Positions 1 through 64,000 of a DNA stretch of 64,000 bases are shown piece by piece. The position numbers and the translations under genes were made by a program. The stretch covers positions 217,974,005 to 218,038,004 of the forward strand of contig NC_092370.1 of NCBI RefSeq assembly GCF_030028105.1. The letters are read 5' to 3'. The DNA comes from Mobula birostris (Eukaryota). The notes below the pieces were generated by a model, which worked only from the letters and a program-made list of their open reading frames with translations, was not told where the DNA came from and ran no database searches. Within the stretch, counting starts at the first letter, position 1; the number at the start of each line of letters is the position of its first letter.

Positions 1-1418
1 CCACTGGTCTATAATTTCCTGGGCTATCTCTACTCCCTTTCTTGAATAAGGGACAACATCTGCAACCCTGCAATCCTCCAGAACTTCTCCTGTTCCCATT
101 GATGATGCAAACATCATTGCCAGAGGCTCAGCAATCTCCTCCCTTGCCTCACACAGTAGCCTGGGGTATATCTTGTCCGGTCCCGGCAACTTATCCAACT
201 TGGTGCTTTCCAAAAGCTCCAGCACATCCTCTTTCTAAATGTCTATATGCTCAAGCTTTTCAGTCCGCTGTAAGTCATCCCTACAATTGCCAAGGTCCTT
301 TTCCCGTAGTGAATACTGAAGCAAAGTATTCATTAAGTACCCCCGCTATCTCCTCCAGTTCCATACACACTTCTCCCACTCACACTTGATTGGTCCTATT
401 CTCTCACATCTTATCCTCTTGCTCTTCACATACTTGTCGAGTGCCTTGGGGTTTTCCTTAATCCTGCTTGCCAAGGCTCTCCTAATTTCATTCTTAAGCT
501 CCTTCCTGCTGGCCTTATAATTTTCTAGATTTCTATTATTATCTCATTTTTTGAACCTTTCGTAAGCTCTTCTTTCGTTCTGAACTAGATTTACAACAGC
601 CTTTGTACACCATGGTTCCTGTACCCTACCATCCTTTCCCTTTCTGATTGGAACATACCTTTGCAGAACGTCATACAAATATCCCCTGAACATTTGCCAT
701 ATTTCTGCCGTACATTTCTCTGAGAACATCTGCTCCTAATTTATGCTTCCAAGTTCCTGTCTGATAGCTTCATATTTCCCCTTACTCCAATTAAACGTTT
801 TCCTGACTTGTCTGCTTCTATCCCTCTCCAGTGCTATGGTAAAGGAGATAGAATTGTGATCACTATCTCCAAAATGCTCTCCCATTGAAAGACCTGACAC
901 CTGACCAGGTTCATTTCCCAATACCAGATCAGGTACAACCTCTCCTCTTGTTGGCTTATTTACATATTGTGAAAGAAAACCTTCCTGAACACATCTAACA
1001 AACTCCGCCCAATCTAAACCTCTTACTCTAGGGAGGTGCCAATCAATATTGGGGAAATTAAAATCTCCCATCACGACAACCTTATTATTGCACCGTTCCA
1101 GAATCCATCACCCTATTTGCTCGTCGATGTCCCTGATACTATTGGGTGGTCTATATAGGAAAAAAATAACCAGTAAAGTTATTGATCCCTTCCTGTTTCT
1201 AACTTCCACCCACAGAGACTCAGTAGACAATTCCTCCATGACTTCCTCCTTTTCTGCAGCCGTGACACTATCTCTGATTAGCAGTGCCACGCCCCCACCT
1301 CTTTTGCCTCCCTCCCTGTCCTTTCTGAAACATCTAAAGCCTGGCACTCTAAGTAACCATTCCTGCCCCTGAGCCATCCTAGTCTCTGTAATGGCCACAA
1401 CATCATTGCTCCAAGTAC
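1..1418 (-). mobile_element. CR1-type LINE fragment (APE endonuclease/linker), degraded
   Basis: ORFs with VAITET, GDFNFPNIDW and DSDHNSI motifs, broken by frameshifts; runs off the window start. Confidence 0.9.
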
Positions 1419-1535
1419 TGTTCTTGAACCTGGTAGTGTGGGACCTATGACTCCTATACCTATTTCCTGATGGCAGCAGCGTGAAGAGAGGGCTCTGGAG
1501 GCAGTATCCATCATCAAGGACCTCTACCATTTCAC
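1419..1535 (-). mobile_element. Rex/Babar-like LINE 3' fragment
   Basis: LFTLLPSGNRYRSHRSHTTRFKNS, same family as the C-terminus of ORF 61443..61997. Confidence 0.7.
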
Positions 1536-1773
1536 CCACATGCCTTTAAGCAATGATGGTATCTATTTCAGCTGCATACAAATCTATCCAGTTAGATTTC
1601 CAAAATAGTTTCTGTGAATAGCTTATAAATGCAGGTACTCCTCATACTCATGAATGTTACACTAAAAAGCCAGGTTACTTGTGACAGCTTTTGATTGTGA
1701 AAGCCTTACTATTAGCTGAGGAGGCTTCTTTGACAGCTTTACCACATTTAAGTTTGTCTGTTTTTTCCTCAAG

Positions 1774-1921
1774 TGTTTACTAAAGGCCAAGCCACTACGG
1801 GCCAGTACAGGATGTTAGGCAAGGAAGGTGGTTACGTTTGGGTCGAAACTCAAGCCACAGTCATCTACAATGCAAAAAATTCCCAACCTCAGTGCATCGT
1901 TTGTGTGAATTACGTTTTGAG
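1774..1921 (+). CDS. HIF1A: HIF-1alpha exon 8 equivalent (PAS-B/PAC end)
   Basis: Acceptor ttcctcaag|, donor |gtaagg; 148 nt; translates [48 protein letters not shown]. Not in the ORF track; read by eye. Confidence 0.96.
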
Positions 1922-2310
1922 GTAAGGATCTATAATAAAAATATAGTAATGATTCTTGTAGAACAGGAATCATTTTCATACATGGTAGAATGATTGTATG
2001 TCCTTAATAACTAAACATTTGGAAGGACAGGCCTATAAATGTTATTTCCATTGTTTCTGTGTACATACCCATTAATACAAACATCAGGAGGGAAGAATTG
2101 AGACCATTGTAACCCTTCCTGAACAAGTTTGCCCTAATTTCGATGTGGAATGCATGACAAAATCTTGAAACTGACAACTTAATGCACTATTTTAAAAAAA
2201 ATGCAGAAAGCTTGTCTTTTCCCAAGTTGTAGCTCCTTTTGAAAAGATGTGGAATAGGAGCAACTACCTTATTGTGAATAACAGGATAAATATACTAATA
2301 TTTCTTCCAG

Positions 2311-2528
2311 TGGTCTAGTTGAAAAAGAAGTGGTTCTTTCACTGGATCAGACAGAGTGTGTACCAGTACCTGCCGAAAAGTCTGAGGAACCTACTAAAAC
2401 AGCTGATCAATCGACAAATGAAGAGGCCAATGATCTTTTTGACAAACTGAAGGAGGAACCAGAGGCTTTGACTCAACTTGCACCTGCTGCCGGTGATACA
2501 GTTGTCTCGCTGAACTTCAGCCCCTCGG
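2311..2528 (+). CDS. HIF1A: HIF-1alpha exon 9 equivalent (N-ODD, Pro402-equivalent)
   Basis: tttcttccag| ... |gtagga; LFDKLKEEPEALTQLAPAAGDTVVSLNF contains LxxLAP; phase continues from exon 8. Confidence 0.96.
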
Positions 2529-3362
2529 GTAGGAAGTTGTTTCCATGCATACTGTGTGTTTTGTTGATTTTGAATTCTAGGCACTCATATTGTGAGTAGA
2601 CATTTCTTTCATAAATAGAAACTGGTTAAACAATGAAATATAAAGCCCTCAGAGCAAGATTCATTTCCACTTTTCTTTGTGGTTCTAAGGAAAGGAATAA
2701 GGATAACAGATTTGCATTACTATTGAAATACTCCACTTTTGATAAGGCAAAGATAAATCTGAAAAGGCTACAGCCGTTCCAAATGCTGAGAAGTATTGAG
2801 AGTTCCAGCTTGTTTAATTTTCTTTCCCACGGGCAACCTTGTTGCACAACATTAGTTTACCAGGGATGTGACAAAGATAGTAGTGTTTTTGATAGGTCTG
2901 TTCCTTTTCATCCAGGGAATAACTATCATGTGCTGTGAGGCACATAGTAGTAAAAGGCCATATCACCTCTCTTTGAACTTTATAAAATGTGTCCAGTCAT
3001 GGATTCATTTACAGAAATTGGAATTCAAATTTTGTCAGTGATGAACTTTGGAGATCTGAAACATTGACTTCTGCAGTACTTAAATCATTTACATATATTT
3101 TCCAAAGATGAAGACACAGACATCCATCAACATCTTTAACAGTTTACTTGAGAAATTAAAAATCAAGGAATTAGAAAAGGTTAATTAAAACTTGTAAGAT
3201 TCAGCTTCAGCAGATTTCTAATTTGTGTCTTCATAGCTCAAAATATTACCAATAACATGAGTTTATACTAATGAAAAGATTTTAACTTAACGTAAATTTT
3301 CTTGAATTAAGAGGCGAACAGTAAGTTCATTAAGTCTAAATGTAGCTTAAATTTTGTTTTAG

Positions 3363-3640
3363 ATTCAGAAATGCAGCAGTTTGATGATGTCCCTCTTTAC
3401 AATGATGTCATGTTGCCCTCCTCCACTGACCGGAAGACAGTAGACCTGGCACTATCACCCCTCCCTCATCCTGATACAGCAAAGCCGTTATGCAGTAGCA
3501 CAGAGTCGTCCTTGAATTTAGAATCGATGATCAAACTTGAAACGAACCAGGAGCCACTGGAATTTTCATTTACCATTCCACAAATGAATGAACAATCAAG
3601 CAGCTCTTCTTGTCCTTGCAGCAGTCAGAATTCAACACAA
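3363..3640 (+). CDS. HIF1A: HIF-1alpha exon 10 equivalent (ODD)
   Basis: ttgttttag| ... |gtaagt; DVPLYNDVMLPS...IKLETNQEPLEFSFTIPQ. Confidence 0.95.
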
Positions 3641-3679
3641 GTAAGTGTTCTTCAGCAGGCTTTTCAAATACATCATTTA

Positions 3680-4050
3680 CAAGTTTCCCCCGCTATCCGA
3701 AAGTAAAGCGTTCCTCTGAAACCTTTGTAAGCCGAAATGGCATACAGTAAAGAAGCAATTACCATTAATTTATATGGGGAAAAAGATTTTGAGCGTTCCC
3801 AGCCCCCAAAAAATAACCTACCAAATCATACCAAAAATCACCCGCATGCGCACACACACCTGCCCGCGCAAGGCTTCACGGTCATGGTAGTCTTTCACGG
3901 GGTAACCACAAGTTTAAAGCGGGCGCCTTTTTTTGTAAAAGCGAAAATCCTCTTCGGATTTCTTTTGGTTAGCAAAAACAGGTACTAATGTAGGTCTTTC
4001 GTAAAAGCGAAGTGGCGTAAAGCAAACTTTCGTAAAGCGGGGGGCACCTG
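3680..4050. mobile_element. Tc1/mariner-superfamily (Tigger/pogo-like) MITE in HIF1A intron 10
   Basis: TA on both sides; imperfect terminal inverted repeats CAAGTTTCCCCCGCT ... AGCGGGGGGCACCTG; no coding capacity. Confidence 0.75.
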
Positions 4051-4349
4051 TAATTAAATTCCTTTAAATTTGTGTAAGAACTAAAATTGTGTAACTGCTA
4101 AAAGGAACTCTACATTTAGAAATCTTCACTGATGAATTTTTTGAAATGAAACATGCACACATGTTAGAGCACATCTTCAACCATTACTGTGCTGCAGTTA
4201 GATTGGATATATTGAAGTTCTCCTACGGTTTGATTTTGTTTCCCTATACAAGAGGTAGTCCTATTTTTGTTCACAAATTCAATAGTAATAGTACTTTATT
4301 AATTTCCTGATTTGCTTTTACTCCATCTAATCATTAACTATTTTCACAG

Positions 4350-4472
4350 CCAAGTAGTACTTCACCCTACTGCTTTAATGTTGATGCTGACATTTCCAAT
4401 GAGTTCAAACTGGACATAGTGGAAAAGCTTTTTGCAAATGATCCAGAAGCCAAGAATCCCTTCTCTGTTCAG
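4350..4472 (+). CDS. HIF1A: HIF-1alpha exon 11 equivalent (N-TAD start)
   Basis: ttttcacag| ... |gtatga; 123 nt, phase 0-0; [41 protein letters not shown]. Confidence 0.95.
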
Positions 4473-4926
4473 GTATGACAAAATACCTCTATAAAGAATT
4501 GTATTCCAAGTAATGCCAAAATCGCAATAGTACATTACAGAGCAAGGTAGATTCAGTGGGCCAAAAGGCTTAATTCTGCTCCTATATCTTATGGTCTAAG
4601 TAAACTCAGCCGAAACATCAGAGTAGTCCAGAAAGTTCCTGAACACTCCTATTGTATAACCTACCAAGCCAACTACCTGAGCACACTTTTAGTTAAAGTA
4701 CCCTGAGCCACATTAAATTCAAGTTTTCACTTTGAAAATGTAGATCATTTATTGTGAAGATGGAATTCAGAGAGATGGTTTCTGTTTTCGTTATTTTGTT
4801 TCACAGTACAGATAATTAAAACGATATTTTGAATTAGATCGAAGGTATGAATTTAGTTTTAGTCTATTTTAAGCCAAGAGCAAACTTGTGTCAATCTTAA
4901 TATATTTAAATGGTTAATTTCTTCAG

Positions 4927-5354
4927 GATATTGATAACTTGGATTTGGAGATGTTGGCTCCATACATCCCAATGGATGACGATTTTCAGCTACGATCACT
5001 GGACCAACTATCACCACTTGCTGATTCTCCAGCCACACCTCCCAGCGCACAAAGTTTGAACAATGTGGTTGACATCTTTCCACAAGCTGAAAGATCTATT
5101 AATAACACTCCACACAAGAATATGCAAGCATTAAAGCAGGTGGCTTTAAAGATTGAGCCTATGGTTGCAGTTAAGTCTTGCATACGTACAAATGAAATGA
5201 ATGGTACCCAAGAGTCACCATATTGCAAGGACAGCAGCAGAATGACTTCACCTGTTCGGACTGGAGGAAAAGGACTACAGTCACAGCAGAGTGATACTTC
5301 ACATTCACCGAGTCCTGTATCTCCAGTGAAGGCATTGCTTAATTATAGTAAAAG
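4927..5354 (+). CDS. HIF1A: HIF-1alpha exon 12 equivalent (C-ODD, Pro564-equivalent)
   Basis: tttcttcag| ... |gtaacc; [19 protein letters not shown] is the HIF1A-type (not EPAS1-type) VHL-binding motif. Confidence 0.97.
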
Positions 5355-6348
5355 GTAACCTGATTGTTTGTTTTCAGTATTTACTTGTTGAGGAATTGAT
5401 CCCTCCTGCATGTAGTCAGGTGATCACAGTTTTAGGATGGTTTTAATTACAGTCAGCCAGCACGTGAACTGAGAGAATTACACATAATATGCTGATCAGA
5501 AACAGATTAATTGGCTCAACCATTCCATTTCACACCAATCGTTCCTTGTCAAGCTCATCAAGTTTCCTTCTAAATGCATCTATACTGTTCACCTTAATTA
5601 TTGAAAACTGGGAAAATATATTATTGACGAATCTAAATTTGCTGTTTAGCAGAAGTAGAAAAACTCAGTAGACAGAATTGCAACATTTCAAAGACCTCAG
5701 TTCAGGTCTTCACGTTCTCTATTCGACAGAGATCCAGTTAGTTCATTCACCCTCAATGAATATCAAAAATGGATGAGGAAGGGAAAGAGATATGGAGTAA
5801 TTGAAAATACTGTGTCTTTGTCTAGCACTGGCCAAGAAACTCTGCTGTAACTCAATCTGTGACACATTTCCCTATGTCCGCTCCGGAACAAATATTACCT
5901 TGGATGCTGTTTACTTACTTTATTTACTGAAGTACTAATCTCTAAGGGTCTTTTAAGATAATGTACCAGTTTCTTCCAACTCAATTCATTTAAGCCAGTG
6001 ATGTGGTTAATTAATAATTGTATTGTGCATGCATTGTGTGTGTCAATAGGTGATTGTGTTCATGCAAGACTCCTTTGTGGTTTTCTGGGGGCTAGTATTC
6101 CTAGCCTATTCTTAATATTTGCACCTGGTGTATTATTTTTCCGCTGTGTAAAATTCAGCCTTTACTGAGTAAAAGGATTCACTGCAAAATTTGTATGGGT
6201 AAAAGGAAAAATGGCAGTGTAGTAAAGGTAAAGTTTGTATATGTGTATAGTGTGTACAAAGAAAATGCAGCATGCACTAGCAGAGGATTTTAAAGGTCTA
6301 ATATTGTATATTATGTAATTGCACTAAAACTGTTCTGGTTGCTCGAAG

Positions 6349-6466
6349 GTCTGCAAAAGGAAGATCTCCAACTGAAGAGACAAGTCCTCATCCAGTGGCT
6401 TTGCACAATTCACCCAGGAAACGCAAACTGGAAAATGCAGCTTCTCTGTTCCAAGCAGTTGGAATT
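6349..6466 (+). CDS. HIF1A: HIF-1alpha exon 13 equivalent (NLS part 1)
   Basis: Translates ...NSPRKRKLENAASLFQAVGI with donor |gtaggt. The acceptor gctcgaag| is weak but in phase; an in-frame AG at 6362-6363 is an alternative start. Confidence 0.88.
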
Positions 6467-7087
6467 GTAGGTATAGTTTTACACACCTCATGATAAATTT
6501 GCTTAATTGTTCTGATTCCTTCTGCAGTGTGCTATTATGGGGTTTCAGAAGGAATAAAAACCATTGGACAAATGTAGTATGTCTCTACCATAGCTAGAAG
6601 GGATTGAGGTTAAAAAGGAATGGGAATAATGGAAAACAAGTTGGTGACAGAAGAGGTATACAGGCATTTTATATCAGTCTTTACTGAAGTAGATATAAGG
6701 AACCTTTCAGAAATAGCTGTTAATTGAGAATTAGGAAGTGGTACTGAGCAAATTGACAATGCTGCAGGCTGATAGATCACTGGATTCTAGTGGAATTCAT
6801 CTCAAAAGTTAATGGGATTGTTAATACTTGCTTTCAGTTTTCTGAATTCAGTGGTCGTTCCATAGATTGAAAAACAACAAATACAATTTAGTCCAAAAAG
6901 GTGACAGAAAGTAAGAAACTACAGGCCAGTGGTTTGTAGTGGGGGTGTTGTTTAAATATGTTATAAGGGGACATTTTTATTTAAATAATAGTAATTAGGT
7001 AGATTTCCAGAAGCCACTTTCAGGTACTGCATCAAAGGTTATGGTGGAAATTAGAAGTAGTTGGTATTTAAGATAACATTTTGATGG

Positions 7088-7300
7088 GTGTACAAACTCC
7101 TTACAGACAGTGGTGGGAATCGAAGTGTGATCAGTGAATGAGGTTTGATTCTTGCCACTGTCTGTAAGAAGTTTCCAAGTTCTCCCCATGACTGCATGGG
7201 TTTCCTCCAGTTCCTCTGGTTTCCTCCCACATTCCAAAACTCTGTAGTTAGAGTTAGTGCATTGTGGGCACACTGTTTTGGCACTGGAAACGTATGTGGG
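7088..7300. mobile_element. HE1/V-SINE-like fragments, head-to-head
   Basis: Core tgcatgggtttcctccagttcctctggtttcctcccacattccaaa; 7090-7123 is an inverted copy of 7143-7175. Confidence 0.65.
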
Positions 7301-7309
7301 GGTAGATAG

Positions 7310-8205
7310 AAGGGTGGGTTGACAAGTTTGCAGACGACACAAAGTTTGGTGCTGGTGTGGATGGTGTAGAGAATTGTCGAAGATTGCAGAGAGACATTGA
7401 TAGGATGCAGAAGTGGGCTGAGAAGTGGCAGATGGAGTTCAACCCGGAGAAGTGTGAGGTGGTACACTTTGAAAGGACAAACTCCAAGGCATAATACAAA
7501 GTAAATGGAGGATACTTGGAAGTATGGAGGAGCAAAGGGATCTGGGGGTACATGTCCACAGATCCCTGAAAGTTGCCTCACAGGTAGATAGGGTAGTTAA
7601 GAAAGCTTATGGAGTGTTAGCTTTCATAAGTTGAGGGATAGAGTTTAAGAGTCGCGGAGTAATGATGCAGCTCTATAAAACTCTGGTTAGGCCACACTTG
7701 GAGTACTGTGTCCAGTTCTAGTTGCCTCACTATCGGAAGGATGTGGAAGCATTGGAAAGGATACAGAGGAGATTTACCAGGATGCTGCCTGGTTTAGAGA
7801 GTGTGCATTATGATCAGAGATTAAGGGAGCTAGGGCTTTACTCTCTGGAGAGGAGAAGGATAAGAGGAGACATGATAGAGGTATACAAGATATTGAGTGG
7901 ACAGCCAGCGCCTCTTCCCCAGGGCACCATTGCTCAATACGGAGGACATGGCTTTAAGGTAAGGGGTGGGAAGTTCAAGGGGGGTATTAGAGGAAGGTTT
8001 TTTACTCAGAGAGTGGTTGGTTCGTGGAATGCACTGCCTGAGTCAGTGGTGGAGGCAGATACACTAGTGAAGTTTAAGAGACTACTAGACAGGTATATGG
8101 AGGAAGTTAAGGTGGGGGGGGGGGGTTATATGGGAGGCAGGGTTTAAGGGTTGGCACAACATTGTGGGCCAAAGGGCCTGTACTGTGCTGTACTGTTCTA
8201 CGTTC
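7310..8205 (+). mobile_element. CR1 LINE 3' portion (RT C-terminus and 3' tail)
   Basis: KFADDTK, PHYRKDVEALERIQRRFTRMLPG; tail ends ...ctgtactgttcta. Confidence 0.9.
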
Positions 8206-9703
8206 TATGACACTTGCCGGCTGCCCCCAGCACAATCCTTGCACAGTGTTGGTTATTGACACAATACAATGCATTTCACTGCATCTACATGTGACACATA
8301 AAGCTAATCTTATTTTATGGCTAACAGTAGGCAGGTATGTTTCTGGTTGCCCACAGAAGTAATGGTGGGTTTCCACTTGCTCCAGTTTATATACATGACC
8401 TGGATCAAGGCACTGAATAGTCACAGGTAGGTAGAAAAGTATGAAGAGTACACAAGAGGCTAGTAAAGTATATGGATATTTATTTAGATGATCAATTATA
8501 TATAATTGACTATTTTGGCAGGGAACAAAAAGCAGGTGTTTTATCCAAATTGTTATAGTATCTGAATATTTAAGACAGACACAGATAGATTCTTGATAAG
8601 CAAAAGATGAAAACTTACTGAAAGTCAGCACTTATGCAATTGAGAACAATTGATCTTGGAGCAGATTCAGAATTCTAAGTGGTATTTTCCTGAATATGAT
8701 ATCTTTGTAAAATAAAGATAAAATTTTGCATGGAACTAAAGTAGCTAAACTAACTTTGTCTCATCTCTTGCTACTGAATGGGGTCTGAAGCTTAATTTAG
8801 GGGAAATAAATTAATTGATATTTGAAATATTAATTGAAATTAATATTATAACCATATAACTATTTAACAATTACGGCACGGAAACAGGCCATCTTGGCCC
8901 TTCTAGTCTGTGGCGAACTCTTACTCTCACAAATCATAAATCAAAAACTAACAATAATCTGTGCTAGGATGAATTTGTAGTATGTGGCAATTTTAAACAT
9001 TTATACATCTAAAAGGAACTGGATTAATAAAACTCAGAGGTGCAGATCCTCTCAGAATATTGCAACTACAGTGCAACTAAAAGAATAAATTATGGGTTAC
9101 TGCACTAACCAATTTAAAGCAAAAATGTAGATTTATAGCTATTAATCATGATTTGTAATGGAACCATCAGAGTATTCCATTTATTGCATGTAGTCCTGGA
9201 CTTTGACCTGTGGTTATAGGGTGATTGGCATCCATTTCTATAAATATAGTCATGGATATTGATCAGAAGTAAAACAAACTGCAGATGATAGAGATATTTA
9301 GTAATAGTTGTATATAGATAAACAGTTAAAGTTTCAGACTAAACTTAAAGGTTTTTAAAAATTGGGTTTTAAATCGGTAGGTTGTAGTGGAATGAAATAT
9401 CTGATAGGAGACAGGCACCAAATAATTTGGACAGGGGGTGTGGTACAGAAAATAGCTGGTATTAGCTGAGAGAGTGAAGAGAAGTTGCTTCACTCAGCTG
9501 ATCTGCCTCAAGTAAAAGTAAACTGGGAGATGAATGAGCATAGAGAAAAACAAAGTTGCACTTGCAATCTTAATAATGCTAGAACCAAACAGTAATTCAG
9601 AAAGCATTTATGGAGAGAAGCCTTGCATCAGCATTGATGCATATTGGAAAGGCTTGATATCTGAATTCAATAATAATCAATGCTGAGGATTGTAACATGG
9701 CTA

Positions 9704-11286
9704 CAGTGCCTATTAAAAGTATTCACCCCCTCCCCTCGGAATTTTTCACATTTTTTTGCTTTACAACATTGAATCAGAGTGGATTTAATTTGGGTCTTTT
9801 GACACCAATCGACAGAAAAAGACACTTCCTTGACAAAATTAATTATAAATATAAATCACAAAATAATTTATTGCATAAGTATTCACCCCCTTCAAGTCAG
9901 TACTTAGTAGATGCACTTTTGGCAGCAATTGCAGCGTCGAGTCTGTGAGGATAGGTCTCTATCAGCTTTGCACATCTGGTCACTGCAATTTCCCCCCCCA
10001 TTCTTCCTTACAAGACTGCTCAAACTCTGTCAGATTGCATGGGGAGCGTGAGTGAACGGCCCTTTTTAAGCCCCTCCACAAATTCTCGATTGGATTGAGG
10101 TCTGGACTCTTGACTTGGCCATTCCAGGTCATTAACTTTGTTGTTTTTAAGACATTCCTGTGCAGCTTTGGCTTTATGCTTGGGGTTATTGTCTTGCTGG
10201 AAGACAAATCTTCTCTCAAGTCGCAGTTCTCTTGCAGTCTGCATCAGGTTTTCCTCCAGGATTTCCCTGTATTTTGCTGCATTCATTTTACCTTCTACCT
10301 TCACAAGCCATGAAGCATCCCCACAGCATGGTGCAGCAACCTCCATGCTTCATGGTAGAGATGGTGTGTTTATGATGATGTGCGGTGACTGGGTTATGCC
10401 AAACATAGCATTTAATCTGATGGCCAAGAAAATTAATTTTGGTTTCATCAGACCATAGAACCTTCAGAGTCTTCCATGTGCCTTCTGGCAAACTCTAGCT
10501 GAGATTTCATGAGTGTATTTCTTCAACAGTGGCTTTCTCTGGGCCACTCTCCCATAAATCTGCGACTGGTGAAGCACCTGGGCCACAGTTGTTGTATGCA
10601 CAGTCTCTCCCATCTCAGCCACTGAAGCTTGTAACTCCTCCAGAGTTGTCATAGGTCTCTTGGTGGCCTCCCTCACTAGTCCCCTTCTCGCACGGTCACT
10701 CAGTTTTTGATGATGGCCTGTTCTAGGCAGATTTACAGCTGTGCCATATTCTTTCCATTTCTTGATGATTGACTTAACTGTACTCCAAGGAATATCCAGA
10801 GACTTGGAAATTTTCTTGTATCCATGTGCTGACTTGTGCTTTTCAATAACTTCGTGGAGTTGCTTGGAGTGTTCTTTTGTCTTCATGGTGTAGATTTTTG
10901 CCGGGATACTGACTCACCAGCAGTTGGACCTTCCATATACAGGTGTATTTTTACAACAATTGATTGAAACTCCTTGAACGCACACAGGTCTCCAAAAACG
11001 GATCTCCATTTAATTAATGATGTGACTTCTAAAACCAGTTGGCTGCACCAGTGATGATCTAGTGTGTTATTATTAAGGGGGGAGGAGGTGAATACTTATG
11101 CAATCAATCATTTTGTGTTTTATATTTGTAATTAATTTAGATCACTTTGTAGAGATCTGTTTCCACCTTGACACAAAAGTGTCTTTTTTTGTTGATTGGT
11201 ATCAAAAAAGCCAAAACATGACAATAGAAAATAAAACATGAAAATTTCCAAATGGGGTTGGGGCTGTATACTTTTGATAGGCACTG
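9704..11286 (-). mobile_element. Tc1 (Passport-like, IR/DR type) DNA transposon with frameshifted transposase, in HIF1A intron 13
   Basis: TA on both sides; TIRs CAGTGCCTATTAAAAGTAT / ATACTTTTGATAGGCACTG; ORF pieces MKTKEHSKQ...[36 protein letters not shown]. Confidence 0.93.
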
Positions 11287-11329
11287 TAGTTGAAAGACAC
11301 TGTTCCAAGCATGTTATAGTGGACAGAGA

Positions 11330-12330
11330 ATTAGAGTGACAGGCAACTGGAAGCTCTGTGTTGCCCTGACAGCTCATAATATGTAGTCTCTTTTACTTTG
11401 AAGAAACCCATGTCAGCACTGAATGTGAAATATTTAAGTTGGAAGTCAAAGCATGTTGAAGGAGTATATAGGGCAAGTATTGTTAGGATGGGAATTGTCC
11501 TTTGGGAATGACATCACATCAACAATGATCACAGAGAATGATCTACTGTGTGCAGAATCTGTCAAATTGAATAGTAAAGAGAAAAAGAATGTTATTCATG
11601 CTGTTGATGGCTAGCAAGGAAGTGACCCATGTAGTATTGTAACGATGATGAAGAGGAAATAGCCAAGGGGGAAAAGAAACATTGGAAAAACTAGTATGGA
11701 AATTTTCATATTTAGAACAGATGGATTGAAATTCTTGTGAGATGAAGAGCAAGAGATGAACTGTTGTCAGAGACATTTTGAGTCTGAGCTTGTATGTTGA
11801 TTAACTTCTGAAATAGAGATGCCATAAAAGGGAAGAGTTGGATCAGGTGAAGGCAAGAGCATAGTAGAAGTTGGTAATAAGTATGAAGAAACGTGAGTTT
11901 CTGTGTGCAAAACAATCATTGATGTATTGGAAAGGGGCGAGGGAGAGAGGTCCTGGGTAGAACTGAAAAATAACAATAACATTACATAAAAGGGGCAGAT
12001 GGTGCCGTGACCCATGTGGATTCTTGTAGCTAAAATGTGGATATGGAGCTGATGGCAAATTATCAAAACAAGAAAGTGTTCTGTTGGAGAGCTGGTTGGG
12101 CTTTTTTTCATAGGAGAAGCAAATGTGTAGAAAGATTGGATATCCATGGTGAAAATTGATGTACATAAGACCAAGAAACTCAAAATGACTAAGGCAGCAT
12201 ATGTGCTATTATGGAAGTAGATAGGAAAAATGGAGTCAAGAAATATGAATCCTGTACAGAGGTAGAAGTGGGTTCCTGTATGAATTCTGTGCAACAGAGG
12301 GCATTTGAAGAATAGCATCTCGCTCTCCCA
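11330..12330 (-). mobile_element. Highly degraded Penelope-like RT fragment
   Basis: Remnant motifs FTMDIQS, ATRIHMG and QYINDC in broken frames; boundaries approximate. Confidence 0.55.
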
Positions 12331-12932
12331 ATTCCTATGTTGCTGTCTATAACTTCCATAACATATTTACATTCTGTAAATGTCTTGGATTTCATGATTG
12401 TTGAAATTAAATGGTTTCTTCTACATAGAGAAAATGACCACTTTGCAGAACATTTCTTTTCAGTCTGCAAGATTTGCTTCTCACTTTAATTCTTCATTCC
12501 ATTTTGACCTGCATTGTTGGTCTGTAACACTCTTACAGTTGCAGAAGGGTCGTCTTGATAGGCAGGTTAAGTTTTTCAACATTCGTAATCTACAACTGTT
12601 AAATTCAGTCATTCACCTACAGTTTCAACTTTTGTTTTTCTCCCTCCACACATGTATCCTGTATAACCTGCTATCTTTCTGAACATTTTGTGTATTCTTT
12701 GAAATCATTGTGCCTCATAAAAATTTGTATTTGGGTTGTATATTCCCTAATTGGGAATATTTTGACTGCTGTAAATAATACTGCATTGCTTAAAGTAGTG
12801 AAATACAATTGAGTGTTTAAAATTTTAAATGTTTTAAACAAATTTAAGAATGACATGCAAAAGTGTTAATTTTGTTTAATGTTGAGTTACTAGTGAATGA
12901 TGTATCAATGTGAAATTGTTTGTTTTGAACAG

Positions 12933-13050
12933 GAATTATTATTCCCAAGTGACACTAACCCTCAAGTGACTACACCGCAAACGTCGAAGCGTGCAAAAGG
13001 ATTTGATGCCAATAACAGTGAACAGAAGACACTTGTCTTGTTACCCACTG
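12933..13050 (+). CDS. HIF1A: HIF-1alpha exon 14 equivalent (NLS part 2)
   Basis: ttttgaacag| ... |gtgagt; ELLFPSDTNPQVTTPQTSKRAKGFDANNSEQKTLVLLPT; phase fits exons 13 and 15. Confidence 0.92.
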
Positions 13051-13349
13051 GTGAGTATTTTTTATTTCAAGATGCAAGAACAAAATAATTTCCTTGTCCT
13101 ATTATCTGTTTCTCATTCCTAATTGCTTCTGACATACATTTCTGTATATAACAATCAAAAAAAAAGAGGAACAAACCTATACTTTGTCTTGTTGATTTTT
13201 TTCTGGCAAATTTAGATCTGTAGGGAAAGGCAAACTCAGACATTGGGAGCACTTCATAGTTCAAAGGATGATCACAAAATTGATAGGGGAACCTTTAACA
13301 CCATCTCTCAGCTGATAATGCCATTCATAATAAATTAATTACCTTAAGA

Positions 13350-16300
13350 GTAGGTAATGGAGGCAGCAGTTAGGGCAGTTGAGTGCTCCGTTTGCAGGAT
13401 GTGGGAAGTCAGGAAGAGCACAATCGTCCCTGATAACTACACCTGCGAAAGGTGCATCCAGCTGCAGCTCCTGACAAACCGAGTTAGAGAACTGGAGCTG
13501 GATGAACTTCGGATCATTCAGGAGGCAGAGGCAGAAGTTGAGAGGAGTTACAGGGAGATAGTCACCCCTAAGAGTGAGGTAGCTGGGTGACTGTCAGGAG
13601 AGGAAAGGGGAATAGACAGAATGAGCAGAGCACCCCTATGGCTGTTCCCACCAATACTAAGTACATCGTTTTGGATACTGTTGATGGGGACAACCTACCA
13701 GGGACAAGTTGCTGTGGTTGCGTCTCTGGCACTGAGATGGGACCGTCAACTCAGAAGGGAAGGAGGGAAAAGAGGAGAGCAGTAGTGATAGGGGATTCGA
13801 TAGGGGGACAAATAAGAGTTTCTGTGGAAGAGATCGAGAATCCTGGATGGTCTGTTGCCTCCCTTGGTGCCAAGGTCCGCGATATCTCAGATCCAGTTCT
13901 CGGTATTTTCAAGAGGGAGGGTGAGGAGCCGGATGTCATGGTTCATGTAGGGACCAATGATGTGGGTAGGGAGAGTGAGGAGGTCCTGAAAGGTGAGTTT
14001 AGGGAGTTAGGCGCCAAGTTAAAGGACAGGACCTCCAGGATAGCAATCTCAGGATTGCTACCAGTGCCATGTGCAGGCGAGTTTAGAAATAGTAAGATAG
14101 TGCAGATCAACACGTGGTTGAAGATGTGGTGCAGGAGGGAGGGCTTCAAATTTATAGATAATTGGGTAGTTTTCCTGAGAAGGTGGGACCTGTTCTGGCG
14201 GGACAGTCTACATCTGAACTGGAAGGGGACAAATATCCTTGCAGGTAGGTTTGCTAGAGAGGCTCCGGTGGATTTAAACTAGATACGAGGGGGGAGGGGA
14301 ACCAGAGTGTACAAACAGATGTAGGGAAGAAGGAAGAAAAAGAAAATAGTAAAGTTGTTTGCACCGTTAGTGATAAACAGAGAGTAAGAGGTGGAAAATT
14401 TCTTAAATGCATTTATTTTAATGCTAGGATCATTATCAGAAAGATGGATGAGCTTAAAACATGAATTGATACCTAGAAATATGATGTGGTAGCTATTAGT
14501 GAAACATGGTTACAGGAGGGGTGTGATTGGCAACTAAATATTCCTGGATTTAATTGCTTCAGGTGTGATAGAATCAGAGGGACAAGAGGGGGAGGTGTTG
14601 CATTGCTTGTCAGAGAAAATATTACAGCAGTGCTCTGGCAGAATAGATTAGAGGGCTCGTCTAGGGAGGCTATTTGGGTGGAATTGAGGAATGGGAAAGG
14701 TGTAGTAACTCTTATGGGGGTGTATTATAGACCATCAAATGGGGAGCGAGAATTGGAGGAGCAAATTTGTAAGGAGATAGCAGATATTTGTAGTAAGCAC
14801 AAGGTTGTGATTGTGGGAGATTTTACTTTTCCACACATAGACTGGAAAGCCCATACTGTAGAAGGGCTGGATGGTTTGGAGTTTGTAAAATGTGTGCAGG
14901 ATAGATTTTTGCAGCAATACATAGAGGTACTAACTAGAGAAGGGGCAGTGTTGGATCTCCTGTTAGGGAATGAGATATGTCAGGTGACGGAGGTTTGTAT
15001 TGGGGAGCACTTTGGGTCCAGTGATCACAATATTATTAGTTTCAATGTGAATATGGAGAAGGATAGGTCTGGACCCAGGGTTGAGATTTTTGATTGGAGA
15101 AAGGCTAACTTTGAGGAGATGTGAAAGGATTTAGAAGGAGTGGATTGGGACAATTTGTTTTATGGGAAGAATGTAATAGAGAAATGGAGGTCATTTAAAA
15201 GTGAAATTTTGAGAGTACAGAATCTTTATGTTCCTGTTAGGTTGAAAGGAAAGGTTAAAAGTTTGAGAAAGCCATGGTTTTCAAGGGATATTGGAAACTT
15301 GGTTCGGAAAAAGAGATATCTACAATAAATATAGGCAGCATGGAGTAAATGAGGTGCTCGAGGAATATAAAGAATGTAAAAAGAATCTTAAGAAAGAAAT
15401 TAGAAAAGCTAAAAGAAGATATGAGTAAGGTGAAAATAAATCCCAAGGGTTTCTACCGTTATATTAATAGCAAAAGGATAGTGAGGGATAAAATTGGTCC
15501 CTTAGAGAATCAGAGTGGACAGCTATGTGTGGAGTCAAAAGAGATGGGGGAGATTCTGAACAATTTCTTTTCTTCGGAATTCACTAAGGAGAAGAATATT
15601 GAATTGTGTAAGATAAGGGAAACAGGTAGGGAAGTTATGGAAACTATGATGATTAAAGAAGAGGTATTGGTGCTTTTAAGGAATATAAAAGTGGATAAGT
15701 CTCCGGGTCCTGACAGGATATTCCCTAGGACCTTGAGGGAAGTTAGTGTGGAAATAGCAGGGGCTCTGACAGAAATATTTCAAATGTCATTAGAAATGGG
15801 GATGGTGCCGGAGGATTGGCGTATTGCTCATGTTGTTCCATTGTTTAAAAAGGGTTCTAAGAGTAAACCTAGCAGTTATCGGCCTGTGAGTTTGACGTCA
15901 GTGGTGGGTAAATTGATGGAAAGTATTCTTAGAGATGGTATATACAATTATCTTGATAGACAGGGTCTGATTAGGAACAATCAACGGATTTGTGCGTGGA
16001 AGGTCATGTTTGACAAATCTTAGTGAATTTTTTGAAGAGGTTACTAGGAAAATTGACGAGGGTAAAGCGATGGCTGTTGTCTATATGGACTTCAGTAAGG
16101 CCTTTGACAAGTTCCCACACTGAAGGTTGGTTAGGAAGGTTCAATCGTTAGGTATTAATTAATTAGTAAAATGGATTCAGCAGTGGCTAGATGGGAGACG
16201 CCAGAGAGTAGTGGTGGATAACTGTCAGATTGGAGGCCGGTGACTAGTGGTGTGCCTCAGGGATCTGTACTGGGTCCAATGTTATTTGTCATATACATTA

Positions 16301-17460
16301 ATGATCTGGATGATGGGGTGGTAAATGGGATGAGTAAGTATGCAGATGATACTAAGATAGATGGAGTTGTGGATAATGAAGTAGGTTTTCAAAGCTTGCA
16401 GAGAGATTTAGGCCAGTTAGAAAGGTGGACTGAAAGGTGGCAGATGGAGTTTAATGCTGATAAATGTGAGGTGCTACATTTTGGTAGGACTATTCAAAAT
16501 AGGACATACATGGTAAATGGTAGGGCATTGAAGAATGCAGTAGGACAGAGGGATCTAGGAATAATGGTGCATAGTTCCCTGAAGGTGGAATCTCATGTGG
16601 ATAGGGTGGTGAAGGAAGCTTTGGTATGCTGGCCTTTGTAAATCAGAGCATTGAGTATAGGAGTTGGGATGTAATGTAATGTTGAAATTGTACAATAGAC
16701 AATAGGTGCAGGAGTAGGCCATTTGGCCCTTCGAACCAGCACCGCTATTCACTGTGATCATGAAACTATCTATCCCCCTCATAATTCTAAATACCTCTAT
16801 CAAGTCCCCCCTCAACCTTCTACATTCTAAAGAATAAAGACCCAACTTGTTCAACCTTTCTTTGTAACTTAGGTGATGAAACCCAGGTAACAAGGCATTG
16901 GTGGGGCCAAATTTGGAGTATTGTGTACAGTTTTGGTCACCAAATTATAGGAAACATGTCAACAAAATAGAGAGATTACAGAGAAGATTTACTAGAATGT
17001 TACCTGGGTTTCATCACCTAAGTTACAGAGAAAGGTTGAACAAGTTGGGTCTTTATTCTTTAGAACGTAGAAGGTTGAGGGGGGACTTGATAGAGGTATT
17101 TAAAATTATGAGGGGGATAGATAGAGTTGACATAGATAGGCTTTTTCCATTGAGAGTGGGGGAGATTCAAACAAGAGGACATGAGTTCAGAGTTAAAGGG
17201 CAAAAGTTTAGGGGTAATATGAGGGAGAACTTCTTTACTCAGAGAGTGGTGGCTGTGTGGAACGAGCTTCCAGCAGAAGTGGTTGAGGCAGGTTCGATGT
17301 TGTTGTTTAAAGTTACATTGGACAAATATAGGCAGGTAAGGAATGGAGGGTTATGGGCTGAGTGCAGGTTGGTGGGTCTAGGTGAGAGTAAGAGTTCGGA
17401 ATGGACTAGAAGGGCCGAGATGGCCTGTTCCCGTGCTCTAATTGTTATATGGTTATATAT
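13350..17460 (+). mobile_element. Near full-length CR1 LINE (ORF1 PHD-like finger + SGNH esterase; ORF2 APE + RT), disrupted, sense within HIF1A intron 14
   Basis: CSVC...CERC; IGDS, HVGTND, DSLHLN; VAISETW, SSDHN; SGVPQGSVLGP, YADD; 3' tail gttatatggttatat. Confidence 0.95.
16696..16892 (-). mobile_element. Nested insertion: ~67 bp CR1 3' tail plus inverted copy of 16998-17128
   Basis: Interrupts the host reading LKLYK|ALV; tail matches the elements at 28703 and 34870; remainder is the reverse complement of downstream host sequence. Confidence 0.85.
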
Positions 17461-17499
17461 TCAGTCTCCAGTTCCCCACTCCTCCAACTCCATCATCCC

Positions 17500-18440
17500 C
17501 AGATTTTCTGCAAATTGAAACATAGCAATTGTGACCACACTATTTAAGAGAGAAGGAATACTGGAAATAAGGAAATATTGGAACCTGTAATAAAAATAAT
17601 CTGTAATAAGAAGTATTACAAGATGTTTGAGAAGTATCAGCAGAGATTTAAAAGATTGACTAACTATTTTGAGAATATGTCTAGTAAAGTGGATGAGAAG
17701 GAACATTAGCTATGGATTTTCAAGCAACACAAGATTCTACATTGGATGTTGGTCAACGAAGTTATTACATATGTAATTAGGGCTGTGTACTGGTCTAGAT
17801 TGTTTAATTTTAAAAAAACAGTAAAAATAAAAACCTTGTTCCATTGTTGGGAGCTTTGATAGTAGATTAGTGCTTGAGCCTCAAATGTTATACTCAATTT
17901 CCTTGATGTGAAACTAAGTTGGAGTATCATTATTGATGAGGATGCAAGAGAAGGGAGACAACGTAAAGTGAGTGGGCAGTAGTGGGGTAGGTGGATGAGA
18001 GATTATTTCTGAAGAAAGGAACGATATTCCATGGTGTCCTTACACTTAAGTCACTGGAAGTTAATATATAGGTGTTAATGGCAGGCAAGTTGTATTTATT
18101 GCAAGGGAATTTCAAGTACAAGAATAAAGGATGTCACAGTTCAATATAGCTCGGTGTAACCATATCTGCGTATTGTGTACCATTTTGGTCACCTACTTAA
18201 AAAGGTACAGGGCAAAGATTTATCACACTGAGATAGTAGGTCGGTTTAGAAGGAGAGTTCTAGCAGTTGAAGCCTGTATTCTCTAGAATATAGAAAAATG
18301 AAGGGCAAGCTCTGGCTAGCCAAGAGTGCAGAACTAAAGGTCAGTTTCGAGATAGGGTTAAGTCATTTAAGACTAAGCTATTCATTGATTCCAGAAAATT
18401 GATCTGCTTTGAATGTATTTAAGTGATAAGGAGATTGTGT
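17500..18440 (+). mobile_element. Old, highly decayed CR1 remnants
   Basis: Recognisable pieces such as ctatggattttcaagcaa and tattgtgtaccattttggtcacc. Confidence 0.55.
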
Positions 18441-18630
18441 TTCTTTTGAAGTTTCTTCAACCTGTTGTTACAGTAGGGCAAGTTAGGCTAAATTATTAGA
18501 TATGACTGAATTTCATTGCAGACAATTTAACCTCAATTCATTGTTAATATACAAAATGATAAATTTTTGAAAATTTTAGAACTGTTAAGATTAATATTTT
18601 GTCTTATTTTTAATCTGCTTTTACTTTCAG

Positions 18631-18782
18631 ATATAGTAGCCAGACTTCTGGCTCATTCAGCAGAGGACAGTAGCTTGCCAACACTCACCAACTATGACTG
18701 TGAAGTGAATGCGCCTATCCAAGGCAACAGAACCCTGCTTCAGGGTGAAGAAGTGCTTAGAGCATTGGATCAGGTCAATTAA
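18631..18782 (+). CDS. HIF1A: HIF-1alpha last coding exon 15 equivalent (C-TAD, Asn803-equivalent) with stop
   Basis: ttactttcag|; [35 protein letters not shown] then TAA. Confidence 0.97.
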
Positions 18783-20035
18783 GGTCTCAGACCTGAACAA
18801 AGTAATGGACAATGGCAAAGCCCCAGCACCCAAAGCAGTCTATTTATATTTTCTAAATCTGATTATTATAAAAGCCTGGCTACAACTGCAGTTTTTCAGT
18901 TAGCGGTGCTCCTCCACTGACCCCATCCATGCCTGCTCTTCATTTGCAGTTTTGGTCCAGTTGGTTTGAAATATCTTTCTGATACGTGATGTTTTTAGGT
19001 AGATGGACATCCCTGGGATCCATCGGGAAGGTGAAATGACAGTGACACATGCTATAAGTAAATACATTTTGGTGGTCTGTTTTAATGAGCACTGAAATCT
19101 GTATCTCCAATTCTTGAATTTATAATAGCTGTTACTCTTAAGACTGAGTAAATACTAAAAGGGATATAGCACCTTTTAGTGACCATTCTTTAACCTGGAT
19201 GGGAAAGATTATGTTAATATGATTCACTGCAGAATTTCTGCCTGTTGCTTTGCCAGCTGTTAATTGTAGCCACAATTGCACAAAATATATTTTCTTATTA
19301 AGTACCAGCAGTACTTTATGCAATATGTTTTGCAGTTATATATGTAGTTTTTAAGAAAGAGGAGCTCCAACTTGATTTTTTTAGTTACTTAGTTTAAGAT
19401 GAAGGTTAGGAATGGAATGCATACATAAATAATCACTTTGTACTTGTCATTTTTAATCTAGAAAGGCTTATATTGAACAGTTAAAAGAACCAACTTCCTT
19501 TTAAGCAGCTGTTTGTTGGAAACAGAATGTTGGCAACTTAAATATGGGCAATGTCTCTTTTGATGTGAAGTCTAATATTATTAGTCATTTGTTCTCCAGC
19601 GCATGTAATTCCTACGGTAGTAGTGGAGGTTCATGCTATATCATAGCAACACTTAAGTCTAAATGCTGCTGCTTTTTCTGCATTGTTTAGGTAGTACAGA
19701 GTGTAAATGTAACAATTCCATTGTATTAGAAGACCTAGTTTGGTTATTTAGTCTGTCTTGGTTCTAAAGCACTTTGTCACTTAATTCCCAATTAAAGTAT
19801 CATGTAGGTTGTAAGTTCCTTTTTGTTTCTCTATCCCTTTGACACCACGTTCCTACCCCTACCATTTCCTGGCCTTACACCAGTTCTTGAAGTTATCCCA
19901 AAATCCTTCGCGCGTGAGATTGTATCGTACAACTTGGATTGTTTTTGCTCAGTCATCCTTTGCTATTTGTGGTTGGATCTAACACTAACTGTATTGTTTC
20001 ATTACATCAATAAACATTATATGTGGACCAGGCTC
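18783..20035 (+). other. HIF1A: HIF1A 3'UTR (approximate end)
   Basis: Transposon-free, AT-rich stretch after the stop; ends ...atcAATAAAcattatatgtggaccaggc, resembling the human HIF1A mRNA end as I recall it. Confidence 0.8.
20009..20014 (+). terminator. Polyadenylation signal AATAAA of HIF1A (a second AATAAA lies at 20114-20119)
   Basis: Canonical hexamer within the terminal conserved block; GT-rich sequence downstream (~20040). Confidence 0.75.
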
Positions 20036-20209
20036 ACTCAGTGTGTCCGTGCTATTTTTAAAAGATTTTACAGCCTATTAAATTTACTGTTCTGCAACCA
20101 GTTATTAACTGAAAATAAACCCTATAGAGAACCTATATGCTGCTTATTAAACTCATGATATAAATGTTTTAAGATGCAATTAAGCTATTGTTTACTATTA
20201 TATTTATTT

Positions 20210-20460
20210 AGTGCAGAGTAGGCTCTTCCAGCCACACTGCTCCTGCAACCCGCAACAACCCTGATCATGAGGTAGTTTACAGTGACCAATCAACTGACCT
20301 GGTACATCTTTGGACTTTGGGAGGAAACCAGAGCACCCAGGGAAAAACCCACACATTCCACGGGGTGGGGGGGGGGGTACATACATAGATTCCTTACAGG
20401 AACTCTTGACTCTGCCCCAGCTGTAATAGTGTGCTAACTGCTATGCTACTGTAGCTCCCA
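20210..20460 (-). mobile_element. HE1/V-SINE-like element
   Basis: Reverse of the core: tttgggaggaaaccagagcacccagggaaaaaccca. Confidence 0.7.
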
Positions 20461-22534
20461 CGGTGTATGTATGTGTATACACACACACACTATTCAAAAT
20501 AGCAGTTTTTGGTATTATAATTTCATAGGAGAATTTTTAACTACCAAGAAGACAGTTGACAATCTGTAACTTGTTACTCTCAGATACCACCACTTGAAAT
20601 ATTACCCCCATTCATCCTCCCAGTTTAAAAAAAATTACTGTCTTGTATTTTTTTTAAATTTTCCTACGCATACTATCTAGGCTCTTCACAATTCCAATTT
20701 TCCCTGAATTCTTGTTCCGAATAAAAACATTTCCAGCTATGGCAACTGCCATAGCTGTAAATACAGCACTGTAAACATCCATTGATTTCTTATATACAAT
20801 AGGTACTCAGGTACTATTCCAACATATAGTTCAGTGGCTTCACAGGAGTATTTCTTCTCATTAATTCAACAGCTCAACCAAGACAAGTGTGCACCTTAAA
20901 TCACATAGAGTCCTCGTTATTTATCTCATTTAACTAGATCAATTCTTGTTTGCCATTATTGTCTCTACTTAACCCAGTCTCATCCAGAACTTCTCCCTCA
21001 TCATCAACTGCCTATTCTGGTATCATCAGCAAGTTTAAATAATTTAAATTCCAATCCCATCGTGCTCTACATTCTAAACAGCACAGAAGTAGACGTGTGT
21101 GTATCACACTATGTAATTCAATCAACTCTTTACATCACATTGCCAGTGCTCCACCACTGAAAGCATTGCTAAACTTCATTCAACCTCCATACAAGCATAA
21201 CTTTGCTTTCCCTGCATGGAGCCAGTTTTCCAAATCGCATGGATTTTTATGCCAAAAAATCTGCCCTGTGAAAAGTTGCTAAAATTTACTAAATTAAACA
21301 GCAGAACAAGTACAACCATCATCCAGCCTTGTTAGCTAAAATTCAATTTAGTCAGGTGCAGATTTTTAGATAGAATTAAACTTGGATAATCTCAGGATTG
21401 TTTGGAAATCCTGAGGATATGACATGTGGCTTACTCATTAGTCTGGAAAACAAACTGGATATTCAGATGTAAGTGGACCAATATCAAGACAGCTGGCTGA
21501 GTGTGCTACCAGTCCAGGAATGCAGCTTGGAAGATGGGCAGATTTCCCACTGCCTTTAAACTCAGCAGGTTCATTGGAAACTACTGTGTTTGGGTATTAA
21601 TAGGACAATATGCAATAGGTCAGGAAAAACCTACCAGCCCAGATCTAAGTCCCAAGTTTCCTGGATTATCAAGTTTTACAGTATAAAATGAATCAGGTGA
21701 TATGAGTTTAGTACAAAACAATGTGTTACTGAGGGGAAAAATCTTTCTGATTGGTAGAACCTCATCTACATAGAATTTAAAAATAAAAATGCTAGAGATA
21801 ATGAAATAAAGATTCATATAGGGAAGGAATAAAGGGGTACAGCCTAATATAGGCAAACAGGATAGTGGGCCCGTTCTATGAGTTCAGTACAAGGGTAAAA
21901 AAAAGCTGACAGCAGTTTCTATTTTGTATAATCTAAAAATTGAAAATAAATAACTAATTGGTTTAGCTGTGCCTGTTTGGCATCGGGGCCCTTTACAGAC
22001 CATTGCACAAGACTGCTCCACTTCATTTATTGTTACAGAACAACCAATCAAATCTGCAAGCTGCATTAAGATTCTCCAATTTTCAAGTCAGCAATTGTTT
22101 TTTTTATCTGCCATATATCTCCCTCACTTTTTTCGTGTGAGTGCAACATTCAAACTGTCTAATTTGGCCAAAATAAAAATTGAAACCAAGTGGATTTTAC
22201 TGCCAATCCACATATTTGTAATTCGAGAGTCAATATACATAAGCCTTAGACTCAACCCAGGATAAGCCACCACCTTGCCAAACTGGCTAAAAACAGAGAG
22301 AAAAAAAATCAGAGCACAGGTGTTTGAAGTGTCAATTTCACCAAATTACAGAAAGGGAAAAGGCATGGAAGGAAGACTCCTTCCCAGTGGATTTGCATAT
22401 TCGACCACTCTGGGAAGTTTATTTTGGACTGTAAGCATTTTTCAACAAAACAAAAAGTTTTGTTACCTGCATTTCCTTTGCCAATTACAGTATTCACATT
22501 CCACATCCCTTGTTATTTGATCCTTCTGCTAGTG

Positions 22535-24920
22535 GAAATAGAACAGCAGAGCACAGTATGGGCCCTTCAGCCTACAATGTTGTGCTGACCTATACAAAGC
22601 TACTCCACAATCAATCTAATGCTTTCCACTTACACAGCCCATTACCTTCTATTTTTCTTACATTCCTGGTCTATATCAGCAAGAGTCTCTTAAATATCCC
22701 TATTATGCCAACCTGTTTACCACCACACTCAGCAGAGCATTCCAGGTACATACTATGTAGAAAACCCACCTGTGACATCTTACTCACCTTGTGAGATGTG
22801 CTCTGGTATTGGCCATTGCCACCCTGGGAGAAAGGTGCTAGCTGTTCACTCTATCCATGACTCTCAATCTTATACTGTATACCTTCATCAAATTGCCTCT
22901 CATCCTCTTTCACTGCACAGAAAAGCCCTAGCGTACTCAAACTGTCCTCATAAGATATATTCTCTAATCCAGGCAACATCCTGATAAATCTCAACATCTC
23001 TCTAAAGCTTCTATATCCTTCCTATGATGAGGCAACCAGAACTGAACATAATACTCAGTGTGGTCTAATTCGAGTTTTATAGAGCGCAACATTACCTTGC
23101 TGCTCTTGAACACAGTTCCCCAACTAATGAAAGCAAACACACCATATGCCTTCTTAACCACTCCATCGATGTGTGAAGCAACTTTGAGGAATCTATGGCC
23201 ATGGACATCAAGATCCCTTTGTTCCTCCGCACTGCTAAGAGTCTTGCCACTAATCTTGTACTCCGCCTTCAAGTTCAATCTTGCAAAGTGTATCACTTCA
23301 CACTTTCTGTGTTGAACTCCATCCACCACCTCTACATCCTGTCCATATCCCATTGTAACCTAGGACAACCTCCTACACTACCCACTTCACCACCAATCTT
23401 TGACATCTATGAACTTACTAACCCACCCTTCCACTTTGTCATCCAAGTCATATATAAAATCACAGAAAGAGCAGCGGTCCCAAAACAAATACCTGTGGAA
23501 CGGCACTAGTCACTGACCTAAAGGCAGAATATGATCCATCTAATAACACCTGCCTTATGTGGACATGCCAAACCTGAATCCAGGCAACCAAGTTCCCATG
23601 GATCCCATGCTTCATGATCACAGGGAACCCTGTCAAATGCCTTAAATAAAACCCATATCTATCAAACCCACTAATGCACCTTCATCAATTTCTTTTGTCA
23701 CCTCCTTTAAAAAAAAGCCAATCAGGCTCATGAGGCACAACCTGTCCCTCACAAAGCCATGCTGATTATCCCCAATAAGACTATGCTTCTTCAAATGCTT
23801 GCAAACTCTGTCCCCAAGAATTTGCTCCATTAGTTTGTCCACCAATGATGCACTGGTCTGTAATTCCCAGGATAATCCCCATCATCTTTTTTGAACAAAG
23901 AAACAACATATTCCATCCTCCAGTCCCCTGGTCGTACTCCTAAATGCCCCAGCAATCTCATCCTTTGTTTCCCATTGTAAGCTGCATTATATATTTATCT
24001 AACCCCCAGGGACGTATCTATCCTATTCTTTTTCAGAAGCCATAAAACTGCCTCTTAACCTCGACATGTTCCAGCACACTGCCTATTCTATGGTGGACTC
24101 TCATTCAAAGGCCCTCTCCATAATGAATACTGAAGCAAAGATTTTATTAAGGACCTTCCTACCTTCTCCTACTCAAGGCATGTTTCTTCTTTTAGCCCTG
24201 AGCACTCCTACCCTCACTTATAGTCATCCTCCTGTTATTCACGTACATGTAAAATGCCTTGGGGTTTCTTTAATCCTTCAAGGCCCTCATGTCCCCTTGT
24301 AAATCTCCTAATTTCCTTAAGCTCCTTCCTAGCTAGTTTACAATTCCCAAGTGCCCTGTCTGATTATTGTTTCCTAAATCATGTATACTCCCCTTCTTCT
24401 TCACTAAATGTTCCACCTCTTGTTAAACATTGTTCCATCACCCTACCATCCTTTCACTGCCTCAGTGGCACAGACCTATCCAGAACCACATCCAGGTGCT
24501 CCCCCAACAATCTCCACACTGCTGTGATGCATTTCTCTGAGAACATCTGTTCCCATTTTACACTCCTCTGTTCCTGCCCAGTTCCATCAATAATTAATCC
24601 TTCCCCAATTAAACTTTCCCACACTCTCTACTCCTATCCTTGTCCATGGCTATGCTAAAGGTCAGGGAATTGTGGTTACTATCTCCAAAATATTCATCCT
24701 CCAAGAGGTGGTCTGTCACCTGGCCAGGTTCATTAGCTAATAGTTGATCCAGTATGGCCTCTCCTCCAGTCATTCTGTCTACATAATGCTGTCAGGAATC
24801 CTTCCCGGACACACTTAACTAATTGTGCCCCAACTAAACCATTTGCACCAAGGTGCCAATCATCCTTAGGGGAGTTGAAGTCCCCATGGCAGCATCCCTG
24901 TCAGTTTTGCACCTTTCAAA
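22535..24920 (-). mobile_element. Degraded CR1 LINE (RT to APE), interrupted by a Rex-like LINE and resuming at ~26660-26960
   Basis: YYVQFWLPHHRKDIEALER, QHGFVRDRLCL; APE piece ESMWLDIRNRKG at 26.7 kb. Confidence 0.88.
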
Positions 24921-24921
24921 A

Positions 24922-26660
24922 TATCAGAATCCGAATCAGGTTTATTATCACCGGCATGTGTGATGAAATTTGTTAAATTAGCAGTAGCAGTTCAATGTAA
25001 TATATAATATAGAAGGAAAAATAATAAATAAATTACAGTTAAAGATTTGAAAAGAAAAAAAATTACAGTATACACATGTTGAATAGATTAAAAATCATGC
25101 AAAAAACCCAGAAATAATATATATTTAAAAAGTTAAGTAGTGTTTAAGGATTCAATGTCCATTTAGGAATCCGATGGCAGAGGGGAAGAAGCTCTCCCTG
25201 AATCACCGTGTGTGGTAACAGTGAGAAAAGGGCATACCCTGGGTGCTAGAGGTCCTTAATAATGGACGCGGCCTTTCTGAGACACTGCTCCTTGAAGACG
25301 TCCTGCGTACTTTGTAGGCTAGTACTCAAGATGGAGCCAACTAAATTTACAACCCTCTGCAGCTTCTTTCAGTCCTATGCAGTAGCCCCCCCAACCCCCA
25401 TACCAGATAGTAATGCAGCCTCTCAAAATGCTCTCCACGGTACATCTATAGAAGTTTTTGAGTGTTTTTGTTAATGTACCAAATCTCTTCAAACTCCTAA
25501 TTAATTATAGTCGCTGTCTTGCTTTCTTTATAACTGCATCGATATGTTGGGACCAGGTTAGATCCTCAGAGATCTTGACATCCAGAAACTTGAAGCTGCT
25601 AACTCTCTCCACCTCTGACCCCTCTAGGAGGATTGGTATGTGTTCCTTTGTCTTACCCTTACTGAAGTCCACAATCAACTCTTTTGTCTTACTGACGATG
25701 AGTGCCAGGTTGTTGCTGCAACACCACTCCACGAGTTGGCATATCTCGCTCCTGTACATCCTCTCATCACCATCTGAGATTCTACCAACAATGGTTGTAT
25801 CATCAGCAAATTTATAGATCGTATTTGAGCTGTGGCTAACCACGTAGTCCTGGGTATAGAGAGAGCAGAGCAGTGGGCTAAGCACACACCCCTGAGGTGC
25901 ACCAGTGTTGATCGTCAGCGAGGAGGACATGTTATCACCAATCCGCATAGATTGTGGTCTTCCGGTTAGGAAGTCAAGGATCCAATTGCAGAGGGAGGTA
26001 CAGAGGCCCAGGTTCTGCAACTTCTCAATCAGGACTGTGGGATTGATAGCATTAAATACTGACCTATAGTCGATGAACAGCATCCTGACATAGGTGTTTG
26101 TGTTGTCCAGGTGGTCTAAAGCCATGTGAAGACCCATTGAGATTGCACCTGCCATTGACCTATTGTGACGATAGGAAAATTGCAATCACCAACCTCTCAA
26201 AGCATTTCATCACTGTAGATGTGAGTGCTACCGGGCAACAGTTATTGAGGCAGCTCACATTATTCTTCTTAGACACTGGTATAATTGTTGCCTCTTTGAA
26301 CTTCCGCCTCTAGCAATGAGAGGTCGAAAATATTCTTGAATACTCCCACCAGGGCCTTACCAGGTACTCCACTGGGACCTTCCACTTTGAGAGGGTTCAC
26401 TCTCTTTAAAGACAGCCTAACTTGCTAACACTGAGACAGAGATCACAGGGTCATTGGGTGCAGCAGAGATTTTCACGGCTGTAGTTATATTCTCCCTTTC
26501 AAACGGGCACAGAAGTTGTTGAGTTCATCTGCTAGTGAAGCATCGCTGCCATTCATGCTATTGGGTTTTGCTTTGTAGGAAGTAATATCTAGCAAACCCT
26601 TGTACATCTGATGTCGCCTCCAACCTGGTTTGAAATTCTCTTCACCCTTGAAATAGCCCA
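24922..26660 (-). mobile_element. Rex/Babar-like LINE (RT) nested in CR1
   Basis: [29 protein letters not shown]; 3' tail aataaacctgattcggattctga on the minus strand. Confidence 0.88.
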
Positions 26661-27149
26661 CCGCAAATCAGATGCTAACCTATCTCTCCTCACTGTCCCA
26701 GTGTTTATTGGAGACCTACAGAATACTCTCAATATAATGATGGCTCCCTTCCTGTTTCTGATATCTAACCACATTGACTCAGTAGACAAAGCCTCCTTGC
26801 TTCTGCAGATGTGATAGAATCCCTGATTAACAATGCCATAAATCCCTTCCACCTCTTTTACCTTCCTCCCTATCCCTTTTGAAACATTTAAAAGCCGGAA
26901 CATCAAGCAGTCAGTCCTGCCTCTGTATTGGCCACAATATCATCATTCCAAATCCCGATCCATGTTCAAGAAATCCGTCAAGAAATACCATGATTGCAAA
27001 TACCTCTCAGATCCCCTCACAATGTCTTCTGATCCACAAAGAATCACGATTTTTTCAGTGACTCAAATTCCCCATGCCTACGATTTTTTGATAAACCTCT
27101 TCTGTAACCTGTCTAAACCCTTTTATCTCTTTCCTAACATGCAACTTGC

Positions 27150-27490
27150 AGAAATGGGTACAAGACCAATTTAAGCAGCCGCTCTCCCTTAAGGAAATGG
27201 AGGTCAAATACTGGCAGCAGCTAGCTTGTGACAGAGACCACTGGAGAACGCTGATCCACAAAGCAGCCAAGAAGTTTAAGGAATCTGGGAGAGTGACTGC
27301 TGAAGAGAAGAGGAGACGCAGAAAGGCTCCTACTACCCGAACACCTACATCTCAGCTGTTCCCATGTCCCTGCTGCTCCAGAGACGGTAGGTCCAGAACT
27401 GGCCTTCACAGAAACCAACAGCCCTGCCGTCGCTCCTAAGGACTCTTCTTCCTTCCTGACTTTCGCAAGCGAAGAACCAAACATCATCAG
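27150..27490 (+). mobile_element. RTE-clade LINE 3' fragment
   Basis: DRDHWRTLI...FPCPCCSRDGRSRTGLHRN, the typical RTE C-terminal C2H2-like end. Confidence 0.7.
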
Positions 27491-27964
27491 TCACCACTTC
27501 TAAATCTGGATTGATTCTTCCTCAGCCTTCTCTGCCCCAAGGAAGACAAATCCAGCCTCCCCAGTTTCTCCTCACAACTAAAACGCTATCAGAACAGATA
27601 TTCCAATGAATCACATTGCATAATCTACTACACAATCTGTCCTTCCTTAAGACATATTACTGAGCTCAACTGATGTTTACATAATTTTACAATAACTTTT
27701 CCACTCTTATTTTCCAGAGCCAAACTAATGAAAACAAGTATTATATATGTCCTTTTAACCACCTTCTCTGTCTGTGATTCTTGGACAGATACATGAAAGT
27801 CCCATGTTTTTCTTTGCTTCCAAGGGCCTTCCCCTTCCTCCAGCGTGTTGTGAGTGTTGCTTTGACCCCAGCATCTGCAGACTATTTTGTGTTCCCCTTC
27901 ACTCTACCCTTACCAGCTCTCGAATTACATCACATTTTTCAGAATTAAGTTCCATCTGATATTA

Positions 27965-28415
27965 AGGATGCTGCCTGGTTAAGAGGTCATGCGCTATTAC
28001 AAGAGGCTGGATACACCTGGGTTGTTTCCGCTGGCGCGCTGGAGGATGAGGGGAGATCCGATAGAGGTTTATAAGATTATGAGAGGCATAAATAGAGTAG
28101 ACAGGGAGTATCTGCTTCCAGCGCTGAAATGCCTAACACCAGCGGGCATGCTTTGAAGGTGAGAGCAGGAGGGTTTGAAGGGGATAAGAGGGGCAAGATT
28201 TTTTACTCAGTCATGGATGCCTAGAATGTGCTGCCTGGTACAGTTGTAGAGACTAGAGGCTTTTAAGAGACACTTGGATAGGCACATGGATGCAAGGAAG
28301 ATAGAGGGATATGGACATTGTGAGGGTAGGAGTGATTGGTGTTTGGGCATTTTTGATTTGCTTTTTACCTGGTTCAGCACAATACCTGTTCCTGGGCTGT
28401 ACTGTTCTATGTTCT
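27965..28415 (+). mobile_element. CR1 3' fragment inserted in an older minus-strand CR1 (~27500-29750)
   Basis: aggatgctgcctgg...gaggtttataagattatgagaggcata...tgtactgttctatgttcta tail. Confidence 0.8.
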
Positions 28416-28702
28416 AAGCTCTATTTCACTGCTAATATTATCAAAAACAAAACTATAGTTCTATAGCCAAAGACTGCCCTCTGTACCATCAACAAACTCC
28501 ACTAATTTGAGTCATCTGTGAACTTACAAATATTATCTTGTACATTGTACATTCATATCAAAGTTCTAACAAGGGTCCCAGCCCTGCTCAGTGTGGTTTA
28601 CCACCAGCCACAGACTTCCAAATGCAACATCATCTACCTTCAATCACCAAGCTAATTTCAGATTCTGTTACCACTGTTCTGGATCCCATGGGCTCCAACA
28701 TT

Positions 28703-29410
28703 TAGACAACAGACAATAGGTGCAGGAGTAGGCCATTCGGCCCTTCGAGCCAGCACCGCCATTCACTGTGATCATGGCTGATCATCCACTATCAGTATCC
28801 AGTTCCTGCCTTATCCCCATAACCTTTGATTCCACTATCCTTAAGAGCCCTATCCATCTCTTTTTTGAAAGCATCCAGAGACTTGGCCTCCACAGCCTTC
28901 TGGGGCAGAGCATTCCATATATCCACCACTCTCTGGGTGAAAAAGTTTTTCCTCAACTCCGTTCTAAATGGCCTACCCCTTATTCTTAAACTGTGGCCTC
29001 TGGTTCTGGACTCACCCATCAGCGGGAACATGCTTCCTGCCTCCAGCGTGTCCAATCCCTTAATAATCTTATATGTTTCAATAAGATCCCCTCTCAGCCT
29101 TCTAAATTCCAGAGTATACAAGCCCAGTTGCTCCAATCTTTCGACATATGACAGTCCCGCCATCCCGGGAATTAACCTTGTGAACCTACGCTGCACTCCC
29201 TCAATAGCAAGAATGTCCTTCCTCAAATTTGGAGACCAAAACTGCACACAGTACTCCAGGTGTGGTCTCACCAGGGCCCTGTACAGCTGCAGAAGGACCT
29301 CTTTGCTCTTATACTCAATTCCCCTTGTTATGAAGGCCAGCATGCCATTAGCTTTCTTCACCGCCTGCTGTACTTGCATGCTTGCTTTCAGTGGCTGATG
29401 TACAAGACGA
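28703..29410 (-). mobile_element. Young 5'-truncated CR1 LINE
   Basis: Uninterrupted ORF2 C-terminus (QQAVKKANGMLAFI...GYGDKAGTGY); tail aataggtgcaggagtaggccattcggcccttcgagcc. Confidence 0.92.
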
Positions 29411-30294
29411 CCATTCTCCCATGTTGAATCTTGTCCAAGTGAACATCTGCAAGGACTTTGTAAGAATAATTTGACTTTTTTGAAGAAATTACTAAATTTG
29501 TCAGAGTCTTGCTTTAACAAAGTTATTGAACCTACATTTGATCGAATTCTGCATTTCAACTGTAGACTAATCCTGTCCTTCACTATTTTCCAAATAATCT
29601 CCCTGCCTGATGATAGATTCACTGCTCTGCAATTACTTGCCTTTCTCGAGTACAAGGTATCACATTCACTGACCTCCAGGCATCTGTCACCCTATACGAG
29701 CCCAAAGATGATTTGAAAATTTCTGTCAGAGCCCCACTAATCCACTATGTTAATAATATCAACAGAGATTAAGCCCTCTGACCTAATTTCAAAGACCTCA
29801 AAACAAAGAAACTGGGTGAAACCAATGCCTTTGTATTTCTGCTGTTAAAAAAAATTCAAAACTACAAAGGAGGAAAAGTGGCAATGAAATACCGGTCCCA
29901 ATTTCATTATCCTCAAATTCCCTTATTTGCATACCTTGATGAAGTATACATTCAGCAAAGAATTCGAAACAGGTTTATTATCTTTGCAATTCTGCAGATT
30001 CTGGAAATCTTGAGCAAAACACACAAAATGCTGGACGAACATTTGAAACATTGCTGTTTATTCCTCTCCACAGATGCTACCCGACCTGCTGATCTCCTCC
30101 AGCATTTTGTGTGTTGTTGTTGTGAAGTCTGTTGCTTTGTGGCAACGGTACAGTGCAAGCCATTTAAAATAAAAGCAGACATCAATACCAACCTGCAGAA
30201 AGTTGCGACCGACTTGCGCGACAAATAGTTTTCCTCAGGTTTTGGAACTTCAATATATCTTTTTGTAAAATCCTTGCCTTAGAATGATGCCACT

Positions 30295-30725
30295 GATATC
30301 TACAGGAAAGCAGCATCCATCATCAGAGATCTCCACCACCCAGGTCATGCTCTCTGCTGCCATCAGATAGAAGGTGCAGGAACCTCAGAACTTGCACCAA
30401 GTTCAAGAACAGTTACTACCCTTCAACCATCAGGACCTTGAATAAAAGGGAATCACTACTCTCATTTGCTCCATCATTGAAGTGTTCCCACAACCAATGA
30501 TCTCACATTAAGAACTCTTTTATCTCATGCTCTTGTTACTTATTGCTATTTATTTATATTTGCATTTGGACAGTTTGTTGGCTTCTGCACTCTGGCTGAT
30601 GTTTCAGTAACTGTTATAGTTACTATTCTGTAGACTTGCTGAGTATGCCCACAAGAAAATGAATCTCAGGGTTGTATATGGTGACATATATGTAATTGGA
30701 TAGTAAGAGTTACTTTGAACTTTGA
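30295..30725 (+). mobile_element. Rex/Babar-like LINE 3' fragment
   Basis: catccatcatcagagatctccaccacccagg...; tail tactttgaactttgaa. Confidence 0.7.
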
Positions 30726-31370
30726 ATCATGGGTGAGCACAAGAATTAGTTTGAATGGAACTAAATCAGCCACTAGATGGCCAACAAGCCATTGAGAATC
30801 AGTGCTAAAGGGGACAGTCACAGTTCCTCACTCTGTGCTAAACCTTAAAAGCTGGTGACCGATATAGGAAAGTTACTAAAAACTGTTTTACAAAACCAAA
30901 ATTAAAATTAGCACATCCCCCAGTTCCAGCACAGAACGTTAATGCTGCCTTTGTTCAATTTCACAAATACAGTAGCTTGAATAAACAAATCAGAAAGAGT
31001 CAGATGTGGCATCAACCAGATGTTCTGGGATTGCTGAGGCAGGCTTTGCACATCACTCAATTCTGAATAAACCAAGTAGAATAGAGAGTGGTGAGTGAGT
31101 GGTGGAAGGAGAGCTCAACACTATCGACGCACCTGTAAACACCACACTTGGAAACAGGGCTTTGTGGATTGGAAGGTGTAGAAGTTGGTGAGAGAGAAAT
31201 ATTAATCACTGCAACAGATGTGAATGAAGTCTGAAGTGATGAAGCCACGAAGTATGAAAGGCAAAACATGATCAAAGGTGAAACTTAATAAATTTAGACG
31301 AATACAGACTTTGATTAGGATCTTCACTTTTCTTTTTTTATGATCAAGCTTCAGGTGGGATCATCTAGAT

Positions 31371-31452
31371 CAGGAGTCCCCAACTTTTTTTTTACATCAT
31401 GAACCCCTACCATTAACTGAGGGGACTGTGGGCCCAAGGCTGGGAGCCCCTC
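31371..31452. mobile_element. hAT-Charlie MITE (82 bp)
   Basis: 8-bp TSD atctagat/atctagag; TIRs CAGGAGTCCCCAAC / GCTGGGAGCCCCTC. Confidence 0.8.
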
Positions 31453-31999
31453 ATCTAGAGAGCTGGTTATGGAGAGCATTAGGTAAATTTAACTGCATTC
31501 ATTTTTTATTTCAAATTGCAAAACTAATTACACTAAAGCTACTTAATTATGAGTTAGTGCACTCTGAAGGCTAATAAAGGAAGGACATGGGAAATTATTG
31601 GCATGGCCCTGGAAAGGAACAGTGATCCTCACGTAATTGGGTAGAGTGCTGCATTCTAGAAAACAGACCATATTGCAATACAGTATTCTGTAATACTGTC
31701 ATTTGGACTTGCATCAAAAGACACAAGTCGAAAAGAAAAAATAACTTTGTATTTACCTTTTACCCTCAATGTCTGGAATCATAAATTTTATTCTGCACCT
31801 GAAAATTTTGGAGAGTGAATTTTGTAAGGGCAAATATTTATGACATAAACAGCTGTGGGATATGGTGGGACATTAATGTACTTGTCCAAGGATTCCAGAA
31901 GGTGGCAGCACAGGAAGACGAGATGGTGAAAAACTCATCCAGACTACATTACTTGCTCTTGTTAGCAGAAGCAGAGAATGTAAAAGCAGAGATGTTATG

Positions 32000-32131
32000 T
32001 CCTGACGAAGGGTCTCGGCCTGAAACGTCGACTGCACCTCTTCCTACAGATGCTGCCTGGCCTGCTGCGTTCACCAGCAACTTTGATGTGTGTTGCTTGA
32101 ATTTCCAGCATCTGCAGAATTCCTGTTGTTT
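32000..32131 (+). mobile_element. Penelope pseudo-LTR fragment with hammerhead ribozyme core, inserted in an old CR1
   Basis: 9-bp TSD gatgttatg (31991-31999 and 32132-32140); begins tcCTGACGAagggtctcggcctGAAAcgTCgac. Confidence 0.85.
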
Positions 32132-34869
32132 GATGTTATGATACATTGGTTATACCATAGCTCAGAGCAGTGTGGACGGTTCTGATCACTACACTATAAG
32201 AAAGTCATGATTGTATTTGAGAGTGCAGGCACAGGGAGAGACTGGATTTGTTTCCTTTCAGACAAAGCAAGCTAAGGAAGGACCTGATATAGCAGTATAC
32301 AAAATCACGATGGGCATAGCGAAGGTAAAATTATTGGAAACTATCGCCCATAGCTGAGATACAAGAGAGACCGCAGATAGTGGAAACCTGGAGAAACTGC
32401 TAAAGAAACTCATTATCAATGGAGAGAGATGAAAAGTCGATGTTTCAGGCCAAAACCCTTCATCAGGACTGGAAAAAAAGAGCACGAAGGTCAGAACAAA
32501 AGGAAGGGGGATGAGATCCCATCTCAAAAATGTCTGAAATTAGAGGGTACAGGCATAAAAGGACTAATGGGGACCCAAAGAAGAAATCTTTCACTACAGG
32601 GTAGTTGGAATCTGGATGCACTACCTGTATGGGTGGTATAAATGGGTACTCAAAATATTTTAGTAAGATTTAGATGGGCACTTGAATTGCCAAGTCATGA
32701 AAGGTCACAGATTAAATGCGTGTAAATGACATTAGTGGTTAGCTGATGGATGGCAAGGACACAGAAAATGGATGTTTGGCTATGTCTCCTCACACAAAGC
32801 CAATTTAAATAATAGAAAAATGAAACTTATGACTATTAATTTTATTAAAATTTGTGATTTTTTATTGTTAATATCAAAATTTGACATATTAGGAGCCTCA
32901 CTGCAAAGTAATTTGCTGAGTTAGATCTTTTGATCTTTGTAAGGAAATTGCATTAGTTTCAAATGGAATTTAAATAGAACTGAGCAACAAAAACTTAAAC
33001 TTTAAAATATATGACAACTTCACCTAGAGAAACTTCAAGTTTAATTGTCGTTCATCATACAGCTCAAAATAAAATATTCCTCCATGGCCAAGTTGCAAAC
33101 CACAGTACCATCAGCACACAGCACATAAAGTTCCGACAGCAGAAAAAAGTACGGTCACAAAAACATATACAGCCAAGGTCCTTGAGTGACATGGTCTGTA
33201 GATTGATGGTGCATGGGATGTTGTCCTGGTCCAGCTAGTCTTTCACTGAGCGAACACTGAAAGGCAGCACTGGTGGGGAGGGCTAGCCCCAAACCTTGTG
33301 CACCACTGAGGCCTCTTCTCCCTCCCACACTGCCTTGGCAACTCCTCTTCTGGGTGGCTGCAGCAGGTGACACCGCAACACAAGGGCCTGGTCCACACAG
33401 CAACTGAGGCGACACAGCTTTCCGCGCCCCTGGTTTCGCTAACGAACCAATGAACGAGACCTGCAGTATTCTACATTACCAATATTCCACAGGGACTGGC
33501 GATCAAAATACAAACGTCCAAGACAATCATTTGCACCGCTGGTTGGACCGTGCACTGCTACTTTGTGATAGCAATGGCAATTCAAACAAATAAAATACCA
33601 AGCTGGAATTAAGATGAGCAACAGCTTTATTAGGAAATGTCTTTTCTCTAATTTTATTGTAAAATATGTTCAGTTACAGATTTTGAACATCACATAATAC
33701 AATCTAAGTTATTTATTAAACCTTAGTTATGCTTTTCAATCAATTAAACCATCACATACTCAAACAAAGCTTCTTTGAAAATCTGAACAAAGACAACTTT
33801 TTCCTCATGTCATATCTTAAATTACTTAATCTACATTAAGAGTCTCAGATCTAATTTGCAGTACTCAATATTTTCAGCTAACAGTCGTCATTGACTTGTC
33901 CCCAAGTAAATTCTGCCGTATTGTTGCTCAGTTCTGCATTATCTGCATGTTTGCTCTCAGTATTAGTGGCCCCTCCTCACCCTAACCATCTATTTCTGTA
34001 ACTAAAAGGGAAAAATCTCTTTCCACAGTCAATTAGTTTTTGCTGTCTTTATTTTAAACTTACTGGCCCGATCTGAAAGTGTGCATGCATAAATGTTGGC
34101 CCACTGAAACGAATTGGCAGTTAGTTTGCAAAGATTATTTACCAGAATCCAACATTAAATACAAATATATAATCAAAGGCATGTAAAATTTCACTTGTGT
34201 GCACAGACAGTATTTGTTCTTGCACCAAAATAAGTGACCTAGCAAATTGGTACACTCCACAAGTGCCAAGATTAATGGTGCCTGTGAGTCAATTGATTAT
34301 AGGACACAAGGCAGACAGTTCGTACACAAGGTGGTACATCTTAGCACACTTTTCCTACTTCTCCGCTTAAACAATCCAACGCATTTCTATTGAATACCAC
34401 AGTGCCCTTTGCCAGGCAAACGTACCCAATAGGGAGTGCTTGCAATGTTGATAAGATGGTATAAAAAAAAAGACAAACCCAAATATATCCCTAGGTAACA
34501 CAGAAATGGGTTTACTTTCAGTATCATTTACAAATCTTAAGCAGCATCAACCTCTCTCCAGCCACTATCAAAAACCCAAGAATGCCAAATTTGACAGCTG
34601 TACCCACTCTTGCAAAACGCAGTGCTGAGCAGGAATCAAATTTACATTTTCAGGTGCAGTATTAAATTGAGCAATAAATTTACTTGCTAGTCATCTAGCT
34701 TTGAACCAAGTCACTTTACAAAAGCCAAGCATATTGGAGAGCAAATTGTTGCCTTGCAATTAAATGGTACTTTTCGGAATATACATCCCCATTAATTCCT
34801 TGAAACCTGCTGTTGACATATGATACTCAATATAACTTTCAGTAACCTTTTACATTAGTATACATGTAG

Positions 34870-35938
34870 AAACATAGAAACATAGAAAATAGGTGCAGGA
34901 GTAGGCCATTCGGCCCTTCGAGCCTGCACCGCCATTTATTATGATCATGGCTGATCATCCAACTCAGAACCCTGCACCAGCCTTCCCTCCATACCCCCTG
35001 ATCCCCGTAGCCACAAGGGCCATATCTAACTCCCTCTTAAATATAGCCAACGAACTGGCCTCAACTGTTTCCTGTGGCAGAGAATTCCACAGATTCACCA
35101 CTCTCTGTGTGAAGAAGTTTTTCCTAATCTCGGTCCTAAAAGACTTCCCCTTTATCCTCAAACTGTGACCTCTCGTTCTGGACTTCCCCAACATCGGGAA
35201 CAATCTTCCTGCATCTAGCCTGTTCCAATCCCTTTAGGATTTTATACGTTTCAATCAGATCCCTCCCTCAATCTTCTAAGTTCCAACAAGTACAAGCCCA
35301 GTTCATCCATTCTTTCTTCATGTGAAAGTCCTGCCATCCCAGGAATCAATCTGGTGAACCTTCTTTGTACTCCCTCTATGGCAAGGATGTCTTTCCTCAG
35401 ATTAGGGGACCAAAACTGCACACAATACTCCAGGTGTGGTCTCACCATGGCCTTGTACAACTGCATTAGTACCTCCCTGCTCCTGTACTCGAATCCTCTC
35501 GCTATAAATGCCAGCATACCATTTGCCTTTTTCACCACCTGCTGTACCTGCATGCCCACTTTCAATGACTGGTGTATAATGACACCCAGGTCTCGTTGCA
35601 CCTCCCCTTTTCCTAATCGGCCACCATTCAGATAATAATCTGTTTTCCTATTTTTGCCACCAAAGTGGATAACTTCACATTTATCCACATTAAATTGCAT
35701 CTGCCATGAATTTGCCCACTCACCCAACCTATCCAAGTCACTCTGCATCCTCTTAGCATCCTCCTCACAGCTAACACTGCCACCCAGCTTCGTGTCATCC
35801 GCAAACTTGGAGATGCTGCATTTAATTCCCTCATCCAAGTCATTAATATATATTGTAAACAACTGGGGTCCCAGCACTGAGCCTTGCGGTACCCCACTAG
35901 TCACTGCTTGCCATTCTGAAAAGGTCCCGTTTATTCCC
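34870..35938 (-). mobile_element. Young 5'-truncated CR1 LINE
   Basis: SGVPQGSVLGP, KFADDTK, YCVQFWSP; (aacatagaa)n tail; atgtag at both ends. Confidence 0.94.
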
Positions 35939-35945
35939 ATGTAGT

Positions 35946-36178
35946 TTCTTGGGTTTTTGATAGTGGCTGAAGAGAGGTTGATGCTGCTTAAGATTTGTAA
36001 ATGATACTGAAAGTAAACCCATTTCTGTGTTACCTAGGGATATATTTGGGTTTGTCTTTTTTTTTATACCATCTTATCAACATTGCAAGCACTCCCTATT
36101 GGGTATGTTTGCCTGGCAAAGGGCACTGTGGTATTCAATAGAAATGCGTTGGATTGCTTAAGCGGAGAAGTAGGAAAA
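35946..36178 (-). repeat. 233-bp inverted duplication of unique sequence 34350-34582
   Basis: Direct reverse-complement comparison; I count 3 substitutions. Confidence 0.95.
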
Positions 36179-36242
36179 TGTAGTTTCCTTTATTTTAATA
36201 CTTAACGTAATTGCACATTAAAGATTAATATGCTTATGGTGA

Positions 36243-36425
36243 TACACAAAATGCTGGAAGAACTCAGCAGGTCAGACAGAATCTATGGAAATGAATAAAT
36301 AGTTGACAGTTCAGGTCGAGACCCTTCTTTGGGACTACTGCTGAAAGAGGGTCTCTGCCCAAAACATCAATTGTTTTATGTGTGTTGCCTTAGATTTCTA
36401 GCATTTGCAGACTTTCCCGTGTTTA
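36243..36425. mobile_element. Penelope pseudo-LTR-derived mini element with internal inversion (related copy at ~29990-30120)
   Basis: acacaaaatgctggaagaactcagcagg ... gagacccttc / gaggggtctc ... tgtgtgttgcc. Confidence 0.7.
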
Positions 36426-37199
36426 TGATATACTTAGAGTTAACTTGCTATTACCACAAAATTGACAGAAAAACTTTTGTATTAGTTACATGATGCCATA
36501 AATACAGAATATACAAACTAGGAAGAGAAGTGAGTATGCTAGTTGGCCCCTCAAGTATGCTCCACCATTTAGTTTTGTGGCATATCTGATTGTAACTCCA
36601 GTTGCATTCCTGACTGCACCCTGTGACCTTTCAACCTTGCCTACAGGAAGCTACGCACATCTGCCTTATAAACTATTCACAGACTTCCAGTCACTCAGTT
36701 TTTGAGCAAGAGTTCAAAAGCACCTTACCCTGAGAGAAAACATATACCATCTGTCCTAACTGCATGACCACCTTAATTTTATTAGTGACATTTAGTTCTA
36801 GATTATCTCAGAAGAGAAATAATCCTCTCTACATTCATCCTGCCAATACCTCTCAAGAGTTTACAGTATATGATTCACTTAAATCCACAAAAGAAGCTTG
36901 ATCTGTCCAATCTTTCTTCATAAGACAACTCATCCCTTCCCAATATTGGTATGGTAAATCTTTTCTGAACCAATTTCAATGCCTAAAATATTTGTCCTTA
37001 AAGACCAATATTGTACAGTACTCCAGAAAGTCTTCCATTCATGTCAATACATTACTTCTTACACATTTTAAAAAAAATACACAATAACCTCTGATGCAGC
37101 GTCTCATCAAATCCCTTCTGCAAATCCAAGTATAATGTCTTCCAGTTCCTCCTTCATCCATGATTCAATTTAATTCTTCAAAAGAACTCCAGAAGGGTC

Positions 37200-37370
37200 T
37201 GTACTGAGTTTGTACGTTGTTACCATGACCTCATAGGTTTCCTTCAGGTACTCTTGTTTCCTCCTATTACAAAGATGTACAGTCCAGTAGGCTAATAGGC
37301 CAAATGGGTGTAATTGTGTGGCGAGGGCTCGTTAGGCCAGAGTGGCCTGTTACCATACTATGTCTCCAAA
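37200..37370 (+). mobile_element. HE1/V-SINE-like element within old CR1 debris (~36500-37800)
   Basis: gagtttgtacgttgttaccatgacc...gtttccttcaggtactcttgtttcctcct. Confidence 0.6.
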
Positions 37371-38071
37371 TAATTAAAATTAATAAATACCTATGACTTT
37401 GCCTGATTCCCTTGTTTTTTTAAATAAGTGTTCTCCTACAGCAGGTTTAAAATAATAGCTTCTAACATTTTCAGTATGGCAGACATTAACTGGCCTGTAG
37501 TTTTCTCTTTTCCACTTTTCTCACCTTTTGAATAAGAGTTGCATTTGATGTTTTCCAGTTTAATACAATCTTTTCTGAATCCTGAAAATTTTTTAAATTA
37601 AAGTCAACTATGCCACCAGCTAATTTTTTTTTTAAAAGACGAAGATTGATATTTCTCAGGACTAGACAGTCCGCTCCTCTGATAATTTGCTTTCCTCTAT
37701 TGTAATTTTCTTGAATTTCCCCCTTCTCTCTGATTCCTGTTTTCCGCTATTTATGGACATGATTCTTCTGTACCTCCTTGCTGTCCATTGTTAATTCTGC
37801 AGAGGGAGCATTCTTCATCTCTATAATTAAGCAATAAAAGATACACAAACATTTTGAAATGTTTTGTTTTCGACTATATTCTGCTTACATGCTGCTACAT
37901 GCTTCTGAAGCTGTTGCAAGTAAGCTTTTCGTTGCACCTGTTCATTCATGCACATGACAATAAACTCGACTTTGACTTGACATTCAAACACAAGACCCCA
38001 CCAGGGCTTGATGAATAAATGTTTTAACTCATTGGAGAGTCACCAACTTGGTGACGTAACTACAAAATAAG

Positions 38072-39710
38072 ACCATAAGACATAGGAACAGAATTAGGCC
38101 ATCTGGTCCATCAAGTCTGCTCCACCATTCCATCATGGCTGATCCTTCCCCCGCCCCCATCCCCACTCCTCACCTTTCACCCCATAACCTTTGATGCCAT
38201 ATCCAACCCAGAATCCATCAAGCTCTGCCTTAAAGTACACCCAGTGACCTGGCCTCCACAGCTGCCTGTGGTAATAAATTCCACAAATTCATCACCTTCC
38301 GGCTAAAGAAATTCCTCCACATCTCTGTTTTAAGTAGATGCCCTTCTATCCCAAGGCTGTGCCCTCTAGTCCTGGACTCCTCCACCATGGGAAACATCCT
38401 TTCCATATCTACTCTGTATAGACCCTTCAACATTCGAAAGGTTTCAGTGAGATTCCGCCCCCCCCATCCTTCCAAATTCCAGTGAGTACAGACCAGAGCC
38501 ATCAAATGCTCCTCATATGATAACTCTTTCATTCCCAGAGCCATCCTTGTGAACCTCCTCTGAACTCTCTCCAATGCCAGCACATATTTTCTTAGATGAG
38601 GAGCCCAAGATTGATCACAATACTCAAGGTGAGGCCTCAGCAGCGCCTTATAAATCCTCAGCATCACATCACTACTCTTCTACCTTAGACCCCTTAAAAT
38701 GAATGCGAACATTGCATTTGCCTTTCTCACCACAAACTTGACATACAAGTTAACCTTTATGATGTTCTGCACAAAGACTCCCAAGTCCCCTTGCATCTCA
38801 GATTTTTGGATGTTCTCCCTATTTAGAAAATAGTCTGCATATTTATTTCTTCTACCATTCTCCTAACCTAAGTCCTTCCTCAAACTACCTGTTTCCTCAA
38901 CACTACCTGCCCCTCCACCAATTTTCGTGTCAACTGCAAACTTGGCAACAAAGCCATCTTTTCCATCTAAGTCATTGATATGCAGCATAAAAAGAAGTGG
39001 TCCCAACACCAACCCCTGCGGAACACCACTAGTCACTGGCAGCCTACCTGGAATGAATCCTTTTATTCCCACTTGTTGCCTCCTAGCGAGCCAATGCTCT
39101 AACCATGCCAGTAACTTTCCTGTAATACCATGGGTTCTTAACTTGATAAGCAGCCTCATATGTGGCACCTTGTCAAAGGCCTTCTGAAAGTCCAAATATA
39201 CAACATCCAATGCATCTCCTTTATCCATGCTACTTGTAATCTCCTCAAAGAATTCCAACAAGCTCGTCAGGCATGATTTTCCCTTAAGGAAACCATGCTG
39301 ACTGTGTCCTATTTTGTTCTCTGTCACCAAGTACTCCACAACCTTATCCTTAACAATTGACTCCAACATCTTCCCAACCACTAAGGTCAGGCTAACTGGT
39401 CTATAATTTTCTTTCTGCTGCCTTCCTCCTTTCTTAAAGAGTGGAGTGACATTTGCAATTTTCCAGTCCTCTGCCAGAGGCCAAAGATTTTTGAAAGGTC
39501 ATTACTAATGCCTCCACAATCTCTACCGCTTTCTTTTTCAGAACCCTAGGGTGCAGTTCATGTGGCCTGGATGACTTATGTGCCCTTAGGTCCTTCAGCT
39601 TTTTGAGACTTTCTCCCTTGTAATAGTAACTGCACCCACTTCTCTTCCCTCACACCCTTCAACACCTGGTACACTGCTGGTGTCTTCCACAGTGAAGACT
39701 GATGCAAAAT
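38072..39710 (-). mobile_element. CR1 LINE (RT), degraded
   Basis: QHGFLKGKSCLT, YLDFQKAFDKVPH, SGVPQG; tail ccataagacatagg. Confidence 0.92.
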
Positions 39711-40469
39711 AAGAGACTGTTCATATAAAATTACGACACATATAAATGTCTTCTCTCAGAGGGTAGTGAATCTCTGGAACTCTGTCCCCAATGGTAGCAG
39801 AGGGCAGATAGTTAGACATGTTTAAGGCAGATATTCAGAAATTGAGGTTTATGGTGAACTGGAACAGAAGAGGAGATGAGCCCAGCATGGATCAATCAGC
39901 CTTAATCACATTTAATGACACGGCAAGCTTTTGAGCAGCAAGCTATTATGAGTTCTTAGTCTATGATCTGAGTTAAATGCAGTCTATAATCTGAGTACCT
40001 GAGTTCTTAGTCAATGATCTAGGAGTTAAATGCAGGTATGTAACTGGACTGAATGAAGGTTTAGGTCTATGCTGCATAATCTGAGTCACAACTAGACAGA
40101 GACAGCTATACATGCTGTAAAGCCCTCTCCTGAAAGTGTAAGGAAGAGCCCTCTGTGGTGGCCCCTATACAGAGGACCCAAGGGGTGAATGACTACGTAG
40201 GTGAGAGTAGAGGGCTCTACTCTCAGAATGCAGTAAGAAACAATAGAACTTGGGTTCTTAAGCAAGAATTCAAGTATCTTTTGTAATGCACTATGATATG
40301 AATTAAAAGTGAAAGTCATTGTAAACTCAAAACGTGGAATGCAAGTTTTATCAACAATTCTTTGCAAAAACTTCTAAAATTTTTGCGAAGTGCAAATACA
40401 GATTTTTCCCAATATCTGCAATAAATAGCACAGAGTGGGTGGGCACAGGAGTACACTCAGCTAGAGACT

Positions 40470-40727
40470 CATCCCTCCAAGATGCAGCACAGAGCGTCAT
40501 AGGAAGTCATTCCTGCCTGTGGCCATCAAACTTTACAACTCCTCCCTTGGAGGGTCAGACACCCTGAGCCAATAGGCTGGTCCTGGACTTATTTCATAAT
40601 TTACTGGCATAATTTACATATTACTATTTAACTATTTATGGTTTTATTACTATTTATTACTTATGGTGCAACTGTAATGAAAACCAATTTCCCCCGGGAT
40701 CAATAAAGTATGACTATGACTATGACT
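40470..40727 (+). mobile_element. Rex/L2-like LINE 3' end
   Basis: caataaag followed by a (tatgac)n tail. Confidence 0.6.
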
Positions 40728-41029
40728 CTCAGCTGCAAAGCAGAAATGAGGTGTCAGGAAACTTGAGGCAGATGTCAGCAACTGTTCCAAAAGCTATGGA
40801 AACAATCTATTTAAAGAAACATAGAAGCATTTTTTCTAGTTGGTTCCCAAGCCTGTAATATTATCTATTTGATTTCTCTCCAGCCCATCCCACCTACTAT
40901 CACCCAAAGGAATATCAGATAATGTTTGAGTATCAGCCAGAGCAATATTCATTTAATACCAGATAACATTAACTGGTTTCTCTTTCCACAATGCTGCTTG
41001 TTGTGCTCAGTTCTTTCAACATTTCTGCT

Positions 41030-41465
41030 TGGGTCAGTATTGGGTGCGCTTCTTTTTACATTGTATGTCCATGATCTGGATGTCAGAACTGATGGTTTTT
41101 TGACCAAGTTTGCGGACAATACAAAGATGGGTGAAGGCACAGGTAGTGTTGAAGAGCTGCAAAAGGACTTCGATTAGGAGAACGAGCAATAAAGTGGCAG
41201 ATGGAATACAGTGTTGGGAAGTGTATATGGTCACACACTTTGGAAGAAGAAAAAACGGACTGTTTTTGAAAAGGAGAGAAAATTCAAAAATCTGAGGTGC
41301 AAAGGGACTTGGGAGTTCTCATGCAGGTTCACTAAATGTTAACTTGCAGGTTGAGTCAGTGGTGAGGAAGGCAAATGTAACCTTACCATTCATCTCAAAA
41401 GGACTACAGTATAAAAGCAAGGATGTAATGCTGAGGCCTTATAAGACACCAGTGAAGTACTGTGC
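41030..41465 (+). mobile_element. CR1 RT fragment (its 3' end appears to resume near 45215-45265)
   Basis: GSVLGALLFTLYVHDLD...KFADNTK. Confidence 0.8.
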
Positions 41466-41467
41466 AA

Positions 41468-44400
41468 CATACACAAAATGCTAGAGAAACTCAGCAGGCC
41501 AGGCAGCATCTACAAAAAGAGTACAGTCAACGTTTCGGACGAGACCCTTCGGAAGGACTGGAGAAAAAAAGATGAGGAGATTTAAAAGGTGGAGGAAGGG
41601 GAGAGAGAAACACAAAATGATAGGTGAAGGATGAAGTAAAGAGCTGGGAAGTTGATTGGTGAAAAAGACAGAAGGCAATGGAAAAATGAAAGGGGGGAGG
41701 AGCACCAGAGGGAGGAGTTGGGCAGGCAAGGAGAGAAGGTGAGAGAGGGAAATGGTGAAGAAGGGTGAATGAGTGCATTACCCGAAGTTTGAGAAATTAA
41801 TGTTCATGCCATCAGGTTGGAGGCTACCCAAAAGGAATACAAGGTGACGTTCCTCCAACCTAAGTGTGGCCTCATCACAGCAGTGGAGGGGGCCATGGAT
41901 GGACATAATCGGAATGGGAATGGGAGGTGGAATTAAAATGGGTGGCCACTGGGAGACCCCGCTTTTTCTGGCAGATGGAGCATAGGTCTCCCAATCTACG
42001 TCAGATCTCACCAATACACAGGAGGCCACACCGGGAGCACCCAACACAGTATATAACCCTAACAGACTCACAGTGAAGTGTCGCTCACCTGGAAGGACTG
42101 TTTAGGGCCCTGAATGGTAGCAAGGGAGGAGATGTAGGGACAGGTGTAGCACTTGTTCCGCTTGCAAGGGTAAGTGTCAGGAGGGAGATCAGTCGGGAGG
42201 GACAAATGGACAAGGGAGTCACATAGGGAGTGATGCCTGTGGCCAGCAGAAAGTTCTTCTTTATTAGTCTTCTTATTGATTTAAAAGAAACATAAGTTCA
42301 AACAAGAGGAGAATTATTATATATATCAATCAATACAAACAGATTAGGATAGACATCATCAAAATCATACATATTGTTAAGCTAGTGTACGATACATAAT
42401 AAAAAAAACAGCGATTCTCCTCTTATCAGTTCATGAAAGAAAAAAACTGAATTTTAAATGAAAAAAAACACTACATTATATAAAAAAAAACAAAAAAGGG
42501 ACTGGGCAGTCCATTTTGAGGATACAACAAAAAAAAAGACTTTCTGATCAAATCTAAAACTTCAGAAAAAAAAATTGGAAGAGTAATAAATCAACTTAAA
42601 TGAAAATATTGGATAAAAAGTTGCCAGATTTGCTCAAATTTAAAGGATGTATCAAATGTCCGACTTCTTATTTTTTCTAAACTTAAACGGGACATAATGG
42701 AGGAAAGCCAATAAAAGACCATAGGTGGATTAGAATCCTTCCACTTCAACAAAATGGCTCTCCTAGCCAATAAAGTCGAAAAGGCTATCATACATTGAGC
42801 CGAAACAGGAATATTTCCTGTTTCCGATGGAATAATCCCAAAAATTGCCGTAAGCAAATTAGGTTGCAGATTCAGATCCAAAACTTTTGTTAGCATTTTA
42901 AAAACATCTCTCCAAAAGTTATCTAGCTTTATACAAGACCAAAACATATTACATCTATCACACATAGGATTGATAGTGGGAAAAATACGCGCTAGTTTAT
43001 CCTTTGACATATAGGCCCTACGCACTACCTTGAACTGTATCAAGGAATGACGGGCACAAATAGATTAACCAAATGAAAAATTTTACTCCATTGATTATCT
43101 GAAAATGACTCTTGAAATTCCAATTCTCAAACACGTTTAATTTTATCATTAGATATTATTCGTGAGTTCAATAACCTTTTATAAATTATAGCTATCAACC
43201 CTTTTTGAAATGGTTTAAACTGAAAGAGAGCATCTGTCATATTAGGTGGATAAGCAGAAGGGTAATTTGGCTACAAACCACGTAAAAAAATTCCTAATTT
43301 GTAAATATCTAAAAAAATGTACATTAGACAAATCATACTTATCCACTAACTGAGAAAAAGACATTAAACAGTCCCCTAAAAACAAATCTGAAAGTTATTT
43401 CCTTAGTTTTCCAAGTCAAAAAGGCCTTATCCAAAATTGATGGTTTAAAAAAATAATTGAGATGGATATTACTAGAAAGAATAAAACTATTTAACTCAAA
43501 AAAATCTACAAAACTGAAACCAAATTCTTAATGTACGTTTAATAATGGGATTAAAATCTTGTCTACCAATCTTAGAAAACAAAAAGGGAAGGGGAGCTCC
43601 CAGTAAAGAGGCCAAAGAGAATCCTTTCTCCAAGTTCTCCTCCAATTCCAACCAGGAAGGACATTCATGTATATCTGAATCATGAATCCAAAAAGTAATA
43701 TATCAAATATTAATTGCCCAGTAGTACATTCTAAAATTAGGCAAAGCCATACCACCATCCTTTTTTAATTTCTGCAATAAGGGTTTACTCAATCTAGGAT
43801 TTTTATTGTTCCAAATATAAGATTATAGAATCTATTCTGTCAAAGAACTTTCTAGGAACAAAAGAAGGAACTGCCTGAAATATATATAAGAATTTCAGTA
43901 AAACTATCATTTTAATAGCATTAATTTGACCTATTAATAATATTGTCATAGGCGACCATTTAGAAAGTATTTGTTTGGTGTAGTCAATTAATGGAAAAAA
44001 ATTATATTTATAGAGATCGTTAAAATTTTTAGTAATTTTAATACCAAGATAGGTAAAGCAATTTTTAGCAATACTAAAAGGTGCTTGATGATTTGGATCC
44101 GAGTAATTATTAATAGGAAATAACTCACTTCTATATAAATTTACTTTATACCCAGAAAAACTACTAAATTCAGAAAATATAGGTAACACAGAGGGAATAG
44201 ATTTCCTAGGATCTGAAATATAAACTAACAGGTCATCTACATGTAATGAAACCTTGTGCATTTTGTCCCCTCTCTTAATACCCTGAACAGTGTTAGAATC
44301 TCTAAGAGCAGTAGCAAGGGGTTCTAAGGCCAAGTTAAATAATAAAGGGCTAAGAGGACATCCCTGTCGAGTACCCCTATATAATCTAAAATAGGGAGAT

Positions 44401-45075
44401 TTTTGATTATTAGTTATAACTGCAGCCATAGGGGCATGATAGATCAGTTTAGTCCAGGAAATAAATCCCAGGCCAAGATTAAATCTTTCCAAAACCTCAA
44501 ATAAGTAAGACCACTCCACCCTATCAAAGGCTTTCTCTGCATCAAGAGAAACAACACATTCAGATTCTTTAGATGGAGAAGAATTAATGATATTTAATAA
44601 TCTTCAAATATTAAAATGCGAATATCTATTTTTAATAAATCCAGTTTTGTCATTGGAAATAAGAGTAGGTAAAATACTCTCAAGTCTATTAGCGCGGCCA
44701 GCAGAAGGCTGGGGTGTGGGGGTGGGGGGAGAGATGTGCTTGGTGGTGGGATCCTGTTGGAGGGGGCAGAAGTCTTGGAGAATTGTGCGCTGGATTTGGA
44801 GAGTGGTACCACCCACCACCACCTGCCCTCTGTCTCCTCCACCAATCAACTTCCCAGCTCTTTACTTCATCCCTCCCCCTCCAGGGTTCACCTATCACCT
44901 CGTGTTTCTCTCTCCCACTCCCCCACCTTTTAAATCTACTCCTCAGCTTTTTTTCTCCAGTCCTGCAGAAGAGTTTCAGCCCGAAACGTCGACTATACTC
45001 TTTTCTGTAGATGCGGCCTGGCTTGCTGAGTTCCTCTAGTGTAGGTGTTGCCCGGATTTCCAGCCATTTGCAGAT
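41468..45075 (-). mobile_element. Penelope-like element (GIY-YIG C-terminus) with inverted pseudo-LTRs, split by an L1 insertion
   Basis: DEATLRLEERHLVFLLGSLQPDGMNINFSNF; 41468-41670 is an inverted repeat of ~44826-45040. Confidence 0.85.
42255..44693 (-). mobile_element. 5'-truncated L1/Tx1-type LINE ORF2 nested in the Penelope element
   Basis: RGTRQGCPLSPLLFNLALEPLA, HVDDLL, CDRC..MFWSC cysteine-rich end; TSD ggccagcagaa at 42241 and 44696. Confidence 0.9.
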
Positions 45076-46089
45076 TTTGTCTTGTTTGTGACAGGGTTAA
45101 ACGAAATTGGTGTGATCTTTCATTGAATTCTATTATGGATTTATTGAGTATGCCTGCAAGAAAATGAATCTCAGGTTTGTACATGATAATAAATTTACTT
45201 TGAACTTTCAGTTTCATAGGTTCTTGATTACTGAGGGTGTCAAAGGTTACGGGGAGAGGGCACCAGAACTTACAGTGAACCCGTGTTGCTGGCTTTAGGC
45301 TAACTACTACACTACTATGCTGCCCATTACTTGGGCTTCTCTTAACTTTGGACTGGTGAGAAAAAAATGCATCAAGCAAAACTATATTCATCAAGAGGGT
45401 AGTATTTTAAAGAGTACTTATTGTAAACCATGAGATTTTGCTTACATGTTTCAAGTTTACATTTGAGTGCCCAATCATGTTTTAACTATTGCAATGACAC
45501 AAAGGGATCATGTTCAGCAGAAAGATGATCTTTGCATCAAATTGAGTGGAATGACAGAAGTCACATGGAGCTTATATGCGGCCAGTCCATCCACAGAATA
45601 TTAACTTGTTTCAGTGGCAAGGAAGGGGAAAGAAAGTTTTTGCAAATGAGTCACTATCAGCAATTTGCTGGTATTGTCAAGGTGTCAATCTTAACACATC
45701 TCACGTTTCAAATTGGGCTCAGGTATCTTCGGTACAACATTTAATGGAATTCCCATCTGCTGAAAGTGGACATATTAATAGATACAGTATTTATACTTGA
45801 ATTCTCATGGCTAACGTATTAACTACACTCTAAATGCCTTACATTTATATAAGCACGTTTAATGGCTTACAACATCTCAAGGTGCTCTTCAATCCTCAAA
45901 GCCTGTCACCCAACTGAAGGGAAAGTTTCAAGGTCGTAGGTAAAAGCTTGGTTAACAAGGTGGATTCCGAGGATCTTAGCAGAAGCGGTTCGGTTGGGGT
46001 GGGGTGGGGGGGGGTGTCAAATGCTGATTTGGTTCACAGTGCAAATAGAACTTTAGGAATTCTATTGCTACAGATCCCCTAATAATTTA

Positions 46090-47070
46090 AACTTGACGTC
46101 ATGTTCCTATTTAATTGTTTTGACAAAATTGACTTAATTTTCTCATCTATTAAATATCTCCTAAAACAAATTTAAAGCTTCTCGTTAGATATCATTCCCG
46201 AACAGGTCGGCAGTGCACCGAGCGATGGTTTGTAGAAACGACAAATTCACACTTCCAGACCAGACCAGACCTCGCCTGTCATTCGCAGCCCATCTGTTTC
46301 AGCCAACATCTCCGCCCCTCTGTGGTACGTGATCACAGGCACTTGCCTCCCCAGGGCAGCAGACAACAAGGAACAGCCAGAACCGCTCGTATCGCTCGTC
46401 AGCTCAAGCCAAATCATGCCTACGTGCTGAAACGCATGGTACGACTGCAAATAATAACTTTGCTCAATAACCAAGGGGAGTGTCTAAATATGAGAGATGG
46501 ACGAAATTCAACGAGTGGATTGTGTTATAGGTACCGTTAGAGCAGTTAGTAATTTCAGCAGTGGAAATTGCTAAGGATTTGGGAATACATTTGAAAATGA
46601 CGTTCGTCAGAAATCCACGATTCAATCCAAGGGCAGTAACCTAATACATAATCGATAAGAACAGAAAATCGACGTTCAATGGCAGTTTTAAAAGCAGGGG
46701 TAGGGTTCAGAGTCCTTGCAGCAATGAAAGGCACCGCAATATCCAGTTTCCCTTCCAGGAATGAATGTTTTGCGACATCGAGCAAGAGCATAAACTTTGG
46801 AAAACTCTTCCACGCGCAGCCCAGTAAACCACTATGAGGATTCCAATTTCCCCACGCCAGGTAGTGACAGGTTCCACGAGATCTGGACCATCTCTGGTGG
46901 TATCTTAACAGCATTTACTATTGGCTGTGCACGTTTTCCTTGAAAACAAGCTTCAGTCCAGATACCGCCAAAAGACGGGCGTGGACCAATGCAGCGGGGG
47001 ATCAACGAGTGACAGGAAGGACACTAACTCTGATGGAAGGATATGAAATCAGGTGTGGGAGCCACGTGTT
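46090..47070. promoter_or_regulatory. CpG-enriched promoter/enhancer-like island with HRE cluster, CRE, CCAAT boxes and GC box
   Basis: TGACGTCA 46094; TACGTG 46326; TACGTGCT 46421; CACGC 46811 and 46853; ATTGG 46920; CACGT 46930; GGGCGTGG 46977; CCAAT 46986; CACGTG 47063; CpG visibly denser than in the flanks. Confidence 0.6.
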
Positions 47071-47211
47071 ACATGTCAAAATACAAGATCAAATGAGTTA
47101 CAAAGAGAGAATGAAATAATCTGTCACTGAAGAAATAACTTTAAATTAATAAAAGTGCAATTTGAAAAAAAATAATCTCCAACTAAAACCTCAGTATTGA
47201 GACTCAGATTC

Positions 47212-47490
47212 AGAATTATTTGTCACATGTACATGGAAACATACAGTGAAGTGCATCATTTGTGTTAACGATCAGCACCCCCAAAGATGTGCTGAAGGCA
47301 GCCTGCTGTTTCACCACACATTCCTGTGCCAACATAGCATGCCCACAGTGTTCCACAGAACACAAGCAGCAACAACAAGACAACAGCCAAACAAGCCCCT
47401 TTCCTATCCGTCCACTAACCCTCCAATGCAGGCCTCCGACTCCAGGACAGACCACCTCCAGCCAGCCTCCAAGTCCTCCAGGGCTCCATA
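47212..47490 (-). mobile_element. Short interspersed repeat with Rex/L2-like tail (related copy at ~8210-8315, + strand)
   Basis: Shared block ggcagcc...cacatgtacatggaaacatacagtgaagtgcat in opposite orientation at the two loci. Confidence 0.5.
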
Positions 47491-48200
47491 CATAAAACAA
47501 GTTTATGTAACCAGGGGGCTAATGTGACCAACACTTTCCCATGCCATCCCAAGTGTTCTTCATTTGCTATAGCCTGATAACGAGGAATGAGATTTTCTTT
47601 GCCATAGGTTTGGGACTACAGATATTAACATTTGGTCAAAGCAGAAAACGGCGATTGCAAAATCCAGCTGCTGGCCAAGGCATTTCATAAAAGTTCGCCT
47701 TCTTAGCAAACAATCTATGATCGCTTGCATTTTAGGAAATGCATTATTAGGATGCATTAGGATTACATTAGGAGGGTATAAGACATCACCTGCAATATGT
47801 AGCATTAAAATAAAACCCAGACTAGATGAAAGAGAGATGGGGACAGGGAGATAGGGGCAGCAGCAAGCTTTCACTGAAAAAGCATGTCAATTTATTGGAT
47901 CCTGACACAGTACAACAGTTTACATGGTACGTTCCTGGTGATCTGGGGAGGCTCAAAGTCACTTGCAGGTGACCTTGTAACTCTGCATCCACCCAACCAT
48001 CAGGTTAGTCTCCCATCTAAAACATAGCATCTCAGATAATCCACCATTTGGCAAATGAAACTGCATTCCCAATTCTTGAAGGAGTTGGAACTTTATTGCA
48101 TAACTTTCTGACTTAGGGATGAAATGTGACATCTTAAGCAAACTGAAGGTTAAAACATAAAAGGTTGAGATTAATATATAAACAAACGCAGGTTCAAGGT

Positions 48201-49120
48201 ACACCCCCAGCCTCTAACCTCTCCACCTACACCCCCAGCCTCTAAAACCTCTCCACTGACACCCCCAGCCTCTAAAACCTCTCCACTGACACCCCCAGCC
48301 TCTAAAACCTCTCCACCGACACCCCCAGCCTCTAAAATCTCTCCGACACCCCCAGCCTCTAAACTCTCTCCACCGACACCCCCAGCCCCTAACCTCTCCA
48401 CCGGCACCCCCAGCCTCTAAAACCTCTCCACCGACACCCCCAGCCTCTAAAACCTCTCCACCGACACCCCCAGCTAAAACCTCTCCACCGACACCCCCAG
48501 CCTCTAAACCCTCTCCACCGACACCCCCAGCCTCTAAACCCTCTCCACTGACACCCCCAGCCTCTAACCTCTCCACCAACACCCCTAGCCTCTAAACCCT
48601 CTCCACCGACACCCCCAACCTCTAACCTCTCCACCGACACCCCCAGCCTCTAAACCCTCTCCACTGACACCCCCAGCCTCTAAACCCTCTCCACTGACAC
48701 CCCCAGCCTCTAATCCCTCTCCACTGACACCCACAGCCTCTAACCTCTCCACCGACACCCCCAGCCTCTAAAACCTCTCCACCGACACCCCCAGCCTCTA
48801 AAACTCTCCACTGACACCCCCAGCCTCTAAACCCTCTCCACTGACACCCACAGCCTCTAACCTCTCCACCGACACCCCCAGCCTCTAAAACCTCTCCACC
48901 GACACCCCCAGCCTCTAAAACTCTCCACTGACACCCCCAGCCTCTAAGATCTCTCCACCGACACCCCCAGCCTCTAACCTCTCCACCTACACCCCCAGCC
49001 TCTAACCTCTCCACCTACACCCCAGCCTCTAAAACCTCTCCACTGACACCCCTAGCTAAAACCTCTCCACCGACACCCCCAGCCTCTAAAACCTCTCCAC
49101 TGACACCCCCAGCCTCTAAA
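48201..49120. repeat. Minisatellite, ~28-30 bp unit CTCTCCACYGACACCCCCAGCCTCTAA(AA)C, about 31-32 copies
   Basis: Directly visible tandem array with length variants. Confidence 0.97.
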
Positions 49121-49254
49121 AATGTGTGTTGCTTGAAATTCCAGCATCTGCAGATTTCCTTGTGTTCAGGTTCAAGGTTCCAAGTTAGGCAAAGTTTATT
49201 GATTCTGACATTATGAAATCCAAGGAAAAATGCAATAACATTAGTTACACTGGT

Positions 49255-49785
49255 TACTTGGAGAACTGTGTTCATTTCTGGTCCCCTCACTATAGGAAGG
49301 ATGTGGACACTATAGAAAGAGTGCTGAGGAGATTTACAAGGATGTTGCCTGGATTGGGGAGCATGCCTTATGAGAATAGTTTGAATGAACTTGGCCTTTT
49401 CTCCTTGGAGCAACGGAGGATGAGCAGTGACCTGATACAGGTGTATAAAATGAGAAGCATTGAGCATTTGGCTAGACAGAGGCTTTTTCCCAGGACTAAA
49501 ATGGCTAACACAAGTGGGCAGAGTTTTAAAGCGATTGGACGTAGATACAGAAGGGATGTCAGAGGTAAGTTTTTCACACAGACAGTGGTGGGAGCTTGGA
49601 ATGGGCTGCTGGCGACTGTGGTGGAGGAGGATACAATAGGGCCTCTTAGATAGGTACATGGAGCTTAGAAAAATAGAGGGTTATGCGCTAGGGAAATTCT
49701 AGGCAGTTTCTAGAGTAGGTTACATGATCGGCATAGCATTGTGGGCCGAGGGGCCTTTAATATGCTGTAGGTTTCTATGTTCTAA
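49255..49785 (+). mobile_element. CR1 LINE 3' fragment
   Basis: LENCVHFWSPHYRKDVDTIERVLRRFTRMLPG; tail tttctatgttcta. Confidence 0.9.
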
Positions 49786-52019
49786 CAAATAAGATACCTG
49801 ACATAATGGCACTCTGCAGAAGCCGAAGATGTAGAAACCATTCAGTCTGTCCAGCCTGTCCTGGCATTCAGTCCAATTATGGCCTGCTAATACCTTAACT
49901 GTACTTATCCATGCCTCCATAGACTTGGGTTATTAAATATAGTCACTCACACTTCCAACTAACCCAAAATCCTACTACTCTGAGAAAGTGCCAGATTTCC
50001 ACAACACTATTTCAACTCTAAGTAAACCAGATTCATTTAAGTATACTTCCTTCTGGTGCTGCTGCCCCTTATTTTCTGCTACTTATCTATTTAATACTGG
50101 TTTTCTATTACTGCCTTGTTTTTATCTACCGCTTTATTTAATTGTCTGAGAGGAAGCCAAACAAAGTTTCATTGTACTTATATATAATTACAGTAAAGAT
50201 CATTCAAACTACATTTTTCCATCTATAGATACTCTAAACGTGCCTACTTTATTAAAGATCTTGCATTCTTCTACAAATACAAAGAAGTCTGTGAATTTTA
50301 GATTTCACAAAAACGTAACCACTTACAACCCTAATTGGTGATTGATAATTGATACAAAGCTAGAATACCTTGTCTAGGCCAGAATGCCAATTCAATACCT
50401 GAACCTTGTACTTCATTAGAGATCTAACCAATGCTCCCTAGTGTTGAAACCTCAGAAGATACATATTCCAAATAGGTTGGACTAAAGTTTAAATTATAGT
50501 TTGTACCAATGTTTTAATGTTAAGTGCTCTGGCACACAATTCCCTTTGTTCCTCATTCCCAAAGAGGAAAATATTTTAATGTTTACCTTTGAGTACAGTG
50601 TGGGTAATACCACATGTGGCCAATGAAAACCATTTGCACACTTTTGACCATCCACTTTACTTGTGTAAATTGCCATTCCAAGCTCTGAATTTCATTTTGC
50701 CCTGTCTGGCTTCATCTATTGATTTGGACATGTTATATTGCTCCATCTAAATCTATTAACACTAACCCAGTAGGTCCTTTGTAGATATTAGTATCACAGT
50801 TATTGCATCCCTGTAACCTTACTCTCTACCACTGACTTCCATAACATGTACCAGCCGACATTCTCAATTCACACTTTCATTTCTGTTAAAATTATTTGCA
50901 TGATCATTAGTAACTGAGTTTTGCAAGTCCACGGAAAGACTACCACCAAAAATTAATTTCAATCACCTTGAAAAAAAATATCGGCAATCAATGATTAACT
51001 TGTACTTTTCCATGAGGTCATAGTGTTCAGAATACACTCACCGAAAAACTATCTGTGTATCCATGGCATCAAACTGTCATGAAGAGCACTGGATATTTAA
51101 GAATAGAATTGACGTTGCACATAAGCATTCATTTATATCATTAGCCCAAGCTAGATTCTTCACTCATTGTCAATAACAGATGGAAGAACTGGATTTCAAC
51201 AACTGACATCCAGGAATGAAGATCACCAGTTGTGTGATTTTACAGAACTTGTGTGGTCCTTAAGCAACATTCATGAAAGAAAGGATGTCAAAGATCACTA
51301 AAAAGAGAATGACAATTCATCCCAGGGTCTTTGAGCATTTACAGCTTACTTAGTACAATTCCTTCCACACAAAACATGAGAATGATATTAATATTCACCA
51401 ATATGTTCTAAGAAATATTTGATTGTATGGTGATCTGCATCAGGGTGAATAGATATGACTTTCCAGTTACAATTTTTTCACTAACCTACAATTAGATGAA
51501 TGAAGAAACATTAACGAAATCACTGGGCTCCTTATTAATCATTCTCACAATACATTTATACTGTAGTTTTCGAATATCCATGATACAATGAAAGGATTCT
51601 AACTTTTCACCACAGATCCATTCAAATATAATCTACCACAATCACAAAACCAAATTCCAGTAACAGAACAGCATAAATGATCATTTATAAAATAACTGGC
51701 CACTTTAAAATTTCACATAATTCATCAACGTTTTGTTTGTACACAGCTTGCAATATGAACCAACCACGGACATGGAAACAACATAACCATCTCACCTTTT
51801 CTCTTCGGACTACGCATTTAACCCCAATTCCCAATGAACTCTAGATTTAAAATCTGTATCATGAACCTCAGTCAACAGATCATTGTATCACACATTTCTC
51901 GTTGCTAATACATTAAAAACTAAACTTCCAATATAGTATAAGATAAGCATTCATTACTTCTAGCGAGGATGGGCATAGATAAGAAGGGGCCATGGAAAAC
52001 TCATTCCACTGTGATTCTG

Positions 52020-52625
52020 GTACCGGCGGCGCGGGTAAATTGAAGCACTGAATTACATTACTTACCTTGTTCAGTTTTAACAAAATGCAACGGGTTTGGA
52101 GGGGGGGAAACGAAGCATTTGAAAGGAGATACAATTTACGCCGAAAACAAGAATGCATTTTCTTATCATGCTACTCACAGCGAAGTTTAACAACTAATAC
52201 TCAGCAGGGCTCTCGACTGGTAGCTTGCTGTTGCACATACTAACCAATCACTTCGCAGAATGGGCCATCTGCAAGAACGACGACCAATCATATTTACTTA
52301 CGCCTACCATTCGCCAGGAGGGGCACTCAATTCCGCCAATCACACCAAAACAAGTGCGGCAAACTGAGGTTGAAGAGACCAATCAAATCGCAGCGACACC
52401 GTATATCAACAAGAGCACGGGGCTGTTGCCGGAGTGTACCGGTAAACCCGGGTCCGGGTGGTATATTACCAGATGACCACACTGGATATCTGAACCACAC
52501 CCTGATTTTGCTCGATAGGAGTGGGGGAAGAAATGGCGGAAATTGCACCATTAAAAACGTGCATTCTGTGACGGCCGTGCAAGTCTAACAAAACAATTTC
52601 ACGTACGTTTTACTATTACGTGTAT
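52020..52625. promoter_or_regulatory. CpG-enriched, probably bidirectional promoter with four CCAAT boxes and a YY1-like site
   Basis: CCAATCA at 52244, 52284, 52336 and 52379; AAATGGCGG at 52531; ACGTG cores at 52557, 52600 (reverse) and 52618; consensus minus-strand donor AAG|GTAAGT at 52066/52065. Confidence 0.72.
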
Positions 52626-52779
52626 TGCATTACTATTCACTATGACTACTTACTTTCACTTTTTCAACATTGTTGCCTCTGCATTGTTTCAAGCCTGACA
52701 GCCATGCTATCTCACGAAAATCCCACAGACTCGCTAAACAAGCCCTTGCGTAATTTCATTTGTGGTCTCTTTACTTAAG

Positions 52780-53150
52780 CTACTGTACTTGCTGTTAGGA
52801 GTGCAGAGAAATATCCCTTCACGGGTTCCGGGAATAACCAGTTGCCTGTACAAAGAGAAAGTCAGTGGGCTGAGTCTGCTGGAACTATTTTAGGGCTTGA
52901 TTGGCTGCATACAGGGAGGATGTTTCGTTTTGACCGAGGTTTCTAGAACCAACCGTCATGATTTTAAAGTAAGAGATAGTTCATTTAGTTCTGAGATAAA
53001 GAAGAGTCTCTTCATTGATTTGTGAACCTTTCGGTTTCTCTCCAAATGCAGGTTCAGTTATCGTACTCATTCAAAACACAGATCAGCTAATTTCAGAACA
53101 TTGAGGGAATCAGGCAGTATGGTGTGGAAAATGGCATTGCAATTGAAAAA
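52780..53150 (+). mobile_element. Old CR1 3' remnant
   Basis: Degenerate ggagtgcagaga...tctagaacc...gagggaatcagg tail-type sequence. Confidence 0.55.
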
Positions 53151-56019
53151 TTAAGTGTGATCTTTCTATTTCATACCGATGTCCTTATGTTTACTGTGTA
53201 AGAAGCTAAAGGTATAGCGAGCAGAACGTGAGTGAGAAGTGGGAGTAAGTTCAGGCAACTAGAAACTCAGGATCATCCTTGACAATTGGACGGTCCTGCT
53301 TCCAATTCGCAAGGATGATGAAAATTAATGAGTTTATTATGAAAGAAGTTTGTTTTGTTTAAGTCCATCGCCCAGACTGGAGCATAGGCTGCCCACTGCA
53401 ACTCGCCAGAGTCCTCTGTCCTGGGCTAGTCTTTCAAGTTGTCCCCAGATGTAACCCATCTACATAAAGATCCTTCCTCTCCCAGGGCTGAGATCTTTGG
53501 AGCTTCTGTTGGCATTTCTCTAGCTCTGGGCTTTTACAGAATGGGGTTTTTGATCCTATGCTTAACCTTCCTTCTTTTGCAGCTGGGCTTGGGACTATGC
53601 ATAGCGGAGTTAAAGTTTATTTTGATATATAAAAAATCCTTGAAAATTGTTCTGCAAGGTGATCACCCAGCTTGCACCTGCACTCTACAATGTGAAGCAC
53701 ACCACATTGTGAGCACTGAATACAGTGTCCAAAATTGGAAGAATATCAGTGAATCACTGCCTCACCCTGATGAAAGGAATGTGCAGATCTCTAAATGGTG
53801 GGAAGGGAGAGGTGAAAGGGTTCTTATTGTATATTTCCTATTTGCATTGGAAAATGCTTGGAGAAGGGAAATTACTGTTGGTGGAGATGAAAGGAGTAAA
53901 TCAGAGCTGTGCAGAGGGAATAATCTTTTTGAAATGTCGTGATAGGTGATGGAAGGAGAGTATGATGAAACTGTTGGTATTTTCATATCAATAATGTACA
54001 AGATGACACCGATTAATCATGAATATTTGCATACAGCTCCATGGGTACTGACACAGAACAACATATTTCATGACATATGCCAGGGATACTAAACCTGATT
54101 CTGATTGAAAGTGGCAAATTATGGAAGGTGATTCATTAAACATGGGGCAGAGTTAAGACAAAGGAAACCAAACCATTTCTCTTGCTGGAAGAGGAAAGGG
54201 TTTGAGAAGTGTGGAGAATAGAACAAAGCTGGCTTTTTTTAAATGCACAAACATGTTTGGTCAAAAAAGAGAAGATTACAAAGGAGGGAGACTGTTTTCG
54301 GGCCCTGATTCATGGTAGAAGTGTGGGTCGGCTTGGGATGGGCTGCAGGTCTGGTGAAAGTGGATGTTCTTGGTGAAATGAACTATCTGGGACCAGGAAA
54401 TTGGAAACTATCCAAGTTGTAAAGAATGCCAGAGGGGTCATGGATGCAAACTGTAGGGGACTGGACAAGGGGAAATGATAAGGTAAGAAGGAATGTGACT
54501 GGTTCCATCTGTTTGTAGATATTAAGAATGTATTGAAGGCAACCTGTGTAATGTTTAAAGATGGAAACTGGAGGGATGATCTCTGGAGAAAAGTGATCAG
54601 TGACTGTGTGGGAGATAATACCTGTTGTTGTTTATTATATGGAAAATCCTGTATTTTAACTTCATCTGGTTGACAAGTTAGGTTTAGGAACTCCTGATAC
54701 TGTTCTGTTCTCATGCGTCCAATCTTCACCTGGAGTCGGTCTCATGAGGTTGTTGGTCAATGTAGAATGGGAGGAATGAGATTACAGATTCTAGCGATGG
54801 CTGCACAGTCTCTAAAGGTCAATCAGTTTTGTGCTCTATATGTTCGGCATCCATTCCATCAAATTGGCAGTAGCACCACACAAGCTCTGTGTGAAGATGA
54901 GAATTTGCCTCTACAGGGCCTCGTTACTTTTCCTATCAGTATTGTTAAGGTAGAGGCATCTGAGACAGGTAGACTAATGAGGGCAAAAATTAATGTTAAT
55001 CATGGTTTTCTCAAAGGCAATGTTCAGTTTATTGTCTTCTACACAAGTACATGCACTGTATGCAGAGATGCCATGAGAAACCTGCTTGCAGCAGCATATT
55101 TACTGACCAGGTCTGGCTGTTGCATTCTTTGTGGTTTTGACAAGATTTGGTTAACAATGCAATTTTACTGCATTTTCATCTGGAGTACAGTAAAACTCAG
55201 ATACCTAGTACTCAGTTGTTCAGAAAATCTGATGGTTTGGTGCCTGGCTTACCCTTAGTGCAGGGCTCTGGAGTGTGGGTTGGATGTGCACTGTCTGGAC
55301 CATGGACTGTGTGTGTGGCAAGAGCCAGGATCAAGGTTGGGAACACTGGGATTTGAGAACATAGATAATTTTATGATTGGCGTTGGGGCAAGCTGAAACA
55401 TACAAGCTGTACCCCACTGGGTTCTCTGAAAAAAATTATTGTACTACCCTATAAGACATATGAATAAATTAAAGTTTGTTGGAGTATTAATAGGGCTAAC
55501 AGACTGTAAAATCTGCTGGTCCAAAATCACCAAAGTCCCAAGGGTGATGGAATATGAGAACTTTAAGGTTCATCGGACCTAACCATTTCTTCTGAGTGGT
55601 GTTTAATCATGGAGGAGTATCACTGAAAAGACGGAGTCAGGCTGAATCAGCCAGATTCTGCAAGCGTGATCTGCCTGGGAGGTAGTTTTCCCCTGATAGA
55701 AAAAAAATCCCGAATGTCTTTGAGAAAATATTGCACTGTCAATGAGGATGGGTGTGGTTTATGTTGGATGCAGTGATGCGAATGATGACTGAAAAAACAC
55801 ATACAGTACTTATCCCACTTTGTCATACAGTTTGGTGATACTGAGCGTGGCCATTATCACATCACTTCCAAGACAAATAAGGGAAAATCATTAGACTTTT
55901 CTTTAAGACTTAAGAGAAGAGATGTGAGAGAAGGCAGAAAAGTTGTAGATAGATATTTTTCCCCCAGTTTATTTATTGTTTTCCTTCTTTATGTTTGCAC
56001 GTTTAGAACAGTAGTGATG

Positions 56020-59000
56020 TAAGGCAGGCTGGTTGAATGCACCTCTTGTGGGATGTGGAGGACAGGGAGGCCTCCAGTGTCCCTGACGACCACACCTGGA
56101 GAAACGCATCCAGCTACAGTTTCTAACACTCCACGTTAAGAAATTGGAGCCGGAACTGGATGAACTCCAGATCGTTCGGGAGACTGAGTGAGTGATAGGA
56201 GATATAGAGAGGTAGTTGCACCCTCGATGCAGGACATGAGAATGGGTGACAGGAAGGGGAAAGAGGTTGAACAGTTTGTGCAGAGTACCTCTGGGTTCAT
56301 CCCCCTTAACAGTTCTTTGGATACTGTTGAAGGGGGGATGACCTAGCAGAGGAAAGTTACAGTGGTCAGCTCTTTGGCCTGAGTCTGGCTCTATGATTCC
56401 GAAGGGAAGTGGGGAGAAAAGGGTAGCTGTGGTGATTGGGAATTCATTAGCTGGGGGAACAAAAAGGAGTTCTGTGGATGAGAATGCGATTCCCGGATGG
56501 TACATATTGTTGCTTCCTGGGTGCCAAGGTCCAGGACATCCCAGATGGAGTCCTCAGCATTCTTAAGTGGGAGGGTTAACAGCCAGAGGTCATGGTCCAT
56601 GTACCATGACAAAGGTAAGAAGAGTGGTGAGGTTCTGCATAGGGCGTTCAGGGAGTTAGGTGCTAAGTTAAAGGGCAGGACCTCTATGGTTGTGATCTCA
56701 AGATTGCTACCTGTGCCACGTGCTAGTGAGGCCAGAAATAAGAAGATCATACAGTTTTAACACATGGCTAAGGAGATGGTGCAGGAGAGAGGGTTTTAGA
56801 TTTTTAGATCATGGGCTCTCTTCCAGGGAAGGTGGGACCTGTACAGAAGAGATGGTTTGCCCCTCAACTGGAGGGGGACTAATATTCTAGCATGAAGGTT
56901 TGCTAGTGCTGCACAGCCGTGCAGTGGGAGTGTGGGTGGGTGTGGGGGCCCGAGTACCAGAATACACAATGGAGAAGTTGTGGAGATGATGCTGTTAAGA
57001 CCTCAGACAAAGTCAGGAATCAGAAGGTTGAGCATGGTGTGATTAATGTCCTGAGCTGTGTATACTTCAATGCAAAAAATATTGCAGGAAGGGCAGATGA
57101 GCTCAGGGCATGGTCAACACTGGGAATTATGATATTGTAATGAATAATGAGACAGTTGCAGAAAAGACAGGACTGGCAGCATGATATTCTGGGGTTCCAT
57201 TGATTTAGATGTGACAGACGGGAGCGAATAAAGGAGGGGAGTGGCATTACTACTCAGGGAAAATGTCACAGCAGTACTCAGTCAGCACAGACTGGAGAAT
57301 ATCAGTCCAGAACCTTTTGGTGGAACTGAGGAATAAGAAAGGTATGACCACATTAATGGGCCTGTATTATAGACCACCCAACGGTCTGTGGGATTTAGAG
57401 GAACAAACTTGTACAGAGATCACAGACTGCTGCGAAAAACATAAGGTTGTTATAGTGGGTCATTTTAACTTTCCACATATTGGCTGGATTCCCGTACTGT
57501 AAAGGAACTAGATGAGGTAGAGTTGTTAAACATGTTGAGGAAAGTTTCTTTAATCAGTATGTAGAAGTCCCAACTTGATCTGCTGTTAGGAAATGAGTCA
57601 GGGCAAGTGACAGAAGTTTGCATAGGGGAACACTTTGCATCCAGTGATCTTAATGCCATTAGTTTCAAAGTAAATAGGGAAAAAAATAGGTCTGGTTTGC
57701 AGTTTGAGATTCTGAATTGAAGAAAAGCCAGTTTTAATGGTAACAGAAAGGATCTGGCAATTGTGGATTGGGATAGGCTGTTTTCTGGCAAAGATGTACT
57801 TGGTAAGTGGAAGGCCTTCAAAAGAGAAATTTTGAGATTACAAAATTTATATGTGCCTGTCAGAATAAAAAGTAAAGATTACAGGTTTAGGGAACCTTGG
57901 TGTTCAAGAGATATAGAGGCCCTGGTTAAGAAAAAAAAAATGACATGCATTGCAGGTCTAGGCAGGTAGGAAGGAACAAATGAGGTGCTTATGGAGTATA
58001 AGAAATGCACGAGAACACTTAAGAAAAAAATCAGGAGGGTTAAAAGAAGGCATGAGGTTGCTCTAGCAGACAGGGTGAAGGAGAATCCTAAGGGTTTTTA
58101 CAGATATTCTAAGAGCAAAAGGATTGTTAGGAACTAAATTAGTCCTCTGGAAGAACAGAATGTGGAGTGAAAAGAGATATGGGAGATCTTAAATGGATGT
58201 TTTTCCATCTATATTTACACAGGAGACGGACATAGAGTCTATGGAAGTGAGGTCACATACCATATACAGATTGTAGAGGAGGAGGTATTTGCAGTCTTCA
58301 GGCAGATTAGGGTGGATAATTCCCCAGGGCCTGACGAAGTATTCCCTTTGACCCTGCGGGAGGCAAGTGAAGAAATTGCAGGGGCCCTAGCGGGGATATT
58401 TAAGTCATCCTTGGCAACAGGTGAGGTACCAGAGGATAGCAGAATAGCTAGTGTTGTTCTGCTGTTTAAGAAAGGCTCTAAAAATAAACCAGGAAATTAT
58501 GGGCCTGTGAGTCTGACATACATGGTGGGAAAGTTATTGGAAGGTATTCTAAGGGACCAGATGTATGAATATTTGGATAGATGTGGACTGTAGCCAGGAG
58601 GTGGTGGTAGATGGTTGTCTTTCTTACTGGAGGCCTGTGACTAGTGGAGTGCCACAGGGATCAGTGCTCAGTGCAGAGTTGTTTCTCATCTATACTGTAC
58701 CAAGGATCTGGATGATAATGTGGTTAACTGGATCAGCAAATTTGCTGATGACACAAAGATTGGGGGTGTAGTGGGCAGCAAGGAAGACTATTAGAGACTG
58801 TACAGGGATCTGGACCAGCTGGAAAAATGGGCTGAAAAATTGGCAGATGGAATTTAATGCAGATACGTGTGAGGTTTGCCCTTCAGTAGAACCAACCAGG
58901 GTAGGTCTTACACAGTGAATGCTATGGCATTAGAGAGTGTGGTAGAACAGAAGGATCTGGGAATACAGGTTCATAATTTATTGAAAGTGGTGTCACAGGT

Positions 59001-59660
59001 AGACTGGGTTATAAAGAAGGTTTTTGGCCCATTGACCTTCATAAATCAACGTTTTGAGTACAGGACATGGGATGTTATCTTGAAGTTGTATAAAATGTTG
59101 GTCAGGCATAATTTGTAGTTTTAGTCACTAACCTACAGGAAAGATGTAAATAAGGTTGAAAGAGTACACAGAAAATTTACAAGGGTGTTGCCAGAACTGG
59201 AGAACCTGAGTTATAAGGAAAGATTGAATAGGTTAAGACTGTATTCCCTAGAATACAATGTAGAATATTGTGGGGAGATCTGGTAGAGGTATACCAAATT
59301 ATGATAGGTATTAATAGGGTAAATACAAGCAGGCTTTTTCCTCTGAGGTTGGTTGGGTCTACAATGAGATAAGGGTGGGTTAACGGATAAGGGTGAGAGG
59401 TGAAAAGTTTAAGGGAACCATCAGGAGAAATTTCTTTACTCAGAGGATCGCATAGGTGTGGATTGAACTGCCAGTGCAAGTGATGTATGTAAACTCAATT
59501 TCAAAGTTTAAGAGAAGTTTGATTAGCTACGTGGATTCCAGGGATACGGGGTGCAATGGTCCTCAATGCAGGTTGATGGGAGTAGGCAGGTTTAAGTAGT
59601 TTGGCATGGACTAGATAGGCCAAAGGGCCTTTTTCTGTGCTGTACTTTGCTGTGGCTCTA
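56020..59660 (+). mobile_element. Near full-length but internally deleted, degraded CR1 LINE (ORF1 esterase, APE, RT, tail)
   Basis: FRELGAKLKGRTSMVVISRLLPVP, LMGLYYRPP, SPGPDEVFP, SGVPQGSVL; same architecture as 13350-17460. Confidence 0.92.
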
Positions 59661-61220
59661 TGGTGTAGGTAATCATGGAAGAGTTCTTTCCTCACCCATA
59701 TCATTTGGGAGCCAAATATCTTCTACAGTAAGCTAGTAGTTTCATGATTATAATTAATTAGTAAAGTTTTTAATGCCAGAGGTTTTTAAGTAATTGAATT
59801 TGAATTTTTCAGCTTTCCTCCAGGATTTGAACTCCTGCTTTGAAAACCTTGACAAGTCTAATAACACATAAGGCAATAATCCCTTGCCCACTTTTAGAAA
59901 TAGTTAATAATAAAGGTCCCACACAAGTGAAGCTTGTTTTTGAAAATAATGTTAAATTTGCTTCTTGTTCCTATTCCTGGAAAGGGTTTTCTTTTTCTGA
60001 AAGAACTATATTCTTTCACAGATACTGTTCCTGACAACTGTCATACACTCCTCAATATGAATCACTGGATGGTGATGACTAAAAGGAATTTTAGCTGATC
60101 TCATCTCCCTGATTTTCAAAAGTATGGTAATTTGTAATGTCTTTCTGCAATATGCCTGAGACCTGATGCTATTTCAGAATTCCCAGAATACTGGCTGAGT
60201 ATTCCTGCTACTTATTATGTACAGTAATTTGACTACCAATGGGAAGAGAGGGTCACTATAATGTATTTGTTGTTAATGTCATATCCAAAACAATTTCCAT
60301 ATTTGTAAGGGATGAGTTTGTAAGTAACTGACTCAAAGATGTAATGTTGCCCCATGAGATCCTGGTTTTTCAGAAGTCTGACAGGCTCTTATTGTTCTTG
60401 GACATTGTTGATATTCTTATAACTTCTGTAGAAGATCTAACTCTAGAGGTGTAAATTTTGCATAGAGTTTTAAAAGAAAGCTAGTATGCAGAGTTTAAGT
60501 TTATAATCTACGTTTTCCATTAGCTGAACATTCCAGAGGCAAAACTTGTAATAATGAAGAATGAATGTCCTCGGGACAAATTCTAATTTGTGATATGAAT
60601 GTATCTCATTATAGGATCCTTAATTTAATTGCCTGAACAATATTATTGCTTACTTTTGAGAGAGAAAAATTGACCAATTAAATTTATAATTTCTTTCAGT
60701 GTTATTGCTTTGAAATTGTGATGTTGAGAAGCAGAACTCTTGCACATTTTGTCAAATGTACATTCTATGAAATGGATTTGATGTCACTACTCTACTTGGT
60801 CTCAAGTCCTTTATAGGAATCTGAGCAAGGTTTTGGAATTTTGTCCTAATATGCTCGTGCACAACATTAACTTTTTTGTTTGAGTGTGTTTCTGTGAAGT
60901 GTCTTGCAGAATTAAAAGCACTGTATAAACAGTTATTGCTATCTTCGTTTTCAAAGAATGTTTTTAAAACCTTTAATGTTTTCTAAGATAAGGGAAATTT
61001 GTTCAATGTAGCAATATGATTTGAAACAATTAGTTTTAATTTTGGCTAGGAATTATTTATCAGCTGGGGAACTCTTGTTTTTCTTAATATGGTTTGTAGT
61101 TTGTCTGGGGTCTACACAGTTTGGCATGAAGTCTTGTGAAGAATTATTGACTTGGTTTCCACTTTCTGTCCTTCATGATTATCTGCCCGAGTTTCACCCT
61201 GTATAAAAGTATCTCTTTGA

Positions 61221-62660
61221 GATTCAAGATTCAAGATTCAAAAAACTTTATTATCATTCTAACCGTACATCAGCTCTGCAGGGCAGAATGAGACAGCGTT
61301 TCCCAGGAGCAGTGCAATCATAACATAACAAGCGCAACACTAAATAATAAACATAACAATAAATAGTAAAACACAACAGCCACATGTCGGTTAAAATCAA
61401 GTTATAAGTGTCCAGTGCAAGTTAAAAGTGTCCAAAGCAGAGTCAGCTAGAGCAGCTATTTAGCAGTCTGACTGCCTGTGGGAGGAAGCTGTTTAGTAGC
61501 CTTGTGGTTTTAGTTTTGATGCTCCTGTAACGTTTGCCTGATGGCAGAAGAACAAACAGTTCATGGAGAGGGTGTGAGGGGTCTTTAATGATGTACCGTG
61601 TCTTCTGGAGGCATCGACTCTGAAAGAGGTCTTGGACAGAAGATAGGGAGACCCCAATAACCTTCTCTGCTCCCCTAACCACCCTCTGCAAGGCTTTTCT
61701 GTTGACAGCACTGCAGCTGGAGTACCAGGTTGTGATGCTAAAGGTCAGCACACTCTCAACCACGCCTCTGTAGAATATAGTTAAGATGTTAGTGGGGAGT
61801 GATGCTTGTTTAAGCTTCCTCAGAAAGTGCAATCTCTGCTGGGCTCGTTTCACAATCCCAGTGGTGTTCTTGGACCAGGTGAGATTGTCCGAGATCCGCA
61901 CCCCAAGGAACTTGGTGTTTTCCACTCTCTCCACTGTGGAGCTGCTGATGCTGAGGGGTGTGTGCTCCGGCTGAGACCGTCTGAAATCGACGATCATCTC
62001 CTTGGTTTTGCATCAAGTTGTTATCACTGCACCAGCTCTCTAGGTGATTGACCTCCTCCCTGTACATTATTTCATAATTTTTGCTGGTGAGCCCCACCAT
62101 TGTGGTATCATCAGCAAATTTAATGATCAGGTTCTCCTTGAACCCGGCTGCACAGTCATGTGTTAGCAGTGTAAACAGCAATGGGCTAAGTACACAGCCT
62201 TGTGGAGATCCGGTGCTCAGCGTGATGAAGTCAGAGTTGTTCCTGCCAACACGGACTGACTGTGGTCTCTCTGTCAAGAAATCCAGAATCCAGCGACACA
62301 TGGCAGTGTTAAGGCCAAGCAGCGACAGTTTCTCCACTAGCCTCTGCGGGATGATGGTATTGAACGCTGAACTGAAATCAATGTACAGGATTCTGGCATA
62401 AGTGTCTTTGTTGTCCAAGTGAGAGAGAACTGTGTGCAGTGTGGTGGATATTGCGTCCTCCATAGAGCGATTTTGACGATAAGCAGACTGTAGAGGATCC
62501 AGCGATGAGGGGAGGCTGGCTGTGATATGAGGCTTGACAAGCTGTTCAAAACATTTCATCACTATGGTGTCAGGGCAATGGGACGGTAATCATTCAGACA
62601 GGCTACAACTGATTTCTTTGCTACAGGGTTGATTGTGGAGGGTTTGAAGCATCTGGGGAC
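61221..62660 (-). mobile_element. Rex/Babar-like LINE, 5'-truncated
   Basis: [34 protein letters not shown]; (attcaag)n tail at 61221-61240; one frameshift. Confidence 0.92.
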
Positions 62661-63133
62661 ATTCTTGATTCTGTCAAGACCATTTTAAGCAATATCCACA
62701 TAAAGCTGGGGGAACTCCGCAGGTCACATCCATGGAAAAGAGTACAGTCAATGTTTTGGACCGAGACCCTTCATCAGGACCACTTTAACCTCTTTTTCTG
62801 AATTTTAATTATGCCTATCAAATCAACTTTTAATCTTCACTGGTCCAGCACTGACTTGTCAAATTTATTTTCTTTTCAGTATTCTGTTGGTTTTCATTTA
62901 GTTTGACTCCCTCTATCCCTTTAATTTTCCTCCTATGTTATAGAACCTAAAACTCCTCAAAAAATCTAATCCTGGGTATTGATTTTTAAGTCTTTGTCAT
63001 GCTCGGAAATGAGAATTTATGTATATGGTACCAGTTTAAAATCTTGTTGACCTAACCTCTAAATTTACCCTATTGTTGCACATTGAAGCATATAACGTTT
63101 TAAACCAAGATGTTCCACCTGGTGTATCTAGGT

Positions 63134-63787
63134 CAGCGGTCCCCAACCACTGGGCCGCGGACCGGTACCGGGCTGCAAAGCACGTGCTACCGGGCCGTGT
63201 GGAAACGACATGATTTGGCGATATGAGTCAGCTGCACCTTTCCTCATTCCTTGTCACGCCCACTGTTGAGCTTGAACGCAAGCGAGGTCATTACCCGCGC
63301 ATCATCCATGTCAGCGCGGGAAGAAGATCAACTCCTCGAGCTTGCAAATGACGAGGGACTGGAAAGTATGTTTGACATAACATCTCTGCCGGCATTCTGG
63401 ATCAAAGTCAAGACTAACTATCCTGAGATAGCCATGAAAGCACTGAAAATGTTGCTTCCATTTCCAACATATCACTGCGAAGCGGGGTTTTCTGCAATGA
63501 ATGCAACTTAAACTAAATTGCGGAATAGACTGGACATAAGGAATTCCCTTTGAGTATCGCTGTCTCCCATCACCCCTTGATAGGACCATGTTGTTGCAGG
63601 GAAACAAGCCCAGGGCTTCATGGTCATTGTAGTCTTTCTCGGGGTAAGCTCAACGTATTTGACTGCTACTCTTGTCCGTTGGCAGCCCTACCCTCCCCCC
63701 CCCCCCCCCCCCCCGCGGTCGGCCGGTCCGCAAGAATATTGTCAATCGTAAACCGGTCCACAGTGCAAAAAAGGTTGGGGACTCCTG
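63134..63787 (+). mobile_element. Non-autonomous hAT-Charlie/Buster-like element with transposase C-terminal (dimerisation) fragment
   Basis: Perfect 8-bp TSD atctaggt (63126-63133 and 63788-63795); TIRs CAGCGGTCCCCAACC / GGTTGGGGACTCCTG; FWIKVKTNYPEIAMKALKMLLPFPTYHCEAGFS. Confidence 0.93.
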
Positions 63788-64000
63788 ATCTAGGTTACCA
63801 TATACAGTAGTTTGTATGGTGCTTGCTTATTGTTCTCTAGTGTGGGAAAGATCATTCCAGCAATTACATTAACTCCTCTTCAATTGTTTTGTTATTGATT
63901 GACAGAAATATTTTAGAGGGTCTGGAAGTAACTGTACCTGTCTCCACCTTCATTTTCCCTTCCCCAAGCTGCTCCCATCCATTTTTTCCTTTGTCTGCCT

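Follow-up and report, generated by a model that had tools for sequence, protein, structure and literature searches.

Between HIF1A and SNAPC1 we found two single-copy patches of DNA that have retained their CpG dinucleotides, and each carries a closely spaced pair of the word TACGTG. The first, island 1 (45,815 to 47,066), is very probably a regulatory element. The second, island 2 (51,729 to 53,033, minus strand), looks like an unannotated promoter that faces HIF1A, whatever its regulation. That the two islands are HIF-responsive and act together, with the promoter in island 2 and an enhancer or second start in island 1, is a reading of their motifs that we consider quite possible, a little short of probable. 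Positions throughout are those of the window, the whole 64-kb stretch that was analyzed (217,974,005 to 218,038,004, within a 4.0-Gb genome).

The HIF1A-SNAPC1 interval and its CpG-retaining patches

HIF1A occupies the plus strand of the window, with a Pfam HIF-1 match at 4,918 to 5,355. Its last coding exon (18,636 to 18,782, plus strand), identified by Pfam and by comparison with solved chains, encodes the C-terminal transactivation domain, which ends at 18,779, and the stop codon; the C terminus agrees with solved HIF-1alpha chains to the last residue. The sole other match to this domain, on contig C9, has a different ending and is taken here to be EPAS1, an EPAS1-type paralogue. HIF1A probably has its 3' end at the AATAAA signals located at 20,009 and 20,114. 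SNAPC1 is next on the same strand, with its first coding exon at about 68,460 in window numbering, and CpG-rich promoter patches lie at about -32 kb for HIF1A and about +65.8 kb for SNAPC1 in the same numbering. Island 1 is located about 26 kb past the likely 3' end of HIF1A and 21 kb before SNAPC1. Its placement between these two genes, as in human, was borne out by the Pfam and coding-exon positions. The earlier note had described it as downstream of HIF1A, which is correct insofar as HIF1A lies upstream on the plus strand, but the patch is not adjacent to the gene. When the distance between HIF1A and island 1 was masked with a small repeat library, 11.2 of its 25.8 kb remained unmasked.

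Island 1 contains 47 CpGs at a GC content of 0.45, and its observed/expected (o/e) CpG ratio of about 0.75 compares with 0.12 to 0.19 for three further pieces of single-copy DNA in the interval. A classical CpG island has a GC content above 50% and an o/e ratio above 0.6. The patch had been called a CpG-enriched island; the enrichment stands (o/e 0.74 amid stretches at 0.12 to 0.19), but at 45% GC it lies below the classical definition, and because of this GC content we treat it as a CpG-retaining patch and keep "island" as a label. Its CpG retention suggests that it is likely unmethylated in vivo. Non-methylated islands of cold-blooded vertebrates have the same profile of high CpG o/e at near-background GC, are often enhancers or start sites for long non-coding RNA and, in zebrafish, combine low GC with high o/e (PMC3583005); here methylation state is inferred from CpG retention.

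Genome searches with three queries from islands 1 and 2 returned one match per query, in a search that passes over very common words, and the two islands are accordingly described as single-copy. Masking against 600 kb of other genome left every base of 45,850 to 47,070 unmasked, and no terminal repeats were found for island 1. Given its single copy, the absence of any masked base against the 600 kb and the lack of terminal repeats, we rejected the idea that island 1 is a transposable element. A coding exon at island 1 was also rejected: Pfam matched 0 of 11 non-HIF open reading frames (ORFs) and then 0 of 12 ORFs in and around the islands, in line with the claim that no host coding exon is associated with the patch. 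Since two of four true HIF1A exons likewise gave no Pfam match, the unmatched ORFs of island 1 are not proof that it is non-coding. A search of Rfam over 44 to 54 kb gave a single sub-threshold match, outside the island, and a tRNA scan of the window found none.

Other parts of the locus showed features of their own. The stretch at 3,431 to 4,227, over and after an internal HIF1A exon, retains CpGs (26, with no RCGTG and 47% masked) and is possibly an intragenic regulatory element of HIF1A. About 21.2 to 21.8 kb left of the window start (locus L013), some 10 kb inward from the HIF1A promoter island, there is a single-copy CpG-retaining patch, which probably sits in HIF1A intron 1. On the minus strand, within a HIF1A intron, 10,023 to 10,913 holds broken ORFs that we take to resemble a Tc1-type transposase. 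Between the two islands, at 48,170 to 49,150, lies a C-rich tandem array with a unit of about 30 bases and a strong GC skew. The CpG-rich patch at 63,004 to 63,755 contains an ORF with no Pfam match, which presumably resembles the C terminus of a hAT transposase. The SNAPC1 promoter patch spans +65,757 to +66,647 (1,750 to 2,650 of locus L005) and carries 7 RCGTG words among 51 CpGs and no TACGTG; it is 43% repeat-masked, and a first-exon donor lies near +66,440.

HIF-type motifs in the two islands

The earlier note had drawn attention to eight RCGTG cores in island 1, along with a cyclic AMP response element (CRE), two CCAAT boxes and a GC box. We located all eight cores at their places or within 1 base of them, and the CRE and the CCAAT and GC boxes likewise within one base. 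The CRE is a full palindrome (46,094 to 46,101). The first TACGTG, site 1, is followed after 2 bases by CACAG at 46,334 (46,326 to 46,338, plus strand), and the second, site 2 (46,421 to 46,426), lies within TGNNTACGTG (46,417 to 46,428, plus strand) and bears a TG flank of the kind preferred by HIF (PMC12774657). Words of the TGNNTACGTG type, TACGTG with a TG flank, number 15 in 1.22 Mb, and the two sites are 95 bp apart. A motif search further placed a cluster resembling a proximal promoter at 46,852 to 46,990. It comprises GC-box-like words at 46,852 and 46,977, which we take to be sites for SP/KLF factors, two outward-facing CCAAT boxes (46,920, minus strand; 46,986, plus strand) and AACGTG at 46,930. 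The word GGGCGTGG was present at 46,977, as claimed, and both GC-box-like words had been counted as hypoxia response elements (HREs). The last core belongs to a palindromic E-box, CACGTG, at 47,063 to 47,068, a word favored in SELEX by ARNT homodimers rather than HIF (PMC12774657). The eight cores therefore comprise two inside SP/KLF-type GC boxes (46,853 and 46,979), one weak GCGTG (46,811), the E-box (47,063), two AACGTG and two TACGTG; only two or three of the eight are likely to be functionally relevant.

The density of these cores exceeds the CpG expectation to a modest degree. Eight RCGTG among 46 CpGs compare with about three expected at the background rate of 0.070 (binomial P = 0.013), a value that rises to 0.083 when the two cores that set the boundaries are dropped; a dinucleotide shuffle gave P = 0.004. 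Treated as a scan statistic, the density has P = 0.028 when the 64-kb window is scanned and P = 0.62 when 264 kb are. The description of a dense HRE cluster was thus right about a nominal excess but overstated it, given the result over 264 kb and the several weak or E-box words among the cores. For comparison with other islands we used a sample of 1.22 Mb, made up of the 264-kb region, 68 random 10-kb loci and control loci. It held 116 CpG-rich patches; 27 of them, less than half masked and with 25 or more CpGs, were kept, and only 6 of the 27 were from the random loci. Island 1 ranked first of the 27 for RCGTG, an enrichment over other islands that is nominally significant (P = 0.012) but falls to about 0.3 after correction for 27, and the runners-up were an EGLN-locus island (6/36) and the SNAPC1 promoter (7/51). 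Among 32 comparable word classes, RCGTG was the most enriched in island 1.

The number of motifs does not, on this evidence, mark HIF control, as had been supposed. Islands at expected HIF targets were not dense in RCGTG (1/52, 1/62 and 7/123 CpGs at three DDIT4-family loci; 6/55 at the PGK promoter), and RCGTG density is therefore no marker of expected HIF targets here; we discarded it as such. In human cells, fewer than 1% of promoter RCGTG motifs are HIF-bound (PMC2719312). A far denser cluster lay elsewhere, at about 8,200 to 9,100 of locus L074 (G000:C9:106,720,212), with 15 RCGTG among 28 CpGs; this patch is probably a short tandem repeat, and repeats can yield far denser RCGTG clusters.

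The TACGTG pair is a better signal than the RCGTG count. TACGTG was the top SELEX word for HIF-alpha/ARNT, with a TG three to four bases upstream preferred, and SIM1/ARNT2 binds the TACGTG core too (PMC12774657). The TACGTG pair of island 1, one copy of which is TG-flanked, speaks for the proposed HIF module. Island 2, which was picked for its CpG content (48 CpGs, o/e 0.80) before its motifs were inspected and is absent from the earlier note, has AACGTG at 52,557 and TACGTG at 52,600 (minus strand) and 52,617 (plus strand), all within 52,557 to 52,622, and its TACGTG copies are 17 bp apart. The HIF1A-SNAPC1 interval thus contains two TACGTG pairs within 100 bp versus 0.096 expected (P = 0.005, partly post hoc in that the island 1 pair was the starting observation); the island 2 pair alone, in an island not chosen for motifs, gave P = 0.013. 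TACGTG was the only one of 136 CpG-centered hexamer classes to be paired in both islands; the remaining 25 mostly single-copy islands had no such pair. The statistic hinges on the chosen word and distance: at 50 bp island 1 is without a pair, and 664 kb held three pairs versus 1.3 expected (P = 0.15).

Elsewhere, TACGTG pairs were close to expectation or absent: one in the 68 random 10-kb loci versus 1.7 expected, and none in the 78 kb behind the EPAS1-type gene, where there were also no mostly single-copy islands. The positive control was weak. Two EGLN loci held three pairs versus 0.9 expected (P = 0.067), and none was found in the PGK and DDIT4-family islands or the other controls, among which we counted a third EGLN-search match (contig C9) that lacked an EGLN motif. 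One of the three EGLN pairs is formed by an inverted-repeat element of 120 bases that sits within an EGLN intron and has one TACGTG in each arm (about 7,200 to 7,320 of locus L075, G000:C3:168,565,200); such a small mobile element could spread HRE pairs. A second EGLN intron pair is single-copy, with a 9-bp spacing, upstream of the catalytic exons (about 1,890 to 1,910 of locus L079, G000:C3:168,599,892), and is a candidate for a true HRE. The EGLN loci thus lend weak support to using TACGTG pairs as an indicator of HIF targets. A repeat-derived patch in locus L058 also carries a TACGTG pair, together with 8 RCGTG.

Promoter anatomy and alternative readings

Island 2 has the clearer anatomy of a promoter facing HIF1A. 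It contains four CCAAT[C] boxes on the same strand (52,244 to 52,384), the sole instance in 1.22 Mb of four such boxes within 150 bp. Immediately downstream (left) of this cluster lie two strong minus-strand splice donors, as ranked with an approximate scoring table. One is the consensus AG|GTAAGT (52,060 to 52,067), an 8-mer that occurs 38 times in 1.22 Mb on both strands, and the other is at 51,790 to 51,797. This arrangement would fit a minus-strand start near 52,200, with the RCGTG words about 350 to 420 bp upstream of it, and we infer that island 2 is a promoter with a first exon of about 130 bases facing HIF1A. Scans for acceptors returned numerous loose candidates and did not lead to an exon model. 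Island 1 lacks a strong donor on the minus strand; its plus strand carries one moderate donor, at 47,053. The proposal that the flagged patch is itself the antisense promoter was not supported, the two strong donors being in the 52-kb island; judged by this anatomy, island 2 is more promising as an antisense-facing promoter, and the likely promoter moves 5.5 kb to the right of the flagged patch. Island 1 would fall in the first intron of a transcript started at island 2, and its motifs make it more likely to be a HIF-bound enhancer of the island 2 promoter or a second start.

Recorded sequencing runs touch island 1 lightly. None of those that hold the patch is listed as RNA in its record, which says nothing about expression. 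Of 23 recorded runs, four were placed on it (X9, X10, X11 and X12), whereas X13, X14, X15 and X16 have small shares of it, the last two from organisms D and E; that X9, X10 and X12 are RNA is a guess, X12 being flagged "probably DNA". X11 was dropped as RNA evidence, since three of its four contig ends fall on GATC, and it is most likely restriction-cut DNA. Contigs of the other three cover 46,616 to 47,091 (depth 3.8 to 6.3, strandless) and overlap in common at 46,795 to 46,906. A triple overlap has a chance probability of 0.16, and the contigs hint weakly at most that there is low-level transcription; X10 covers two further patches (46,018 to 46,256 and 47,406 to 47,814). No splice joint was seen in contigs of the four runs over the single-copy part, at low depth and strandless. 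The same runs leave uncovered 46,317 to 46,607, with both TACGTG sites, and 45,250 to 45,928; holes between contigs prove nothing. At 46,681, contigs of X10 and X11, which come from different studies, start at exactly the same base, where there is neither a splice signal nor GATC. Island 1 is also present in organisms B and C. In organism B, 96 to 98% identical over the contigs and too close to show constraint, the CRE and both CCAAT boxes are unchanged and four of five covered RCGTG cores are kept, with 46,930 lost; this coverage excludes the TACGTG pair.

Taken together, the motifs of the two islands suggest the following mechanism. The CRE, CCAAT and GC boxes would hold both patches open and unmethylated, and HIF binds unmethylated sites only (PMC7384226). 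In hypoxia, stabilized HIF-alpha/ARNT would occupy the TACGTG pairs, a spliced non-coding transcript directed at HIF1A would arise from island 2, and transcription in the antisense direction would rise. Island 1 would boost the output of island 2 as an enhancer or add a weak second start. Should the RNA extend over the roughly 26 to 32 kb to HIF1A, it would lower elongation of that gene in the manner of human HIF1A-AS3.

A credible alternative, although one that we lean against, is that this is an ordinary unmethylated intergenic promoter or enhancer with no role for HIF, its RCGTG excess being the upper tail of CpG retention plus SP/KLF boxes. The scan probability of 0.62 over 264 kb agrees with this, the SNAPC1 promoter and the EGLN-locus island have similar ratios (7/51 and 6/36), GCGTG or E-box words account for four of the eight cores, and intergenic non-methylated islands are common in zebrafish and often enhancers (PMC3583005). 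What this account leaves unexplained is the TACGTG pair found in both islands of the interval and in 0 of 25 others. It is very unlikely that island 1 is a young insertion or a decayed mobile element, without function and with its CpGs not yet lost. Most CpG-rich patches of the sample (89 of 116) were indeed mostly repeat or too small to count, the repeat-derived patch in L058 shows that 8 RCGTG and a TACGTG pair can arise in this way, and the genome search passes over very common words; against this stand the single genome match for each of three queries, the lack of any match in the 600-kb background, the absence of terminal repeats and the presence of island 1 in organisms B and C.

Two further readings concern where transcription starts and which way it acts. 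Island 1 could itself be a hypoxia-driven antisense promoter: transcription would begin on the minus strand near 46.85 kb, downstream of the CCAAT box at 46,920, and produce an RNA that runs unspliced toward HIF1A. Outward-facing CCAAT and GC boxes at 46,852 to 46,990 are consistent with this; a donor would not be needed, because in endothelial cells human HIF1A-AS remains largely unspliced (PMC10630634), and two tandem antisense promoters have a precedent, because the human AS2 promoter lies in the first intron of AS3 (PMC12310967). We nevertheless consider it unlikely: a strong minus-strand donor is absent, the best HREs would fall 400 to 500 bp inside the transcript, and contigs of X9 and X12 cross the supposed promoter. 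The element may instead act rightward, as an enhancer or upstream start of SNAPC1 or as the source of a sense-strand non-coding RNA. SNAPC1 is the nearer gene (promoter island at +65.8 kb, first coding exon at +68.5 kb) and the donor at 47,053 is on the plus strand, but SNAPC1 has its own island and first-exon donor, the strong donors of island 2 point the opposite way, and human SNAPC1 is not hypoxia-regulated despite a nearby HIF peak (PMC2719312). A rightward action is therefore quite unlikely, still more so than a start in island 1.

Comparison with known HIF-regulated elements

The preferred reading, a HIF-responsive pair with its promoter in island 2, has a human counterpart in the antisense unit behind HIF1A. 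The promoter of human HIF1A-AS3 lies about 2.8 kb past HIF1A and includes an HRE to which HIF binds, and removing this promoter doubles HIF1A under hypoxia (PMC10630634); the HRE is required for reporter induction (PMC7910558). Like the HIF1A-AS3/HIFAL promoter, the islands are situated between HIF1A and SNAPC1, downstream of HIF1A, and contain consensus HREs (TACGTG at 46,326, 46,421, 52,600 and 52,617), and the human locus also has two tandem antisense promoters, that of AS3 and that of AS2 in the AS3 first intron. The distances differ about tenfold, with the human start about 2.8 kb past the gene and the islands about 26 and 32 kb. The evidence differs as well: binding, induction and HIF1A repression by HIF1A-AS3 come from ChIP, reporter and deletion experiments, and the case made here is one of sequence anatomy. 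By analogy, the element may work like the HIF1A-AS3 promoter. A stronger version treats the locus as a two-part HIF autoregulatory module: CCAAT boxes would drive an antisense promoter at 52 kb, whose first intron would hold, at 46 kb, an enhancer or second promoter with HREs. The module would mirror human AS3/AS2, share its descent from one ancestral element and have been pushed 26 to 32 kb off by repeat insertions; we regard this as improbable.

Were the element shared with human AS3/AS2 by descent, the antisense control of HIF1A would go back as far as jawed vertebrates themselves. So far such feedback is known from human cells, HIF1A-AS3's first exon being conserved across placental mammals (PMC12310967), and the literature searched, in which subscription journals were largely absent and papers were available in part, reported no HIF1A antisense unit from fishes, sharks and rays included. 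Should HIF bind either island and that island be transcribed toward HIF1A, the feedback that turns HIF1A off during prolonged hypoxia would be of great age or would have arisen twice at one location; otherwise, the locus offers one more intergenic CpG-retaining element.

Human cells provide a second parallel in the same interval, as inferred from the array design. One of the top five HIF-1alpha ChIP peaks lies upstream of SNAPC1 and was assigned to it, a gene that was not regulated; the peak is listed without RCGTG (PMC2719312). In the available text of PMC4532367, SNAPC1 appears only as a fusion partner.

Island 1 also recalls features of a well-studied element at another gene. The EPO 3' enhancer lies downstream of its gene and has a TACGTGCT core, with CACAG near the HRE at a distance of about 8 bases. 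Island 1 shares the TACGTGCT core, a CACAG near a TACGTG and a position downstream of a gene, but its CACAG follows the other site, a TACGTG, after 2 bases instead of about 8.
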